From Candidatus Methylomirabilis limnetica (lineage in GTDB: Bacteria; Methylomirabilota; Methylomirabilia; Methylomirabilales; Methylomirabilaceae): a DNA stretch of 32,000 bases. The translations under genes and the position numbers were made by a program. The stretch is taken from contig NZ_NVQC01000020.1 in NCBI RefSeq assembly GCF_003044035.1, forward strand, positions 30,001 through 62,000. The letters run 5' to 3'. Shown here piece after piece: positions 1 through 32,000 of the stretch. The notes under the pieces were generated by a model. It worked only from the letters and a program-made list of their open reading frames with translations, was not told the DNA's origin and did no database searches. How positions within the stretch are numbered: position 1 is the stretch's first letter; each line of letters begins with the position of its first letter.

Positions 1-564
1 CTTCGCGTAGACCTTTTGTGCCATGGTCGAGATGCAGCGGTCGGATCGTCCATCTCCGATATACATTGTCTCCTTAAGCGAGAGGCCGAAAAAGCTGGCG
101 ACGGCACATTTACACGTCCCGGCCCCAACCAGACAGTCGGGTGAAGCATATGGGGAGCCGAGCGAGAGGGACCCGTTCCCATCGCAGGCCAGGCGATTAG
201 AGATGACGGGAATGTAGGACAGACCGTGCCGACGCAGTACCGCCTCGATAAACCGATCGACGCCGTCGCTGACGATGATAAGCGGGATACCGTATTGTGC
301 GCACCGTTGCGAGAGCGTCACGATGCCCTCGTCGATAGGGAGATCAGCCGCAAACCGCATGAGTGTTGACAGATCTGCCTGAATCAACTCCACCTGTCTA
401 GCCATACACTCTCGGCTGGTGATCTCACCCCGCTCCCATCGGCGCTCCCATTCACGGAATTCCGGCAGGGCAAAGGCTTCGAGGATGGCGAGCGTGGCAT
501 CTGTTTTGGTGATGGTCCCGTCAAAATCGCAGAGGACTTGAAAAGCCGGCAGACCGCTAGGCAT
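1..564 (-). CDS. HAD-IB superfamily phosphatase, MtnX-like (partial; C-terminal end runs past the window edge)
   Basis: My translation of the minus strand from the ATG at 564-562: MPSGLPAFQVLCDFDGTITKTDATLAILEAF...VSDGVDRF...GAGTCKCAVAS...MYIGDGRSDRCISTMAQKVYAK. It shows HAD motif I (DFDGT), a Cys cluster and GDGxSD, as in B. subtilis MtnX. The frame stays open to position 1. It is missing from the supplied track because it has no in-window stop. Confidence 0.7.
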   Translation of the reverse strand, partial: MPSGLPAFQVLCDFDGTITKTDATLAILEAFALPEFREWERRWERGEITSRECMARQVELIQADLSTLMRFAADLPIDEGIVTLSQRCAQYGIPLIIVSDGVDRFIEAVLRRHGLSYIPVISNRLACDGNGSLSLGSPYASPDCLVGAGTCKCAVASFFGLSLKETMYIGDGRSDRCISTMAQKVYAK

Positions 565-759
565 GCGCAGAGATCGAGAACTCGCTGCCGATTTTTCTAG
601 CTTGGGAGGACTGATCGTTGAAGGAAAGGCTTGATCCATACCCATATTGTAGAATAACATAACCAGCAAGAAAGATACAAGTAAAGCCGCTACTGTCCGG
701 CTATCGAACGACTCGACACCCGATCACCATGGGCTATCTCATTGCCGGCAAGCTGAAGT

Positions 760-1494
760 TTGTCTTACCCACATGAAACAGCGAGGAACTACAAATTGAG
801 AGTTAAAATATTCGCAGATGGCGCAGACAAGACTGGCATCCTGGAAATGTACTGTAACCCGCTGATAAAAGGGTTTACCACCAATCCGACGCTGATGCGT
901 AAAGCCGGAGTCTCTGACTATCAGGCATTTGCGCTTGACATCCTCCGAGCCATTCCCGATCGTCCCATCTCCTTCGAAGTCTTCTCAGACGACTTCACCG
1001 AGATGGCCCGTCAGGCCCGCAAGATCGCAGGATGGGGCGAGAATGTCTATGTGAAGATCCCCGTCACAAACACCCAAGGCGAGTCGTCCGCAAAGCTGGT
1101 CCATGATCTCGCCCGAGAAGGGGTCAAGCTGAATGTGACAGCGCTGACGGCACTGGATCAGGTACGCGAGATGAGTGCCGCTCTAGCAGAGGGACCTCCG
1201 GCTATTGTGTCGGTTTTCGCCGGGCGTGTCGCGGATACAGGCAGAGACCCGGTGCCGCATATGGCGGCAGCCGTGGAGTGTGTGCGTTCGTACCCGAATA
1301 TTGAATTGATCTGGGCCAGCCCTCGTGAACTGCTCAACATCTTTCAAGCCGACGCCATTGGCTGCCATATCATTACCGTGACACATGACATTTTAAAGAA
1401 ATTGAACCTGATTGGTAAGGACCTGCATGAGTTCTCACTCGACACTGTCAAGATGTTTCACGATGATGCCATGAAGGCCGGTTATACGCTGTAG
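760..1494 (+). CDS. Transaldolase / fructose-6-phosphate aldolase family protein
   Basis: Track ORF of 244 aa with family motifs KIFADGAD, GFTTNPTL, VYVKIPVT and NVTALT. The track start is a TTG at 760. A TTG at 796, 8 nt after GAGGA (783-787), would give the more typical N-terminus (M)RVKIFADG. Confidence 0.8.
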   Translation: MSYPHETARNYKLRVKIFADGADKTGILEMYCNPLIKGFTTNPTLMRKAGVSDYQAFALDILRAIPDRPISFEVFSDDFTEMARQARKIAGWGENVYVKIPVTNTQGESSAKLVHDLAREGVKLNVTALTALDQVREMSAALAEGPPAIVSVFAGRVADTGRDPVPHMAAAVECVRSYPNIELIWASPRELLNIFQADAIGCHIITVTHDILKKLNLIGKDLHEFSLDTVKMFHDDAMKAGYTL

Positions 1495-1601
1495 AGGCCG
1501 GATGGTCCTGCCTACTGGTGAAGGAGGCCAGTCCTGCATTGATTAAGATTCAGGGATCTACCGCGGGCGGCTCCATCGGACGTTTAACAGGGAGAACCTG
1601 C

Positions 1602-1679
1602 ATGACGATCGCGCTGATCACGGGAATCACCGGGCAAGACGGCTCCTACCTGACCGAGCTGCGGCTCATGACAATTTAG
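1602..1679 (+). pseudogene. gmd: 5' remnant of a GDP-mannose 4,6-dehydratase (gmd) gene, 25 codons then stop
   Basis: GGAGA at 1591-1595, then ATG at 1602. Translation is MTIALITGITGQDGSYLTELRLMTI*. ALITGITGQDGSYLxE is the Gmd N-terminal Rossmann motif (E. coli: ALITGVTGQDGSYLAEF). Similarity ends after about codon 20. The TAG at 1677-1679 overlaps the 3' end of the convergent mptG. Confidence 0.6.
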
Positions 1680-2692
1680 CTAATCTCGGCCCCTCTATTG
1701 GAGGCCTTTGCTAAGAAGACGATCGCTTCAATTTTCCCTTGCATAGCCTGCATGAGACGATGCTTCAGGTGATCGGCTTGGTCCTGATCCATAGTCAGCC
1801 CATAGACCGCCGGTCCCCAGGAACTCTGCCCTACCCCTAACGCCCCAGCCCTTCGCATCGCCCTGGCCAGTTCCGCCCCCTGCGTGGTGGCAAAGGTTCC
1901 GCCCTGGACGGATCTGAACCAGTTTCCGACAATGCGCTGAATCCTGGTAAGCGCCTCACCGAATACAACGGGGTCGCGCTCGAGCACCGCCGGGAGCATC
2001 TGCATGAGCAGGATGCGGCTGAGCCGTCCCGCGGCGGTGGCAGGACGTAGGGCAAGCCGGCCAAACGCATCGACCTCTGCAACTCCGGCAAGCCCACGGT
2101 CGACATGGGGAATTGCCACGACAAAGGTCCACTCCTCTGGAAAGGGGTAGCGGACGATCGTGGGCGGAACGAGATTCCGGGTTCGTGTTTCGGTTTGCCT
2201 TAACCCACTCGAAACTCGAAACTCGAAACTCGAAACTGTTTCGCCTGCGGTGTTCATTCGCCGTCCGGCATCCACGACGAAACCGCCCTGCTCGAAGGCG
2301 GCGATCCCAATCCCCGACCGAGCCCCTCTGTCCATTACGGCTGCCAACTCCCGAACACTGGCGTCGATGGAGAAGAGACGAGCCAGCGCTGAAGCAACGC
2401 TGAGCGCAAGCTGCGTCCCGGAGCCCAAACCTGCATGGGCAGGGATTATTGCCTTGACGGAGATGTGAACCCCTTGCTGGAGATTGTAGTGGCGGAGAAA
2501 ACGGCGTGCCAACGTGAGGACTCGACCCCGCTCTCGCCCTACAGCCGAGAGGCGATCCGCCGGTGACGCCTCGAGAACGACCGAGGGCTCGCCGATCGCC
2601 AGCCCGATGCTCCCAAACATCCGACCCAATGAGCCGTCCAGGTCGATGAAGCCGAAGTGAAGTCTGGCAGGGGCCTTGACCGTGACGCCCAT
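1676..2692 (-). CDS. mptG: beta-ribofuranosylaminobenzene 5'-phosphate (beta-RFAP) synthase, H4MPT biosynthesis (GHMP-kinase fold); carries an in-frame repeat insertion
   Basis: Track ORF of 338 aa: MGVTVKAPARLHFGFIDLDGSLGRMFGSIGLAI...PAHAGLGSGTQLAL...GIGIAAFEQGGFVVDAG, the typical beta-RFAP synthase signature. The ATG overlaps the upstream gene's stop (TAATG). Confidence 0.8.
   Translation of the reverse strand: MGVTVKAPARLHFGFIDLDGSLGRMFGSIGLAIGEPSVVLEASPADRLSAVGRERGRVLTLARRFLRHYNLQQGVHISVKAIIPAHAGLGSGTQLALSVASALARLFSIDASVRELAAVMDRGARSGIGIAAFEQGGFVVDAGRRMNTAGETVSSFEFRVSSGLRQTETRTRNLVPPTIVRYPFPEEWTFVVAIPHVDRGLAGVAEVDAFGRLALRPATAAGRLSRILLMQMLPAVLERDPVVFGEALTRIQRIVGNWFRSVQGGTFATTQGAELARAMRRAGALGVGQSSWGPAVYGLTMDQDQADHLKHRLMQAMQGKIEAIVFLAKASNRGAEIS
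2166..2243 (-). repeat. Heptamer-armed palindromic element, copy E1 (in frame inside mptG)
   Basis: Minus strand reads CAGTTTCG AGTTTCG AGTTTCG AGTTTCG AGT-GGGTTAAGG-CAAACCGAAACACGAACCCGGAATCTCG. It encodes ...VSSFEFRVSSGLRQTETRTRNLV.... By hand alignment the arms are about 18/26 complementary. Confidence 0.75.
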
Positions 2693-3240
2693 TACTGCTG
2701 CCGCTCGACGTAATCCTGAAGGTATCGCATCGCCTGCGCTTCCTGTTCTCCACCGGTCTTCTGCACAATCTCAGTCAGACGGCGATACTCCTGAAGGATG
2801 TGCGCCACGCCAAGGAACCGGACTCGGGTGGCGAGGATTGTTGCCTCAATAATTGCGTTCTTCGCGCGGCTGAACCCGATGAATTCGCGCAGGATCCCCT
2901 TTTTGAGGATCTTGCAAAGGAAGGTCGCGCGCTCTGATGCTGTGTTGGTGTGCATGACTGAACACTCGTAATACGAGCAGGCGTCTGTCAGGACAATGCC
3001 GGTGACCAGCTCGGCCGGAAAGGTAGGAAAATGAGGTCTGGAGATGGCGCTTTCGGCGAACAGACGGATCGAGTCGGTCAGATTAACGACAGCGGCCCCG
3101 GTTGCGATAATATTTTGGCAGGTGGCTGAATCTTTATAGGGTCGGATGAGGAGTTCCCCTTCCCCGATAGTGATCCCCATCGGCGCAAAATTCGCCCCTC
3201 CAGCCTCATCTAACGTTGTTACAATACTTTCGATGATCAT
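2692..3240 (-). CDS. DUF447-family protein (FMN-binding split-barrel-like; H4MPT-pathway associated)
   Basis: Track ORF of 182 aa, MIIESIVTTLDEAGGANFAPMGI..., which resembles the DUF447 proteins found in bacterial and archaeal methanopterin gene clusters. It lies in an operon between the DHPS-like gene and mptG. Confidence 0.6.
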   Translation of the reverse strand: MIIESIVTTLDEAGGANFAPMGITIGEGELLIRPYKDSATCQNIIATGAAVVNLTDSIRLFAESAISRPHFPTFPAELVTGIVLTDACSYYECSVMHTNTASERATFLCKILKKGILREFIGFSRAKNAIIEATILATRVRFLGVAHILQEYRRLTEIVQKTGGEQEAQAMRYLQDYVERQQ

Positions 3241-3288
3241 CCGTTGTGTCCATCGCGTCCACGCTATAGACGCTATAAACGCCGCACG

Positions 3289-4659
3289 CTATTGACGCGA
3301 GGGGAGGCCGTGTTCAAGATACCCCCATTTGAGATCTTCTTCCTGGATGTATTTTTTCCCAAGCAGCATCGCGAGCCTCGCCTTCATCAACTCACGACCC
3401 AGGTAAAAGGCGTGGCCAATCGGTTCCGGGCCAAGGTACGCCTTAACCTGGTCGAAGATCCGGTGGATGTCGGTCTCCTTGATGAAGAGATCGCGGTTGA
3501 ACGCGTAGATGGCCGCTCGATCGGCAAATATTCGGAAGTTCGGGTCTGTCACCATCCGTTGCATCTGACGCAGCTCCGCCTCGGATGGACAATCGACCCT
3601 CCGGTCTTTGATTGTGAGCAGACCGTCGTCGATGTCTTTTGGCAGCACCCCCCGCCGTCTGGCGTAATACATCAGCCGCCGGGCCAGGTCCAGCTCGCGT
3701 ACCGACCCTCTGGCCCACGAGGCCACCTCGGTGGTAAGTACATATCGCACCTGTAGCTCCGACATCACCCCTGTGAGGAGCGCATTGATCCCCGTGCTGT
3801 CGGCATCGGTTAGCTCTGTGACGTTTCCCACCCCCATAAGGATCTCCGCCTGCGGGAAGCGGTGTCTCGCCTCAACGTAGCGGGCGAGCGACTCGGCAAA
3901 ACCGAAGGTGATCGGCGCGAGGATCGGGTCGATGAGATATCGTGTGCAGCCCAGGCGCTCTACGGCCTCGATATTCGCCGCAAGGGAATCCAGCCCCTTG
4001 CCGAAATCGGGGATGATCACCGGGGTACACGCCAGATCCGGGGCCAGATGCAGATTCTGTGAGTTCAAGCTCAGGAGAAACTCCGCGCCGGCCTTGTCGG
4101 CGGCGATGATCTCCTGCGTATTGAAGGTATCGATGCTGACGCGAAACCCCTCGGACCGAAGCACCGAGACGATCTCGCCGACATTGCCGGCCGGTCGCGC
4201 CGGGATGCAGCCAACGTCGATGACGTCCGCGCCACAGGCTACGTAGTAGCGAGCCTTGCTGAGGACCTCGCCTATCGGCAGCGTGGGGGCGTCGTTGATT
4301 TCGGCCAGGATGGTCAGGTCGTGGCCGCCATACCCCTCCCGTTTCTTCTCTACGCCAAAGTAGTAGGGGATATCACGCAGATCTTTCGGCCCCTTTTCGA
4401 CCTTCACGCCCAGCGACTGTTCTAGCTCTTGAGGTTCCACGCGGCAGAGTCCGGGGATCATCAGCAGATCACAGCATGGCGACCGAAGAGAATGGATGAT
4501 GAGGGGCGTAGTCATCAGGGCGGCCACGCTGATCTTGAGGACGGCCACCTCGTATTCGAAATCGGCCTGCATGCCTGCCAGCGTCTCTTTCAGGGCGCGC
4601 TCTGCCAGCTTGCCGGTAACGAAGAGAATCTTCATGCGCCCCCCGCATTCCGTCCTCAC
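3289..4659 (-). CDS. Dihydropteroate-synthase-like pterin-binding protein (methanopterin biosynthesis)
   Basis: Track ORF of 456 aa. An N-terminal domain is followed by a DHPS-like barrel (GADVIDVGC..., IDTFN..., NVTELTDADS). A GTG at 4659 overlaps the SDR stop (GTGA). The alternative ATG at 4635 gives MKILFVTGKLAE. Confidence 0.7.
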   Translation of the reverse strand: MRTECGGRMKILFVTGKLAERALKETLAGMQADFEYEVAVLKISVAALMTTPLIIHSLRSPCCDLLMIPGLCRVEPQELEQSLGVKVEKGPKDLRDIPYYFGVEKKREGYGGHDLTILAEINDAPTLPIGEVLSKARYYVACGADVIDVGCIPARPAGNVGEIVSVLRSEGFRVSIDTFNTQEIIAADKAGAEFLLSLNSQNLHLAPDLACTPVIIPDFGKGLDSLAANIEAVERLGCTRYLIDPILAPITFGFAESLARYVEARHRFPQAEILMGVGNVTELTDADSTGINALLTGVMSELQVRYVLTTEVASWARGSVRELDLARRLMYYARRRGVLPKDIDDGLLTIKDRRVDCPSEAELRQMQRMVTDPNFRIFADRAAIYAFNRDLFIKETDIHRIFDQVKAYLGPEPIGHAFYLGRELMKARLAMLLGKKYIQEEDLKWGYLEHGLPSRQ

Positions 4660-5405
4660 ACCCAGAGGCCGCCGTGAACGTGGAGGATTGCCCCCGTCAC
4701 GTATCGCGCCCTCTCGGATGCCAGGTAACTCACCGCCTCGGCGACATCGTCGGGTGTGCCCAATCGACCAAGGGGGACCATCCGGGCCCAGGCCGCTTTG
4801 TCCTCAGCGAGATACTCACCGTAGGTCTCGGTCTCGATGAAACCGGGGTTCACGGCGTTTACCCTGATGCCCCAGGGCGCTTCGGATCTGGCGAGCGATC
4901 TGGTCAGCATGATCACGCCGGATTTGGCGATGTAGTAGGCCGGGGCCTCAAAGACGCCGATCGGCGAATGCTCGACATTGAGCGCCCCGATGTTGGTGAT
5001 GCTGCCGGCTCGCTTCTCTCGCATGACCCGCAGGGCTGCCCTGCTGCAATAAAAGGCGCTACTCAGATTACTGTCCAGGGTTCGTCGCCACTCGTCGTCG
5101 GTGGTGTCATACAACGCCCGCGTGAGAAACGGACCAACGTTGTTGACCAGGACATCAAGGGATCCGAGTTGGCTGATCGCCGTCTCGATAAGATAGGACG
5201 CGCCGGCGGAGACGGATACATCCGCTTTAACAGCCACCGCCTTTACAGGGAGGTCCTCGAACTCCCGGAGGGCCACTTGGACCGCATCCTCGTCGCCATG
5301 ATAGTTCAGGACGACGTCACAGCCATCCTGGGCGAGGCGCCGAGCGATCGCCTTGCCGATCCCTTTGGTGCTGCCGGTAATTACCGCAACCCGTCGTGAT
5401 TCCAC
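4656..5405 (-). CDS. Short-chain dehydrogenase/reductase (FabG-like SDR)
   Basis: Track ORF of 249 aa with GTG start. It has TGSTKGIGKAIA (TGxxxGIG), NNVG, a YxxxK (YYIAKSG) and a PGFIET motif. Confidence 0.8.
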   Translation of the reverse strand: MESRRVAVITGSTKGIGKAIARRLAQDGCDVVLNYHGDEDAVQVALREFEDLPVKAVAVKADVSVSAGASYLIETAISQLGSLDVLVNNVGPFLTRALYDTTDDEWRRTLDSNLSSAFYCSRAALRVMREKRAGSITNIGALNVEHSPIGVFEAPAYYIAKSGVIMLTRSLARSEAPWGIRVNAVNPGFIETETYGEYLAEDKAAWARMVPLGRLGTPDDVAEAVSYLASERARYVTGAILHVHGGLWV

Positions 5406-5556
5406 TCGCTTAATGCCTCACGCATTAAAAGTCATCAGCTATTTGTCTTCAGCCTTCAGTCTTTCTTTTCCTCATCTTATGCTCGCCACGCTGAAACTTC
5501 AAGACGAATCCACCCTCGCCGATGTGGGCGGCGTCATACTGCGGCACCAGAATTAC

Positions 5557-5584
5557 TTGACTTATTTTGGGCGGGCTGTAGAAT
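5557..5584 (+). promoter_or_regulatory. Sigma70-type promoter for tRNA-Val
   Basis: TTGACT (5557-5562), a 16-nt spacer, then TAGAAT (5579-5584). The tRNA 5' end lies 17 nt downstream. Confidence 0.55.
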
Positions 5585-5601
5585 TCGGTTTACACAAAGT
5601 T

Positions 5602-5678
5602 GGACGGTTAGCTCAGATGGTTAGAGCGCCGCCTTCACACGGCGGAGGTCACTGGTTCGATCCCAGTACCGTCCACCA
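5602..5678 (+). tRNA. tRNA-Val (anticodon CAC), CCA encoded
   Basis: Hand-folded cloverleaf: acceptor GGACGGT/ACCGTCC, D arm GCTC-AGATGGTTA-GAGC, anticodon arm CCGCC-TTCACAC-GGCGG, variable AGGTC, T arm ACTGG-TTCGATC-CCAGT, discriminator A, then CCA. Confidence 0.9.
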
Positions 5679-5682
5679 CGAT

Positions 5683-5714
5683 CCCCCTGCCGCTGGGCAG
5701 GGGGTTTTTATTTT
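5683..5714 (+). terminator. Rho-independent terminator after tRNA-Val
   Basis: Perfect 9-bp stem CCCCCTGCC / GGCAGGGGG with loop GCTG, followed by TTTTTATTTT. Confidence 0.8.
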
Positions 5715-5730
5715 CCCTACCCATTTCAGC

Positions 5731-5760
5731 TTGACATCAGTGAACTCGTTCAGTAGGCTC
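5731..5760 (+). promoter_or_regulatory. Promoter-like bipartite motif, copy A (TTGACAT-N10-GTTCAGTAGGCTC)
   Basis: TTGACA (5731-5736), a 17-nt spacer, then TAGGCT (5754-5759). Both blocks recur exactly at 6557-6585. Confidence 0.4.
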
Positions 5761-5784
5761 CATTCAATCATACGGGTTACCCCT

Positions 5785-5848
5785 GTAGGGGCGCAATTCA
5801 TTGCGCCCTCCGGGGTAAGAGGGCATGATGAATCACGCCCCTACGATC
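5785..5848 (+). repeat. REP-like hairpin unit, solo copy upstream of the RAYT-like gene
   Basis: GTAGGGGCGCAATTCATTGCGCCCT-CCGGGGTAAGA-GGGCATGATGAATCACGCCCCTACGATC. The inner 9-bp palindrome is GGGCGCAAT/ATTGCGCCC. The outer pair is GTAGGGGCG/CGCCCCTAC. Near-identical blocks lie inside the CDS at 6139-6225. Confidence 0.7.
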
Positions 5849-6138
5849 CTTAATCCATCGTTTTAGAGGGGCATTGCATGGCCTTCAATCCGGACGTTCA
5901 TCATCGCCGTTCGATCCGATTGAAGGACTACGATTATGCCCAACATGGTGCGTACTTCATCACCATCTGCACACGGAACCGAGAACGTCTATTGGGGTCC
6001 GTACAGGATGGGCAAATAGTCTTAAATGATGTTGGAAATATTGTCGAATCGGTATGGCATGGGCTACCCAATCGCTTTCCATCCGTTGGATTGGATGCGT
6101 ATGTCATCATGCCCAATCATGTCCATGGCATCATCACC

Positions 6139-6263
6139 GTAGGGGCGCAATTGATTGCGCCCTGCCCGGTCGGTCGCAACGATAAGGCCGGTCAAGAGGG
6201 CATGATGAATCACGCCCCTACGATCGTGGGCAACCCGGCGGGCATGATGAATCACGCCCCTAC
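6139..6263 (+). repeat. REP-like hairpin unit embedded in frame in the transposase CDS, with its 3' half-site tandemly duplicated
   Basis: GTAGGGGCGCAATTGATTGCGCCCT...GGGCATGATGAATCACGCCCCTACGATC runs 6139-6225. The 24-nt GGGCATGATGAATCACGCCCCTAC at 6198-6221 recurs exactly at 6240-6263. The region encodes VGAQLIAP...GMMNHAPTIVGNPAGMMNHAPT. Confidence 0.7.
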
Positions 6264-6471
6264 ATTGGGCAATATTGTTCGCACATTCAAGGCTGCATCA
6301 ACCAATGTGATTCGGAAAAGTCGAGCTCCCGCCTTTGCCCGGCAACGCAACTACCACGAGTACATCATCCGGGATGAGCGATCGCTGAACGGTATTCGTC
6401 GGTACATCCAGGTCAATCCGCTGCTTTGGTTATATGACAGAGAAAATCCTCAAGCAGTATGCGTACCCAAC

Positions 6472-6565
6472 AAAGAGGTCAACCGGGTACTGGCGAAGCA
6501 CTACAACTTCACGAACGAGGACCTGGATTTCATCATTATACGATGTCAAGTACCGGTTGACATAA
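6472..6565 (+). pseudogene. Frameshifted C-terminal remnant of a DNA methyltransferase or restriction-modification-type gene, read through by the transposase ORF
   Basis: The in-frame reading is KEVNRVLAKHYNFTNEDLDFII. Skipping one base (6538), which equals a 2-nt deletion, gives YDVKYRLT followed by TAA at 6563-6565. The restored LAKHYxFTxEDLDFII(N)YDVKYR matches my recollection of the HYGFTxEELDFIINYDIKYRMG tail of large N6-adenine methyltransferases. This was not checked by any search. Confidence 0.45.
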
Positions 6566-6585
6566 CAGATGGGTTCAGTAGGCTC
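6557..6585 (+). promoter_or_regulatory. Promoter-like bipartite motif, copy B (TTGACAT-N9-GTTCAGTAGGCTC), upstream of bioB
   Basis: TTGACA (6557-6562), a 16-nt spacer, then TAGGCT (6579-6584), about 33 nt before the bioB ATG. By hand alignment 23 of 30 positions match copy A, and both flanking blocks are perfect. Confidence 0.4.
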
Positions 6586-6617
6586 GATTTTGTTCAAGAT
6601 GCTGATCTTTCTTATGA

Positions 6618-7685
6618 ATGAGGCGTGAGGGGGAAGATGTGAAAGGCGTGCAATCGGGCGGTGTGACGGAGCGGGTGCGGCAGATCGGCGAACGGGTGCT
6701 TGCCGGAGATACGGTGACGTTCGAGGAGGCCGTCGAGCTCTTCGAGCGCTCCGATTACGACGTTCATGAACTGTTCCACGTGGCCAATCGTCTCCGGCTT
6801 AATCAGTTCGGGAACCGGATCCATCTCTGCGGCATTATCAACGCCAAGAGCGGCCTCTGTCTGGAGGACTGTAGCTTTTGTAGCCAGTCCGCTCACCACG
6901 CTACCCAGATCCCGAGGTATGGTGTAGTATCCCCAGACGAGATGGTCCAAGCTGCCAGAAAGGTCAGGGAGCACGGCGCCTCCGCGCTTGGGGTCGTCAC
7001 CGCGGATCGCGGCTACACCGCCGCGTCAGCGGATTTTCGTCAGCTTGTCGAGGGGATCCAGGCTATTGCGCAGGACGGCCTGGTAGAGGGTCACGCCTCC
7101 CTCGGAATCATGGGTGACGAGGAGTTTCGACAGCTCAAGGTGGCAGGTCTCACCACGTTCAATCACAACTTGGAGACCGGCCGCTCCTTCTTTCCGAAGG
7201 TCTGTACGACCCACACCTATGACGAGCGTGTGAGCACCGTCAAGGCCGCCAAGGCTGCCGGGATCAGGGTCTGTAGCGGCGGGGTCATCGGGATGGGGGA
7301 GAAGCCGGTGCATCGCGCCGAGCTCGCCTTCGCCCTCAAGGAGCTGGACGTAGACGAGGTCCCCCTGAACTTCCTGATCTCTGTGGAAGGGACCCGATTG
7401 GAGAAGGCCACCCCGCTCTCACCGCTCGAAATGCTGAAGGTGATCGCACTCTTCCGCTGGATCCTCCCGACCAAGAACATCTTTATCTGCGCCGGCAGAG
7501 CGCATCTGGGCGAACTGCAATCGATGATCTTTTTCGCCGGCGCGAGCGGAATGATGGTCGGCGACTTCCTCACGACCAAGAACCGAAGCGTGAGCGACGA
7601 TCTCAAGATGCTTCATGGTTTGGGGCTTGAGTTCGGCGAATCCTTGCTCGCCCTGGAACGCCAGGCCGCGACTGCCGCCATCTAA
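6618..7685 (+). CDS. bioB: Biotin synthase (radical SAM)
   Basis: Track ORF of 355 aa with the CxxxCxxC cluster CLEDCSFCSQS and otherwise typical BioB sequence. The start could instead be the in-frame GTG at 6639, just after GAGGGGGAAG. Confidence 0.85.
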   Translation: MRREGEDVKGVQSGGVTERVRQIGERVLAGDTVTFEEAVELFERSDYDVHELFHVANRLRLNQFGNRIHLCGIINAKSGLCLEDCSFCSQSAHHATQIPRYGVVSPDEMVQAARKVREHGASALGVVTADRGYTAASADFRQLVEGIQAIAQDGLVEGHASLGIMGDEEFRQLKVAGLTTFNHNLETGRSFFPKVCTTHTYDERVSTVKAAKAAGIRVCSGGVIGMGEKPVHRAELAFALKELDVDEVPLNFLISVEGTRLEKATPLSPLEMLKVIALFRWILPTKNIFICAGRAHLGELQSMIFFAGASGMMVGDFLTTKNRSVSDDLKMLHGLGLEFGESLLALERQAATAAI

Positions 7686-7716
7686 CTCGCGCGATCCCCA
7701 TGCGCATGAACGTCTG

Positions 7717-7812
7717 ACCCCCTCACCTTTGTCCTCTCCACCCGGTGAGGGGAGAGGAGTTTTTCTTGTTGCCCCTCGCCCCTTTGGGGGAGAGGGTGCG
7801 GGTGAGGGGGTT
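7717..7812. repeat. C/G-rich composite palindromic element in the bioB-bioA spacer (terminator-like)
   Basis: CCCCCTCACC (7717-7726) is complementary to GGTGAGGGG (7744-7752) and to GGTGAGGGGG (7801-7810). CCTCTCC (7733-7739) is complementary to GGAGAGG (7751-7757 and 7788-7794). T-runs follow both G-rich halves. Confidence 0.55.
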
Positions 7813-7821
7813 TTCGAATCC

Positions 7822-9165
7822 ATGGCCTCTCGCAGTCATCGGCTCCGGCAGGACGACAAACGATACGTGTGGCACCCGTTCACCCAGATGCAGAGCTGGT
7901 TGCATGAGTGCCACCCGATCATCGAGCATGGCAAGGGAAGCACCCTCATCGATGTGGACGGGCGCCGTTACCTGGACGGGATCTCCTCGCTCTGGGTGAC
8001 CGTCCACGGCCACCGTAAGGGGGCGATCGATCGAGCCATTCGCGCCCAACTTGGCAAGATCGCCCACACCACCTTCCTGGGCCTGTCTCATCCGCTCGCC
8101 ATTGAACTGGCTAAGGCGCTCGTCCGGATCACCCCGCAGGGACTCGCCAAGGTCTTTTACTCCGACAACGGCTCGACCGCCGTCGAGATCGCGCTTAAGA
8201 TGGCGTTTCAGTACTGGCAGCAGCGGGGCGGGGCTTTTGCCCGCAAGAGGAGGTTCATCGCCTTGGAAGAGGCGTATCACGGGGACACACTGGGCGCGGT
8301 CAGCGTCGGCGGCATCGATCTGTTCCACCAGCTCTACCGGCCGCTCCTCTTTCCGATCTGGAGGGTCCCGTCGCCATACCGGGCGCCGTGGGATCGCTCC
8401 AGACGGCTTGATCCGCTGAAACGATTGGAGTCTCTTCTGAAGCGACACCACGATCAGGTGGCCGGCCTGATCGTAGAGCCGCTGATGCAGGCCGCGGCCG
8501 GGATGCTGCCCTCACCGCCGGGCTTCCTCAAAGCCGTGCGATCGCTCTGCTCGCAGTACGACGTTCTCCTGATCCTGGATGAGGTCGCCACCGGCTTTGG
8601 CCGAACCGGGACGATGTTTGCCTGTGAGCAGGAGGGGGTGGCGCCCGACCTACTCTGCCTGGCGAAAGGGCTTACCGGCGGCTACTTGCCACTGGCCGCG
8701 ACGCTGGCGACACAGCAGATCTTTGACGGCTTCTGCGCCCCATATGAGGAGAAGAAGGCCTTCTTTCATGGGCATAGCTACACCGCCAACCCGCTGGCCT
8801 GCGCCGCCGCCCTCGCGAACCTCCAGTGTTTTCAGCGAGAGCAGACCTTGAGGCGCCTGCAGCCCAAGATCGCCTTGCTCCGTCGAGAACTTGAGGCGCT
8901 CCGGTCGCTGCCTCACGTGGGCGACATCCGACAGGTGGGGTTTATGGTTGGGATTGAGATGATGCGTGACCCGGCCCGGGGGGAGCCATACCCATACGAG
9001 GCCAAGACCGGGATTCGGACGATCCTGGAGGCGCGACGACGGGGGCTGATCATCCGGCCGCTGGGCGATGTCATCGTCCTGATGCCGCCCCTCTCGATCT
9101 CTCAGAGGGACATTGTCAGGATGGTTCGAATTGTCGGCGACTCTATCACCGCTGCAACGGAGTAA
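7822..9165 (+). CDS. bioA: Adenosylmethionine-8-amino-7-oxononanoate aminotransferase
   Basis: Track ORF 7615-9165. The first 69 codons translate the palindromic spacer. The ATG at 7822 gives MASRSHRLRQDDKRYVWHPFTQMQ, a typical BioA N-terminus, followed by class-III aminotransferase motifs (DEVATGFGRTG, LAKGLTGGYLP). Confidence 0.85.
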   Translation: MASRSHRLRQDDKRYVWHPFTQMQSWLHECHPIIEHGKGSTLIDVDGRRYLDGISSLWVTVHGHRKGAIDRAIRAQLGKIAHTTFLGLSHPLAIELAKALVRITPQGLAKVFYSDNGSTAVEIALKMAFQYWQQRGGAFARKRRFIALEEAYHGDTLGAVSVGGIDLFHQLYRPLLFPIWRVPSPYRAPWDRSRRLDPLKRLESLLKRHHDQVAGLIVEPLMQAAAGMLPSPPGFLKAVRSLCSQYDVLLILDEVATGFGRTGTMFACEQEGVAPDLLCLAKGLTGGYLPLAATLATQQIFDGFCAPYEEKKAFFHGHSYTANPLACAAALANLQCFQREQTLRRLQPKIALLRRELEALRSLPHVGDIRQVGFMVGIEMMRDPARGEPYPYEAKTGIRTILEARRRGLIIRPLGDVIVLMPPLSISQRDIVRMVRIVGDSITAATE

Positions 9166-9214
9166 TATCCCATGTGCCTGCGACGCGCCCATGGGGATGA
9201 AAGCTTGCCTTCCG

Positions 9215-9267
9215 CACCCCCTCCCCAACCCTCCCCCCTCGGAGGGGGAGGGGACAGGTGGGGGGGA
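9215..9267. repeat. C/G-rich palindromic element in the bioA-bioD spacer, same type as 7717-7812
   Basis: CCCCTCCCC (9218-9226) is complementary to GGGGAGGGG (9245-9253), with inner CTCC/GGAG. The block order is the same as in the bioB-bioA element (CCCCCTCnCC...CCTCnCC...GGnGAGGGGAG). Confidence 0.5.
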
Positions 9268-9278
9268 CTTTCTGGCCG

Positions 9279-10022
9279 ATGAAAGCCGAGAGACGCACAG
9301 GTCTGTTTGTCGCCGGGACCGATACCGGCGTTGGGAAGACGCTGATCACGGCCGGGCTGAGCCATGCCCTGCGGATCCTGGGGATTGATGTTGGGGTGAT
9401 GAAGCCGGTCGAGACCGGCTGCCCCACCAAGGCTGGGAGGCTGCGACCGCTGGACGCCTTGACACTTCGTGAGGCCGCAGGATCGCGGGACGCCATCGAT
9501 CTGATCAATCCATATCGTTTTCATGAGCCCCTTGCTCCGATGGTCGCGGCCGAGCGGTCCGGGCGATACATCGATGTCGGGCGACTGGAGGAGCGGTTTA
9601 CTCGTTTGGCCGATCGGCATTCGGTGGTCCTGGTCGAAGGCGCCGGCGGCCTGCTGGCTCCCATCACCGAAGAGACATCGTGTCTCGACCTCGCTGTCAG
9701 ACTTCAGCTACCCCTACTCGTCGTGATCGGGTCCAGGCTCGGCGCGCTAAACCATGCCAGACTTACTGTTGAGGCCGCGCTCCATGTCCGCATCCCGGTG
9801 GCAGGAGTATTCCTGAACCATTTTCACGTGGATCGTTCAGCCGCTCGGACGACAAATCTTTCGGCTCTCCGCCGGCTCTTACCCGTACCACTTCTCGGAG
9901 AGATCCCGCATCTCTCCAGCAAGAAGGGTCAGGCTCTCTGGTGCCATCCCATCCTTCAGCGACTTCTGGCGCGATCCCTTCGACAGATTCTTCCGGAGAC
10001 CATCGCTCGGGGTGAGACATGA
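9279..10022 (+). CDS. bioD: Dethiobiotin synthase
   Basis: Track ORF 9258-10022. The ATG at 9279 gives MKAERRTGLFVAGTDTGVGKT (P-loop GTDTxVGKT), then KPVETGC and EGAGG. Confidence 0.85.
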   Translation: MKAERRTGLFVAGTDTGVGKTLITAGLSHALRILGIDVGVMKPVETGCPTKAGRLRPLDALTLREAAGSRDAIDLINPYRFHEPLAPMVAAERSGRYIDVGRLEERFTRLADRHSVVLVEGAGGLLAPITEETSCLDLAVRLQLPLLVVIGSRLGALNHARLTVEAALHVRIPVAGVFLNHFHVDRSAARTTNLSALRRLLPVPLLGEIPHLSSKKGQALWCHPILQRLLARSLRQILPETIARGET

Positions 10023-10675
10023 TGATCAAGCTGAGACCCGCGATACTCATGCTGTCGCTCCTGACCTTGTTGCTGACCTCCTGCGCCACCCCAAGGCAGG
10101 GACCGCGGCCATGGGAAGAGCTGTCGGGCGAGAGAGGTCTGGCATCCTGGTACGGTCGTCCGTACCATGGTCGGCGTACCAGTAATGGCGAGGTCTATGA
10201 TATGTATCAGCTATCGGCGGCTCACCGCGAGATCCCGCTCGGCAGTTGGGTGGAGGTAATCAATCTCAACAATGACCGGTCCCTCACCGTGAGGATCAAC
10301 GATCGGGGGCCGTTCGTGGATGGGCGAATCATCGATCTCTCATACGCTGCAGCCTCATTGCTGGAGGTAACGGGTCCTGGTGTGGTACCGGTCAGGGTTC
10401 GACTTACCCAAACGCCGCAGGGGGACGTGGGCCCTGGGAGGTATTCGGTGCAGGTGAGCTCATTTACAGTAGAATCGAACGCCCTCGCGCTGAAGGCGGA
10501 GCTAGAGCAGAAGATTTCAGGTGTTCGCATGGTGAAAGCTCTGGTAGGTGGAGAGGCGTACTATCGAATCCGGGTCGGGCACTTCACCTCCCGCGCCGAG
10601 GCCCAGACGACGGCGGAGCGGCTTGCTTCACTGGGCCATCGGGTCCTGATAATGGGTTCTGAAGACCGCCCCTGA
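10019..10675 (+). CDS. rlpA: Septal-ring lytic transglycosylase RlpA-family lipoprotein (DPBB plus SPOR domains)
   Basis: Signal peptide with lipobox LLTSC. DPBB motifs ASWYG...HGRRTSNGEVYD...AAHREIPLGSWVEV...VRINDRGPF...IDLSYAAA. SPOR-like C-terminus (YSVQVSSF...YRIRVGHF). ATGA overlap with bioD. Confidence 0.85.
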   Translation: MMIKLRPAILMLSLLTLLLTSCATPRQGPRPWEELSGERGLASWYGRPYHGRRTSNGEVYDMYQLSAAHREIPLGSWVEVINLNNDRSLTVRINDRGPFVDGRIIDLSYAAASLLEVTGPGVVPVRVRLTQTPQGDVGPGRYSVQVSSFTVESNALALKAELEQKISGVRMVKALVGGEAYYRIRVGHFTSRAEAQTTAERLASLGHRVLIMGSEDRP

Positions 10676-10800
10676 GGCGCTGCCTGCACGTCTCGGTCAC
10701 CGACGCGGAAGTCCGGGGCGTTCGCTTGCTGAACACCTCCAAGATCACGATGGCAGCCAATTCTCATAACAGCAAGCAGTGAAGTAAGGCCTGAAGTACC

Positions 10801-10830
10801 TTGACACCTGTCACCCACGCTTCCTATAAT
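10801..10830 (+). promoter_or_regulatory. Sigma70-type promoter upstream of lysS
   Basis: Consensus TTGACA (10801-10806), an 18-nt spacer, then consensus TATAAT (10825-10830). AGGAGG at 10845-10850 precedes the ATG at 10855. Confidence 0.6.
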
Positions 10831-10854
10831 CGGACCAATTCGACAGGAGGTTAG

Positions 10855-12384
10855 ATGAGCGAAGAACATTCGTTAGTAGGCGAGCGGATGCGGAAGCTGG
10901 CGGAGCTTGAAGCGGCCGGCGTTGACCCGTATCCAGCCCGGTTCAGTGCCACGCATCTCGCGGCCGATCTGCACCGGGAGTATGCGGGTCTCTCTGAAGA
11001 GGGGGACGCGGGGGCTCCTCAGGTGTCGATCGCCGGGCGCCTGATGTCCGTACGGGGTCACGGGAAGGCGACATTCGCTCACCTCCAGGACGGTTCCGGG
11101 AGGATTCAGATCTACATCGTACGGGATACCGTCGGTCTCGAGGCATACGACCTCTGCAAGAAGCTGGATGTTGGCGACTACCTGGGGGTGGAAGGCCAGC
11201 TCTTCCGGACGCGGACAGGAGAGCTCACGGTGCGAGCCATGACGGTTCAGCTCCTGTCGAAGTCGTTGCGACCGCTGCCGGAAAAGTGGCATGGACTGAC
11301 TGACGTGGAGACCCGTTTCCGTCAGCGCTATCTGGATCTCATCGTGAACCGCCAGGTCGCGGACGCCTTCAGGACGCGTAGCCGCTTGATCACGGAGATC
11401 CGCCGCTTCCTTGAATCGAGGAGGTTCCTGGAAGTCGAGACCCCCATGATGCAGGCGATGGCAGGTGGCGCCATGGCGCGCCCCTTTGTCACACACCACA
11501 ACGCCCTCGACCTCACGCTGTATCTGAGAATTGCCCCCGAGCTCTATCTGAAGCGGCTCGTAGTGGGAGGGTTCGACCGGGTCTTCGAGATCAACAGGAG
11601 CTTTCGAAATGAGGGGATCTCCACCCAGCATAACCCTGAGTTCACAATGCTGGAGTTCTACCAGGCGTATGCCGATTACCGGGATTTGATGGTGATGACG
11701 GAAGAGCTGTTTGCTCATCTGGCCAAGGAGATCACGGGAGGCCAGGAGGTGATCTATCAGGGGCAGCGGATATCCTTCGCTCCGCCATGGCCGAAGCTTA
11801 CGCTGGAGGAGGCCCTTGTCGAGCTGGCTGGACTTGATGCAGAGGTCCTCGCAACGGAAGACGGCGTGAGCGCGACGGCCAGACGCCATGGGGTGGGCAT
11901 CTCACCGGGTTGGGGCAGGGGGAAGGTGCTGGCGGAGCTGTTCGACGCCCTGGTGGAGCCGAAACTCTTACAGCCCACGTTCATCATCGATTTTCCCACC
12001 GAACTCTCCCCCTTGGCCAAAGCGAAACAAGGGGATCCGACGACGGTTCAGCGGTTTGAGCTGTTCGTTGGCGGGATGGAGATCGCCAATGCCTACTCTG
12101 AGCTGAATGATCCGCGTGAGCAGCGCGCCCGTTTTCTTGACCAGTTACGGCAGCGGGATCAAGGCGATCTGGAGGCCCATGGCCTGGATGAGGATTATCT
12201 GCGTGCATTGGAGTACGGGATGCCTCCGACGGCTGGTGAAGGGATCGGTATCGATCGGCTGGCTATGCTCTTCACCGACTCCGCCTCCATTCGTGATGTC
12301 ATCCTCTTTCCTCTTCTGAAACCCGCCCAAGGCGAACCCTGTCCTGAGTCCTGTCGAAGGGAAGACGGTACCGATGCCGTTTGA
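10855..12384 (+). CDS. lysS: Lysine--tRNA ligase, class II
   Basis: Track ORF of 509 aa with an OB-fold N-domain and class II motifs (FLEVETPMM, FRNEGIS..HNPEFT, GIGIDRLAM). An approximately 20-aa tail follows the usual FPLLKP end and overlaps lolC by 11 nt. Confidence 0.9.
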   Translation: MSEEHSLVGERMRKLAELEAAGVDPYPARFSATHLAADLHREYAGLSEEGDAGAPQVSIAGRLMSVRGHGKATFAHLQDGSGRIQIYIVRDTVGLEAYDLCKKLDVGDYLGVEGQLFRTRTGELTVRAMTVQLLSKSLRPLPEKWHGLTDVETRFRQRYLDLIVNRQVADAFRTRSRLITEIRRFLESRRFLEVETPMMQAMAGGAMARPFVTHHNALDLTLYLRIAPELYLKRLVVGGFDRVFEINRSFRNEGISTQHNPEFTMLEFYQAYADYRDLMVMTEELFAHLAKEITGGQEVIYQGQRISFAPPWPKLTLEEALVELAGLDAEVLATEDGVSATARRHGVGISPGWGRGKVLAELFDALVEPKLLQPTFIIDFPTELSPLAKAKQGDPTTVQRFELFVGGMEIANAYSELNDPREQRARFLDQLRQRDQGDLEAHGLDEDYLRALEYGMPPTAGEGIGIDRLAMLFTDSASIRDVILFPLLKPAQGEPCPESCRREDGTDAV

Positions 12385-13624
12385 ACTGTTCGTGGGGCTT
12401 CGGTATCTGAAGGCGAGGCGAGGGCATGCTTTCATCTCCCTGATCACGCTGATCTCTATCGGTGGCGTTGCCCTTGGCGTTATGGCGCTCATTGTCGTTC
12501 TGGCGGTGATGAGCGGGTTTGAGCGTGACCTTCGAAGTAAGATCCTCGGGACCAATGCCCACCTCTGGATCATACGTCATGGGGATCGAGGGGTGGAGGA
12601 GCCGGCTCAGACGCTTGTGCGGGTTCGCGATGTTCCGCACGTGGTGGCTGTTTCTCCCTTCACCTACCACCAGGTGATGCTGAGCACGGGTCGAGGGGCG
12701 GGCGGGGCGGTCCTTCGTGGCATCGATCTCGACTCCGCGCAGGAGGTCACGGCGCTGACCAGGAGCTTTACCGAGGTCGATCCGGTACGCCTGAAAGGAC
12801 CAACTGAGGGAAGCGGATGGCGTCTTGACCCCGAGGGGATCATCATCGGGCGCGCCCTGGCAACGAATCTCGGAGTGGGTCTCGGCGGGCGGGTGAATGT
12901 TATTTCCCCCTTCGGAAATGTACTGACCCCATTCGGGCTTGCGCCGCGCATGCGAGGTTTTACCGTGGCCGGGATCTTCGAGATGGGAATGTATGAATAC
13001 GACAGCGCCCTCGCCTATATTACTATTGCGACGGCTCAGCAGTTCTTCCAGATGGGACAATCAGTGACAGGGATCGAGGTAAAGGTGGACGATCTGTACA
13101 AGGCAAAGGAGGTGGGGGCGGAGATTCAGCGACGACTTGGGTTCCCGTACGTCGCGCGGGACTGGATGCAGTTGCATCGTAATCTCTTTGCTGCGCTGAA
13201 GCTGGAAAAGATCGCCATGTTTATCATCCTGACGATGATCGTTCTGGTGGCCGCCTTTAACATCGTGAGCACCCTGACCATGAAGGTGATGGATAAGGGG
13301 GCGGAGATTGGCATCTTGAAGTCGATTGGCGCTACCTCCAGGAGCATCATGGCGATCTTCATGGTGGAGGGATTGGTGATTGGACTTGTCGGTACCCTGT
13401 TGGGGACTGCGGGGGGCGCCATTATCTGTAAGCTGCAGGAGACCTATAAAATCGTCAGTCTCCAGGGCGATGTCTATCTGCTGGATTCCCTCCCGATCTT
13501 AATGAAAGGGACCGACATGGTCTTGATCGCCTCCTCGACGCTGGTCCTGAGCTTTCTCGCGACGCTCTATCCTTCCTGGCGGGCGGCCAAGCTTGACCCA
13601 GTCGTCGCGATCCGCTATGAGTGA
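12374..13624 (+). CDS. lolC: Lipoprotein-releasing ABC transporter permease, LolC/LolE family
   Basis: Track ORF of 416 aa: MPFELFVGLRYLKARR..., a MacB-like periplasmic domain, and a FtsX C-terminal domain ending YPSWRAAKLDPVVAIRYE. Confidence 0.85.
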   Translation: MPFELFVGLRYLKARRGHAFISLITLISIGGVALGVMALIVVLAVMSGFERDLRSKILGTNAHLWIIRHGDRGVEEPAQTLVRVRDVPHVVAVSPFTYHQVMLSTGRGAGGAVLRGIDLDSAQEVTALTRSFTEVDPVRLKGPTEGSGWRLDPEGIIIGRALATNLGVGLGGRVNVISPFGNVLTPFGLAPRMRGFTVAGIFEMGMYEYDSALAYITIATAQQFFQMGQSVTGIEVKVDDLYKAKEVGAEIQRRLGFPYVARDWMQLHRNLFAALKLEKIAMFIILTMIVLVAAFNIVSTLTMKVMDKGAEIGILKSIGATSRSIMAIFMVEGLVIGLVGTLLGTAGGAIICKLQETYKIVSLQGDVYLLDSLPILMKGTDMVLIASSTLVLSFLATLYPSWRAAKLDPVVAIRYE

Positions 13625-14336
13625 GTTTATCAGAGCAGATGGCGTCTACAAGTCGTTTCAGATCGACGGTGGACCAGTTGAGGTTCTGAAGGGTGTTGAC
13701 CTCAGTATTGAAAAGGGAGAATTCATTGCAATCGTGGGACCTTCAGGAGCCGGCAAGAGCACGCTCCTGCATCTGCTAGGCGCCCTGGATCGCCCAACCG
13801 AAGGTGAGATTTTCTGTGAGAATGTCAGTCTTGGGCAGATGGACAATGGGCAACTGGCCGACTTTCGCAACCGGACTGTCGGCTTTATCTTTCAGTTCCA
13901 CCATCTACTTCCAGAGTTCACCGCACTGGAGAATGTCATGATGCCGCTCTTAGTGGCGCGCCGGAAGCGGTCACAGGCACGGGAGATCGCCGCGTCTCTG
14001 CTGAGGGATGTGGGGCTCGAGTCCAGACTCTTGCATCGTCCCTCTGAACTTTCCGGCGGAGAGCAGCAACGAGTCGCTATCGCCAGGGCCCTTGGCGCCG
14101 GACCCAAGATCATCCTCGCAGACGAACCGACCGGAAACCTGGATACCAAGACAGGAGATGCGACCTTTGAGCTGCTCCATTGGCTGAATCGAGAACGTGG
14201 CCTCACCTTTGTCATGGTGACGCACAATGAGAAGTTAGCCCATCGATCGGATCGGATCGTGACAATATTGGATGGTAGAATTGTAGAGGAGCCCGTCCGT
14301 CAAGCCCCCGCCAACCATTCGATGATCTCAGGGTAA
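13617..14336 (+). CDS. lolD: Lipoprotein-releasing ABC transporter ATP-binding protein
   Basis: Walker A GPSGAGKST, signature LSGGEQQRVAIARAL, Walker B ILADEPTGNLD. I prefer the ATG at 13617 (MSEFIRADGVYKSF) over the TTG track start at 13593. Confidence 0.85.
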   Translation: MSEFIRADGVYKSFQIDGGPVEVLKGVDLSIEKGEFIAIVGPSGAGKSTLLHLLGALDRPTEGEIFCENVSLGQMDNGQLADFRNRTVGFIFQFHHLLPEFTALENVMMPLLVARRKRSQAREIAASLLRDVGLESRLLHRPSELSGGEQQRVAIARALGAGPKIILADEPTGNLDTKTGDATFELLHWLNRERGLTFVMVTHNEKLAHRSDRIVTILDGRIVEEPVRQAPANHSMISG

Positions 14337-14368
14337 ACGAGAGTTTGCGGGACAGGCCCAGAGAGGGC

Positions 14369-14396
14369 TTGAAATTCTGAAAGGATCGGCTATACT
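14369..14396 (+). promoter_or_regulatory. Sigma70-type promoter upstream of clpC
   Basis: TTGAAA (14369-14374), a 16-nt spacer, then TATACT (14391-14396). GAGGAG precedes the ATG at 14443. Confidence 0.5.
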
Positions 14397-14442
14397 GAAA
14401 ATGCTGGTGGTTCCAGGGTACTGAAGAGAGGGGAGCGAGGAG

Positions 14443-16875
14443 ATGTTCGAGCGATTTACAGAGCGAGCCCGCAAGGTGATTATCCTGGCCCGGGAGGAGG
14501 CGATCCGCCTCGGACACAACTTCGTCGGTACTGAGCACCTGTTGCTTGGACTGATCCGCGAGGGCGACGGACTCGCGGTCGCGATCCTCAAGAAGCTGAA
14601 CGTGAATATCTCCGCGGTGAAGGGAGAGATCGAGAAGATCGTCTCAGCCGGCTCAGAATTCAGCCCCGCCGGCGAGATCCCCTTTACCCCGCAGGCGAAG
14701 AAGGTCCTGGAATATGCTATCTCTGAAGCGAGATCGCTTGGACACAACTATATCGGGACAGAGCATCTGCTGCTCGGACTGATCCGCGAGGGCGAAGGGA
14801 TCGCCTCCCTGGTCCTGAGGGACTTCGGCGTCAGCGTAGCCTCTGCGAAGGCGCAGGCCCAGGAGCTACTGGGCGAGCAAGCCTCGAAGCCCACGTCGTC
14901 GACCAGGACACCTGCGCTGGATGAGTTCGGTGTAGACCTGACCGCGATGGCGCGCCAAGACCGGCTGGATCCCGTCATCGGCCGTGAGACGGAGATCGAG
15001 CGGGTCATCCAGATTCTCTCGCGCCGGACAAAGAACAATCCGGTCCTGATCGGGGAGGCCGGCGTGGGAAAGACCGCCATCGTGGAAGGGCTTGCGCAAC
15101 GTATTGTGGCCAGTAACGTGCCGGAGACCCTGCTTCGGAAGCGGGTCGTCCAACTCGACCTCGCCGGCATGGTGGCCGGGACGAAGTATCGCGGTCAATT
15201 CGAGGAGCGGCTGAAGGCCGTCGTCAGGGAGATTCAGACGACGCAGAGCATCATCCTGTTCATCGATGAGTTGCACACGTTGGTGGGCGCCGGCGCCGCA
15301 GAGGGCGCGATCGACGCAGCCAGTATGTTGAAGCCGGCGCTTGCGCGCGGGGAGCTGCAGTGCATCGGTGCGACCACCCTCGACGAGTTTCGCCGCCACA
15401 TTGAGAAGGATCGAGCATTGGAGCGACGGTTTCAGGCAGTCCAGGTCGGGCCGCCGAGCGTGGAGGAAACGATTCTGATCCTCCGGGAGATTAAGGATCG
15501 CTATGAGGCGCATCACTGCGCGGTCATCACTGACGAGGCCGTGACGGCTGCTGCGCGTCTGTCCCAGCGCTACATTGCCGACCGCTTTTTGCCTGATAAG
15601 GCTATTGATGTCATTGACGAGGCCGGCTCACGAGCGCGGCTGAAAACCCTGATGCTGCCACAGGATCTCCGCGAGATGGAGAACGAAGTCGAACGCCTCC
15701 GAGCCCAGAAGGAAGACGCTATCCGGACCCAGGCCTTTGAGGTTGCGGCCAGGCTCCGAGATTCGGAGCGCAAGCTCCGGACCGAGCTAGAAGAGAAAAA
15801 GGCTCACTGGAAGGAGTCCAGGGCGAAGAAAGAGACTGTTGTGACGGCCGAGGAGGTTGCCTATATCGTCTCCAAGTGGACAGGCATTCCGCTGTACCAG
15901 ATCGAGGAAGAGGAATCCTCCAAGCTGATCCGAATGGAGCAGGATCTTGAGAAGCGGGTGGTGGGGCAGACCGAGGCCATCGAGAGCGTGAGTCGCGCGA
16001 TTCGCCGTTCGCGGGCCGGGATTAAGAACCCGGGCCGTCCCGTCGGGTCGTTCATCTTCCTTGGACCAACCGGCGTGGGGAAGACCGAGCTAGCCAAAGC
16101 GCTGGCGGAATTCCTATTCGGAACGGAGGACGCGCTGATCCGCGTCGATATGTCGGAGTACATGGAGCGCTTCTCCACCTCTCGTCTTATCGGCGCCCCT
16201 CCGGGGTATATCGGGTACGACGATTCGGGCCAGCTCACTGAGAAGGTTCGGCGTCGGCCATTCTCTGTCGTCCTCCTTGATGAGATAGAAAAAGCTCATC
16301 CGGATGTATTTAATCTGCTCCTCCAGATCTTTGAGGATGGTCGCCTTACCGACAGCTATGGTCGCATTGTTGACTTCAAGAATACCATATTGATCATGAC
16401 GAGCAACATCGGCGCCCGTCAGATCGGTCTCCATGCTTCAATGGGCTTTGCCAAGGGCGGTGACGAGACGGTCACATACGACAAGATGAAGGATACCGTC
16501 ATGGGCGAGCTGAAACGGGCCTTCAATCCGGAACTGCTTAATCGGATCGACGAGATGATTGTCTTCCACCAGTTGAGCAAAAGCGAACTCTGTAAGATTA
16601 TAGATCTGATGCTCGCTCGTCTCCAGCTTCAGCTTGCGGAGCGCAAGATCTCGCTTGTGGTCGACGAGAGCGCGAAAAACTTTCTAATCAACCGAGGTTT
16701 TGACCCAACCCTTGGCGCCAGGCCCCTCCGCCGTGCCATTCAGCGCTATGTGGAGGATCCATTAGCCGAAGAGGTCTTGAAGGGGCGATTTATAGAAGGA
16801 GGCACCCTCAGGGTTAAACTCGAGGGTGACGCCTTGACATTCGAAGAGGTCAGCCTCCTCGAAGCCTCTAAATAG
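14443..16875 (+). CDS. clpC: ATP-dependent Clp protease ATP-binding subunit ClpC (class I AAA+)
   Basis: Track ORF of 810 aa. It has two Clp_N repeats ([18 protein letters not shown] and [18 protein letters not shown]), two Walker A motifs ([13 protein letters not shown] and [14 protein letters not shown]) and a UVR-like linker. Confidence 0.9.
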
Positions 16876-16933
16876 CCTCACCTCTTTCCACCCCACATCT
16901 CTTCACTTGCGGTCCGTCCTGGTGAGTTTCTCC

Positions 16934-16962
16934 TTGTGCTTGTGCGGCAAAGGTAGTATAAA
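16934..16962 (+). promoter_or_regulatory. Candidate promoter upstream of bamA
   Basis: TTGTGC (16934-16939), a 17-nt spacer, then TATAAA (16957-16962). The hexamers are weak. Confidence 0.3.
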
Positions 16963-17020
16963 TACTGGATTTCATTTGAGTGTAGGTATCTCGTCCAGAA
17001 TCGAGGAGCGATAGCGATCG

Positions 17021-19297
17021 GTGTACGCCTTCGCGAATAGCGTAAAAGTTCTTGTCGCCAGTTCTCTCGTCTTCTTTTTGGCGTTGACGCTTGGTGAAGC
17101 TTATGGCCAGGAACAGGCACAGGTCAAACAGCTCGATATCAAGGGAAGCCGAAAGATCGACGAGGCCACGATCCGGTTCAAGCTCAAGACCAGGGTTGGA
17201 GAGGCGTTCTCTCTGGAAAAGATCAGGGAGGATGTTAAGACGGTCTATCGGTTGGGCTTTTACGACGATGTCGCTGTGGATGCCGAAGTCTTTGAAGGGG
17301 GCCTGAAGATCACCTTCATTCTCACTGAAAAGCCAACCATCCGGGAAGTGAAGATCCGAGGCAACAAGCAGATTGCCACTGACAAGATCAAGGAGAAACT
17401 CACGCTGACTGAGGGGGGGGTATTCAGCCCGCAGGCCGTGACGGCGAATGCGGACAAGGTCCGGTTGTTTTATGAAGAGGATGGGTATTACCAGGCCAAG
17501 GTTCTCCCGCAAGTAGACAAGACTGCGGAGGGTGATGTCGCGGTCACCTTCCAGATCGATGAAGGGGGAAAGTTTGAGATTTCTACCATTCGAATCCATG
17601 GAGCCAAAGGGTTAAGCGAGCAGGAGATCAAGGCGCGCATGGCCACCAGGGAGCTGTTCCTGTTCTTCTTTTTTGGGACGCTGAAACGGGATGAGTTGCA
17701 ACGCGATCTCGATCGGATCAAGGCCTTCTATCTGGATAATGGCTATCTTGACATTAAAGTGGGGGAGCCGGAGATCCGGGTGGTCGAGGCAAGGCAGTCA
17801 CTCGAGATCAGTATGCGTGTGGAAGAGGGCCCGCGGTACCGGGTCGGAGAGGTACGGGTGACTGGTAGCACCGTCTTTTCCACCGAGGAGGTATTGAAGC
17901 CGCTTCAGATCGCCAAGCAGGGCGTTTTTAGCCGGGAGGTGCTCCAGCGGGACATGTTGACCCTCACCGACCGGTATTCGGAGCGTGGCTATCTCTTCGC
18001 GGATATCGCCCCGACCATTAATACCGATCGAGAGAACCATATTGTGGATGTGGGCCTGGAAATCGGTGAAGGGAAACAGGCCTTCCTGGAGCGAATCGAG
18101 ATCTCAGGCAACACAAAGACCCGAGACAAAGTAATCCGACGGCAGATCCCTCTGATCGAGGGCGACTTGTACAATAGCCGCCTGCTGGCGCGCGGTCGCC
18201 AGAATCTGAACAACCTTGGCTACTTCGAGGATGTCAAGGTCGAGACCCGTCGTGGCACGTCTGAGGATCGAGTGGACGTCGATGTCGTGGTGAAGGAGAA
18301 GCCGACCGGCTCCTTCAGTCTCGGAGGCGGCTTCAGTTCGATTGACGGGATGATGGGTACGGGCTCCATCACCCAGGATAACTTTCTCGGATTGGGACAA
18401 CGGGTCTCTCTCTCAGCACAGCTTGGCTCCAGGGCCAGTCGGTTTGCCCTGAATTTCTTTGATCCCCACATTCTAGACACTGAGACCTCGTTTGACGTCT
18501 CGGTGTTCAACCAGCGCCTGCTCTTCAACGAGCAGGTCGGCTATAATCAGGATATCAAGGGCGGCTCGATGGCCTTTGGCCGGCGGCTCTACAAGCAGTT
18601 GTTCGGTACCCTTGGGTACCGGTACGAGGTGAACCGGATCTTTGATGTTAACGATGACGCCCCGGAAGAGATCAAGGACCAGGAAGGGACGAATACGACC
18701 GGACGGGTCTCTGTTGGTCTCTCGTTGGATCTCAGGGACAACCCACGTGATCCGACCAGAGGCTTCAACGGGGCTGCAACGTATCAACTTGCCGCGTCCT
18801 TTCTGGGTGGGGAAAACAAGTTCAATCGCTTAAACCTCGACATGGGCTACTACCACCCACTGATCTGGAAAATAGTCGGTCATGTACGCGGAAACCTGAT
18901 TGTCGCGGAGCCATACGGCGGGAAGAACCTGCCGGTCCAGGAACTGATCTACCTTGGTGGCACCAACACCGTTCGGGGGTTCAAGACCTTCCACCTGAGC
19001 CCTATCGATCCTGCAACAGGAGAACGGATCGGCGGTAACAAGGCCATCTACTTCAACAACGAGGTGATGTTCCCCATCTATGAGCCATTGGGTTTGAGGG
19101 GCTTGCTCTTTTTCGATGCGGGTAATGTCTGGACCGAGGGGGAAAGTATCTCGTTAGATCTGCGACCGACTGCCGGGGGCGGAGTTCGCGTCGCCACCCC
19201 CTTTGGTCTGGTGCGGGTCGAGTTGGGCATCAACCTGGACAAGCAGAAAGGGGAGTCGAGTAGTGCCGTGCACTTGACGGTCGGATCGATGTTTTAG
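17021..19297 (+). CDS. bamA: Outer membrane protein assembly factor BamA
   Basis: Track ORF of 758 aa with GTG start and a signal peptide ending ...GEAYG. It has repeated POTRA units (I.I.GN...) and a C-terminal beta-barrel ending ...HLTVGSMF, with the terminal aromatic residue typical of the OMP beta-signal. Confidence 0.9.
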   Translation: MYAFANSVKVLVASSLVFFLALTLGEAYGQEQAQVKQLDIKGSRKIDEATIRFKLKTRVGEAFSLEKIREDVKTVYRLGFYDDVAVDAEVFEGGLKITFILTEKPTIREVKIRGNKQIATDKIKEKLTLTEGGVFSPQAVTANADKVRLFYEEDGYYQAKVLPQVDKTAEGDVAVTFQIDEGGKFEISTIRIHGAKGLSEQEIKARMATRELFLFFFFGTLKRDELQRDLDRIKAFYLDNGYLDIKVGEPEIRVVEARQSLEISMRVEEGPRYRVGEVRVTGSTVFSTEEVLKPLQIAKQGVFSREVLQRDMLTLTDRYSERGYLFADIAPTINTDRENHIVDVGLEIGEGKQAFLERIEISGNTKTRDKVIRRQIPLIEGDLYNSRLLARGRQNLNNLGYFEDVKVETRRGTSEDRVDVDVVVKEKPTGSFSLGGGFSSIDGMMGTGSITQDNFLGLGQRVSLSAQLGSRASRFALNFFDPHILDTETSFDVSVFNQRLLFNEQVGYNQDIKGGSMAFGRRLYKQLFGTLGYRYEVNRIFDVNDDAPEEIKDQEGTNTTGRVSVGLSLDLRDNPRDPTRGFNGAATYQLAASFLGGENKFNRLNLDMGYYHPLIWKIVGHVRGNLIVAEPYGGKNLPVQELIYLGGTNTVRGFKTFHLSPIDPATGERIGGNKAIYFNNEVMFPIYEPLGLRGLLFFDAGNVWTEGESISLDLRPTAGGGVRVATPFGLVRVELGINLDKQKGESSSAVHLTVGSMF

Positions 19298-19309
19298 CAC
19301 CAGGAGGAA

Positions 19310-19867
19310 ATGAGACGTATGGCGCGATCGAATCGTGGTGAGCGATGGTGGCAGTTCTGGGGGGCTGCGGCGGTGGTCTTGATGGCATCCGTGAGCTGGG
19401 CTGCGGATCCCCCGATGAAGCTCGGGTTTGTAGATTTTCAGATGGTCATCTCGCAGTCGAAAGAGGGGCAGGCGGCGATGACTACGGTTAAGGCGGAGGC
19501 AACCGAGAAACAGAAAGATATCAGCGCTAAAGAGGCTGAGATCAAGCAGATGGACGCGGATCTCCAGAAGCAGGCATCCGCCCTGAGTGATGCTGCAAAG
19601 AAGGACAGAGAGGAAGAGATTCGACGCAAGCTTCGTGATCTCAAGCGAGTGACAGAGGATTTCAATCGCGACCTGGCCAAGCGGGAAAGCGAGATGGTGA
19701 ACGAGTTGCTCAAGGATCTCACAGTTGTGACCCGGGACTATGGCAAAGAGAAAGGGTTCACCCTCATCGTTGAGAAGGGGCAGAGCGGTGTGATCTATAG
19801 TAACGATACGGCCGATCTCACTAAAGAGATCCTGGAACGCTACAACACCCGCCGAAGTAAAAAGTAG
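19310..19867 (+). CDS. skp: Periplasmic chaperone Skp/OmpH family
   Basis: Track ORF of 185 aa with a signal peptide (…LMASVSWA) and Lys/Glu-rich coiled-coil sequence. It occupies the canonical position between bamA and lpxD. Confidence 0.8.
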   Translation: MRRMARSNRGERWWQFWGAAAVVLMASVSWAADPPMKLGFVDFQMVISQSKEGQAAMTTVKAEATEKQKDISAKEAEIKQMDADLQKQASALSDAAKKDREEEIRRKLRDLKRVTEDFNRDLAKRESEMVNELLKDLTVVTRDYGKEKGFTLIVEKGQSGVIYSNDTADLTKEILERYNTRRSKK

Positions 19868-19869
19868 TT

Positions 19870-20955
19870 GTGGCGATGCAACTGAGGGAGCTGGCTGAAA
19901 AGCTGAGGTGCCGGCTGGTAGGCAACGATGATGTCGATGTCCGGCGTCTCGCTCCACTGCACGAGGCGGGTGAGGGAGACTTGGTCCTTGTGGTGAACGC
20001 ACGCGACCTACCGGCACTGGAGGCGACCAGGGCCTCTGCTGTGATTGTACGTGAGGGGAGTCCGCCCTGCTCTAAGCCGGCGTTGGTGACGAACGATCCG
20101 TATCTGGCTTTTGTCCAAGCCCTCCGTCTTTTCTACACCCCGGACCGTCCAACGCCTGGCGTCCATCCATCCAGCATCGTGGCTGAGGGCGCGCGTCTTG
20201 CAGAGGATGTTGCGATCGGGCCGCTCTCGGTCGTCGAGACAGATGTGACGATTGGCCCGAGAAGCATCGTGGGCGCCCAGGTCTACATCGGCAGGGGCAG
20301 CCACATTGGCGCCGACTGTTGGTTTTACCCGCAGGTCATGGTCCGGGAAGGCGTCGAGATCGGCGATCGTGTGATCATTCATAGCGGGGCTGTGATAGGT
20401 AGCGATGGCTTCGGGTATCTGAAGGACGGACAGGGGGTCCGCATCAAGATCCCGCAGGTGGGGCGGGTGATTCTCGAGGATGACGTTGAGATCGGTGCCA
20501 ACGTTACAATCGACCGAGCGACAATGGGGGCGACGCGGATCAAGCGTGGGACCAAGATCGACAATCTGGTCCAGATCGCACACAATGTTGTCGTAGGAGC
20601 GGATACGGTAATTGTGGCCCTGAGCGGCATCTCCGGCAGTACGAAGATCGGAGATCGGGTGACGCTGGCCGGCCAGGTCGGGGTCGTCGATCATGTTGAG
20701 ATCGGCGACGATGTGACCGTGGGAGCGCAGGCTGGAGTTAGTAAGAACCTTCCGCCTGGGGGTGTCTTCCTGGGTTCTCCCGCCGTACCGCATCTCGCAT
20801 TCAAGCGCAGCGTCGCCGCGGTGAATCGGCTCCCCCAAATCCTGAGTACCCTTAAGCGTATTGAGGCTCGCTTGGCATCGTTAGAGGGCGCCGCTTCGGA
20901 ACGGAGGGAGGGGGCGCAGCCTTCTCAGTCGGCGTCTGATGGGGGACCCCAGTGA
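19870..20955 (+). CDS. lpxD: UDP-3-O-acylglucosamine N-acyltransferase
   Basis: Track ORF of 361 aa with an LpxD N-domain followed by left-handed beta-helix hexapeptide repeats. The start is either GTG 19870 or ATG 19876. Confidence 0.9.
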
Positions 20956-21434
20956 TCGATAGTCGACAAATTCAGGATATGCTTCCCCACCGGTATCCCT
21001 TTCTCCTGGTCGATAGGATTCTTGAGATCGAGCCGGGAAAGAGGGTGGTAGGGCTCAAGAATGTGACCATTAACGAGGCATTCTTTCAGGGTCACTTTCC
21101 AGGGCAGCCGATTATGCCGGGAGTACTGGTGATCGAGGCGATGGCGCAGGTCGGAGGGATCCTGTTGATGCGGACGCTGAACGTGAGCGCCGAAAAGAAG
21201 CTCCTGTATCTTGCCGGCATCGACCGGGCCAGATTTCGCAGGCCTGTGCTGCCCGGGGATCAGGTGAGATTAGAGGTCGAGTTAATCCAACTCAGGAGCC
21301 GCACCTGTCGAATGCGAGCTAGCGCCATGGTGGATGGCAAGCTGGCTGTGGAGGCTGAGTTGTCGTGCATTGTCGTTGACCGGGGATCCCCTAACCTTCC
21401 TCCAGGCGTTCCAGTGGCGATGGGGGAACAATGA
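20952..21434 (+). CDS. fabZ: 3-hydroxyacyl-ACP dehydratase
   Basis: Contains [13 protein letters not shown] and [23 protein letters not shown] overlap with lpxD. Confidence 0.9.
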
Positions 21435-22207
21435 TACAAATTCATCCGTCAGCGGTTGTTGCACCGGAGGCCAAGCTTGGACCGGACTGTAGCGTCGGCG
21501 CCTTTTCGGTCATCGGTCCTGATGTCACCGTGGGGTCCGGGACCGTCATCGGTTCGCATACCCTCATTGATGGGATTACAGAGATCGGAGAACGGTGCCA
21601 GATTTTCTCTCACGTAGTCCTTGGCGCCGTGCCCCAAATCTTTCAGGATCGAAGTGAGATGACCCGGCTGATAATAGGTGACGAGACAGTCATCCGGGAG
21701 TTCGCATCGGTCCATCGCGGATCCTCGAAAGGCAGGGGCGCTACGATACTAGGGCGCAGGAACTACATCATGGCCTATGCGCATATTGCACACGATTGCC
21801 TCTTACGTGATGACGTGGTAGTCGCCAGTCAAGCTGGACTGGCCGGCCACGTCGAGATCGAAGACCGAGCGGTTATCGGTGGGCAGGCAGGGATCCATCA
21901 GTTCGTCCGTATCGGACAATACGCCATGGTTGGCGCCTGCTCGGCAGTTTCGCAGGACATCCCACCCTTCGTCAAGGCGCAGGGGGACCGGGCCAAGTGC
22001 TTCGGTTTGAATACGGTTGGTCTTCGCCGCCATGGTATTGGTCAGGAGGCGATCCTTCACCTCAAGCAAGCCTATCGGTTACTCTTCCTTTCCAACCTTA
22101 ATACGTCTCAGGCTCTGGAGAGGATTGCATCGGAGGTGAGCTCCTGTCCAGAGATCGATCACCTGATTCACTTCATCAAGCTCTCGACGAGAGGGATCGC
22201 GCGCTAA
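21431..22207 (+). CDS. lpxA: Acyl-ACP--UDP-N-acetylglucosamine O-acyltransferase
   Basis: Track ORF of 258 aa: [10 protein letters not shown], hexapeptide repeats and the LpxA C-terminal helical domain. ATGA overlap with fabZ. Confidence 0.9.
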
Positions 22208-22213
22208 CGCGAT

Positions 22214-22334
22214 GTGTCGAGTTTCGAGTTCCGAGTTTCGTGTTGAAGAAGATCTTACGTGCAAGGGAACCTTCGACTCAGCACCTGGAACTGGAGAGCC
22301 AAACCCGAAACCCGAAACTCGCAACTCGAAACGG
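22214..22334 (+). repeat. Heptamer-armed palindromic element, copy E3 (longest, MITE-like), filling the lpxA-lpxI spacer
   Basis: Left arm CGAGTTTCGAGTTCCGAGTTTCGTGTTG; 54-nt centre; right arm CAAACCCGAAACCCGAAACTCGCAACTCGAAACGG. By hand alignment the arms match at 23/28 positions as an inverted repeat. Confidence 0.8.
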
Positions 22335-22342
22335 TAAAGTCG

Positions 22343-23143
22343 ATGGAATGCCTCGGGATCATAGCCGGCGGAGGGCCGCTTCCGGTCGTAGCGGCGCGGG
22401 AAGCGCGCATGCAGGGGTTCAAGGTCGTGGCGGTGGCCATCGAAGAGGCTGCCTCTGCCGATCTGGCCAATGAAGTAGATACGATCTGTTGGGTGGGAGC
22501 CGGACAGCTTGGCCGGTTGATCGCGGTGCTAAAGCAAGAGAAGGTGACGAATGCTGTGATGCTTGGGAAAGTCCCGCTCGACCGCCTCTTCTCGCGCGTA
22601 AAGACCGATCTGGATGGCTTGCTGCTCTATCTGAAGCTCAAAGACCGACGCGGCGATACGATCCTCGCGGGTGTAGGCGATGCGTTGAAACAGAAAGGGA
22701 TCACTCTGCATGATTGTCGGCGGTTCCTTTCTTCGATCGTATTGCGGAAGGGGATGCTGACGGCGCGGGCGCCAAGTTCCTTAGAGCAGCAAGATATCGA
22801 CTTTGGAAGAGAGCTTGCCAGAGCCATCGCGCAGTTGCGAATCGGCCAAACTGTCGTGGTCAAACGCCGAACTGTCCTGGCAGTGGAGGCGATCGAGGGA
22901 ACTGATGCCGCCATTCGCCGCGGCGGCAAACTTGGGAATGGGGGAGTGGTGGTCGTCAAGGTTGGGCGTCCCGACCAGGATATGCGCTTCGATCTTCCGG
23001 TCATCGGACCGGAGACCGTGGTAGCGCTCGAAGAGGCGGGCGCGACTGCGCTTGCCCTGGATGCCGATCAGACCTTGATTCTAGATCGGGAAAAGGTAGT
23101 GGCGACTGCCGACCGACTTGGGCTAGCGATGGTGGCAGATTAG
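22343..23143 (+). CDS. lpxI: UDP-2,3-diacylglucosamine pyrophosphatase LpxI (DUF1009)
   Basis: The ATG at 22343 gives MECLGIIAGGGPLPVVAAREA..., a typical LpxI N-terminus. It sits between lpxA and lpxB. The track start at 22259 merely translates the repeat element. Confidence 0.75.
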   Translation: MECLGIIAGGGPLPVVAAREARMQGFKVVAVAIEEAASADLANEVDTICWVGAGQLGRLIAVLKQEKVTNAVMLGKVPLDRLFSRVKTDLDGLLLYLKLKDRRGDTILAGVGDALKQKGITLHDCRRFLSSIVLRKGMLTARAPSSLEQQDIDFGRELARAIAQLRIGQTVVVKRRTVLAVEAIEGTDAAIRRGGKLGNGGVVVVKVGRPDQDMRFDLPVIGPETVVALEEAGATALALDADQTLILDREKVVATADRLGLAMVAD

Positions 23144-23153
23144 CAGCAGGACG

Positions 23154-23219
23154 GCCATCAGCCGTCAGCTATCCGCCAAGACCCAGAGCTGAATGCTGAC
23201 TGCTGATGGCTGATCGCTG
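23154..23219. repeat. Second heptamer-armed palindrome, (nnTCAGC)n ... (GCTGAnn)n
   Basis: GCCATCAGCCGTCAGC (23154-23169) and GCTGACTGCTGATGGC (23195-23210) match 15/16 as an inverted repeat. The right arm is heptamer-periodic: GCTGAAT GCTGACT GCTGATG GCTGATC GCTG. Confidence 0.65.
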
Positions 23220-23271
23220 CCTCTAAGAGCGAGTTCGCTCATGCCGATGCAATGGGAAGGAAGAATCCGGA

Positions 23272-24216
23272 ATGAAGAACGGGCATCCAATTCGAGTCGG
23301 TGTGGTGGGTGTTGGCTACGTGGGGCAGCACCACGCCAGAATCTATTCGGAGATGACGGGCGTTGAGCTGGTCGGGGTGGTCGATATCGACGAGACCCGC
23401 CTGCAGGAGTTGGGGACGCGGTACCGTATCCAACTGTGTCGCGATTACCGCGAGCTCCTGGGAAGGGTGGATGCCGTCAGTGTAGCGGTGCCGACCCTGG
23501 CGCACTACTCGATCACCAAGGAGTTCCTGGAGCGCGGGGTAGACGTCCTGGTGGAGAAACCGATCGCGCAGTCCCTCGCTCAGGCCGACGAACTGGTTGG
23601 GATTGCCAAGGCTGACGATCGAATCTTCCAGGTTGGGCATATCGAGCGATTCAATGGTGCGGTCAAGGCGCTCGAGAGCATTGTGAGGAGCCCTGGTTTC
23701 ATCGAATGCCACCGTCTTGGCCCTTTCGCCCACCGCAACACGGATGTTGATGTTGTTCTCGACCTGATGATCCATGATATTGACATCGTGCTGAACCTGA
23801 TCAAGTCGCCTGTCGTCGCAGTAACGGCCGTCGGTGTCCCGGTCATCTCCGATCAGGTGGATATCGCCAACGCACGGCTCCAGTTTGAGTCGGGGTGTGT
23901 CGCGAACCTGACCGCCAGCCGGGTGAGCGTCGAACGAGTCCGACGGGTGCGGATATTTCAGCGGGACACCTTCATCTCTCTTGACTATTCTCAGCAAGAG
24001 ATTGCTGTCTACCATCGCATCCCGGCGGCGGATTCAGATGCCGAAGCACCTCCCACGATCGTCAAGGAAGAGATTCCTATCGATAAGGCAGAGCCGCTTC
24101 GCGTCGAGCTCGAGAGCTTTATCGAGTGCGTCCGGACTAGAAAGAGACCGCTGGTCTCAGGCGAGGACGGCCGGGACGCCCTGAAGGTGGCCTCTCAGAT
24201 TATGGAGAAACTGTAG
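23272..24216 (+). CDS. Gfo/Idh/MocA-family NAD(P)-dependent oxidoreductase (possible GnnA-like UDP-GlcNAc 3-dehydrogenase)
   Basis: Track ORF of 314 aa with N-terminal Rossmann fold IRVGVVGVGYVGQHH and the EKP motif (VLVEKPIA). It is embedded between lpxI and lpxB. Confidence 0.75.
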   Translation: MKNGHPIRVGVVGVGYVGQHHARIYSEMTGVELVGVVDIDETRLQELGTRYRIQLCRDYRELLGRVDAVSVAVPTLAHYSITKEFLERGVDVLVEKPIAQSLAQADELVGIAKADDRIFQVGHIERFNGAVKALESIVRSPGFIECHRLGPFAHRNTDVDVVLDLMIHDIDIVLNLIKSPVVAVTAVGVPVISDQVDIANARLQFESGCVANLTASRVSVERVRRVRIFQRDTFISLDYSQQEIAVYHRIPAADSDAEAPPTIVKEEIPIDKAEPLRVELESFIECVRTRKRPLVSGEDGRDALKVASQIMEKL

Positions 24217-24221
24217 GCCAG

Positions 24222-25394
24222 ATGCGAGATGGCCGGATTCTGATCGTCGCAGGGGAGCCCTCAGGAGACTTGCATGCCGCTTGCGTAGTTCAAGAACTCC
24301 TGCGGCGCGCCCCCCACCTTACTATAGAGGGAATCGGGGGAGACCGGATGCGCCAAGCGGGTGTCCGCCTCCATGCACATGTTGGCGATCTGGCGGTGGT
24401 CGGCATCGTCGAGGTTGCTGCCAGGCTTCCCGCCATCTGGCGGGCATATCGGAGCATGATCCGGTGTTTACGCGAGCGACGCCCGGATCTGATGATCCTT
24501 GTAGATTTTCCGGACTTCAACCTGAGGCTCGCCCGCCGGGCATTCCGACTTGGCATCCCCGTTGTCTATTTCATCAGTCCGCAGGTGTGGGCTTGGCGTG
24601 CTGGCCGGATACGGTCGATCGCGAAGTATGTCCGACGGCTCCTGGTGATCTTTCCCTTTGAGGAGAGTTTCTATCGCGAAAGGGGGATCGAAGCCGTGTA
24701 TGTCGGTTACCCGCTCCTGGATCAGTTAACGTCTTCACCATCAATGCAGGAGGCAAGGCGCCGCCTGGAACTGGAGGGGACGGCCCCAGTGCTGGGGCTC
24801 TTGCCCGGCAGCCGCGTGGGTGAGATCATGCGACATCTACCTATCTTACTCAGGTCGATCAGGCAGCTGATGATAGAGCAGCCGGGTCTTCGCGTCATCA
24901 TTGCCGTGGCCGACGGTCTTCCCCTCGACCTCATCAGATCCTACTTGAATCAAGAGGTTATCTCGGCGAGGGTTGTTCAGGGGCGAACCTATGAGGTCAT
25001 GGCTGCCTCGGACGTGATCCTTGTGGCTTCAGGTACTGCGACCCTGGAGGCGGCCATTATCGGTACCCCCATGGTGATCGTGTATCGCCTCGCATTTCTC
25101 TCGTGGCTGCTGGGCCGCGCGTTGATCAGGGTTCCGTACATCGGCATGGTAAATCTGGTAGCGGGAAGACGAGTTGTACCTGAGCTGATTCAATTTCACG
25201 CGACGCCCGAGCGGATCGCTGACGAAGTGCGCCGGTTGCTCCTGTCGACGGAGCAACGTCTCCAGATGCGGCAGGATTTCCAGCAGGTACGTGATCGATT
25301 GGGGCCGCCGGGAGCTATAGGTCGGACGGTAGACGTTATCCTTGAGTGCTTGCAGTCTGGCGCCGGGGAGGGGATGGCGGTCCAGAGAGGGTAA
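24222..25394 (+). CDS. lpxB: Lipid-A-disaccharide synthase
   Basis: Track ORF of 390 aa: ILIVAGEPSGDLHAA..., VYFISPQVWAWR, and a GT-B C-terminal half (SGTATLEAA). Confidence 0.9.
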   Translation: MRDGRILIVAGEPSGDLHAACVVQELLRRAPHLTIEGIGGDRMRQAGVRLHAHVGDLAVVGIVEVAARLPAIWRAYRSMIRCLRERRPDLMILVDFPDFNLRLARRAFRLGIPVVYFISPQVWAWRAGRIRSIAKYVRRLLVIFPFEESFYRERGIEAVYVGYPLLDQLTSSPSMQEARRRLELEGTAPVLGLLPGSRVGEIMRHLPILLRSIRQLMIEQPGLRVIIAVADGLPLDLIRSYLNQEVISARVVQGRTYEVMAASDVILVASGTATLEAAIIGTPMVIVYRLAFLSWLLGRALIRVPYIGMVNLVAGRRVVPELIQFHATPERIADEVRRLLLSTEQRLQMRQDFQQVRDRLGPPGAIGRTVDVILECLQSGAGEGMAVQRG

Positions 25395-26089
25395 TGGAGA
25401 AGTCGCCCTTTTCCAGAGCGGTCGCTGTGCTCAGGGAAGGTCGTTTTGTGCTGCGTATCGTTCCATGGCTTGCTGCGAGGGTTATGCAATGCCTATTTCG
25501 GCTGCTGCGGATCGTTCATGTTGGCCGTACGTATCCTGAAAGCTGCTGGGCAAAGGGGGAGCGAATCATCGTGGTCTTCTGGCACGGCCGGCTCCTGATG
25601 ATGCCCTTTGTCTATCCCGGGAAGCCGGGAGTGCTCCTTGTCAGCCAGCATCGGGATGGGGAGTATTTCAGCCGAATTGCAACGCTTCTCGGGTTCGAGG
25701 TGATTCGAGGCTCAGCGACACGTGGCGGCATGCGCGCTCTCAAGCAGATGATTCGCGCCATCAAAGGAAGGCTGAACCTGGTTGTTACCCCGGATGGCCC
25801 AAAGGGACCGCGAGCAAAGGTCAGGCCCGGCGTCATCGAGGTGGCGAAGCTGACGGGGGCTCCTATTGTGCCGGTGAGCTTTAGTGCGTCGCGACGCCGA
25901 ATCCTCCAGAGCTGGGACGCCTTCCTCGTACCGGTCCCATTCTCCCGTGCCGTATACATCTGGGGGGAACCGATGTACGTTCCTCCGACGGCGACTAAGG
26001 ATGAGGTGACAAAGTATCAGGAAGCCCTCGAAGAACGCCTCGACCTGCTCACGATGAAGGCCGACGATTACTTCAGGGCGAATCTGTGA
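25394..26089 (+). CDS. DUF374 / lysophospholipid-acyltransferase-like protein
   Basis: The ATG at 25394 overlaps the lpxB stop (TAATG). MEKSPFSR...VFWHGRLLMMPF...VSQHRDGEYFSRI...RGSATRGG...TPDGPKGP is the DUF374 pattern often seen next to waaA. Confidence 0.7.
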   Translation: MEKSPFSRAVAVLREGRFVLRIVPWLAARVMQCLFRLLRIVHVGRTYPESCWAKGERIIVVFWHGRLLMMPFVYPGKPGVLLVSQHRDGEYFSRIATLLGFEVIRGSATRGGMRALKQMIRAIKGRLNLVVTPDGPKGPRAKVRPGVIEVAKLTGAPIVPVSFSASRRRILQSWDAFLVPVPFSRAVYIWGEPMYVPPTATKDEVTKYQEALEERLDLLTMKADDYFRANL

Positions 26090-26105
26090 CGACCGGTATG
26101 CCGGG

Positions 26106-27392
26106 ATGTATTCTGTCTACACCCTCCTGCTGACCCTCGTTTTACTTGTCTGGTCACCCTCTATCATTTTGAGGGCCCTTCGAAGCCCCTACTACCGGGA
26201 GGGATGGCGTGAGCGTCTGGGTTGTTACCCTAAACCACTGCTCTCACGGCTTCAAGCCGTTCAGCCTGTCTGGATACATGCCGTCTCGGTGGGGGAGGTC
26301 GGCGCTGCCTCCGTCCTGGCTAATCTCTGGACCGCTCGTCGGCCAACGCTACCGCTCCTGGTCTCAACAGTAACCGGAACCGGACGAGAGGTTGCCAGAC
26401 GAACGTTTCCGCAGGCAGCGGCAGTGGTGTACTTCCCGATCGATCTCCCAATGATCGTTCATCGGGCCATTGCTACCGTGAGACCCCGCCTCATCCTCCT
26501 CACAGAGACAGAAATCTGGCCAAATTTTCTCTACGAATGTGCTGCCTCAAGGATTCCGGTAGCCATCATCAATGGTCGGATATCAGAGCGCTCTTTTTCA
26601 CGCTACTGCCTCGTCCGACCCTTCATCCGCCGGGTCCTTCAACGCGTTGATCTCTTTTGCATGCAAACCGGCACAGACGCGAAGCGGATTCTTGCGTTGG
26701 GTGCCAGTCCTGAGCGGGTGCATGTGGTGGGCAATCTCAAGGTCGATGCAGCCCCCCACGCTGACGCCTCATCGCTTGCCGAACAGTGGCGTCGGGAACT
26801 TCACATCGAAGCCGAGATACCGATCCTGGTGGCAGGAAGTACTCATGCAGGTGAGGAGGAGGTATTGCTGCAGGTCTTTGGTCGCCTGCGCGGTGAGTTC
26901 CCGGACCTTCTGTTGATTCTGGCGCCACGCCATCCCGAGCGCGTCACCCAGGTAGAGACGATGGTTGCAGACTATGGCCTGACTGCAGTGAGACGGAGCG
27001 CCTTAGCTCAAGGAAGAGGCGACGCAAAGGAAGTGATCCTCGTGGACACCGTTGGTGAGCTGTCGACACTATATGCGGTGGGGAGTATCAGCTTTGTTGG
27101 AGGGAGCCTCATACCCAGAGGTGGCCACAACCTGCTTGAGCCGGCCCTGTACGGTCGTCCGATTCTGTTCGGTCCCCATATGGAAAACTTCGCTGAAGCG
27201 AGCGCATACCTAATCGAATGGGGGGCGGCTATCCAGGTAAGCGATGCGGCGGACCTTACCAGGCAGCTCGCCATACTCCTGCGTGATCCCGCCGCCAGGG
27301 AGAGTATGGGGCAAGCTGCAATGGCAGCTTTGGCGGCCCATCACGGCGCGTGTGAGCGGACGGTAGCCCTTCTGGAGAAGTTCGTTTTGTGA
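26106..27392 (+). CDS. waaA: 3-deoxy-D-manno-octulosonic acid (Kdo) transferase
   Basis: Track ORF of 428 aa with an N-terminal membrane anchor, then WIHAVSVGE, ETEIWPN and GGSL...GGHN..EPA. Confidence 0.9.
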   Translation: MYSVYTLLLTLVLLVWSPSIILRALRSPYYREGWRERLGCYPKPLLSRLQAVQPVWIHAVSVGEVGAASVLANLWTARRPTLPLLVSTVTGTGREVARRTFPQAAAVVYFPIDLPMIVHRAIATVRPRLILLTETEIWPNFLYECAASRIPVAIINGRISERSFSRYCLVRPFIRRVLQRVDLFCMQTGTDAKRILALGASPERVHVVGNLKVDAAPHADASSLAEQWRRELHIEAEIPILVAGSTHAGEEEVLLQVFGRLRGEFPDLLLILAPRHPERVTQVETMVADYGLTAVRRSALAQGRGDAKEVILVDTVGELSTLYAVGSISFVGGSLIPRGGHNLLEPALYGRPILFGPHMENFAEASAYLIEWGAAIQVSDAADLTRQLAILLRDPAARESMGQAAMAALAAHHGACERTVALLEKFVL

Positions 27393-28513
27393 AAGGCATA
27401 GAGGCGCTCTCGGCCTGGACGCAACACTGCATGGCGGAGGCTTCGGAGCAATGGACCGCTCAAGCCTGGCTGACGTGCTTGCGTCCGGTCTCGTATGCGT
27501 ATGGGGCAGCAATCTCGCTTCGGGCTGCGCTCTTTGCGTCTGGTCTCGCCAGGACTCGCCGACTTCCAGTCCCGGTGCTGAGCGTTGGAAACGTAAGTGC
27601 TGGCGGAAGCGGGAAGACCCCGTTCGTTGAGATGTTGGCCGCTCGGCTGCGCGAGCAAGGCCAGCGGGTGGTCATCATTTCACGGGGGTATCGAGGTGGT
27701 TTGAAGAAGCCAACAATTATCAGCGACGGCAGAGATCTACGATGTGAACCGCCGGTCGCCGCTGACGAGGCCTATATGCTGGCCAGGCACCTGCCGGGTG
27801 TCGCTGTCTTGACGGGAGCCGACCGATACCGAGTTGGTGAGGTTGCCCTTGAGCAGGTGGATTGCGGTGTCATTATTCTGGATGATGGGTTTCAACATCT
27901 CAGGCTCTACCGCGATCTGGATATCGTCCTGGTTGACGCGGGCAACCCTCTTGGCTACGGTCGGCTGTTGCCCTCGGGGTTGTTGCGGGAGCCTCCGGAG
28001 GCGCTCGGACGGGCCGACATCGTGGTCGTCACCCACGCTGACGCCGGACGGGACCTGGACCCCGCCATGCAGGCGATCCGACGGTATGCGCCGACCACCC
28101 CAATCGCCCTGGCTGTTCATCGGCCTATTGGCCTCATCGATGTCAACGGCGGAGAACGCCTGGGCCTTGAACGTCTCACTGGTCAGCGGTTGTTGGCAGC
28201 CTCTGGCATCGCCAATCCGAGCCGGTTTGAGGCCACCCTTGTTCAGCTTGGCGCCTTCGTTGTGGCTCGTCGTGTCTTCCCCGATCACCACCGCTATTCT
28301 ACCGCCGACCTGGAGATCATCAACGAAGCGGCCAGGAAGAGCGGCGCCTCCATGGTAGTCACCACAGAAAAGGATATGGTAAAATTGACGTGCTTGGACC
28401 TTGCAAAGGTGGAGGCACCGTTCTACGCCCTGTCGATCTCACTCGAATTGGTGGAAGGGGTGGAGGTGTTAGACGCCATGGTGAGCCGCATGGTGAAACT
28501 GAGCGCCTCATGA
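27389..28513 (+). CDS. lpxK: Tetraacyldisaccharide 4'-kinase
   Basis: P-loop VGNVSAGGSGKTP, then ISRGY and DDGFQH. GTGA overlap with waaA. Confidence 0.9.
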   Translation: MKGIEALSAWTQHCMAEASEQWTAQAWLTCLRPVSYAYGAAISLRAALFASGLARTRRLPVPVLSVGNVSAGGSGKTPFVEMLAARLREQGQRVVIISRGYRGGLKKPTIISDGRDLRCEPPVAADEAYMLARHLPGVAVLTGADRYRVGEVALEQVDCGVIILDDGFQHLRLYRDLDIVLVDAGNPLGYGRLLPSGLLREPPEALGRADIVVVTHADAGRDLDPAMQAIRRYAPTTPIALAVHRPIGLIDVNGGERLGLERLTGQRLLAASGIANPSRFEATLVQLGAFVVARRVFPDHHRYSTADLEIINEAARKSGASMVVTTEKDMVKLTCLDLAKVEAPFYALSISLELVEGVEVLDAMVSRMVKLSAS

Positions 28514-29493
28514 AGCCCAAGACCATGGGCGGTATTGCCGCCTATCTCGAATACCTCCTCGCGATGGGACTCGCGAAGGGATTGTTGTACCTGCCATCTT
28601 CAGTGGCCTACTCTGTAGGTGAGGGATTGGCTGGGCTGCTCTACCGCTTTGATCACAAGCATCGCCTTGTTGCTCATGAGAACCTGCATCGGGCCTTTCA
28701 TGGTGAGCTTTCCTCTATGGAGATTGATGAACTTACGCGCTTATGCTTTATCAATCTCGGCCGAACCGTTGTCGAGACCTGTCGGAGTCTCAAGATCGAT
28801 CGAGAGAACTTCCGGCAAGTTATCGGGGTCGAAGGGTATGAGCACATCCAGCAGGCCAAGCGCAGAGGGAAAGGAATCATCTACGTCACCGCGCACTTGG
28901 GTTCGTGGGAACTGCTGCCGCTTGCGGTAGGCCTTATGGGTGAGCCGTTGTCTGCTGTGACGCGCCCCCTGGATAATCCATACCTCGATAGGGCAATCAA
29001 CCGGTTGCGGACCGCCTGGGGAACGAGGGTATTAGCCAAGAAACAGGTGATGCCGGTGCTGGTGCGGGCGCTGCTTCGTGGGGAGAGCGTCGCGATCCTC
29101 ATGGATCAAAACACCACCTGGAAAGAGGGGGTCTTTGTCGATTTCTTTGGTATGCAGGCCTGCACGACCCTTGCGCCAGCTCTCCTGGCCCTCAGAACCG
29201 ACGCATCGGTTCTTCCTGCCGCCATCATACGGTGCGGGCGGGACCGGCACACTGTTCTTGTGGAGAAAGAGATCCCCTTGATCAGGACCGGGCGCCTGAA
29301 GGCAGACGTCATTGCCAACACCGCCTCTTTCACCAAGGCCATCGAAGCGTTCGTTCGGAGGGAGCCGGCCCAGTGGCTCTGGCTCCATCGCAGATGGAAA
29401 ACACAACCGCGTGCCACGTGCCAGGTTCCGAACCTGGAATCCGGAACCCGATACGTGGAATCTGGAACTGCGAGGCAGAACCCGACACAATGA
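28510..29493 (+). CDS. lpxL: Lipid A biosynthesis late (lauroyl/myristoyl-type) acyltransferase, LpxL/HtrB family; C-terminal tail encoded by a repeat element
   Basis: The ATG at 28510 (ATGA overlap with lpxK) gives MKPKTMGGIAAYLEY.... It has the HX4E motif TAHLGSWELL, then ...PAQWLWLHRRWK, followed by about 30 extra residues. Confidence 0.8.
   Translation: MKPKTMGGIAAYLEYLLAMGLAKGLLYLPSSVAYSVGEGLAGLLYRFDHKHRLVAHENLHRAFHGELSSMEIDELTRLCFINLGRTVVETCRSLKIDRENFRQVIGVEGYEHIQQAKRRGKGIIYVTAHLGSWELLPLAVGLMGEPLSAVTRPLDNPYLDRAINRLRTAWGTRVLAKKQVMPVLVRALLRGESVAILMDQNTTWKEGVFVDFFGMQACTTLAPALLALRTDASVLPAAIIRCGRDRHTVLVEKEIPLIRTGRLKADVIANTASFTKAIEAFVRREPAQWLWLHRRWKTQPRATCQVPNLESGTRYVESGTARQNPTQ
29411..29488 (+). 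repeat. Degenerate heptamer-periodic element, copy E5, at the lpxL / heptosyltransferase junction
   Basis: Period-7 string ...ACCTGGA ATCCGGA ACCCGAT ACGTGGA ATCTGGA ACTGCGA.... Inverted repeat GGTTCCG (29424-29430) / CGGAACC (29442-29448). Positions 29462-29488 match 22285-22311 of copy E3 at 20/27 positions, ungapped and aligned by hand. Confidence 0.55.
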
Positions 29494-31214
29494 GTGTGGC
29501 GACGCTTCGCATCAGGCGTACCTTCGAACCAGACCAGATTCGATCTATCCTGGTCGTAAGCCCTAATTGGTTGGGCGACGCGGTCCTCGCTCTGCCTGCG
29601 CTCGCCAACCTCCGCCGCTCCTTTCCTGAAGCAAGAATCTCACTTCTCGTGCGCCCGTGGCTTAGCCAGTTGTTTCGATCCTTACCGTTCATCGACGAGC
29701 TCGTTGAGTTGCCAAGCAGAGGTGAGCTGATGTGGGCGGCGACAGCACTACGGCAACGAGACTTTGAATTGGCCCTGCTCTTACCGAACAGCTTCCGAAC
29801 AGCTCTGATCGTCCGGCTGGCAGGAATTCCGCACCGGGTCGGGTATGTGGCCGATGGACGGGGCCCTCTTTTGACGGTTGGGGTGTGCCCCTCACCTTCG
29901 AGTTTCGAGTTTCGAGTTTCGAGTTACGCGTCACGAGATTCTTTGAACCCGAAACCCGAAATCCGAAACCCGAAACTTCATCATCAGGCAGACTCCTACC
30001 TTGGCCTGCTCCGATCGCTTAAGTGGGATGCGTGGTCGCGTCCGACAGCTTCTCTGCTTCCGCCGGGAAGCGACGCGGAAGCAGAGAAGCTGCTCACCGA
30101 CTTGGGTCTCCCCTCTCACACCATGTTAATTGGCATGACCCCCGGTGCTGCCTATGGGACGGCAAAGCGTTGGCCGACTGACCGGTTTGCCGCAGCAGCC
30201 GATCTTTTGATTGATCGCCTTGGAGCCACCGTCCTGTTATTCGGTTCACCGAGGGAAGCCTCGTTAACAAGCGCCATCCGCGAGCGGATGCGCGGAGCTG
30301 CTATCGACTTCGGTGGCCGGACGACTCTTCCCGAATTGTCCGGCCTGCTCAGTCGATGCGCGCTGCTCCTCACGAACGATACGGGGACGATGCATCTCGC
30401 CTCCGCGTTAGGGGTGCCGTGCGTCGCCCTGTTCGGCCCGACGGATCCTCTCCGAACAGGGCCTCTCGGCTCTGGACATCGGGTTCTTCACGATCCGCCG
30501 GCCTGCAGTCCGTGTCGCTACCGCGACTGCCCGATCGACCATCGATGCATGCAGGCGCTGGACGTGGAGAGGGTTGTGGCTGCCGTGGAGGCCCTTCTCA
30601 CACGATCAACCTCCACTACCGAGGAGAACGTCCGGATGCGGCCCGCGGTCTTTCTGGACCGGGACGGTACCATCAACGAGGAGATCGGGCCGATTCAACA
30701 CCCAGACTTGATGAGACCGATTCCCGGGGCGGCAGAAGCGTTGAAACGCCTTGGCGAGGAAGGGTATCTGCGGATCGTGGTCACCAATCAGGCGCGAGTG
30801 GCCCGAGGGGACGCAACGGAAGAGCTGGTTGAAGCGACCCATCGGCGACTCCTGCAGTTGCTCCGCGAGGCGGGAGGCGAGATGGATGCCTTCTACTACT
30901 GCCCTCATCATCCTCGGGAAGGGCTCTTCCCGTACAGACGGGCCTGCCTGTGTCGTAAGCCTGCCCCCGGGTTGATTCAGCAGGCGGCCTTTGAGCAGCA
31001 GGTAGACATGGAGCGATCGTACGTCGTTGGGGATAAGGTGAGCGATATGCTGCTGGCAGATCGGCTAGGCCTCCCCTCGGTGCTGGTACTGACCGGCTAT
31101 GGGCGCGAGTCGTTGGATCGCCTTCATGCGGCGGGAGGTCCAATGCCCGCTCATACGGCTAGAGATCTGCTGGGCGCCACCGAGTGGATTGTGCAACGGA
31201 GCGGCCGAGGATGA
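29490..31214 (+). CDS. Fusion protein: GT9 ADP-heptose:LPS heptosyltransferase (WaaF-like) plus D,D-heptose 1,7-bisphosphate phosphatase (GmhB)
   Basis: The ATG at 29490 (ATGA overlap with lpxL) gives MSVATLRIRR..IRSILVVSPNWLGDAVLALPAL (GT9 N-terminus)...NDTGTMHLASALGVP. From 30636 the sequence is MRPAVFLDRDGTINEE...VVTNQ...CPHHP...CLCRKP...VGDKVSDM, a GmhB HAD phosphatase with a Zn-Cys motif. Confidence 0.8.
   Translation: MSVATLRIRRTFEPDQIRSILVVSPNWLGDAVLALPALANLRRSFPEARISLLVRPWLSQLFRSLPFIDELVELPSRGELMWAATALRQRDFELALLLPNSFRTALIVRLAGIPHRVGYVADGRGPLLTVGVCPSPSSFEFRVSSYASRDSLNPKPEIRNPKLHHQADSYLGLLRSLKWDAWSRPTASLLPPGSDAEAEKLLTDLGLPSHTMLIGMTPGAAYGTAKRWPTDRFAAAADLLIDRLGATVLLFGSPREASLTSAIRERMRGAAIDFGGRTTLPELSGLLSRCALLLTNDTGTMHLASALGVPCVALFGPTDPLRTGPLGSGHRVLHDPPACSPCRYRDCPIDHRCMQALDVERVVAAVEALLTRSTSTTEENVRMRPAVFLDRDGTINEEIGPIQHPDLMRPIPGAAEALKRLGEEGYLRIVVTNQARVARGDATEELVEATHRRLLQLLREAGGEMDAFYYCPHHPREGLFPYRRACLCRKPAPGLIQQAAFEQQVDMERSYVVGDKVSDMLLADRLGLPSVLVLTGYGRESLDRLHAAGGPMPAHTARDLLGATEWIVQRSGRG
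29897..29978 (+). repeat. Heptamer-armed palindromic element, copy E4 (in frame inside the heptosyltransferase domain)
   Basis: TTCG AGTTTCG AGTTTCG AGTTTCG AGTTACG CGTCACG AGATTCT TTGAACC CGAAACC CGAAATC CGAAACC CGAAACT T. It encodes SSFEFRVSSYASRDSLNPKPEIRNPKL. Confidence 0.8.
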
Positions 31215-32000
31215 GAGCCGTGTCTTCAATCGGCGCTGTGCCGATGGAGCAGGTCCAGCGCATCCTCATCATTAAGCCGAGCTCCATCGGCGATGTGGTG
31301 AACGCGCTCCCGTTCCTTAGCTCGCTCAGACAGCGGTACCCTGATCGGCACATCGCATGGCTGGTGGAGGAGGAGGCGGCAGAGCTGCTGCTGGGTCATC
31401 CCTTGCTGGATCGGGTCATCGTTTCAGGCCGCAGGCGATGGGGACGGGAGGTACGGACCCCCTTCCGCGGGGCGAAGGTGCTGCGAGAGATGACCGCGCT
31501 TATCGCTGATCTTCGTCAGGGTCGGTACGACCTTGTTGTCGATTTACAGGGACTGCTGAAGAGCGCCCTCACGGTGGTCTGTACCGGCGCGCGATATCGG
31601 GTCGGTCTCGCGGGGGGGCGCGAGGGGAGCGATCGCGCGTTAACTCACGTGGTGCCGCTTCCACCAGGACCGCTACATGCCGTGGACCGGTACCTGGAAG
31701 CCGCCAGGTTTTTGGGAGCAGACCCACTATCGAAAGCGTTCGTGTTCCCTTCCCGACCCGAGGACGGGGCGAGGGCTGAGGCGCTCCTGGCTGAGGCCGC
31801 CGTGACGCCGAATAATCCGGTGATCGCCCTGAATCCTCAGGCGCGTTGGCGGACGAAACTCTGGGAAGAGGAGCGATTTGCGCGTGTGGGGGAAGTGCTG
31901 GCACAGCGGCATGGGGCCAGGATCCTTGTGATCGGCTCCTCATCGGACCTTCCACTGGCCAGGCGTCTGGTAAGCCACATGAACCCAGCCCCGTTCGTGG
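31211..32000 (+). CDS. GT9-family LPS heptosyltransferase (WaaC-like), partial; continues past the window end
   Basis: My translation from the ATG at 31211 (ATGA overlap): MRAVSSIGAVPMEQVQRILIIKPSSIGDVVNALPFLSSLRQRYPDRHIAWLVEEE...DLQGLLKSA...LHAVDRYLEAA...NPQARWRTKLWEEERFARV. The frame is open to the window end. It is missing from the track because it has no in-window stop. Confidence 0.8.
   Translation, partial: MRAVSSIGAVPMEQVQRILIIKPSSIGDVVNALPFLSSLRQRYPDRHIAWLVEEEAAELLLGHPLLDRVIVSGRRRWGREVRTPFRGAKVLREMTALIADLRQGRYDLVVDLQGLLKSALTVVCTGARYRVGLAGGREGSDRALTHVVPLPPGPLHAVDRYLEAARFLGADPLSKAFVFPSRPEDGARAEALLAEAAVTPNNPVIALNPQARWRTKLWEEERFARVGEVLAQRHGARILVIGSSSDLPLARRLVSHMNPAPFV

Follow-up and report, generated by a model that had tools for sequence, protein, structure and literature searches.

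The window, by which the whole analysed stretch of 32 kb is meant, carries an mptG-type beta-RFAP synthase gene on the minus strand (1676..2692, 338 aa), identified by family and domain matches and hosting a palindromic insert. A DUF447 gene (2692-3240) and a dihydropteroate-synthase-like gene (3289-4659) belong to the same H4MPT-biosynthesis cluster. The window MptG matched TIGR00144 over residues 4-337 with 210.7 bits (cut-off 113.5) and scored 236.5 bits against the equivalog model NF040726, under the cut-off of 328 of that model. Its orthologues (99-60% identity) are named as NC10 or Methylomirabilis, and the orthologue alignment revealed that the family-invariant columns of beta-RFAP synthase are kept in it. 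The AlphaFold2 model (mean pLDDT 81.7) possesses a GHMP fold. In a Foldseek search the best matches of this model were ForT and GHMP kinases, with ForT being the closest. The protein appears to be a member of the beta-RFAP synthase family and is predicted to be an enzyme.

A heptamer palindrome in the coding sequence of mptG

The first-pass annotation had placed an in-frame heptamer palindrome at 2166-2243 in mptG, and it is present as described: TRF reports a period of 7 and the open reading frame 1676-2692(-) is unbroken across the insert, with a translation that includes GGFVVDAGRRMNTAGETVSSFEFRVSSGLRQTETRTRNLVPPTIVRYPFPEEW. This palindrome (copy A) has a perfect arm and a degenerate complementary one, separated by a short spacer, all on the minus strand. 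The perfect arm (2207..2243; TRF, sequence and translation) is (AGTTTCG)x4 on the gene strand and was detected by TRF on the plus strand at 2207-2237 as (ACTCGAA)x4.4 with 100% matches. CGAAAC-A, which stands before it on the gene strand, makes a small palindrome together with the first unit. The arm encodes (E)TVSSFEFRVSS. The spacer (2198..2206), GGGTTAAGG on the gene strand, codes part of GLR. The degenerate arm (2166..2197, GGAACGAGATTCCGGGTTCGTGTTTCGGTTTG) reads CAAACCG AAACACG AACCCGG AATCTCG on the gene strand, and its distal ~18 nt (ACACGAACCCGGAATCTC, gene strand) align with the host DNA of an empty allele, L208 (ACCCGGAGCCGGGATCTC). On the mRNA strand copy A folds weakly, no better than shuffles (z -0.1), while the antisense strand folds strongly through G-U pairs (z -4.0). 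The MptG peptide stretch spanning the insert is ETVSSFEFRVSSGLR, and its counterpart in M. oxyfera is AVQGGGWRVEGV.

The insert is situated in a linker between the GGF(I/V)(I/V)D(A/G)G and PP..(I/V)R blocks. In line with the first-pass annotation, this linker is short in homologues, with 15 aa in all deeper Methylomirabilota MptG and 6-13 aa in more distant homologues. The window has 32 aa here, and within the Methylomirabilis clade, where the loop is hypervariable, the length ranges over 10-45 aa. An insert of 78 nt or 26 codons had been proposed, with a clean gap of 24-26 aa expected in the orthologue alignment. The insertion is indeed in frame and a gap was found, but it is smaller: the net insertion relative to the ancestral 15-aa linker is 17 aa or 51 nt, the last ~18 nt being host-like. 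The first-pass annotation had asked whether the insert is a surface loop on the GHMP fold. In the AlphaFold2 model, residues 147-176 have pLDDT <50 and lie between the strands 138-141 and 179-182. The linker found there in the solved homologue ForT is about as long. In the model, the insert site is a predicted disordered surface linker which would be structurally permissive.

For mptG, dN/dS was 0.15-0.24 outside the loop, against 0.3-0.96 within it. The gene outside the loop is under purifying selection, while the 17 extra residues evolve near-neutrally. Degeneration of mptG into a pseudogene, which together with a functional paralogue elsewhere the first-pass annotation had named as fatal to its interpretation, is not supported because the reading frame is intact, the invariant residues are kept and dN/dS outside the loop is 0.15-0.24. 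The insert-bearing MptG is probably still functional, and the insert is presumably retained in mRNA and protein.

The mptG insert is present in independent assemblies from ENA, JGI and NCBI (P0001 among them). It is old and was repeatedly remodelled. The flanks of the window mptG are nearest to L126 (96-98% identity, dS 0.24), which carries a different hairpin of 27 nt, while the insert type of the window is common to lineages at dS about 0.7; the NJ tree of the MptG comparison carries no support values. Because the flanks are nearest to L126 and the insert type is found elsewhere, the history of the insert would include replacement, recombination or repeated targeting. A sliding-window identity analysis for a recombination tract around the loop found no donor-like flank, and the flanks stayed nearest to L126.

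Related arrays in the window and in Methylomirabilis

Three to four heptamer copies are located in the window, and further arrays were found at related loci. Copy B (22214..22335; TRF) is an intergenic palindrome between lpxA and lpxI, composed of (TCGAGTT)x4, a 64-nt spacer and (AAACYCG)x4.6; its hairpin is better than shuffles both as DNA (z -2.7) and as RNA (z -2.6). Copy C (29895..29980, plus strand; TRF) consists of (TCGAGTT)x4.1, a spacer of ~20 nt and (AACCCGA)x4.4. It lies in frame in a heptosyltransferase II/GmhB fusion gene (29490-31214), encodes PSSFEFRVSSYASRDSLNPKPEIRNPKL and has an RNA hairpin of -32 kcal/mol, also better than shuffles (z -4.1). Copy D (29410..29470, plus strand) is a degenerate palindrome, (CGTGCCA)x2 GGTTCCG / AACCTGG AATCCGG AACCCGA TACGTGG AATCTGG, which makes up the C-terminal tail of a lipid A acyltransferase ORF (28390-29493); its orthologue in L207 has one extra CACGTGC unit and a 14-nt additional segment. 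In this small sample A, C and D are translated and B is intergenic. Selection for an RNA on a specific strand was considered and dropped, as three copies are too few and the cross-phylum copies have no consistent arm asymmetry. An Rfam scan of the whole window returned a tRNA alone, with no match at any repeat copy.

Copies A, B and C are all convergent, (AGTTTCG)n - spacer - (CGAAACY)n. The double heptamer with at most one mismatch occurs 11 times in the window, all in three loci, and 0 times in 100 shuffles. The copies match in their arrays alone, their spacers (9-16 nt in A, 64 nt in B, ~20 nt in C) being unrelated. The earlier view of these copies as one element stands for the heptamer arrays, which they have in common, but not for a conserved element body. 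Over 28 nt, 2207-2234 is 100% complementary to 29897-29924, and SSFEFRVSS occurs in both the MptG and the heptosyltransferase translations because the same repeat DNA is read in the same orientation and frame in both genes. The attribution of this shared peptide to a shared DNA insertion was borne out: copy C corresponds to a clean 24-aa gap in all heptosyltransferase orthologues except one relative of 95% identity, and is missing even from 94%-identical orthologues. Comparison of the filled site (window, L206) with the empty site (L205, L207) revealed 88 nt in place of 16 nt and no target-site duplication. The empty site (GGGCGGGACGGTGCTG) contains no AGTTTCG-like seed. Copy C is a young palindrome.

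In 149 kb of Methylomirabilis DNA scanned for tandem periods at lags 4-12, period 7 was the sole one detected, with 5 arrays in the window, 8 in the 117 kb of other Methylomirabilis loci and 0 at other lags. The clearest arrays stay near four units (3.4-4.6 copies by TRF). In the left arm of the mptG insert the window has GTTTCGA x4, L210 has GTTTCGG x4, as does L211 apart from one variant unit, and L209 has GTTCCGA x4. These four inserts are of equal length and have a conserved spacer in common; the orthologous inserts of L209, L210 and L211 conserve the spacer and proximal right arm, GTGGGTT[AG]AAGCAAACCGAAAC. In L127 the perfect arm of the mptG insert is the right one, (CGAAACT)x4, and L003 is laid out alike, its units being of the CCAAATC type. 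Near citG, one orthologous site carries arrays with different units in three lineages. The arrays are microsatellite-like and undergo concerted evolution, with units uniform within a lineage and different between lineages. The AGTTTCG unit is stop-free in all six frames, which is not evidence of selection as about half of random heptamers are estimated to be alike in this respect.

Distribution in other phyla and comparison with known repeats

A cross-phylum scan, which required arrays of at least three perfect units, identified exact (AGTTTCG)3 at at least 120 loci in many phyla. Among the arrays listed (n=124), 24 have a convergent partner and 2 a divergent one, and in-frame arrays among the matches listed lie inside MoeA, M24 peptidase, GT9, MnmA, GT4 and amidohydrolase genes. 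Viral contigs gave just 8 matches in 2.9 million, which is no sign of phage carriage. A literature search on the repeat sequence, and on Methylomirabilis plus heptamer, found no earlier description.

Convergent heptamer pairs with a preference for four units were described in Xanthomonas (GGGAATC) and Nostoc (GGGGA(C/T)T) (Rehm et al. 2015, PMC4692102), where they are reported to be mainly intergenic and under-represented within coding DNA, and a G-quadruplex rationale was offered for the four units (PMC4692102). The present arrays resemble the Xanthomonas and Nostoc repeats and the cyanobacterial STRR heptanucleotide repeats in their tandem 7-nt units, with mostly about four per array here, in their apparent dispersal, in the frequent convergent pairing able to form a hairpin or cruciform, and in having no known mobilising enzyme. 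They differ from the Xanthomonas and Nostoc repeats in their Methylomirabilota host and in that two of three clear copies (three of four with the degenerate D) are translated in frame. The G-quadruplex rationale is inapplicable to AGTTTCG because the unit is not G-rich; the four-unit convergent layout is thus also seen for a unit unable to form such structures.

Rickettsia palindromic elements are in-frame palindromes in conserved genes, which add surface peptide segments while function is kept, and their families are 100-150 nt long with a conserved consensus. The insertion into conserved ORFs in frame, with absence from orthologues, is alike in both cases. Here, however, no full-length consensus exists, as the arrays alone match, the spacer is not conserved and the concerted evolution is microsatellite-like. 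Nearly all TAACTGA sets in Beggiatoaceae, Cyanobacteria and Bacteroidetes are direct repeats that lie in intergenic DNA just upstream of start codons, and a single inverted pair was found (MacGregor 2015, PMC4679880). They are likewise short tandem sets of one heptamer across scattered bacteria with no evident transfer mechanism, but their unit contains stop codons while AGTTTCG is stop-free. REP/BIME with RAYT and MITEs are also short, dispersed, imperfect palindromes. The present copies differ from REP/BIME and MITEs in their heptamer periodicity and in the absence of a target-site duplication, of terminal inverted repeats around a conserved core and of the GTAG or CGTC tetranucleotide that heads the 20-40-nt palindromes of REPs.

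Origin and persistence of the palindromes

The segment is best explained, with a probability of roughly 0.7, as a dispersed heptamer-repeat (STRR-like) palindrome tolerated in the MptG loop rather than as a MITE or REP. The element would comprise a convergent pair of arrays, each with about four 7-nt units (AGTTTCG ... CGAAACY), and a spacer not conserved between copies. It probably entered the DNA for the disordered linker in an ancestor of the Methylomirabilis clade and then stayed. Tolerance may come from the permissive linker, the stop-free unit and selection against lengths which are not multiples of three, while slippage and/or conversion between dispersed arrays would probably homogenise the units. 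New copies, such as that in the heptosyltransferase, would leave no target-site duplication and may replace a few host bases. Most likely an existing array would seed them through conversion or replication-associated template switching; cut-and-paste transposition is a less likely route. No protein-level or RNA-level function of the insert is indicated.

A jump into mptG and the heptosyltransferase gene by a classical non-autonomous mobile element (a MITE, or a REP/BIME moved by a RAYT or IS200-type transposase) would fit the dispersed, palindromic copies. The window also encodes a homologue of REP-associated tyrosine transposases at 5878-6621 (NF047646, E 2.5e-14, under its cut-off), and a missing target-site duplication is compatible with HUH single-strand transposition. 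However, distinct GTAG-headed REPs of its own (GTAGGGGCGCAATT) flank and interrupt the RAYT-like gene. These true REPs of the window (5784-5848 and 6138-6267) start with GTAGGGGCG and form a separate family, so a link of the heptamer copies to the RAYT-like protein was rejected. The heptamer copies have neither a GTAG nor a CGTC head, share no ends or body apart from the arrays, left 88 nt for 16 nt without duplication in the empty-site comparison and change their unit in concert at orthologous sites as microsatellites do, which makes transposition of this kind quite improbable. Making each array on the spot, by slippage and fold-back copying of heptamer-like host DNA with nothing inserted, is slightly easier to accept but still improbable. 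The ancestral linker DNA (L208) already has ACCCGGA GCCGGGA, a near-tandem sequence that is in part palindromic, the distal right arm of copy A comes from the host, units differ between arrays at orthologous sites, and heptamers are over-represented among bacterial SSRs in general according to passages in PMC4692102 and PMC4679880, which cite Mrazek 2007. Against such an origin stand the 28 identical nt and common convergent layout of A and C in unrelated host sequences, the lack of a seed at the empty heptosyltransferase site and the recurrence of an identical unit in many phyla.

A functional insert, whether a phase-variation switch, an mRNA or antisense hairpin with a regulatory role or a flexible MptG loop of adaptive value, is very improbable. 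As at contingency loci, the length of its unit does not divide by three, the insert was retained over a dS of about 0.7, strains differ in this hypervariable loop, and copy A antisense and copy C sense fold far better than shuffles (z about -4). But all full-length alleles are in frame with no shifted allele found, type-1 orthologues with DNA have four units, and the frame-switching differences in unit number between strains which mark phase-variable contingency loci were not seen. The near-neutral loop, the mRNA-strand fold of copy A that equals shuffles, the lack of an Rfam match and the occurrence of the same arrays in unrelated genes and intergenic DNA also speak against function. An assembly artefact or a decaying gene is scarcely credible: assemblies do break at arrays, as in L146 where the contig ends within (AGCGTCG)n, but several independent assemblies from three sources carry the same insert, and the ORF is intact and under purifying selection.

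Some observations count against the reading as a tolerated STRR-like palindrome. Independent local slippage would hardly yield one unit at three loci and in many phyla, and a trans-acting factor may lie behind the arrays. Under pure slippage copy number should vary, yet orthologous inserts keep four units. In a bolder and rather unlikely version, heptamer palindromes would be cross-phylum self-propagating DNA. They would be made and maintained by an unrecognised activity, polarity-specific and unit-templating, which could be a trans-acting enzyme or else a specialised pathway of repair or replication. It would time and again re-target fragile, hairpin-prone sites such as the mptG linker and homogenise arrays genome-wide. 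Such an activity, if real, would account for the identical unit in distant phyla, for the 24:2 convergent bias among the arrays listed and for the lineage-specific, internally uniform four-unit arrays at orthologous sites.

The locus is an example of junk-like repeats living inside essential genes and not a new biological system. An excess of heptamer repeats in bacterial genomes has long been noted but not explained, and the mptG site, inside an essential enzyme of a single domain, offers a tractable natural series of empty, short-hairpin and several four-unit states across close Methylomirabilis lineages, which shows that repeats can persist in coding DNA and evolve in concert. In practice, such arrays break metagenome assemblies, inflate the apparent protein divergence in loops and create spurious peptide identities between unrelated proteins.

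Heptamer palindromes in the window

The repeat at 2166-2243 in the beta-RFAP synthase gene mptG (copy A) fits best into the class of heptamer-repeat (STRR-like) convergent palindromes and is tolerated in frame in an enzyme loop predicted to be disordered. The plus strand at 2160-2250 reads gtgggcGGAACGAGATTCCGGGTTCGTGTTTCGGTTTGCCTTAACCCACTCGAAACTCGAAACTCGAAACTCGAAACTGTTTCGcctgcg, and Tandem Repeats Finder (TRF) detected a period of 7 at 2207-2237 (4.4 copies, 100% matches). The double heptamer, with up to one mismatch allowed, has 11 matches in the window and 0 in 100 shuffles. All 11 matches fall within three loci: copy A, the intergenic copy B between lpxA and lpxI (22214-22335) and copy C in the heptosyltransferase II/GmhB fusion gene (29895-29980). 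These share the layout (AGTTTCG)n - spacer - (CGAAACY)n, 5' to 3' on either strand, and each arm has about four units (TRF count 4.0-4.6). The spacers (9-16 nt in A, 64 nt in B and ~20 nt in C) are unrelated in sequence, so the shared part is the arrays and there is no element body. Compared with shuffles, folding of copy A gave z -0.1 for the mRNA strand and -4.0 for the antisense RNA, the latter relying on G-U pairs. Copy B gave z of about -2.6 to -2.7 as DNA and RNA, and copy C -2.7 as DNA and -4.1 as RNA. When lags 4-12 were searched under one detection rule, arrays were found at lag 7 only; the window has 5 of them, and a further 8 lie in 117 kb from other Methylomirabilis loci.

Copy D (29410-29470), the fourth heptamer palindrome, is degenerate and forms the C-terminal tail of a lipid A acyltransferase ORF. 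Its orthologue (L207:1610-1642) has one extra CACGTGC unit and a 14-nt additional segment, showing that unit number varies within a coding tail. An imperfect intergenic palindrome is also present at 7700-7815, between biotin-synthase-like and aminotransferase genes (CCCCCTCACC...GGTGAGGGG / GGGGGAGAGGGTGCGGGTGAGGGGG). The units of this palindrome are of the GTGAGGG type and similar to M. oxyfera arrays (L005:19369-19453).

Host genes and the size of the insertions

The mptG ORF (1676-2692, minus strand, 338 aa) is unbroken across copy A and is translated around the insert as ...GGFVVDAGRRMNTAGETVSSFEFRVSSGLRQTETRTRNLVPPTIVRYPFPEEW... Its product contains both the N and the C domain of GHMP kinases and matches the beta-RFAP synthase model TIGR00144 over the full length (210.7 bits, cut-off 113.5); the score with the equivalog model NF040726 is 236.5, under the cut-off of 328. 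The neighbours, DUF447 and a dihydropteroate-synthase-like gene, are the usual methanopterin-cluster partners, and the nearest database proteins carry the names Candidatus Methylomirabilis or NC10. Outside the loop, dN/dS was 0.15-0.29 between the window and eight orthologues and 0.15-0.24 with insert-bearing close relatives. Inside the loop, the values against L211, L210 and L209 were 0.32, 0.96 and 0.73. An AlphaFold2 model from a 31-sequence alignment (mean pLDDT 81.7) places residues 147-176 between strands 138-141 and 179-182, at a pLDDT of less than 50. ForT and GHMP kinases were the top Foldseek matches; ForT is also the only solved relative from the sequence search, and its linker at the loop position is of comparable length. 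The first-pass annotation had considered a pseudogene. The unbroken ORF, the low dN/dS, the structure model and the presence of the insert in independent assemblies count against both a pseudogene and an artefact. Judged from sequence and model, mptG is a functional enzyme gene whose loop is probably permissive and disordered.

An alignment of 80 MptG proteins was made, and a tree without support values was built with the loop masked. The linker between the GGF(I/V)(I/V)D(A/G)G and PP..(I/V)R blocks is exactly 15 aa in every deeper Methylomirabilota clade (e.g. QRVGTPDRPCNPDSP) and 6-13 aa in more distant homologues, which bears out the short linker expected in the first-pass annotation. Variable linkers of 10 to 45 aa are limited to a Methylomirabilis-like clade (>=69% identity to the window). 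With 32 aa, the window linker exceeds the 15-aa state by 17 aa (51 nt) net. The distal right arm, ACACGAACCCGGAATCTC, aligns with host sequence in the empty allele L208 (GCCACCGAC-TCTACCCGGAGCCGGGATCTC), and hence the 78 nt is the palindrome footprint and not the insertion size. The claimed insertion thus holds, supported by the orthologues with the shorter linker, but as a gain of 17 aa and not of 26 codons.

The heptosyltransferase II/GmhB fusion (29490-31214), which includes PSSFEFRVSSYASRDSLNPKPEIRNPKL, is 574 aa long in the window and in one 95%-identical relative. All other orthologues have 550 aa, three of them at 93-94% identity, and copy C is a clean 24-aa gap in them. The MptG gap, for which the first-pass annotation had anticipated about 24-26 aa, is 17 aa. 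At the DNA level, the filled site has 88 nt in place of 16 nt (GGGCGGGACGGTGCTG), and comparison of the filled and empty DNA revealed no target-site duplication at this site. The peptide stretch reported as common to MptG and this enzyme is real, and 2207-2234 and 29897-29924 are perfectly complementary across 28 nt. The earlier observation is real and its interpretation essentially right.

Unit turnover at orthologous sites

The left arm of the window mptG array is GTTTCGA x4, followed by a conserved spacer, GTGGGTT[AG]AAGCAAACCGAAAC, and a degenerate right arm. The spacer and the total length are retained in L210 (GTTTCGG x4), L211 (GTTTCGG, one variant unit) and L209 (GTTCCGA x4). L127 has a degenerate left arm and a perfect right arm, (CGAAACT)x4; L003 has the same layout, its left arm also degenerate, with all right-arm units changed to CCAAA(C/T)C. 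No left arm is present in L001, L126, L133 and L141, which at this position have a 27-nt hairpin (GATCCCCGA...TCGGGGAT), or in M. oxyfera (L005:10436-10474), which has (GGTGGAG)x4 in the linker, encoding AVQGGGWRVEGV. As the M. oxyfera reference MptG linker is 14 aa, even this seemingly 'insert-free' allele is repeat-derived. Relatives known by protein only imply AGTGTCG and AGCGTCG units at the loop. A 63.5-kb metagenome contig terminates exactly within an mptG array of (AGCGTCG)n (L146:6437-6458), indicating that such repeats break assemblies. In this series the array part has evolved in concert, on a scaffold common to the lineages. A second orthologous site, which coincides with the citG start or immediately precedes it, has heptamer arrays in three lineages (TAGGGGA x4 at L003:17907-17948, GGGTGTG at L005:18457-18487 and CTCGCAC at L130:2730-2762) and shows the same concerted turnover of units.

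The history of the mptG insert is not one of simple descent. The window and L126 are 96-98% identical in the flanks (dS 0.24) and L126 has the short hairpin; the insert type of the window (type 1) is common to L210 and L211 at dS of about 0.7, and on the tree, built without support values, alleles of 15 aa are interspersed with filled ones. Type 1 may be ancestral, with repeated remodelling or loss thereafter; alternatively, the site may be re-targeted or exchanged.

Distribution and comparison with known repeats

When one genome per species was scanned for exact (AGTTTCG)3, at least 120 loci matched. The matches listed include Acidobacteriota (many Pyrinomonadaceae), Planctomycetota, Desulfobacterota, Verrucomicrobiota, Bacteroidota and Chloroflexota, and also Vibrio, Colwellia and Psychromonas; among 2.9 million viral contigs only 8 matched. 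Among the matches listed, a CGAAACT-like partner lies downstream in 24 of 124 arrays and upstream in 2, a polarity which hairpin potential alone does not predict. In other phyla, some AGTTTCG arrays lie in frame inside genuine genes with Pfam-confirmed domains, encoding MoeA, an M24 methionine-aminopeptidase-like protein, GT9 heptosyltransferase, MnmA, GT4 glycosyltransferase and amidohydrolase (L107, L056, L119, L106, L092, L036). Many of the matches listed adjoin arrays of other heptamers. Unlike arrays abut directly in L086, L095, L102, L112, L118 and others, e.g. (AGTTTTG)n(AGTTTCG)3(AGTCTCT)n, which suggests that heptamer tracts in Acidobacteriota, Planctomycetota and other phyla can be composite.

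Rickettsia palindromic elements are the classic case of in-frame palindromic insertion and have a conserved consensus sequence. The insertion here is alike in being palindromic and in frame, but the conserved consensus is theirs only. The copies do not qualify as MITEs, as no target-site duplication was found at the copy C site and there are no conserved ends. Xanthomonas has about 180 heptameric repeat sites per genome, and the four-unit number in Xanthomonas and Nostoc was ascribed to G-quadruplex formation (Rehm et al., PMC4692102); the AGTTTCG unit, in contrast, is not G-rich. TAACTGA sets are dispersed across phyla without an evident transfer mechanism (MacGregor, PMC4679880), and that paper cites an earlier finding of an excess of heptamers among the long SSRs of bacteria. 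Repeats of heptamers, their convergent pairing and the in-frame insertion of palindromes are known already. In the literature, no earlier description was found for Methylomirabilis or for the AGTTTCG unit. New are the lineage, a non-G-rich unit in the same layout, the in-frame presence in conserved enzymes across phyla and a well-resolved orthologous series in which units turn over in concert.

REP/RAYT was considered as a class for the heptamer copies and is a separate system, every defining feature being different. A RAYT-like ORF is present at 5878-6621 (+), matching NF047646 with E 2.5e-14 and 53 bits, under the cut-off of 80, and has no Pfam match. GTAG-headed REPs (GTAGGGGCGCAATT[CG]ATTGCGCCC / AGGGCATGATGAATCACGCCCCTAC) lie upstream of it (5784-5848) and within it (6138-6267), the inner copies being translated in frame as VGAQLIAPC... 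and, twice, GMMNHAPT. A tRNA gene (5602-5675; Rfam RF00005, 68.6 bits) is situated just upstream of this locus.

Follow-up and report, generated by a model that had tools for sequence, protein, structure and literature searches.

Between lpxA and lpxI of Candidatus Methylomirabilis limnetica lies a palindromic unit with arms made of tandem heptamers, which takes up most of the spacer. The question raised by this locus is what kind of element this is and by which route such elements arise and spread. Here, the unit was compared with other copies in the window, i.e., the whole stretch of 32,000 nt of DNA that was analysed, and with orthologous sites in NC10 relatives. The reference element and its host genes are, in coordinates of the window:

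21431-22207, plus strand: lpxA, the upstream host gene (Pfam Hexapep and Acetyltransf_11)
22214-22334, no strand assigned: reference hairpin element in the lpxA-lpxI spacer, with a left arm of the AGTTTCG type (22217-22244), a centre (approximately 22245-22298), and a right arm of the CGAAACY type (22299-22332)
22343-23143, plus strand: lpxI, the downstream host gene (266 aa, the length also called for the orthologs; in this form, Pfam LpxI_N begins at residue 4)

Read directly, the sequence of 22214-22334 is GTGTCGAGTTTCGAGTTCCGAGTTTCGTGTT...CCAAACCCGAAACCCGAAACTCGCAACTCGAAACGG. With the lpxA stop codon at 22205-22207 and the lpxI ATG at 22343, the spacer is 135 nt long and the element 121 nt, as the preliminary description of this locus had reported. 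Its account of 28-nt arms matching at 23/28, built of heptamer runs around a 54-nt centre, holds as well, with the refinement that the best arms (22217-22244 and 22302-22329) reach a complementarity of 24/28, that several arm registers offset by 7 nt score 23/28, and that the centre is ~54-57 nt long. Folded as ssDNA or RNA, the element forms a long imperfect hairpin; in the lpx operon mRNA, the computed fold is a stem-loop of ~-41 kcal/mol. A start of lpxI at GTG 22259, from which translation would proceed through the element, was rejected, since Pfam LpxI_N and the 266-aa orthologs fix the start at ATG 22343. According to Pfam, the window covers a lipid A/LPS core cluster (lpxA, lpxI, lpxB, kdtA, lpxK, an LpxL-like acyltransferase, and a heptosyltransferase-HAD fusion) and also contains methanopterin-type genes. 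Its best protein matches bear the names Methylomirabilis or NC10, and the closest hits in the protein collection reach 95% and 99%.

The reference element has company in the window, where the following heptamer hairpins were found:

2166-2243, minus strand: copy inside the beta-RFAP synthase gene (1676-2692, minus strand), reading VSSFEFRVSSGLRQTETRTRN
23154-23210, no strand assigned: second flavour of heptamer hairpin, CATCAGC/CGTCAGC ... GCTGAYN, just 3' of the lpxI stop
29411-29488, plus strand: degenerate member in the C-terminal tail of the LpxL-like acyltransferase (ORF end 29493), with GTGCCAC GTGCCAG GTTCCGA on the left and (YGGAAYC)n on the right
29894-29981, plus strand: 88-nt block in the heptosyltransferase II-HAD fusion gene (29490-31214), translated in frame as PSSFEFRVSSYASRDSLNPKPEIRNPKLH, with (AGTTTCG)4 at 29897-29925 and (CGAAAYC)4 at 29946-29976

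Five arms were detected as period-7 arrays by TRF (2207-2237, 22217-22244, 22301-22332, 29897-29925, and 29946-29976), each with 4.0-4.6 copies of the 7-nt unit and 85-100% matches. The pattern CGAAACYCGAAAC, allowing up to 2 mismatches, occurs 20 times in the window, while 1.45 matches are expected and none of 100 shuffles reaches 20; self-matching at lag 7 marks 5 segments, and at lags 5, 6, 8, and 9 none. In the beta-RFAP synthase copy, the (AGTTTCG)4 arm on the sense strand (2207-2237) is perfect and its partner (~2166-2199) has decayed. The three related units listed in the preliminary description (2166-2243, 29411-29488, and 29897-29978) are thereby borne out for the first and the last, while 29411-29488 is only a degenerate relative: it codes for the last ~30 residues of the LpxL-like protein, its units take the forms (GTGCCAS/GTTCCGA) ... 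(YGGAAYC)n in a heptamer register that aligns with the other copies, and its membership of the family is weaker than theirs. That description had made its family idea depend on the four loci being related once aligned and on further copies existing beyond the window. The copies do resemble one another in both their architecture and their units, with heptamer registers that align, and outside the window more were found in the ortholog at locus L122, the lpxA-lpxI ortholog at L124, the RFAP loop at L129, and two loci in the Methylomirabilota MAG L083. What the copies share does not extend to their centres, which are unrelated to one another in the three clear copies; two centre sequences, searched in 281 fetched loci, had no match except in the ortholog.

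The clearest view of how a copy enters a gene is offered by the heptosyltransferase. Its 24-residue insert occurs only in the window and in one 95% identical protein (P0001), and 16 other NC10 homologs have nothing at this site, including two at 93-94% identity; the homologs without insert are mostly 550 aa long, and the longer ones differ only by an N-terminal extension. In the DNA, CCCCTC[GAGCGGGACGGCGCTG]CATCAG of the empty site (L121) corresponds to CCCCTC[ACCTTCGAG...88 nt...CTTCAT]CATCAG of the filled site. A block of 88 nt thus took the place of 16 nt, which lengthens the gene by a net 72 nt without a shift of frame. Comparison of the filled with the empty DNA revealed no target-site duplication, and a TCGAG microhomology marks the left junction whether or not the site is filled. 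Between the window and its 95% identical relative (L122), the CGAAATC unit sits at a different place in the array. In an AlphaFold model (mean pLDDT 70), the insert is predicted as a coil with pLDDT <50 that links a strand to a helix in the N-terminal domain, a placement that would fit a tolerated surface loop.

The beta-RFAP synthase gives a second example, in which the loop between GGFxVDAG and RYPFP has the following lengths:

60 nt: basal NC10 lineages
87 nt: three lineages
111 nt: window
126 nt: L129

All of these length differences are multiples of 3. The arms have fared in opposite ways, the left being perfect and the right decayed in the window and the reverse in L129, and in other relatives the loop reads GFGFRVSG, i.e., (GGTTTCG)n, in which every linker base has changed from A to G in concert. 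Because the heptamer runs through all three frames, each array encodes one fixed peptide: (AGTTTCG)n always translates as SFEFRVS and (CGAAACC)n always as RNPKPET, three units (21 nt) making up 7 codons. The unit contains no stop codon in any frame on either strand, which would be why such arrays are tolerated within ORFs. Copies with a net length that is a multiple of three stay in frame and persist in proteins, in linkers or at the surface.

At orthologous sites, the same positions are occupied by different repeats. In L123 and in L127 (M. oxyfera), the lpxA-lpxI spacer holds a hairpin of (GCGTRCA)n with an ...ACGC partner; in L124, the ortholog (2667-2758) has the same outer boundaries as the reference element, its left arm has decayed, and the spacer carries (CGAAACC)3(CGGAACC)2 that forms no hairpin (folding z = +1.6 and 0.1). 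The position in the LpxL tail, which is degenerate YGGAAYC in the window, is (CCGACAC)7 in M. oxyfera L127 and (CCACGTG)3 in L121. In the lpxI 3' spacer, a hairpin of the CATCAGC/CGTCAGC type is kept in L123 and M. oxyfera L127, and in L124 and L122 it is broken by a REPIN-like insert in its loop. The species with hairpins at the same lpx spacers are ~75% identical in protein sequence. Over 225 kb of NC10 DNA, 19 period-7 arrays were counted, as against 0, 1, 0, 0, and 0 arrays of periods 8, 9, 10, 11, and 12; their units include CGAAACY, GCTGAYN, GCGTRCA, CCGACAC, CCACGTG, and GCCTTCA. On these alignments, the arrays change much faster than their flanks, with units that shift or alter in concert and arms that decay independently of each other, and the heptamer hairpins are best described as a heptamer-specific class with several units and quick turnover rather than as one sequence family. 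The reference element is one flavour of this class, whose members are scattered over the spacers of Methylomirabilis genomes and over variable loops of the encoded proteins.

The reading favoured here, to which a probability of roughly 0.55 is assigned, is that two heptanucleotide microsatellite arrays of the STRR-like kind, in inverted orientation, make up the element, which has spread by slippage, template switching, and templated copying and not by means of a transposase. Slipped-strand mispairing would cause units to be gained, lost, and homogenised, and intramolecular template switching (quasi-palindrome correction) would make or keep the arms complementary. New copies would come about by templated repair or recombination from an existing copy, without a transposase. 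As seen at the heptosyltransferase junction, a copy at a new site arises as a block, with no duplication, a short target deletion, and TCGAG microhomology; it is from this one junction that we infer the copying step. Any cellular effect would be a by-product: the stem-loop in the lpx mRNA could alter processing, stability, or translational coupling, and at the protein level a disordered loop may be added.

The template-switching component has a witness nearby. A perfect 18-bp inverted repeat lies ~65 nt downstream of the insert, at 30046-30092, in the window and in L121, whereas L122, L123, and L124 have a quasi-palindrome with a cluster of 4-5 differing bases, by which TECLL becomes TASLL. 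The corrected palindrome is distributed among the strains in a way that deviates from the prediction of the strain tree, and this clustered correction provides direct local support for template switching in the lineage. Three points count against the reading as a whole. Slippage alone cannot build an 88-nt hairpin de novo where no repeat existed; the fixed polarity of the arms is accounted for neither by slippage nor by template switching and would rather be expected of a mobile element or of a structure under selection; and the persistence of hairpins at the lpx spacers across species could reflect a function.

The first of the alternatives, which is regarded as unlikely, is a non-autonomous MITE- or REPIN-like element that inserts as a unit and whose heptamer arms serve as terminal inverted repeats for a transposase encoded elsewhere. 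The recent block insertion in the heptosyltransferase gene, missing in relatives at 93-94% identity, would be explained by it, as would the number of copies in 32 kb, the arm polarity that is constant across phyla, and a composite left arm, GTGCCAGGTKCCG, that recurs at two unlinked loci. A candidate enzyme is also present, as the window contains a REP-associated tyrosine transposase (RAYT), its only transposase:

5785-5844 and 6138-6263: GTAG REPs
5878-6621: RAYT (NCBIfam E = 2.5e-14, below the cut-off, matched in two pieces)

This RAYT gene has GTAG-headed REPs on its flanks and in-frame REP copies. These REPs are different from the heptamer hairpins, which lack the GTAG-type head and begin with GTGTCGAG or CCTTCGAG. 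Furthermore, the REPIN-like element within the loop of the lpxI 3' heptamer hairpin in L124 and L122 indicates that the two repeat systems are distinct. The extragenic location of REPs and REPINs is not shared either, as 2 or 3 of the 4 copies are translated in frame. As for MITE features, terminal inverted repeats are present (24/28), but as arrays with a varying number of units and not as fixed termini, and a conserved internal sequence is absent among the three clear copies. The insertion itself left no target-site duplication and cost the target 16 nt. Heptamers of the same composition used as controls are just ~2-fold rarer, and one of the two (CAGAACY) forms hairpins too, a weak contrast by which occurrence across phyla need not mean one spreading family. 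The resemblance to a MITE or REP proposed in the preliminary description is therefore not supported as regards a family with a defined sequence: the three centres are unrelated, there is no duplication, 16 nt were lost, and other units occupy orthologous sites.

Similarly improbable is that the hairpins are selected cis structures, either an RNA stem-loop (on either strand) that stabilises, processes, or attenuates lpx transcripts, or a heptamer array bound by a regulator. The lpxA-lpxI and lpxI 3' spacers do hold hairpins in several Methylomirabilis species despite the change in sequence. Folding z-scores go down to -3.8 to -6.5, and heptamer repeats influence the expression of recF and recO in Nostoc (bioRxiv 10.1101/2022.06.06.494920). 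Among the matches listed from other phyla, 15 of 26 hairpins adjoin an ORF (at least 150 aa) at its 3' end, and 5 are flanked by convergent ORFs. Against this stand the L124 ortholog that does without a hairpin, the copies in ORFs at unrelated sites, which cannot all be regulatory, and the lack of conservation of the unit at orthologous sites, which makes a sequence-specific binder unlikely. There is likewise no terminator-like T tract and no Rfam match to the element: a promoter/terminator scan of 21900-23400 detected no intrinsic terminator, the right arm being followed by GGTAAAGTCGATG, only a tRNA matches Rfam at the gathering threshold, and an E-value scan of 22000-23300 returned just sub-threshold miRNA-precursor matches to the lpxI 3' hairpin.

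The strand on which the hairpins fold belongs to the same question. In the four window copies, the antisense strand is the more stable one (antisense/sense: -48.7/-41.2, -40.8/-28.8, -30.8/-27.1, and -38.4/-28.5 kcal/mol), because A.C mismatches turn into G.U, a feature that would speak for a selected structure. It had been proposed that only an antisense RNA would fold into a near-perfect hairpin and that all four copies point the same way relative to host transcription. The greater antisense stability is indeed found in 4/4 copies, but the sense strands fold too, three of the four beating shuffled sequences (z -2.0 to -4.5) and only the RFAP-loop copy (2160-2245) failing to do so (z -1.7). 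The common orientation comes from four copies, and as their arrays are internally homogenised it represents few independent events. In other phyla, gene direction could be assigned for 15 hairpins, of which 8-9 fold better on the antisense and 6 on the sense strand, so that no consistent strand bias emerges across phyla. On these three grounds, a dedicated antisense RNA is not supported; it may instead be that copies with a weaker sense-strand structure are better tolerated within operons.

Beyond NC10, a scan for (CGAAACY)3 in one genome per species yielded at least 120 loci, with ~4 expected by chance at equal base frequencies (our own arithmetic). The matches listed include Acidobacteriota (many of them Pyrinomonadaceae), Planctomycetota, Bacteroidota, Verrucomicrobiota, Chloroflexota, Desulfobacterota, Proteobacteria, Cyanobacteria, and one Methylomirabilota. 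Among them, two or more GTTTCG units within 150 nt lie upstream in 26 of 127 arrays and downstream in 2 (binomial p ~3e-6, own arithmetic), and in viral contigs the GTTTCG arm comes first in 6 cases and the reverse in 0; the form (GTTTCGR)n-loop-(YCGAAAC)n with the GTTTCG arm first is found in at least 7 phyla. In-frame arrays in inter-domain linkers occur here as well, e.g., in a Ser/Thr kinase, HrpA, and GlmS, and a peptide search with the translated hairpin returned almost exclusively hypothetical ORFs of <100 aa, plus a eukaryote. Two look-alikes were set aside. Integron attC sites, which have the form RYYYAAC...GTTRRRY, are of opposite polarity, and CRISPR repeat termini would be part of a repeat-spacer array, of which there is none.

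The specificity of these matches for one particular family is, however, weak, as two permuted heptamers of the same composition gave 21 and 15 stretches in viral contigs vs 39 for the real unit, and the matches are no proof of such a family spreading. The presence across phyla reflects a general propensity of heptamer arrays. The control CAGAACY also gives hairpins, (GGTTCTG)n...(CAGAACC)n, in which the GTT arm once more comes first. It is conceivable, if quite doubtful, that 5'-(GTTNNNR)n-loop-(YNNNAAC)n-3' hairpins with the GTT arm always first constitute a pan-bacterial (and phage) class of very small DNA, which would spread by a shared, transposase-independent route of templated copying or else be the imprint that some replication or repair enzyme leaves by moving in a universal 7-nt step. 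If true, the Methylomirabilis elements would be a recently active example, able to write into essential genes.

Lastly, chance low-complexity sequence or an assembly artefact, suggested by the low complexity of the arms and by the similar complementarity of several 7-nt registers, is effectively refuted by the enrichment of CGAAACYCGAAAC, the confinement of the periodicity to period 7, the reading frames that stay open through the copies, and the presence of the heptosyltransferase insertion in the independent assembly L122.

The filled and empty sites show that in-frame entry of heptamer hairpins is possible even in conserved enzymes that make lipid A, LPS, and methanopterin, and the concrete junction together with the adjacent corrected quasi-palindrome points to template switching over transposition. 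There are consequences for annotation too: stop-free hairpins yield spurious short ORFs, 411 protein clusters in a public collection matching their translation, and heptamer hairpins also cause false N- or C-terminal extensions. The fixed polarity across phyla poses a small puzzle about the origin of such repeats.

How, then, do these elements relate to known systems? To our knowledge, no repeat families have been described for the NC10 phylum; a literature search for Methylomirabilis repeat elements found none, and a search by sequence string found no bacterial paper printing GTTTCGAGTTTCG or its variants. The preliminary description compared the elements with cyanobacterial STRRs and Rickettsia palindromic elements, an apt comparison in view of the two copies that lie in frame in conserved enzymes and the empty site in close relatives. 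The closest described class is that of the STRR (short tandemly repeated repetitive) sequences, heptanucleotide repeats that Mazel and colleagues reportedly described from cyanobacteria in 1990. Both are dispersed tandem 7-nt units with several units per genome, intergenic, and variable between close strains yet structured; the present elements differ in their NC10 host, their units, their arrangement as inverted pairs of fixed polarity, and their in-frame copies in enzymes. With at least three tandem units, array change between close relatives, and several units per lineage, they have what defines heptanucleotide SSR/STRR-like repeats. The STRR units CCCCAGT, TTGGTCA, and CAACAGT are absent from all NC10 arrays, and membership therefore lies in the broad heptanucleotide class and not in the named STRR families.

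Rickettsia palindromic elements (RPEs; Ogata et al. 2000; reviewed in PMC2229807) are, like the present copies, palindromic stem-loops of ~100 nt that are intergenic as well as tolerated in frame in conserved genes, and an in-frame insertion in a conserved gene with relatives lacking it is found here in both the heptosyltransferase and the RFAP synthase. RPEs, however, are defined families, 105-146 bp in length, that have a conserved consensus and lack tandem substructure (PMC2229807), whereas the present copies share just the heptamer unit; given the NC10 host and the tandem-heptamer substructure, the relation would be one of analogy and not of membership. REPs and REPINs, which RAYT transposases mobilise, are likewise short, imperfect, multicopy palindromes, mostly at gene ends, but they have a conserved head of the GTAG type and a sequence that is fixed, at 20-40 nt (PMC3116915), while the heptamer hairpins are headless, variable in length, and also found inside ORFs.

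Among long simple sequence repeats, heptanucleotides were found to be the commonest of the 5-11 nt repeats, with polymerase slippage as the proposed cause (Mrazek 2007, as summarised in PMC4679880). Such long SSRs and the TAACTGA repeats resemble the present elements in being dominated by heptanucleotides, sporadic across phyla, and occasionally intragenic; they differ as direct arrays, with one indirect repeat only reported for TAACTGA, the present form being an inverted pair (MacGregor 2015, PMC4679880). In Geobacter metallireducens, 4-5 tandem heptanucleotides occur at dozens of sites, with 49 copies within and between genes, and were read as regulatory RNA elements or regulator binding sites; the GGGACCG family is both intragenic and intergenic, and the five-unit MTYCTGA family is palindromic (Aklujkar et al. 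2009, PMC2700814). Their units differ from those described here, and an analysis of empty sites or of turnover at orthologous sites is not reported in that study (PMC2700814). Given these dispersed, palindromic, and intragenic arrays (PMC2700814) and the rank of heptanucleotides among long repeats (PMC4679880), calling the element undescribed-looking was too strong. The element is of a known bacterial heptanucleotide-repeat kind in a fast-evolving form, documented here for NC10 with in-frame insertion in conserved enzymes.

Heptamer units of other sequence occur in the Methylomirabilis relatives. The LpxL-like protein has a C-terminal tail that runs over the start of the heptosyltransferase; this tail is specified by (CCGACAC)7 in M. 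oxyfera FP565575 (L127 9948-10000) and by (CCACGTG)3 in the relative's locus L121 (1612-1640), so that one site holds different heptamer arrays depending on the species. A further heptamer flavour, (GCCTTCA)n, was observed at three places in the relative L124 (14222-14244, 20124-20146, and 20229-20252); the arrays are found in either orientation, with some 6 kb between them.

A CATCAGC/CGTCAGC heptamer hairpin lies directly after lpxI and has been kept from M. oxyfera through to the window:

23154-23210, window
3621-3660, L123 (Methylomirabilis relative)
3719-3760, L127 (M. oxyfera)
3560-3711, L124
60-186, L122 (a ~95% relative)

In L124 and L122, its loop is interrupted by a REPIN-like GTAGGGGC...GCCCCTAC element.

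Outside NC10, pure (CGAAACY) arrays of 11-14 units are found unpaired, i.e., without an inverted partner:

5020-5137, long array in L061 (Desulfonema magnum)
5321-5403, long array in L020 (Enterovibrio)
6397-6479, long array in L051 (Colwellia)

The Desulfonema array is in frame within HrpA, with Helicase_C on one side and HA2 on the other. Separately, viral contig L223 (3320-3456) carries a (GTTTCGG)n...(CCGAAAC)n hairpin that has another heptamer array, (TTTTTTA)n, as its centre. In the cryptophyte Baffinella frigidus, a large number of predicted proteins (P0247, P0266, P0273, and others) match the translated heptamer hairpin, which suggests a (CCCGAAA)-like satellite in this eukaryote.

The window also contains a REP/transposase system, as well as two G/C-rich inverted repeats that may represent an additional repeat family:

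5785-5844, GTAG-headed REP doublet preceding the transposase gene
5878-6621, REP-associated tyrosine transposase gene (NCBIfam NF047646)
6138-6263, in-frame REP copies within the transposase gene, read as VGAQLIAP... and GMMNHAPT (x2)
7717-7811, inverted repeat ACCCCCTCACC...GGTGAGGGGGT
9217-9264, inverted repeat CCCCCTCCCC...GGGGGAGGGG

The NF047646 match (E = 2.5e-14) is split in two pieces and, at 53 bits against a cut-off of 80, is sub-threshold; a Pfam search of the same gene gave no match.

Lastly, a perfect 18-bp inverted repeat is located inside the heptosyltransferase ORF:

30046-30092, window
2205-2251, L121

The site reads CAGCTTCTCTGCTTCCGC in the window and L121, and CAGAGTGTCTGCTTCCGC in L122, L123, and L124. 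A clustered change makes the two arms fully complementary by altering the left one, and changes the protein from TECLL to TASLL, and the distribution of the perfect version (window and L121) does not match the strain tree. The change looks like a templated quasi-palindrome correction.

Follow-up and report, generated by a model that had tools for sequence, protein, structure and literature searches.

The waaF gene and its heptamer palindrome

The window analyzed here, the whole 32,000-nt stretch from Candidatus Methylomirabilis limnetica, carries on its forward strand (29490..31214) a gene of 574 aa in which waaF, encoding a GT9 heptosyltransferase II, is fused to gmhB, encoding a HAD phosphatase. 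Pfam identifies GT9 and HAD domains in this ORF, the NCBIfam model TIGR02195 (heptosyltransferase II) scores 203 bits against a cut-off of 134.6, and a Foldseek search with the AlphaFold model of the protein returns E. coli WaaF as its top match (1PSW, TM 0.84), together with 3L8E (TM 0.89). A preliminary description had reported a heptamer-periodic element of about 82 nt at 29897-29978, inserted in frame in the GT9 domain. The element is evident in the sequence and in TRF output, and the empty sites of relatives, compared by filled/empty-site DNA alignment and blastn, widen the bounds of the inserted segment to 88 nt (29894..29981, forward strand).

The insert is a heptamer-periodic palindrome in which (TTCGAGT)x4 and (AACCCGA)x4.4 enclose a 21-nt loop. 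Its 5′ arm (29897..29925, forward strand) comprises 4.1 exact copies of TTCGAGT, that is, of GAGTTTC units (TRF 100% match, score 58); as the preliminary description had it, this arm holds three exact AGTTTCG units, which are followed by one AGTTACG. The 3′ arm (29946..29978, forward strand) consists of 4.4 copies of AACCCGA, or GAAACCC/GAAATCC units, recognized by TRF at 29946-29976 with a 91% match and by RNA folds. Between them, the central loop (29926..29945, forward strand), or TACGCGTCACGAGATTCTTTG region, is made up of degenerate heptamers according to the sequence, the hairpin alignment and a TRF period of 21, and the 21-nt periodicity persists there at 79%. The two arms lie 21 nt apart, converge and pair over their full length, and with 4.1 and 4.4 copies the segment has the build of a heptanucleotide-array inverted pair (at least three tandem 7-nt units with a convergent reverse-complement array). 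Pairing of the arms on the sense strand shows one A·C mismatch per unit, replaced on the antisense strand by a G·U pair in an otherwise complementary stem. The RNA folds have energies of -28.8 kcal/mol (sense) and -40.8 kcal/mol (antisense), more stable than those of shuffled sequences (z -4.3 and -5.5, respectively). Neither arm contains a stop codon in any of the six frames. At the gathering score, a tRNA (5602-5675) is the single Rfam match in the window, with no family at the waaF insert; PADLOC returned no match, and a literal search of a paper collection for the repeat sequence yielded no bacterial match.

Translation of the insert gives the peptide SSFEFRVSSYASRDSLNPKPEIRNPKL between the two flanking peptides previously described, and the insert corresponds to residues 135-164 of WaaF. 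The AlphaFold model, obtained from a 109-sequence alignment, reaches a pLDDT of 89.5, with residues 139-160, inside the insert, as its only long low-confidence stretch; a model from a 25-sequence alignment (pLDDT 66) was unusable around the insert. The preliminary description had placed the segment in a short inter-strand region. In the model it is a loop, located in the N-terminal Rossmann-like domain between the strand at 130-133 and the helix at 166-176, and hence not strictly inter-strand. The insert is thus predicted to be, probably, a disordered 29-aa loop (net +24 aa) in an otherwise intact WaaF-like GT-B fold. Production of the downstream two thirds of the WaaF protein requires translation through it.

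Empty sites, selection and further copies in the window

Comparison with relatives reveals empty alleles that carry 16 unrelated nt where the filled allele has 88, the sequence at related locus L002 being GGGCGGGACGGTGCTG. This empty site contains no heptamer seed, and all 88 nt are foreign to it. Homology detected by blastn ends at 29893 (L002, L003, L004) or 29891 (L006) and resumes at 29982 in all four. The filled allele is therefore longer by a net 72 nt, or 24 aa, and encodes 574 aa versus 550 aa in relatives. At the protein level, the insert is present in one relative (P0001, 95% identical) and absent in more than 20 others at 62-94% identity; neither the orthologues P0002-P0010 (86-94% identity) nor any of the more distant ones examined has the segment, and all are shorter by 24 aa. 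The segment is consequently not conserved, non-repetitive protein sequence in close relatives, and its in-frame insertion in the GT9 domain is borne out. The insert adds a net length divisible by three and is stop-free, located in an intact ORF and absent in orthologues, as in RPE-like in-frame inserts. It cannot be described as a clean insertion: the segment came in at the expense of 16 nt of the empty allele, and the filled/empty comparison shows no target-site duplication. Homology of the 16 replaced nt to the insert loop was considered and judged unconvincing, with about 7 of 14 positions matching by eye.

An independent assembly, L001, 95.4% identical to the window over 8.8 kb, carries the insert with four substitutions. 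The filled L001 and the empty L002 are 2.6-3.4% apart, but each is 4.1-5.6% away from the window, so that insert presence is discordant with flank similarity and the allele segregates in a recombining population. Divergence between the two insert-bearing lineages amounts to a dS of about 0.11, and outside the insert waaF evolves with a dN/dS of 0.23, showing that the host gene remains under purifying selection. The changes within the insert are all nonsynonymous (four, against zero synonymous), and dN is 0.057 there versus 0.026 elsewhere in the gene.

The same repeat recurs in the window. Allowing up to three mismatches, GAGTTTCGAGTTTC matches 19 times, compared with 2.5 expected, and 19 matches were reached in none of 100 shuffles; the heptamer repeat is therefore not a chance occurrence. 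These 19 matches form three clusters (~2204-2238, 22212-22334 and 29893-29978), supporting the identification of the waaF segment as an in-frame insertion of a repeat found elsewhere in the window. A second in-frame copy (2171..2238, reverse strand; TRF) resides in a beta-RFAP synthase family gene (1676-2692, reverse strand; Pfam, NCBIfam TIGR00144), where (GAGTTTC)x4.4 is followed by a loop and by a 3′ arm that has decayed, together encoding the peptide SSFEFRVSSGLRQTETRTRNLV. Alignment of beta-RFAP synthase relatives shows variable-length inserts in near ones and none in M. oxyfera-like sequences, indicating that this copy is older than the waaF copy and polymorphic among relatives. An intergenic copy lies between lpxA and lpxI (22212..22334, forward strand; TRF, motif matches, Pfam), with arms as in the waaF insert, an unrelated 60-nt loop and fold z-scores of -2.2 and -3.7; L004 has a shorter version at this site, and L006 no recognizable arrays. 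There are three copies in 32 kb and further ones in congeners, and the three window copies have their arms in common and their loops unrelated. The preliminary description was accordingly right about a second in-frame copy, while its phrase "the same element" holds for the arms alone.

It had also stressed that the two left arms share orientation and translated frame. Since three 7-nt units make 21 nt, any frame yields a cyclic permutation of EFRVSSF, which renders the shared frame uninformative; the shared orientation is nearly so, as (GRGTTTC)n..(GAAACYC)n keeps its form when reverse-complemented and its strands are told apart by the A-left/C-right asymmetry alone. As evidence of targeted insertion, the combination is arithmetically trivial and was discarded. 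All heptamer arrays of at least four units in the window are GRGTTTC/GAAACYC. Two other features of the window are shorter and weaker than these arrays, namely a CATCAGC/GCTGATG hairpin (23150-23219) and a GGAAYCY region that has decayed.

Heptamer hairpins and S23p genes across phyla

Hairpins of the form (GRGTTTC)n-loop-(GAAACYC)n occur in many phyla, with at least 120 stretches in genome contigs. Among the matches listed, 36 of 120 stretches are paired with an inverted array, the order being GRGTTTC then GAAACYC in 32 of these 36. Ten cross-phylum hairpins were automatically called as lying within ORFs, of which reading of the translations led us to reject eight. In L039, L053, L059 and L115 the real gene begins just 3′ of the hairpin; the frames in L008, L116 and L124 appear to be spurious antisense frames of high GC; and L067 appeared dubious from its translation. 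The two retained cases, in genes for a molybdopterin oxidoreductase (L079) and a DnaE2-like protein (L119), are true in-frame insertions with Pfam domains on both sides. In viral contigs the target heptamer was found at 36 loci, versus 16, 5 and 9 for composition-matched control heptamers. Being just 2-7 times commoner than these controls, GAGTTTC was rejected as a single universal heptamer, and, the controls also being far above chance, part of the cross-phylum signal could reflect a general propensity for slippage. The heptamer hairpin family is not lineage-specific: its architecture is general, and the heptamer unit varies.

Eight PF05635 (S23p) genes flanked by arrays were found among the 120 array loci listed. 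Conversely, 61 S23p loci were picked by protein alone with a 3-sequence alignment and all belong to one subfamily, with identities to the query of 51% or more. An array lies upstream in 49 of them, downstream in 39 and on both sides in 35, with reverse-complementary units in 27, against an array background of 0.044 per 200 nt. Many of the S23p contigs are very short. These data show that inverted heptamer arrays usually bracket the genes for S23p, or 23S-rRNA-IVS protein (PF05635, TIGR02436). Protein identity among S23p sequences drops with heptamer distance (r -0.42; 0 of 2000 permutations), a covariation that could be due to host phylogeny. In L273 (Ca. M. lanthanidiphila), L275 and L078, S23p is located between atpA and atpG, with a GAGTTTC..GAAACYC hairpin upstream and (GAAACCC)x4-5 at its 3′ end, and the arms at these Methylomirabilis S23p genes equal those of the waaF insert in unit and polarity. 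The 32-kb window itself contains no PF05635 gene, and the S23p link to this genome therefore rests on congeners.

To our knowledge, no enzymatic activity has been ascribed to S23p. Two published cases place heptamers beside its gene: the X. campestris S23p XCC0516 (PDB 2GSC) has a GGGAATC array across its start codon (table in Rehm et al. 2015, PMC4692102), and the Coxiella 23S rRNA intervening sequence (IVS) comprises a stem, GACAGAT x3 and S23p (PMC4990558).

Origin of the insert and relation to known elements

Several explanations can be weighed against these results. That the insert is an assembly or sequencing artefact has next to no probability: repeats are prone to misassembly, and S23p contigs of very small size are common in the data, but two independent assemblies that are 4-5% divergent have the insert at the same site, in frame, with four internal substitutions. 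Selection of the 24 extra residues for an altered WaaF function, such as acceptor recognition, membrane association or regulation, would fit the retention of the insert in two lineages (dS ~0.11) of a gene under purifying selection, and the N-terminal domain of GT9 enzymes is known to bind the lipid acceptor. The faster evolution of the insert, with four of four changes nonsynonymous, its predicted disorder in the AlphaFold model and its absence from the closest relative by flanks nevertheless make this reading very improbable, and the occurrence of the same DNA in intergenic regions and in unrelated proteins implies that the peptide is dictated by the repeat. The small size of the insert, its inverted terminal arrays, which amount to terminal inverted repeats, and the presence/absence polymorphism of an element with several copies per 32 kb recall a classical MITE, namely an IS deletion derivative mobilized in trans by a transposase that recognizes heptamer arrays as terminal or subterminal repeats. 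We regard such an origin as improbable, though less so than adaptive selection, given that 16 nt of target are replaced with no target-site duplication and that the internal sequences of the copies are not homologous. None of the translated ORFs adjoining the inspected arrays looked like a transposase, and the gene recurring between such arms is S23p, a four-helix-bundle protein with no known transposase fold.

The foremost alternative is a local, de novo origin, in which polymerase slippage generates and expands long simple-sequence repeats (SSRs) on the spot and hairpin-mediated template switching adds the inverted partner, with no mobile element or dedicated protein; S23p genes would then merely tend to land, or be kept, in regions of heptamer arrays. 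Heptanucleotide repeats are the most over-represented class of long SSRs in many bacteria, for which slippage has been proposed (PMC4679880, PMC4692102); arrays of control heptamers, too, far exceed chance expectation; and array length and sequence differ between close relatives, as loops do between copies. Against this stand the empty waaF site, in which slippage would have had no seed and to which the whole segment is foreign, the narrow repertoire of the window arrays of four or more units, which slippage alone does not predict, the strong bias in arm order among the matches listed and the covariation of S23p identity with the heptamer. We hold a de novo origin to be unlikely, if less so than a MITE.

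The reading we favor, and consider probable, is that the waaF insert is an ORF-less miniature of a family of palindromic elements of S23p/IVS type, translated as a tolerated loop. Arms in this family would be tandem heptamer arrays and their reverse complement, here GRGTTTC and GAAACYC, and the long form would share the layout of a 23S rRNA IVS, with S23p in the loop of an inverted-repeat stem. The waaF insert may descend from such an S23p-carrying form or spread by the same process. It would be a passenger without function for WaaF, and selection would filter inserts for a length divisible by three, absence of stop codons and a loop position. The regular A·C mismatches weaken the sense mRNA hairpin and may aid translation through the insert. 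The replacement of 16 nt without duplication of the target suggests that the segment came from a pre-existing copy by break repair or by template switching rather than by cut-and-paste transposition. Against the favored reading, the window copies share arms alone, and no donor or master copy was found, a 26-nt waaF-loop probe yielding 0 matches in JGI metagenome contigs, which is a weak negative as the closest relatives are in ENA/Logan.

The waaF insert shares features with several known systems and differs from each in others. Intervening sequences bearing an S23p ORF interrupt the 23S rRNA of Coxiella, Leptospira, Xanthomonas and Brucella (PMC4990558), with an inverted-repeat stem enclosing the PF05635 ORF and, in Coxiella, tandem heptamers adjoining it. 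Both are insertions in an essential gene at a point where extra sequence is tolerated, and a transposon-like origin of IVSs has long been suspected. RNase III cuts IVSs out of the rRNA in which they lie, whereas the waaF copy is part of an mRNA and must be translated; excision of its hairpin is not expected because it would destroy the mRNA. The 21-nt loop of the waaF insert holds no ORF, and the insert is not itself an S23p/IVS element, defined as an inverted-repeat stem enclosing a PF05635 ORF, but a miniature derivative at best. In REP/REPIN elements with RAYT transposases (PMC3116915, PMC3733652), the spread of short, abundant palindromes relies on a protein gene that is single-copy and repeat-flanked, the logic proposed here for S23p. 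REPs, however, are 20-40 nt long, carry a GTAG/CGTC tag and by definition lie outside genes, and RAYT belongs to the HUH (IS200/IS605-like) enzymes. None of these traits holds for the waaF insert, which is 88 nt long, intragenic and without a GTAG/CGTC head.

Rickettsia palindromic elements (RPE), reportedly described by Ogata et al. in 2000, are another counterpart. Like RPE and other in-frame MITEs, the waaF insert is a palindromic repeat in frame within a protein-coding gene, housekeeping genes included, translated as an extra surface segment and polymorphic among relatives. RPE copies are homologous over their whole length, have no tandem heptamers and are confined to one genus, while the waaF family shares only its arms of 7-nt arrays and spans many phyla; on account of the heptamer construction, homology to RPE families is unlikely. 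A MITE review mentions RPE (PMC10969869), and the Coxiella QMITEs are further in-frame MITEs (PMC5896051).

The arms themselves resemble heptanucleotide SSRs, a class of long simple-sequence repeats to which the cyanobacterial STRR belong. Reported instances include the GGGAATC arrays of Xanthomonas, whose convergent pairs number 70-75 in each genome (Rehm 2015, PMC4692102), the GGACCGG x4 elements within and between genes of Geobacter metallireducens (PMC2700814) and TAACTGA repeats (PMC4679880). Common to these and to the waaF arms are the 7-nt unit, arrays of typically about four units and frequent inverted pairs able to form hairpins or cruciforms; the reported families reach tens to hundreds of copies per genome. 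In those reports the arrays are (mostly intergenic) SSRs or G-quadruplex motifs, their heptamer differs from that of waaF, and none of the reports draws a connection with S23p or describes a dated in-frame insertion alongside its empty site.

The surplus of tandem heptanucleotide repeats, frequently arranged as inverted pairs, and the orphan S23p genes of rRNA IVSs, both puzzles of long standing, appear to be parts of one system; should this hold, the origin of the repeats becomes directly testable and S23p homologues acquire a candidate function. We tentatively raise the possibility, which we regard as less probable than its negation, that bacterial heptanucleotide arrays have their trans-acting partner in S23p (PF05635/TIGR02436), the pentameric four-helix-bundle protein of 23S rRNA IVSs and a relative of the DGR accessory protein Avd. 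S23p would recognize arrays of about 4-5 heptamers, possibly with one heptamer per subunit, and would act with a host polymerase or repair pathway to seed or copy inverted arrays at new sites. If so, S23p and its arms would constitute a widespread kind of mobile palindromic element not recognized before. Its ORF-less progeny would account for the over-represented heptamer repeats, which have been known since 1990/2007, and its insertions would give classical IVSs in rRNA and new protein loops, as in waaF, when in frame. The waaF insert is also a clean natural experiment, in which a repeat has dictated a 24-residue peptide in an LPS-core enzyme and closely related populations contain both the filled and the empty allele, making it useful for studies of loop gain in proteins and of GT9 tolerance.

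A heptamer hairpin within the waaF-gmhB reading frame

The 88-nt segment at 29894-29981 (plus strand) lies in the waaF-gmhB fusion ORF 29490-31214, in a region that reads, in order, CTC ACC, (TTCGAGT)x4, TACGCGTCACGAGATTCTTTG, (AACCCGA AACCCGA AATCCGA AACCCGA AAC) and TTCAT. TRF resolves a left array of 4.1 exact units (29897-29925) and a right array of 4.4 units with 91% match (29946-29976), and translation of the ORF bears out the in-frame position, the peptide and the flanking peptides given in the preliminary description. Inspection of both arms (GAG TTT CGA GTT TCG AGT TTC and GAA ACC CGA AAC CCG AAA CCC), including A/G and T/C variants, revealed no stop codons in any of the six frames. 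The insert RNA is predicted to fold at -28.8 kcal/mol in the sense strand (z -4.3) and at -40.8 in the antisense strand (z -5.5), with each unit pair forming an A.C mismatch in the former and a G.U pair in the latter; a search of Rfam returned no match to the hairpin. Allowing up to three mismatches, the two-unit 14-mer matches the window 19 times versus 2.5 expected, a count reached in 0 of 100 shuffles, and the matches group in three clusters (~2204-2238, 22212-22334 and 29893-29978) whose common alignable part is confined to the arms.

Pfam assigns GT9 and HAD phosphatase domains to the ORF, which scores 203 bits on the NCBIfam heptosyltransferase II model TIGR02195 (cut-off 134.6), in agreement with the GT9 heptosyltransferase host proposed initially. 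Comparison of two filled alleles (waaF with the insert) yields a dN/dS of 0.23 and a dS of 0.109 outside the insert, and all 4 differences within it are nonsynonymous. The AlphaFold model of WaaF-GmhB, based on a 109-sequence alignment (pLDDT 89.5, pTM 0.88), superposes on E. coli WaaF (1PSW, TM 0.84) and on GmhB (3L8E, TM 0.89). Its sole long low-confidence stretch, residues 139-160, falls within insert residues 135-164 and is flanked by strand 130-133 (LTVG) and helix 166-176 (ADSYLGLLRSL); HMMER alignments to 1PSW and 3TOV are broken or gapped at the insert position. Given these selection figures, the model and the structure alignments, the insert is a loop that the N-terminal domain tolerates, and the gene is not a pseudogene. 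Where a short inter-strand region was suggested earlier, the model places the insert between a strand and a helix.

The protein search assigns the window to Candidatus Methylomirabilis (phylum NC10). The closest protein match (P0001, 95% identity) has 574 aa, like the window protein, and the next nine have 550 aa (83-90% identity by BLASTP, 86-94% in multiple alignment). The segment is confined to the window protein and P0001 in the alignment, the other 23 orthologues, including the most distant relatives aligned (62% identity), reading VCPS-GGT-VL-HQADSYLG or similar. At the DNA level, homology to the loci with an empty allele (L002, L003, L004 and L006) ends at 29893 (29891 for L006) and restarts at 29982. 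Between these points the empty alleles carry 16 nt (GGGCGGGACGGTGCTG in L002) in place of the 88 nt of filled alleles, providing the empty site that had been sought in relatives; filled alleles are longer by a net 72 nt (24 codons), and comparison of filled and empty DNA detected no target duplication at the insert ends. L001, a filled locus from another sample, and L002 each differ from the window by 4.1-5.6%, in the case of L001 measured over the flanks, and L001 differs from the window at 4 of the 88 insert positions. Since the same insert recurs in a separate sample with divergence in both flanks and insert, the segment is real and inherited, which disposes of the assembly artefact considered in the preliminary description. 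L001 (filled) and L002 (empty) are 2.6-3.4% apart, closer than either is to the window, and because a deletion would be unable to restore the ancestral 16 nt, the waaF alleles must either have been exchanged through homologous recombination or derive by sorting from an ancestor in which both were present.

Heptamer-armed hairpins in other phyla and S23p genes

Scanned for exact matches to three consecutive units of the single heptamer GRGTTTC, a genome set with one member per GTDB species contains at least 120 stretches, where a rough estimate puts chance occurrence at about 2. Among the matches listed, the hosts belong to Planctomycetota, Acidobacteriota, Verrucomicrobiota, Bacteroidota, Chloroflexota, Desulfobacterota, Cyanobacteria and Proteobacteria, with one genome from Methylomirabilota, and 36 of these 120 are accompanied by an inverted array no more than 150 nt away, in the order GRGTTTC..GAAACYC in 32 of 36. 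Arrays of further heptamers also occur at many of these loci, and in viral contigs the target heptamer was found at 36 loci versus 16, 5 and 9 for three composition-matched controls: arrays of many heptamers exist, and GRGTTTC is just moderately favoured. Among ten hairpins apparently within long ORFs, translations and Pfam domains on both sides identify two genuine in-frame GRGTTTC..GAAACYC inserts, in a molybdopterin oxidoreductase of a Verrucomicrobiota MAG (L079, 398-470) and in a DnaE2-like error-prone polymerase of an Acidobacteriota MAG (L119, 2213-2298). The remaining eight were set aside, on translations alone, as spurious or 5' of the real start.

At the Methylomirabilota locus L078, a 149-aa ORF is flanked by a GRGTTTC..GAAACTC hairpin on one side and by the array (GAAACCC)x4 on the other. 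An iterative search of all ORFs at all loci yielded 8 genes of this type, all at array-selected genome loci and all matching PF05635, the 23S-rRNA-intervening-sequence protein (S23p), with 78-132 bits (cut-off 33.8). The flanks of these 8 genes follow one plan with differing heptamers, as in (GAGTTTC)4-ORF-(GAAACTC)4 at L113, (AAGTTTC)4-ORF-(GAAACTC)4 at L067 and (AGGTTRA)n-ORF-(TYAACCT)n at L088. For the reverse test, we collected 80 metagenome loci, representing one S23p subfamily, by protein similarity alone, 61 of them with at least 200 nt on each side, and called arrays at a fixed threshold of 12/14 positions matching at lag 7. A heptamer-periodic array lies within 200 nt of S23p upstream at 49, downstream at 39 and on both sides at 35 of these 61 loci, where the background is 0.044 arrays per 200 nt, and the flanking units are reverse-complementary within one mismatch at 27. 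S23p pairs with the same heptamer share 67% identity versus 57% at heptamer distance 4 (r -0.42 between identity and distance, 0/2000 permutations). Because identity tracks the heptamer, the gene and its arms appear to travel together, a signal to which host phylogeny may contribute.

In the genus of the window, the gene for S23p, a four-helix-bundle protein, is found inside the F1 ATP synthase operon between atpA and atpG in Ca. M. lanthanidiphila (L273, 2930-3430, a TIGR02436 match), at L275 and at L078, a location conserved across Methylomirabilota genomes. This gene has a GAGTTTC..GAAACYC hairpin on its 5' side and (GAAACCC)x4-5 at its 3' end, its ORF running through the 3' array to end in ..TRNPKPETRNPKP*, and its arms share their A-left/C-right asymmetry with the waaF insert. 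The closest solved S23p structure is X. campestris XCC0516 (2GSC, five chains). GGGAATC array no. 15 overlaps the XCC0516 start codon (Rehm et al. 2015, PMC4692102, supplementary table), and Xanthomonas has 70-75 convergent array pairs per genome (Rehm et al. 2015, PMC4692102); in Coxiella, the 23S intervening sequence combines a stem of inverted repeats with three GACAGAT units and an ORF for S23p (PMC4990558). These independent published data agree with a link between S23p and heptamers, and our literature search found no paper tying S23p to heptamer repeats in general. The closest S23p homologues (P0241-P0248) lie on very short contigs (536-1168 nt), typical of breaks at flanking repeats, which hints at multi-copy or repeat-flanked genes in the metagenomes concerned.

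Origin of the waaF insert

The best reading of the waaF segment is a miniature, ORF-less member of the heptamer-armed palindrome family, which would have landed in a loop-coding stretch of waaF and survived there because it contains no stops, adds a net length divisible by three and is exposed at the protein surface. Three features argue against cut-and-paste transposition as its route: 16 nt were replaced, no duplication accompanies the insert, and the loops of the copies are unrelated. They favour copying in break repair or template switching, or an array-synthesising process, as candidates. S23p might itself drive the spread of heptamer-armed hairpins, a role that we consider rather unlikely, or it may merely ride in them.

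Further heptamer repeats in the window

WaaF was initially counted as the second enzyme of the window with an in-frame copy, and another such copy is indeed present at ~2171-2238 (minus), in a beta-RFAP synthase family gene (1676-2692, minus strand). Its versions in relatives of 78-99% identity diverge (SSFEFRV.., SGFGFRV.. and a longer ..CQVPGSEPETRNPKLETR.. variant), at least four length and sequence variants of the repeat-derived peptide occur at this hypervariable site across Methylomirabilis, and the copy is absent from M. oxyfera-like beta-RFAP synthase sequences, deeper relatives having an empty site in the alignment. The insertion is thus older and in decay, its site varies, and the pattern suggests one hotspot remodelled repeatedly.

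A lipid A/LPS core cluster, lpxD-fabZ-lpxA-lpxI-(GFO/IDH/MocA)-lpxB-DUF374-waaA-lpxK-lpxL-like-waaF::gmhB, occupies 19300-31214, with gene names other than lpxA, lpxI, lpxL and waaF taken from the syntenic loci L001, L004 and L006; the waaF::gmhB fusion is common to all relatives examined. Outside the cluster, Rfam identifies a tRNA at 5602-5675. The copy at 22212-22334 occupies the intergenic spacer that separates lpxA from lpxI, and its site holds a shorter form in L004 and no recognisable arrays in L006. Another heptamer hairpin, unrelated to these copies, is found downstream in the cluster, between lpxI and the gene for GFO/IDH/MocA (window 23150-23219; L006 3620-3675; L001 104-134); it reads (CCATCAG/CCGTCAG)..(GCTGAAT GCTGACT GCTGATG GCTGATC) in the window and (CATCAGC)x2.9 TAGA (GCTGACG..)x3.4 in L006, and is older than the waaF insert because its position is conserved among relatives. 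A decayed heptamer/21-nt periodic stretch at 29410-29480 (GGAATCC GGAACCC GATACGT GGAATCT GGAACTG, with a CCAGGTTC/GAACCTGG palindrome ahead) supplies the C-terminal codons of the LpxL-like acyltransferase gene and borders directly on the start of waaF. All relatives have this stretch, so this in-frame copy of a GGAAYCY-type array, whose unit recalls the Xanthomonas GGGAATC, is ancient. At L004 20110-20275, (AGGCTGA)x2.7 and (CTTCAGY)x3.3 arrays with ~85 nt between them are nested in an additional 17-nt inverted repeat (GGTAACTACTCAGGT / ACCTGAGTAGTTAC), and a 22-codon ORF in the loop (MRDHTKLRKDLEWLDSSLARQF) might be what is left of an S23p N-terminus.

Follow-up and report, generated by a model that had tools for sequence, protein, structure and literature searches.

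A heptanucleotide-repeat hairpin translated in frame within a heptosyltransferase-phosphatase gene of Candidatus Methylomirabilis limnetica

A lipopolysaccharide gene of Candidatus Methylomirabilis limnetica contains a hairpin built from 7-nt repeats, which is translated as part of the encoded enzyme. The position of the hairpin raises the question of whether its repeat unit was selected to be harmless to reading frames or is harmless by accident. The hairpin, copy c, occupies positions 29894-29977 of the window, by which we mean the whole 32,000-nt stretch of DNA that was analysed. The host gene (29490-31214, plus strand) is intact and encodes a fusion of a GT9 heptosyltransferase II with a GmhB-like HAD phosphatase. 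Copy c consists of an (AGTTTCG)n left arm and a (CGAAACY)n right arm around a 21-nt loop. The left arm (29894-29928, plus strand) is composed of ACCTTCG, three AGTTTCG units, and AGTTACG, and is read in the GT9 gene as PSSFEFRVSSY. The right arm (29950-29977, plus strand) is composed of CGAAACC, CGAAATC, CGAAACC, and CGAAACT, and is read as PKPEIRNPKL. Tandem Repeats Finder (TRF) identified a perfect period-7 array at 29897-29925 (4.1 copies, 100% match) and its inverted partner at 29946-29976. The loop (29929-29949, plus strand; CGTCACGAGATTCTTTGAACC) looks in part like decayed heptamer units, and a period-21 row detected by TRF at 29897-29941 reaches into it.

Copy c is one of several such elements in this part of the genome. 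The motif AGTTTCGAGTTTCG, with up to one mismatch, occurs eleven times in the window at three loci (2210-2237, 22220-22326, and 29901-29977), and was absent from all 100 shuffled sequences. TRF detected period-7 arrays of 4.1-4.6 copies with 85-100% match at 2207, 22217, 22301, 29897, and 29946. The window thus contains three AGTTTCG-type hairpins, two of which are in frame within genes, those of the GT9 heptosyltransferase-GmhB fusion and of beta-RFAP synthase, whereas one is intergenic. Copy a (2173-2237, minus strand; reading VSSFEFRVSSGLRQTETRTRN) is located within the gene of beta-RFAP synthase (1676-2692, minus strand), a GHMP-kinase-family enzyme of the methanopterin pathway. Its (AGTTTCG)x4 arm on the gene strand (2210-2237) is perfect, and the partner arm (2173-2193), across a loop at 2194-2209, is decayed. 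The beta-RFAP synthase loop differs among NC10 orthologs, in which its arrays have decayed or become homogenised, as with (CCCAAAY)x4 in L136. Copy b (22213-22333, plus strand) is located between lpxA (21431-22207) and lpxI (22343-23143), and its arms (22213-22240 and 22299-22333) enclose a 58-nt loop. A fourth AGTTTCG-type copy is positioned 7.1 kb to the left of the window (L001:19821-19907), which gives a density of four elements in approximately 40 kb of contig. The matching spacer in L135 is approximately 27 nt long and does not contain a hairpin, and its flanks are not alignable. The loops of the three window copies and of the fourth copy are unrelated in sequence. A further heptamer-type array at 29410-29468 (plus strand), with two CGTGCCA units followed by units of the CCGAACC/TGGAATC type, forms the C-terminal tail of the lipid-A acyltransferase open reading frame (ORF) 28390-29493. 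The window also contains GTAG-type REPs (5785-6263) and a RAYT-like ORF (5878-6621), which constitute a family separate from the heptamer hairpins.

The comparison of orthologs shows copy c to be a recent arrival in a Methylomirabilis-like (NC10) lineage, inserted within a variable loop in the N-terminal half of GT9. The insert is present in the window and in P0001/L123 (95% identical), whereas the empty allele is found in P0002/L122 (94% identical) and in 13 other aligned NC10 orthologs. A segment of 88 nt (29894-29981, plus strand), common to the window and L123, stands in place of the 16 nt GGGCGGGACGGTGCTG of L122. The net gain of 72 nt, corresponding to 24 amino acids, is in frame. The comparison of the filled and empty alleles revealed no target-site duplication or flanking direct repeat, and the variant unit is placed differently in the arrays of the window and L123. 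An assembly artefact is an unlikely source of copy c, because the independent assemblies ERZ4201063 and ERZ841129 both contain it. The dN/dS ratio between the two filled alleles is 0.23-0.26 (about 0.25), and, as judged from these alleles, the GT9-GmhB gene is shown to have stayed intact and under purifying selection since the arrival of copy c. The AlphaFold2 prediction of the host protein, calculated from an alignment of just 16 sequences, has a mean pLDDT of 66, with residues 100-186 below 50, which is too low for the model to place the insert in a surface loop. Some orthologs are annotated with the start codon set upstream, through an array.

The tolerance of copy c is accounted for by the stop-free property of its repeat unit. 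The translation of (AGTTTCG)3 gives SFEFRVS and that of its complement RNSKLET, CGAAACC gives RNPKPET and GFGFRVS, and CGAAATC gives RNPKSEI and DFGFRIS, all without stops. The preliminary description had stated that AGTTTCG and the right-arm variants are free of stops in six frames and that the arms are therefore unable to truncate a reading frame. Both statements hold, since translation produces no stops and genuine genes read through two of the three window copies in frame. The shadow ORFs that it named (2113-2403, 2160-2468, 22079-22324, and 29689-29934) are all present in the ORF list. The AGTTTCG family passes the coding filter because its unit contains no TA, TG, or CA dinucleotides. 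The proposed freedom to land in either orientation applies to solo arrays, which are found in genes both ways, as SFEFRVS-type and ETRNSKL-type peptides. It means little for the hairpin, which is reverse-complement symmetric, so that both strands have the xGTTTCG arm first and the CGAAACx arm second.

The preliminary description contrasted the AGTTTCG copies with a hairpin at 23154-23210 (plus strand), which has nnTCAGC/GCTGAnn heptamer arms and is located directly after lpxI. The units GCTGAAT, GCTGACT, and GCTGATG each contain a TGA stop on one strand, and the hairpin is intergenic, as had been described. However, the contrast is based on a single hairpin, which occupies a conserved position in four NC10 genomes, with arms of two to three units. 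Furthermore, a stop-bearing family is by definition invisible within ORFs, and the contrast therefore reflects survivorship.

It had been proposed that selection kept stops out of all six frames of the unit, enabling it to colonise coding regions. The stop-free nature of all four unit variants in the window agrees with this idea, as does the intragenic position of two of the three window copies and of at least 17 arrays elsewhere. The intergenic position of the one heptamer hairpin of the window that carries a stop would also agree, were it not a case of survivorship. However, 8264 of the 16384 possible heptamers (50.4%) are stop-free in all six frames, and the fraction reaches 62.5% when weighted to the window GC content of 0.585. 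The other heptamer units from the same genomes (n = 121) are not enriched in stop-free sequences (43.8%, compared to 43.9% from letter permutations). The loops of 38 hairpins are not depleted of stops, with 2.63 open frames on average compared to 2.54 with shuffled loops, and the lengths of the same elements show no preference for multiples of three (13/8/17). According to one ORF proxy, 35% of AGTTTCG-class arrays are in open frames, compared to 71% of random positions, so intragenic copies are rarer than expected, not more common. The intragenic fraction is bracketed between approximately 10% (Pfam-verified) and 35% (ORF proxy) in what is a biased sample of 8-kb loci rather than whole genomes. 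The adaptive reading thus fails the tests that the preliminary description had set for it, and we regard it as very improbable. Since half of all heptamers would pass the same filter, the stop-free property is a permissive accident, not an adaptation. It explains why copy c is tolerated, provides no evidence of design, and is not a discovery in itself.

The AGTTTCG repeat is widespread in bacteria. A scan for (AGTTTCG)x3 over 185,579 species genomes identified at least 120 loci, and the matches listed belong to at least ten phyla. The listed loci (905 kb) contain 394 tandem repeats with a period of 7, compared to 38 with a period of 6 and 50 with a period of 8. Outside the ascertainment zones, these loci contain 36 further AGTTTCG-class arrays, whereas any other unit occurs at most five times. 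At least 17 arrays are contained in genes with Pfam support. The Pfam-confirmed in-frame hosts include HrpA, PabAB, a Ser/Thr kinase, GlmS, MoeA, Tgt (twice), GidA, MetAP, GT4, DnaE2, MnmA, another GT9, and T9SS tails, and many of the confirmed arrays are in interdomain linkers. Three of the 20 ORF-proxy candidates put through Pfam, NuoF, aldehyde dehydrogenase, and HemN, were dropped, because their arrays are upstream of the likely start. A search with a synthetic SFEFRVS/ETRNSKL peptide was useless as a census of host proteins, since its 63 matches were nearly all short hypothetical proteins of 50-119 residues without Pfam domains.

The range of hosts bears on whether the encoded peptide, SFEFRVS/ETRNPKL, could itself be selected as a flexible loop or interaction motif. 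Inserts persist while the host gene is under purifying selection, and some are common to diverged orthologs, such as the Tgt array of two Acidobacteriota and that of RFAP synthase in many NC10 species. Nevertheless, the peptide drifts quickly, and its reading depends on the arm and on the state of decay. The host enzymes are unrelated, the insert is absent from most orthologs, and the majority of copies are intergenic. A selected protein feature is thus hardly credible.

The organisation of the hairpins is informative about how they spread. In the listed loci, the AGTTTCG arm comes first in 38 hairpins and the order is reversed in three. A miniature mobile element, in which the whole hairpin transposes and the arrays serve as terminal inverted repeats bound by a putative transposase or recombinase, would explain both this fixed arm order and the identity of the unit across phyla. 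The multi-copy occurrence of AGTTTCG in at least ten phyla, the presence/absence polymorphism between 94-95% identical genomes, and the array in eight IMG/VR viral contigs, one of which contains four, are consistent with such an element. However, the junctions of copy c are imprecise, with 88 nt replacing 16 nt in the absence of a target-site duplication. The loops are unrelated even within one genome, and their lengths range from 11 to 147 nt among the listed hairpins. Arm lengths are not correlated in these hairpins (rho = -0.12), and an Alcanivorax element has 43 units in one arm and two in its partner. Furthermore, approximately two thirds of the arrays in the listed loci lack an inverted partner, and one third form hairpins. 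It is therefore unlikely that whole hairpins transpose in this manner, and we assign a similarly low likelihood to AGTTTCG hairpins being very small mobile elements of a hitherto undescribed family that spans phyla and spreads as whole hairpins, horizontally and in a sequence-specific manner.

The strong predicted folding of the hairpins could indicate a function in stabilising or processing transcripts, in pausing, or in controlling translation within operons, with the heptamer periodicity resulting from stem growth. The antisense transcript of copy c has a predicted folding energy of -40.8 kcal/mol (z = -5.9) and the GCTGAnn hairpin one of -35.2 kcal/mol (z = -6.5). For each of the three copies in the window, the better-folding strand is the one antisense to the genes, owing to G-U pairs at the positions of A-C mismatches in the sense strand. 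All four NC10 genomes have kept the GCTGAnn hairpin after lpxI, and the lpxA-lpxI spacer always contains a heptamer hairpin, formed by two different unit families in different species. Heptamer hairpins kept at these orthologous spacers could therefore have a function. Against a general role of this kind, the comparison of the whole window with Rfam 15 at the gathering score assigned the hairpins to no family, the sole match being a tRNA at 5602-5675. The terminator and promoter scan of 21000-31000 flagged no heptamer hairpin, and none resembles a terminator, with a GC-rich stem followed by a T run. It is implausible that the copies in enzyme loops and linkers share a regulatory target, the arms of old copies decay freely, and homogenisation by slippage can keep units alike without selection. 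We consider it quite improbable that the family is a functional RNA or DNA hairpin.

AGTTTCG hairpins are a new member of the known class of heptanucleotide repeats. According to Mrazek (2007), as cited in PMC4679880 and PMC4692102, heptanucleotide repeats are the most abundant class of long simple sequence repeats (SSRs) in most bacterial genomes, and polymerase slippage was proposed as the cause of their abundance. Described examples are the GGGAATC/GGGGAYT repeats of Xanthomonas and Nostoc (Rehm 2015, PMC4692102) and the TAACTGA repeats of Beggiatoaceae, Cyanobacteria, and Bacteroidetes, for which the stop-codon logic and the cyclic translation into seven amino acids were published in 2015 (MacGregor 2015, PMC4679880). 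The AGTTTCG repeat, which was not found in the literature searched, has the head-to-tail 7-nt units, the dispersed copies with an excess of period 7, and the unit variation of this class. Like other heptanucleotide SSRs, including the cyanobacterial STRR, it is a 7-nt unit repeated in tandem two to six times or more, with many dispersed copies per genome and unit numbers that differ among relatives. Also shared are the occurrence of one heptamer in distant lineages, the occasional inverted pairs forming stem-loops, and the restriction of copy locations by the stop content of the unit. What sets the AGTTTCG repeat apart is that approximately one third of its arrays are paired in hairpins in which the order of the arms is fixed. 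In the families described so far, copies occur mainly between genes or are scarcer than expected in coding sequence (PMC4679880, PMC4692102), whereas the AGTTTCG unit is stop-free on both strands, and its copies are therefore found within conserved enzymes in either orientation.

Other known elements resemble AGTTTCG hairpins in part. REP/REPIN elements mobilised by RAYT are also short dispersed palindromes, mostly intergenic, with inverted hairpin-forming pairs. However, REPs carry a conserved head of the GTAG type and are accompanied by a RAYT gene, whereas the arms of the heptamer hairpins are AGTTTCG arrays without that sequence or an evident link to RAYT. MITEs are similarly small and non-coding, with inverted-repeat ends and presence/absence polymorphism, whereas AGTTTCG hairpins lack a conserved interior and, in copy c, a target-site duplication. 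Comparisons with the parS half-site, CRISPR repeat termini, and the integron attC core were rejected, because the sequence or spacing does not fit. Rickettsia palindromic elements (RPEs), reportedly described by Ogata and colleagues in 2000, are said to be palindromic repeats inserted in frame in protein-coding genes. RPEs are approximately 100-150 bp long, conserved over their full length within a family, not known outside Rickettsia, and not composed of tandem 7-nt units. As in RPEs, the palindrome of copy c is in frame within an intact ORF, adds a peptide segment that is tolerated by the host enzyme, and is absent from close orthologs. In contrast to RPEs, AGTTTCG copies have only their arms in common, with unrelated loops and no homology over their full length. 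The term RPE occurs in Rickettsia genome papers and in a 2024 review of MITEs.

Based on the sequence comparisons, a mechanism for the origin of copy c can be proposed. Copy c is probably one of a multi-copy family of hairpin heptanucleotide repeats shaped by slippage, imprecise seeding, and a passive purifying filter. Each element comprises an AGTTTCG array, a short variable loop, and an inverted CGAAACT/C array. Replication slippage may enable the arms to gain, lose, and homogenise units. New copies would arise by an imprecise event, probably templated by recombination or repair rather than by cut-and-paste transposition. Selection would then purge every copy that breaks a gene, so that the survivors would be those in spacers, gene ends, interdomain linkers, and surface loops, within genes only with a net length that is a multiple of three. 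The multi-copy presence of AGTTTCG in many phyla and the 38:3 arm polarity are not predicted by slippage plus chance, and point to sequence-specific propagation or horizontal spread of whole hairpins.

The results have consequences for genome annotation, since AGTTTCG arrays generate spurious small ORFs and false N-terminal extensions. For protein evolution, copy c provides a clean and datable case of a non-coding repeat that became 24 residues of a working enzyme, with parallel cases in GlmS, Tgt, HrpA, DnaE2, MetAP, and other proteins across phyla. The fixed arm order and the cross-phylum heptamer bear on the long-standing problem of the abundance of 7-nt repeats in bacteria. If a mobile family of whole hairpins exists, it would account both for the preferred order of the arms and for the recurrence of the same unit in at least ten phyla. 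Since the unit does not disturb reading frames, such elements would then be a recurrent source of new loops and linkers in conserved enzymes.

Copy c of the AGTTTCG hairpin (29894–29977) lies within a gene for a GT9 heptosyltransferase-GmhB fusion protein and is translated in frame as PSSFEFRVSSYASRDSLNPKPEIRNPKLH. It is composed of the left arm ACCTTCG (AGTTTCG)x3 AGTTACG, a 21-nt loop, and the inverted arm CGAAACC CGAAATC CGAAACC CGAAACT; TRF identified a perfect period-7 array at 29897–29925 and its inverted partner array at 29946–29976. The host protein has 2716 homologs with E <= 1e-20. Among the best 120 of these 2716, the closest (P0001, 95% identical, 574 residues) carries the insert, and the next-closest NC10 orthologs are mostly 550 residues long. 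The protein alignment contains a clean 24-residue gap opposite the insert in 14 of the 14 other orthologs. In the DNA alignment, the empty allele (L122) has GGGCGGGACGGTGCTG in place of 88 nt of the filled alleles, a net difference of +72 nt, and its comparison with the filled alleles revealed no target-site duplication at copy c. The host gene is still functional, since the dN/dS between two filled alleles is 0.23–0.26. Judged from these alignments, copy c is a recent insertion tolerated by the host gene. No secondary structure is predicted for the insert, around which the structure model is too weak to show more. The GT9 coding region also contains a perfect 18-nt inverted repeat (CAGCTTCTCTGCTTCCGC / GCGGAAGCAGAGAAGCTG, 11-nt loop, 30046–30092), roughly 65 nt downstream of copy c; the left arm of this repeat is different in L122 and in the filled allele L123.

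Immediately ahead of the GT9 start, the lipid-A acyltransferase has a C-terminal tail encoded by heptamer arrays, the units of which differ among NC10 species (window 29410–29468; M. oxyfera L125:9950–10000; other NC10 L124:9941–9959 and L126:9918–9979). In M. oxyfera, the tail is translated from (CCCGACA)x7 as SPTPDTRHPTPYTRHPKP. These arrays also lead to the downstream GT9 gene being called with too long an N terminus.

The preliminary description proposed that units free of stop codons in six frames allow the arms to land in coding sequences in any frame and orientation, and read this adaptively. Translation of three units of each variant on both strands confirmed the stop-free property and the cyclic seven-residue peptides, and the antisense shadow ORFs cited are all present in the ORF list. 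The six-frame stop-free property is not special: it is shared by 8264 of the 16384 possible heptamers (50.4%; 62.5% when weighted for a GC content of 0.585). Among 121 units other than AGTTTCG, 43.8% are six-frame stop-free, versus 43.9% predicted from letter permutations. Hairpin loops are not depleted of stops (they leave 2.63 open frames, versus 2.54 with shuffled loops); the lengths of the hairpin elements are distributed 13/8/17 modulo 3. The GCTGAnn units offered as a contrast do carry TGA on one strand, but they represent a single locus, the position of which is conserved among four NC10 genomes. With unit enrichment absent, loop stops undepleted, and half of all heptamers stop-free, these tests do not support the adaptive inference. 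The unit frequencies, the loop and length nulls, and the single GCTGAnn locus argue for a passive filter, through which any family with a unit stop-free by chance can survive in frames, whereas stop-bearing families cannot be visible inside them.

The intragenic share of the arrays was estimated with an open-frame proxy, an open frame that covers the array and continues for 150 nt or more to either side, applied equally to arrays and random positions. Such frames span 71% of random 30-nt intervals, 35% of AGTTTCG-class arrays (n = 162), 48% of other stop-free heptamer arrays, and 19% of stop-bearing arrays; by this measure, intragenic copies are rarer than expected. A Pfam scan verified genuine in-frame arrays in 17 of 20 candidate ORFs; in the other three, the array is upstream of the likely start. 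The confirmed hosts are HrpA (two arrays), a PabA-PabB fusion, a Ser/Thr kinase, GlmS, MoeA, Tgt (two Acidobacteriota, same site), GidA, MetAP, a GT4, a PMT_2-family glycosyltransferase, HutI, DnaE2, MnmA, another GT9, and two T9SS sorting tails. Interdomain linkers hold many of the verified arrays, which occur in both orientations. The intragenic fraction is therefore between about 10% (verified) and 35% (proxy), which is far above the norm of REP-type repeats but well under random placement. In-frame palindromic inserts (RPE) are known from Rickettsia. In the two Tgt genes (L053:4288–4315 and L089:7542–7617), a decayed AGTTTCG hairpin is positioned directly before the LFGIVQGG motif, which suggests retention of an old insert.

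A scan for exact (AGTTTCG)x3 across bacteria and archaea, with each species represented by one genome, identified at least 120 loci, and the matches listed include Acidobacteriota, Planctomycetota, Verrucomicrobiota, Bacteroidota, Chloroflexota, Desulfobacterota, Pseudomonadota, Cyanobacteria, Methylomirabilota, Marinimicrobia, Binatia, and Schekmanbacteria. The array is also present on eight viral contigs; one of 11.8 kb (L129, IMGVR_UViG_3300006893_000123) has four exact matches in three separate places. Gammaproteobacterial matches (L094, L010, L026, L118) are mostly long solo arrays of 10–12 units, and the two arms of one Alcanivorax nanhaiticus hairpin (L094:7089–7458) contain 43 and 2 units. 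In a 905-kb sample made up of the scan loci, the window, and three loci from NC10, tandem repeats are predominantly of period 7 (394 arrays; period 6 accounts for 38 and period 8 for 50), with 133 distinct heptamer units. Outside the seeding zones of the 120 scan loci listed, 36 AGTTTCG-class arrays occur in 23 loci and every other unit forms at most five arrays, so that AGTTTCG constitutes a genuine multi-copy family in those genomes. About one third of arrays have an inverted partner within 150 nt. The paired arrays have loops of 11 to 147 nt with unrelated sequences and uncorrelated arm lengths, and AGTTTCG comes first in 38 pairs versus 3 reversed. Slippage alone does not predict the cross-phylum identity of the unit or the 38:3 polarity, and both observations leave room for a hairpin that is mobile or one that is functional.

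The window includes methanopterin-pathway and lipid-A genes, its best protein matches are from Candidatus Methylomirabilis or NC10, and its sequence lies within a metagenome contig of 107.6 kb (ENA ERZ4201063) covered about 700x. With at most one mismatch, AGTTTCGAGTTTCG occurs 11 times at three loci in the window and 0 times in 100 shuffles. Copy a (2173–2237) is inside a minus-strand gene for a GHMP-kinase-type beta-RFAP synthase and is translated as VSSFEFRVSSGLRQTETRTRN; copy b (22213–22333) is between lpxA and lpxI. A fourth copy (L001:19821–19907) occupies the ftr-fhcA spacer 7.1 kb left of the window; in a related genome this spacer has only about 27 nt, no hairpin, and flanks that are not alignable. 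All four copies have arms in common and unrelated loops. The site of copy a is a hypervariable loop among NC10 RFAP synthases (319 to 356 residues). Some retain SFEFRVS/GFGFRVS plus QTETR, others just the PETRNPKLETR-type arm; one carries (CCCAAAY)x4, a homogenised array, further ones have different small palindromes, and the junction of the shortest holds no more than one CCGAAAT-like word. The pattern is compatible with slippage, point decay, and in-frame deletions, and copy a is an old copy, decayed in place. REP-like palindromes of a separate family (GTAGGGGCGCAATTSATTGCGCCC / GGGCATGATGAATCACGCCCCTAC) are present at 5785–5844, 6138–6163, 6197–6222, and 6240–6263. The ORF at 5878–6621 (+) matches the NCBIfam REP-associated tyrosine transposase in two stretches (E = 2.5e-14, below the family cut-off) and contains three REP copies in frame (..VGAQLIAPCP.. 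and, twice, ..GMMNHAPT..).

The lpxA-lpxI spacer contains the AGTTTCG hairpin in two NC10 genomes (window 22213–22333 and L126) and a (GCGTGCA)n hairpin, made of GCGTGCA/TGCACGC heptamers, in two others (L124:2748–2811 and M. oxyfera L125:2830–2917). Downstream of lpxI in L126 (3570–3640), a REP pair of the same GTAG type as in the window is located inside the loop of the GCTGAnn heptamer hairpin, as a nested insertion. RNA antisense to the host or neighbouring genes folds better than sense RNA for all three window copies: −24.5 versus −23.5 kcal/mol for copy a (2165–2245), −48.7 versus −41.2 for copy b (22210–22340), and −40.8 versus −28.8 for copy c (29890–29985), because arm transitions give G-U pairs on that strand and A-C mismatches on the sense strand. 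Different hairpin families in one spacer and antisense-favoured folding, together with unit identity and polarity, keep both alternatives alive; we consider it unlikely that the hairpin is mobile and very doubtful that it is functional.

Heptanucleotide repeats are the most abundant class of long SSRs in most bacterial genomes, with polymerase slippage over a 7-nt contact as the proposed cause (Mrazek 2007, as cited in PMC4679880 and PMC4692102). TAACTGA repeats, common to Beggiatoaceae, Cyanobacteria, and Bacteroidetes, give a repeating seven-residue peptide on translation, and horizontal transfer was the preferred explanation (MacGregor 2015, PMC4679880); GGGAATC and GGGGAYT repeats have also been described (Rehm 2015, PMC4692102). 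The stop-codon logic for heptamer repeats is thus already published. In the literature searched, neither the AGTTTCG array nor its peptides occur in connection with bacteria. As a family, the AGTTTCG hairpins are a previously undescribed addition to the heptanucleotide-repeat class, notable for their fixed arm order across phyla and their frequent in-frame residence in conserved enzymes.
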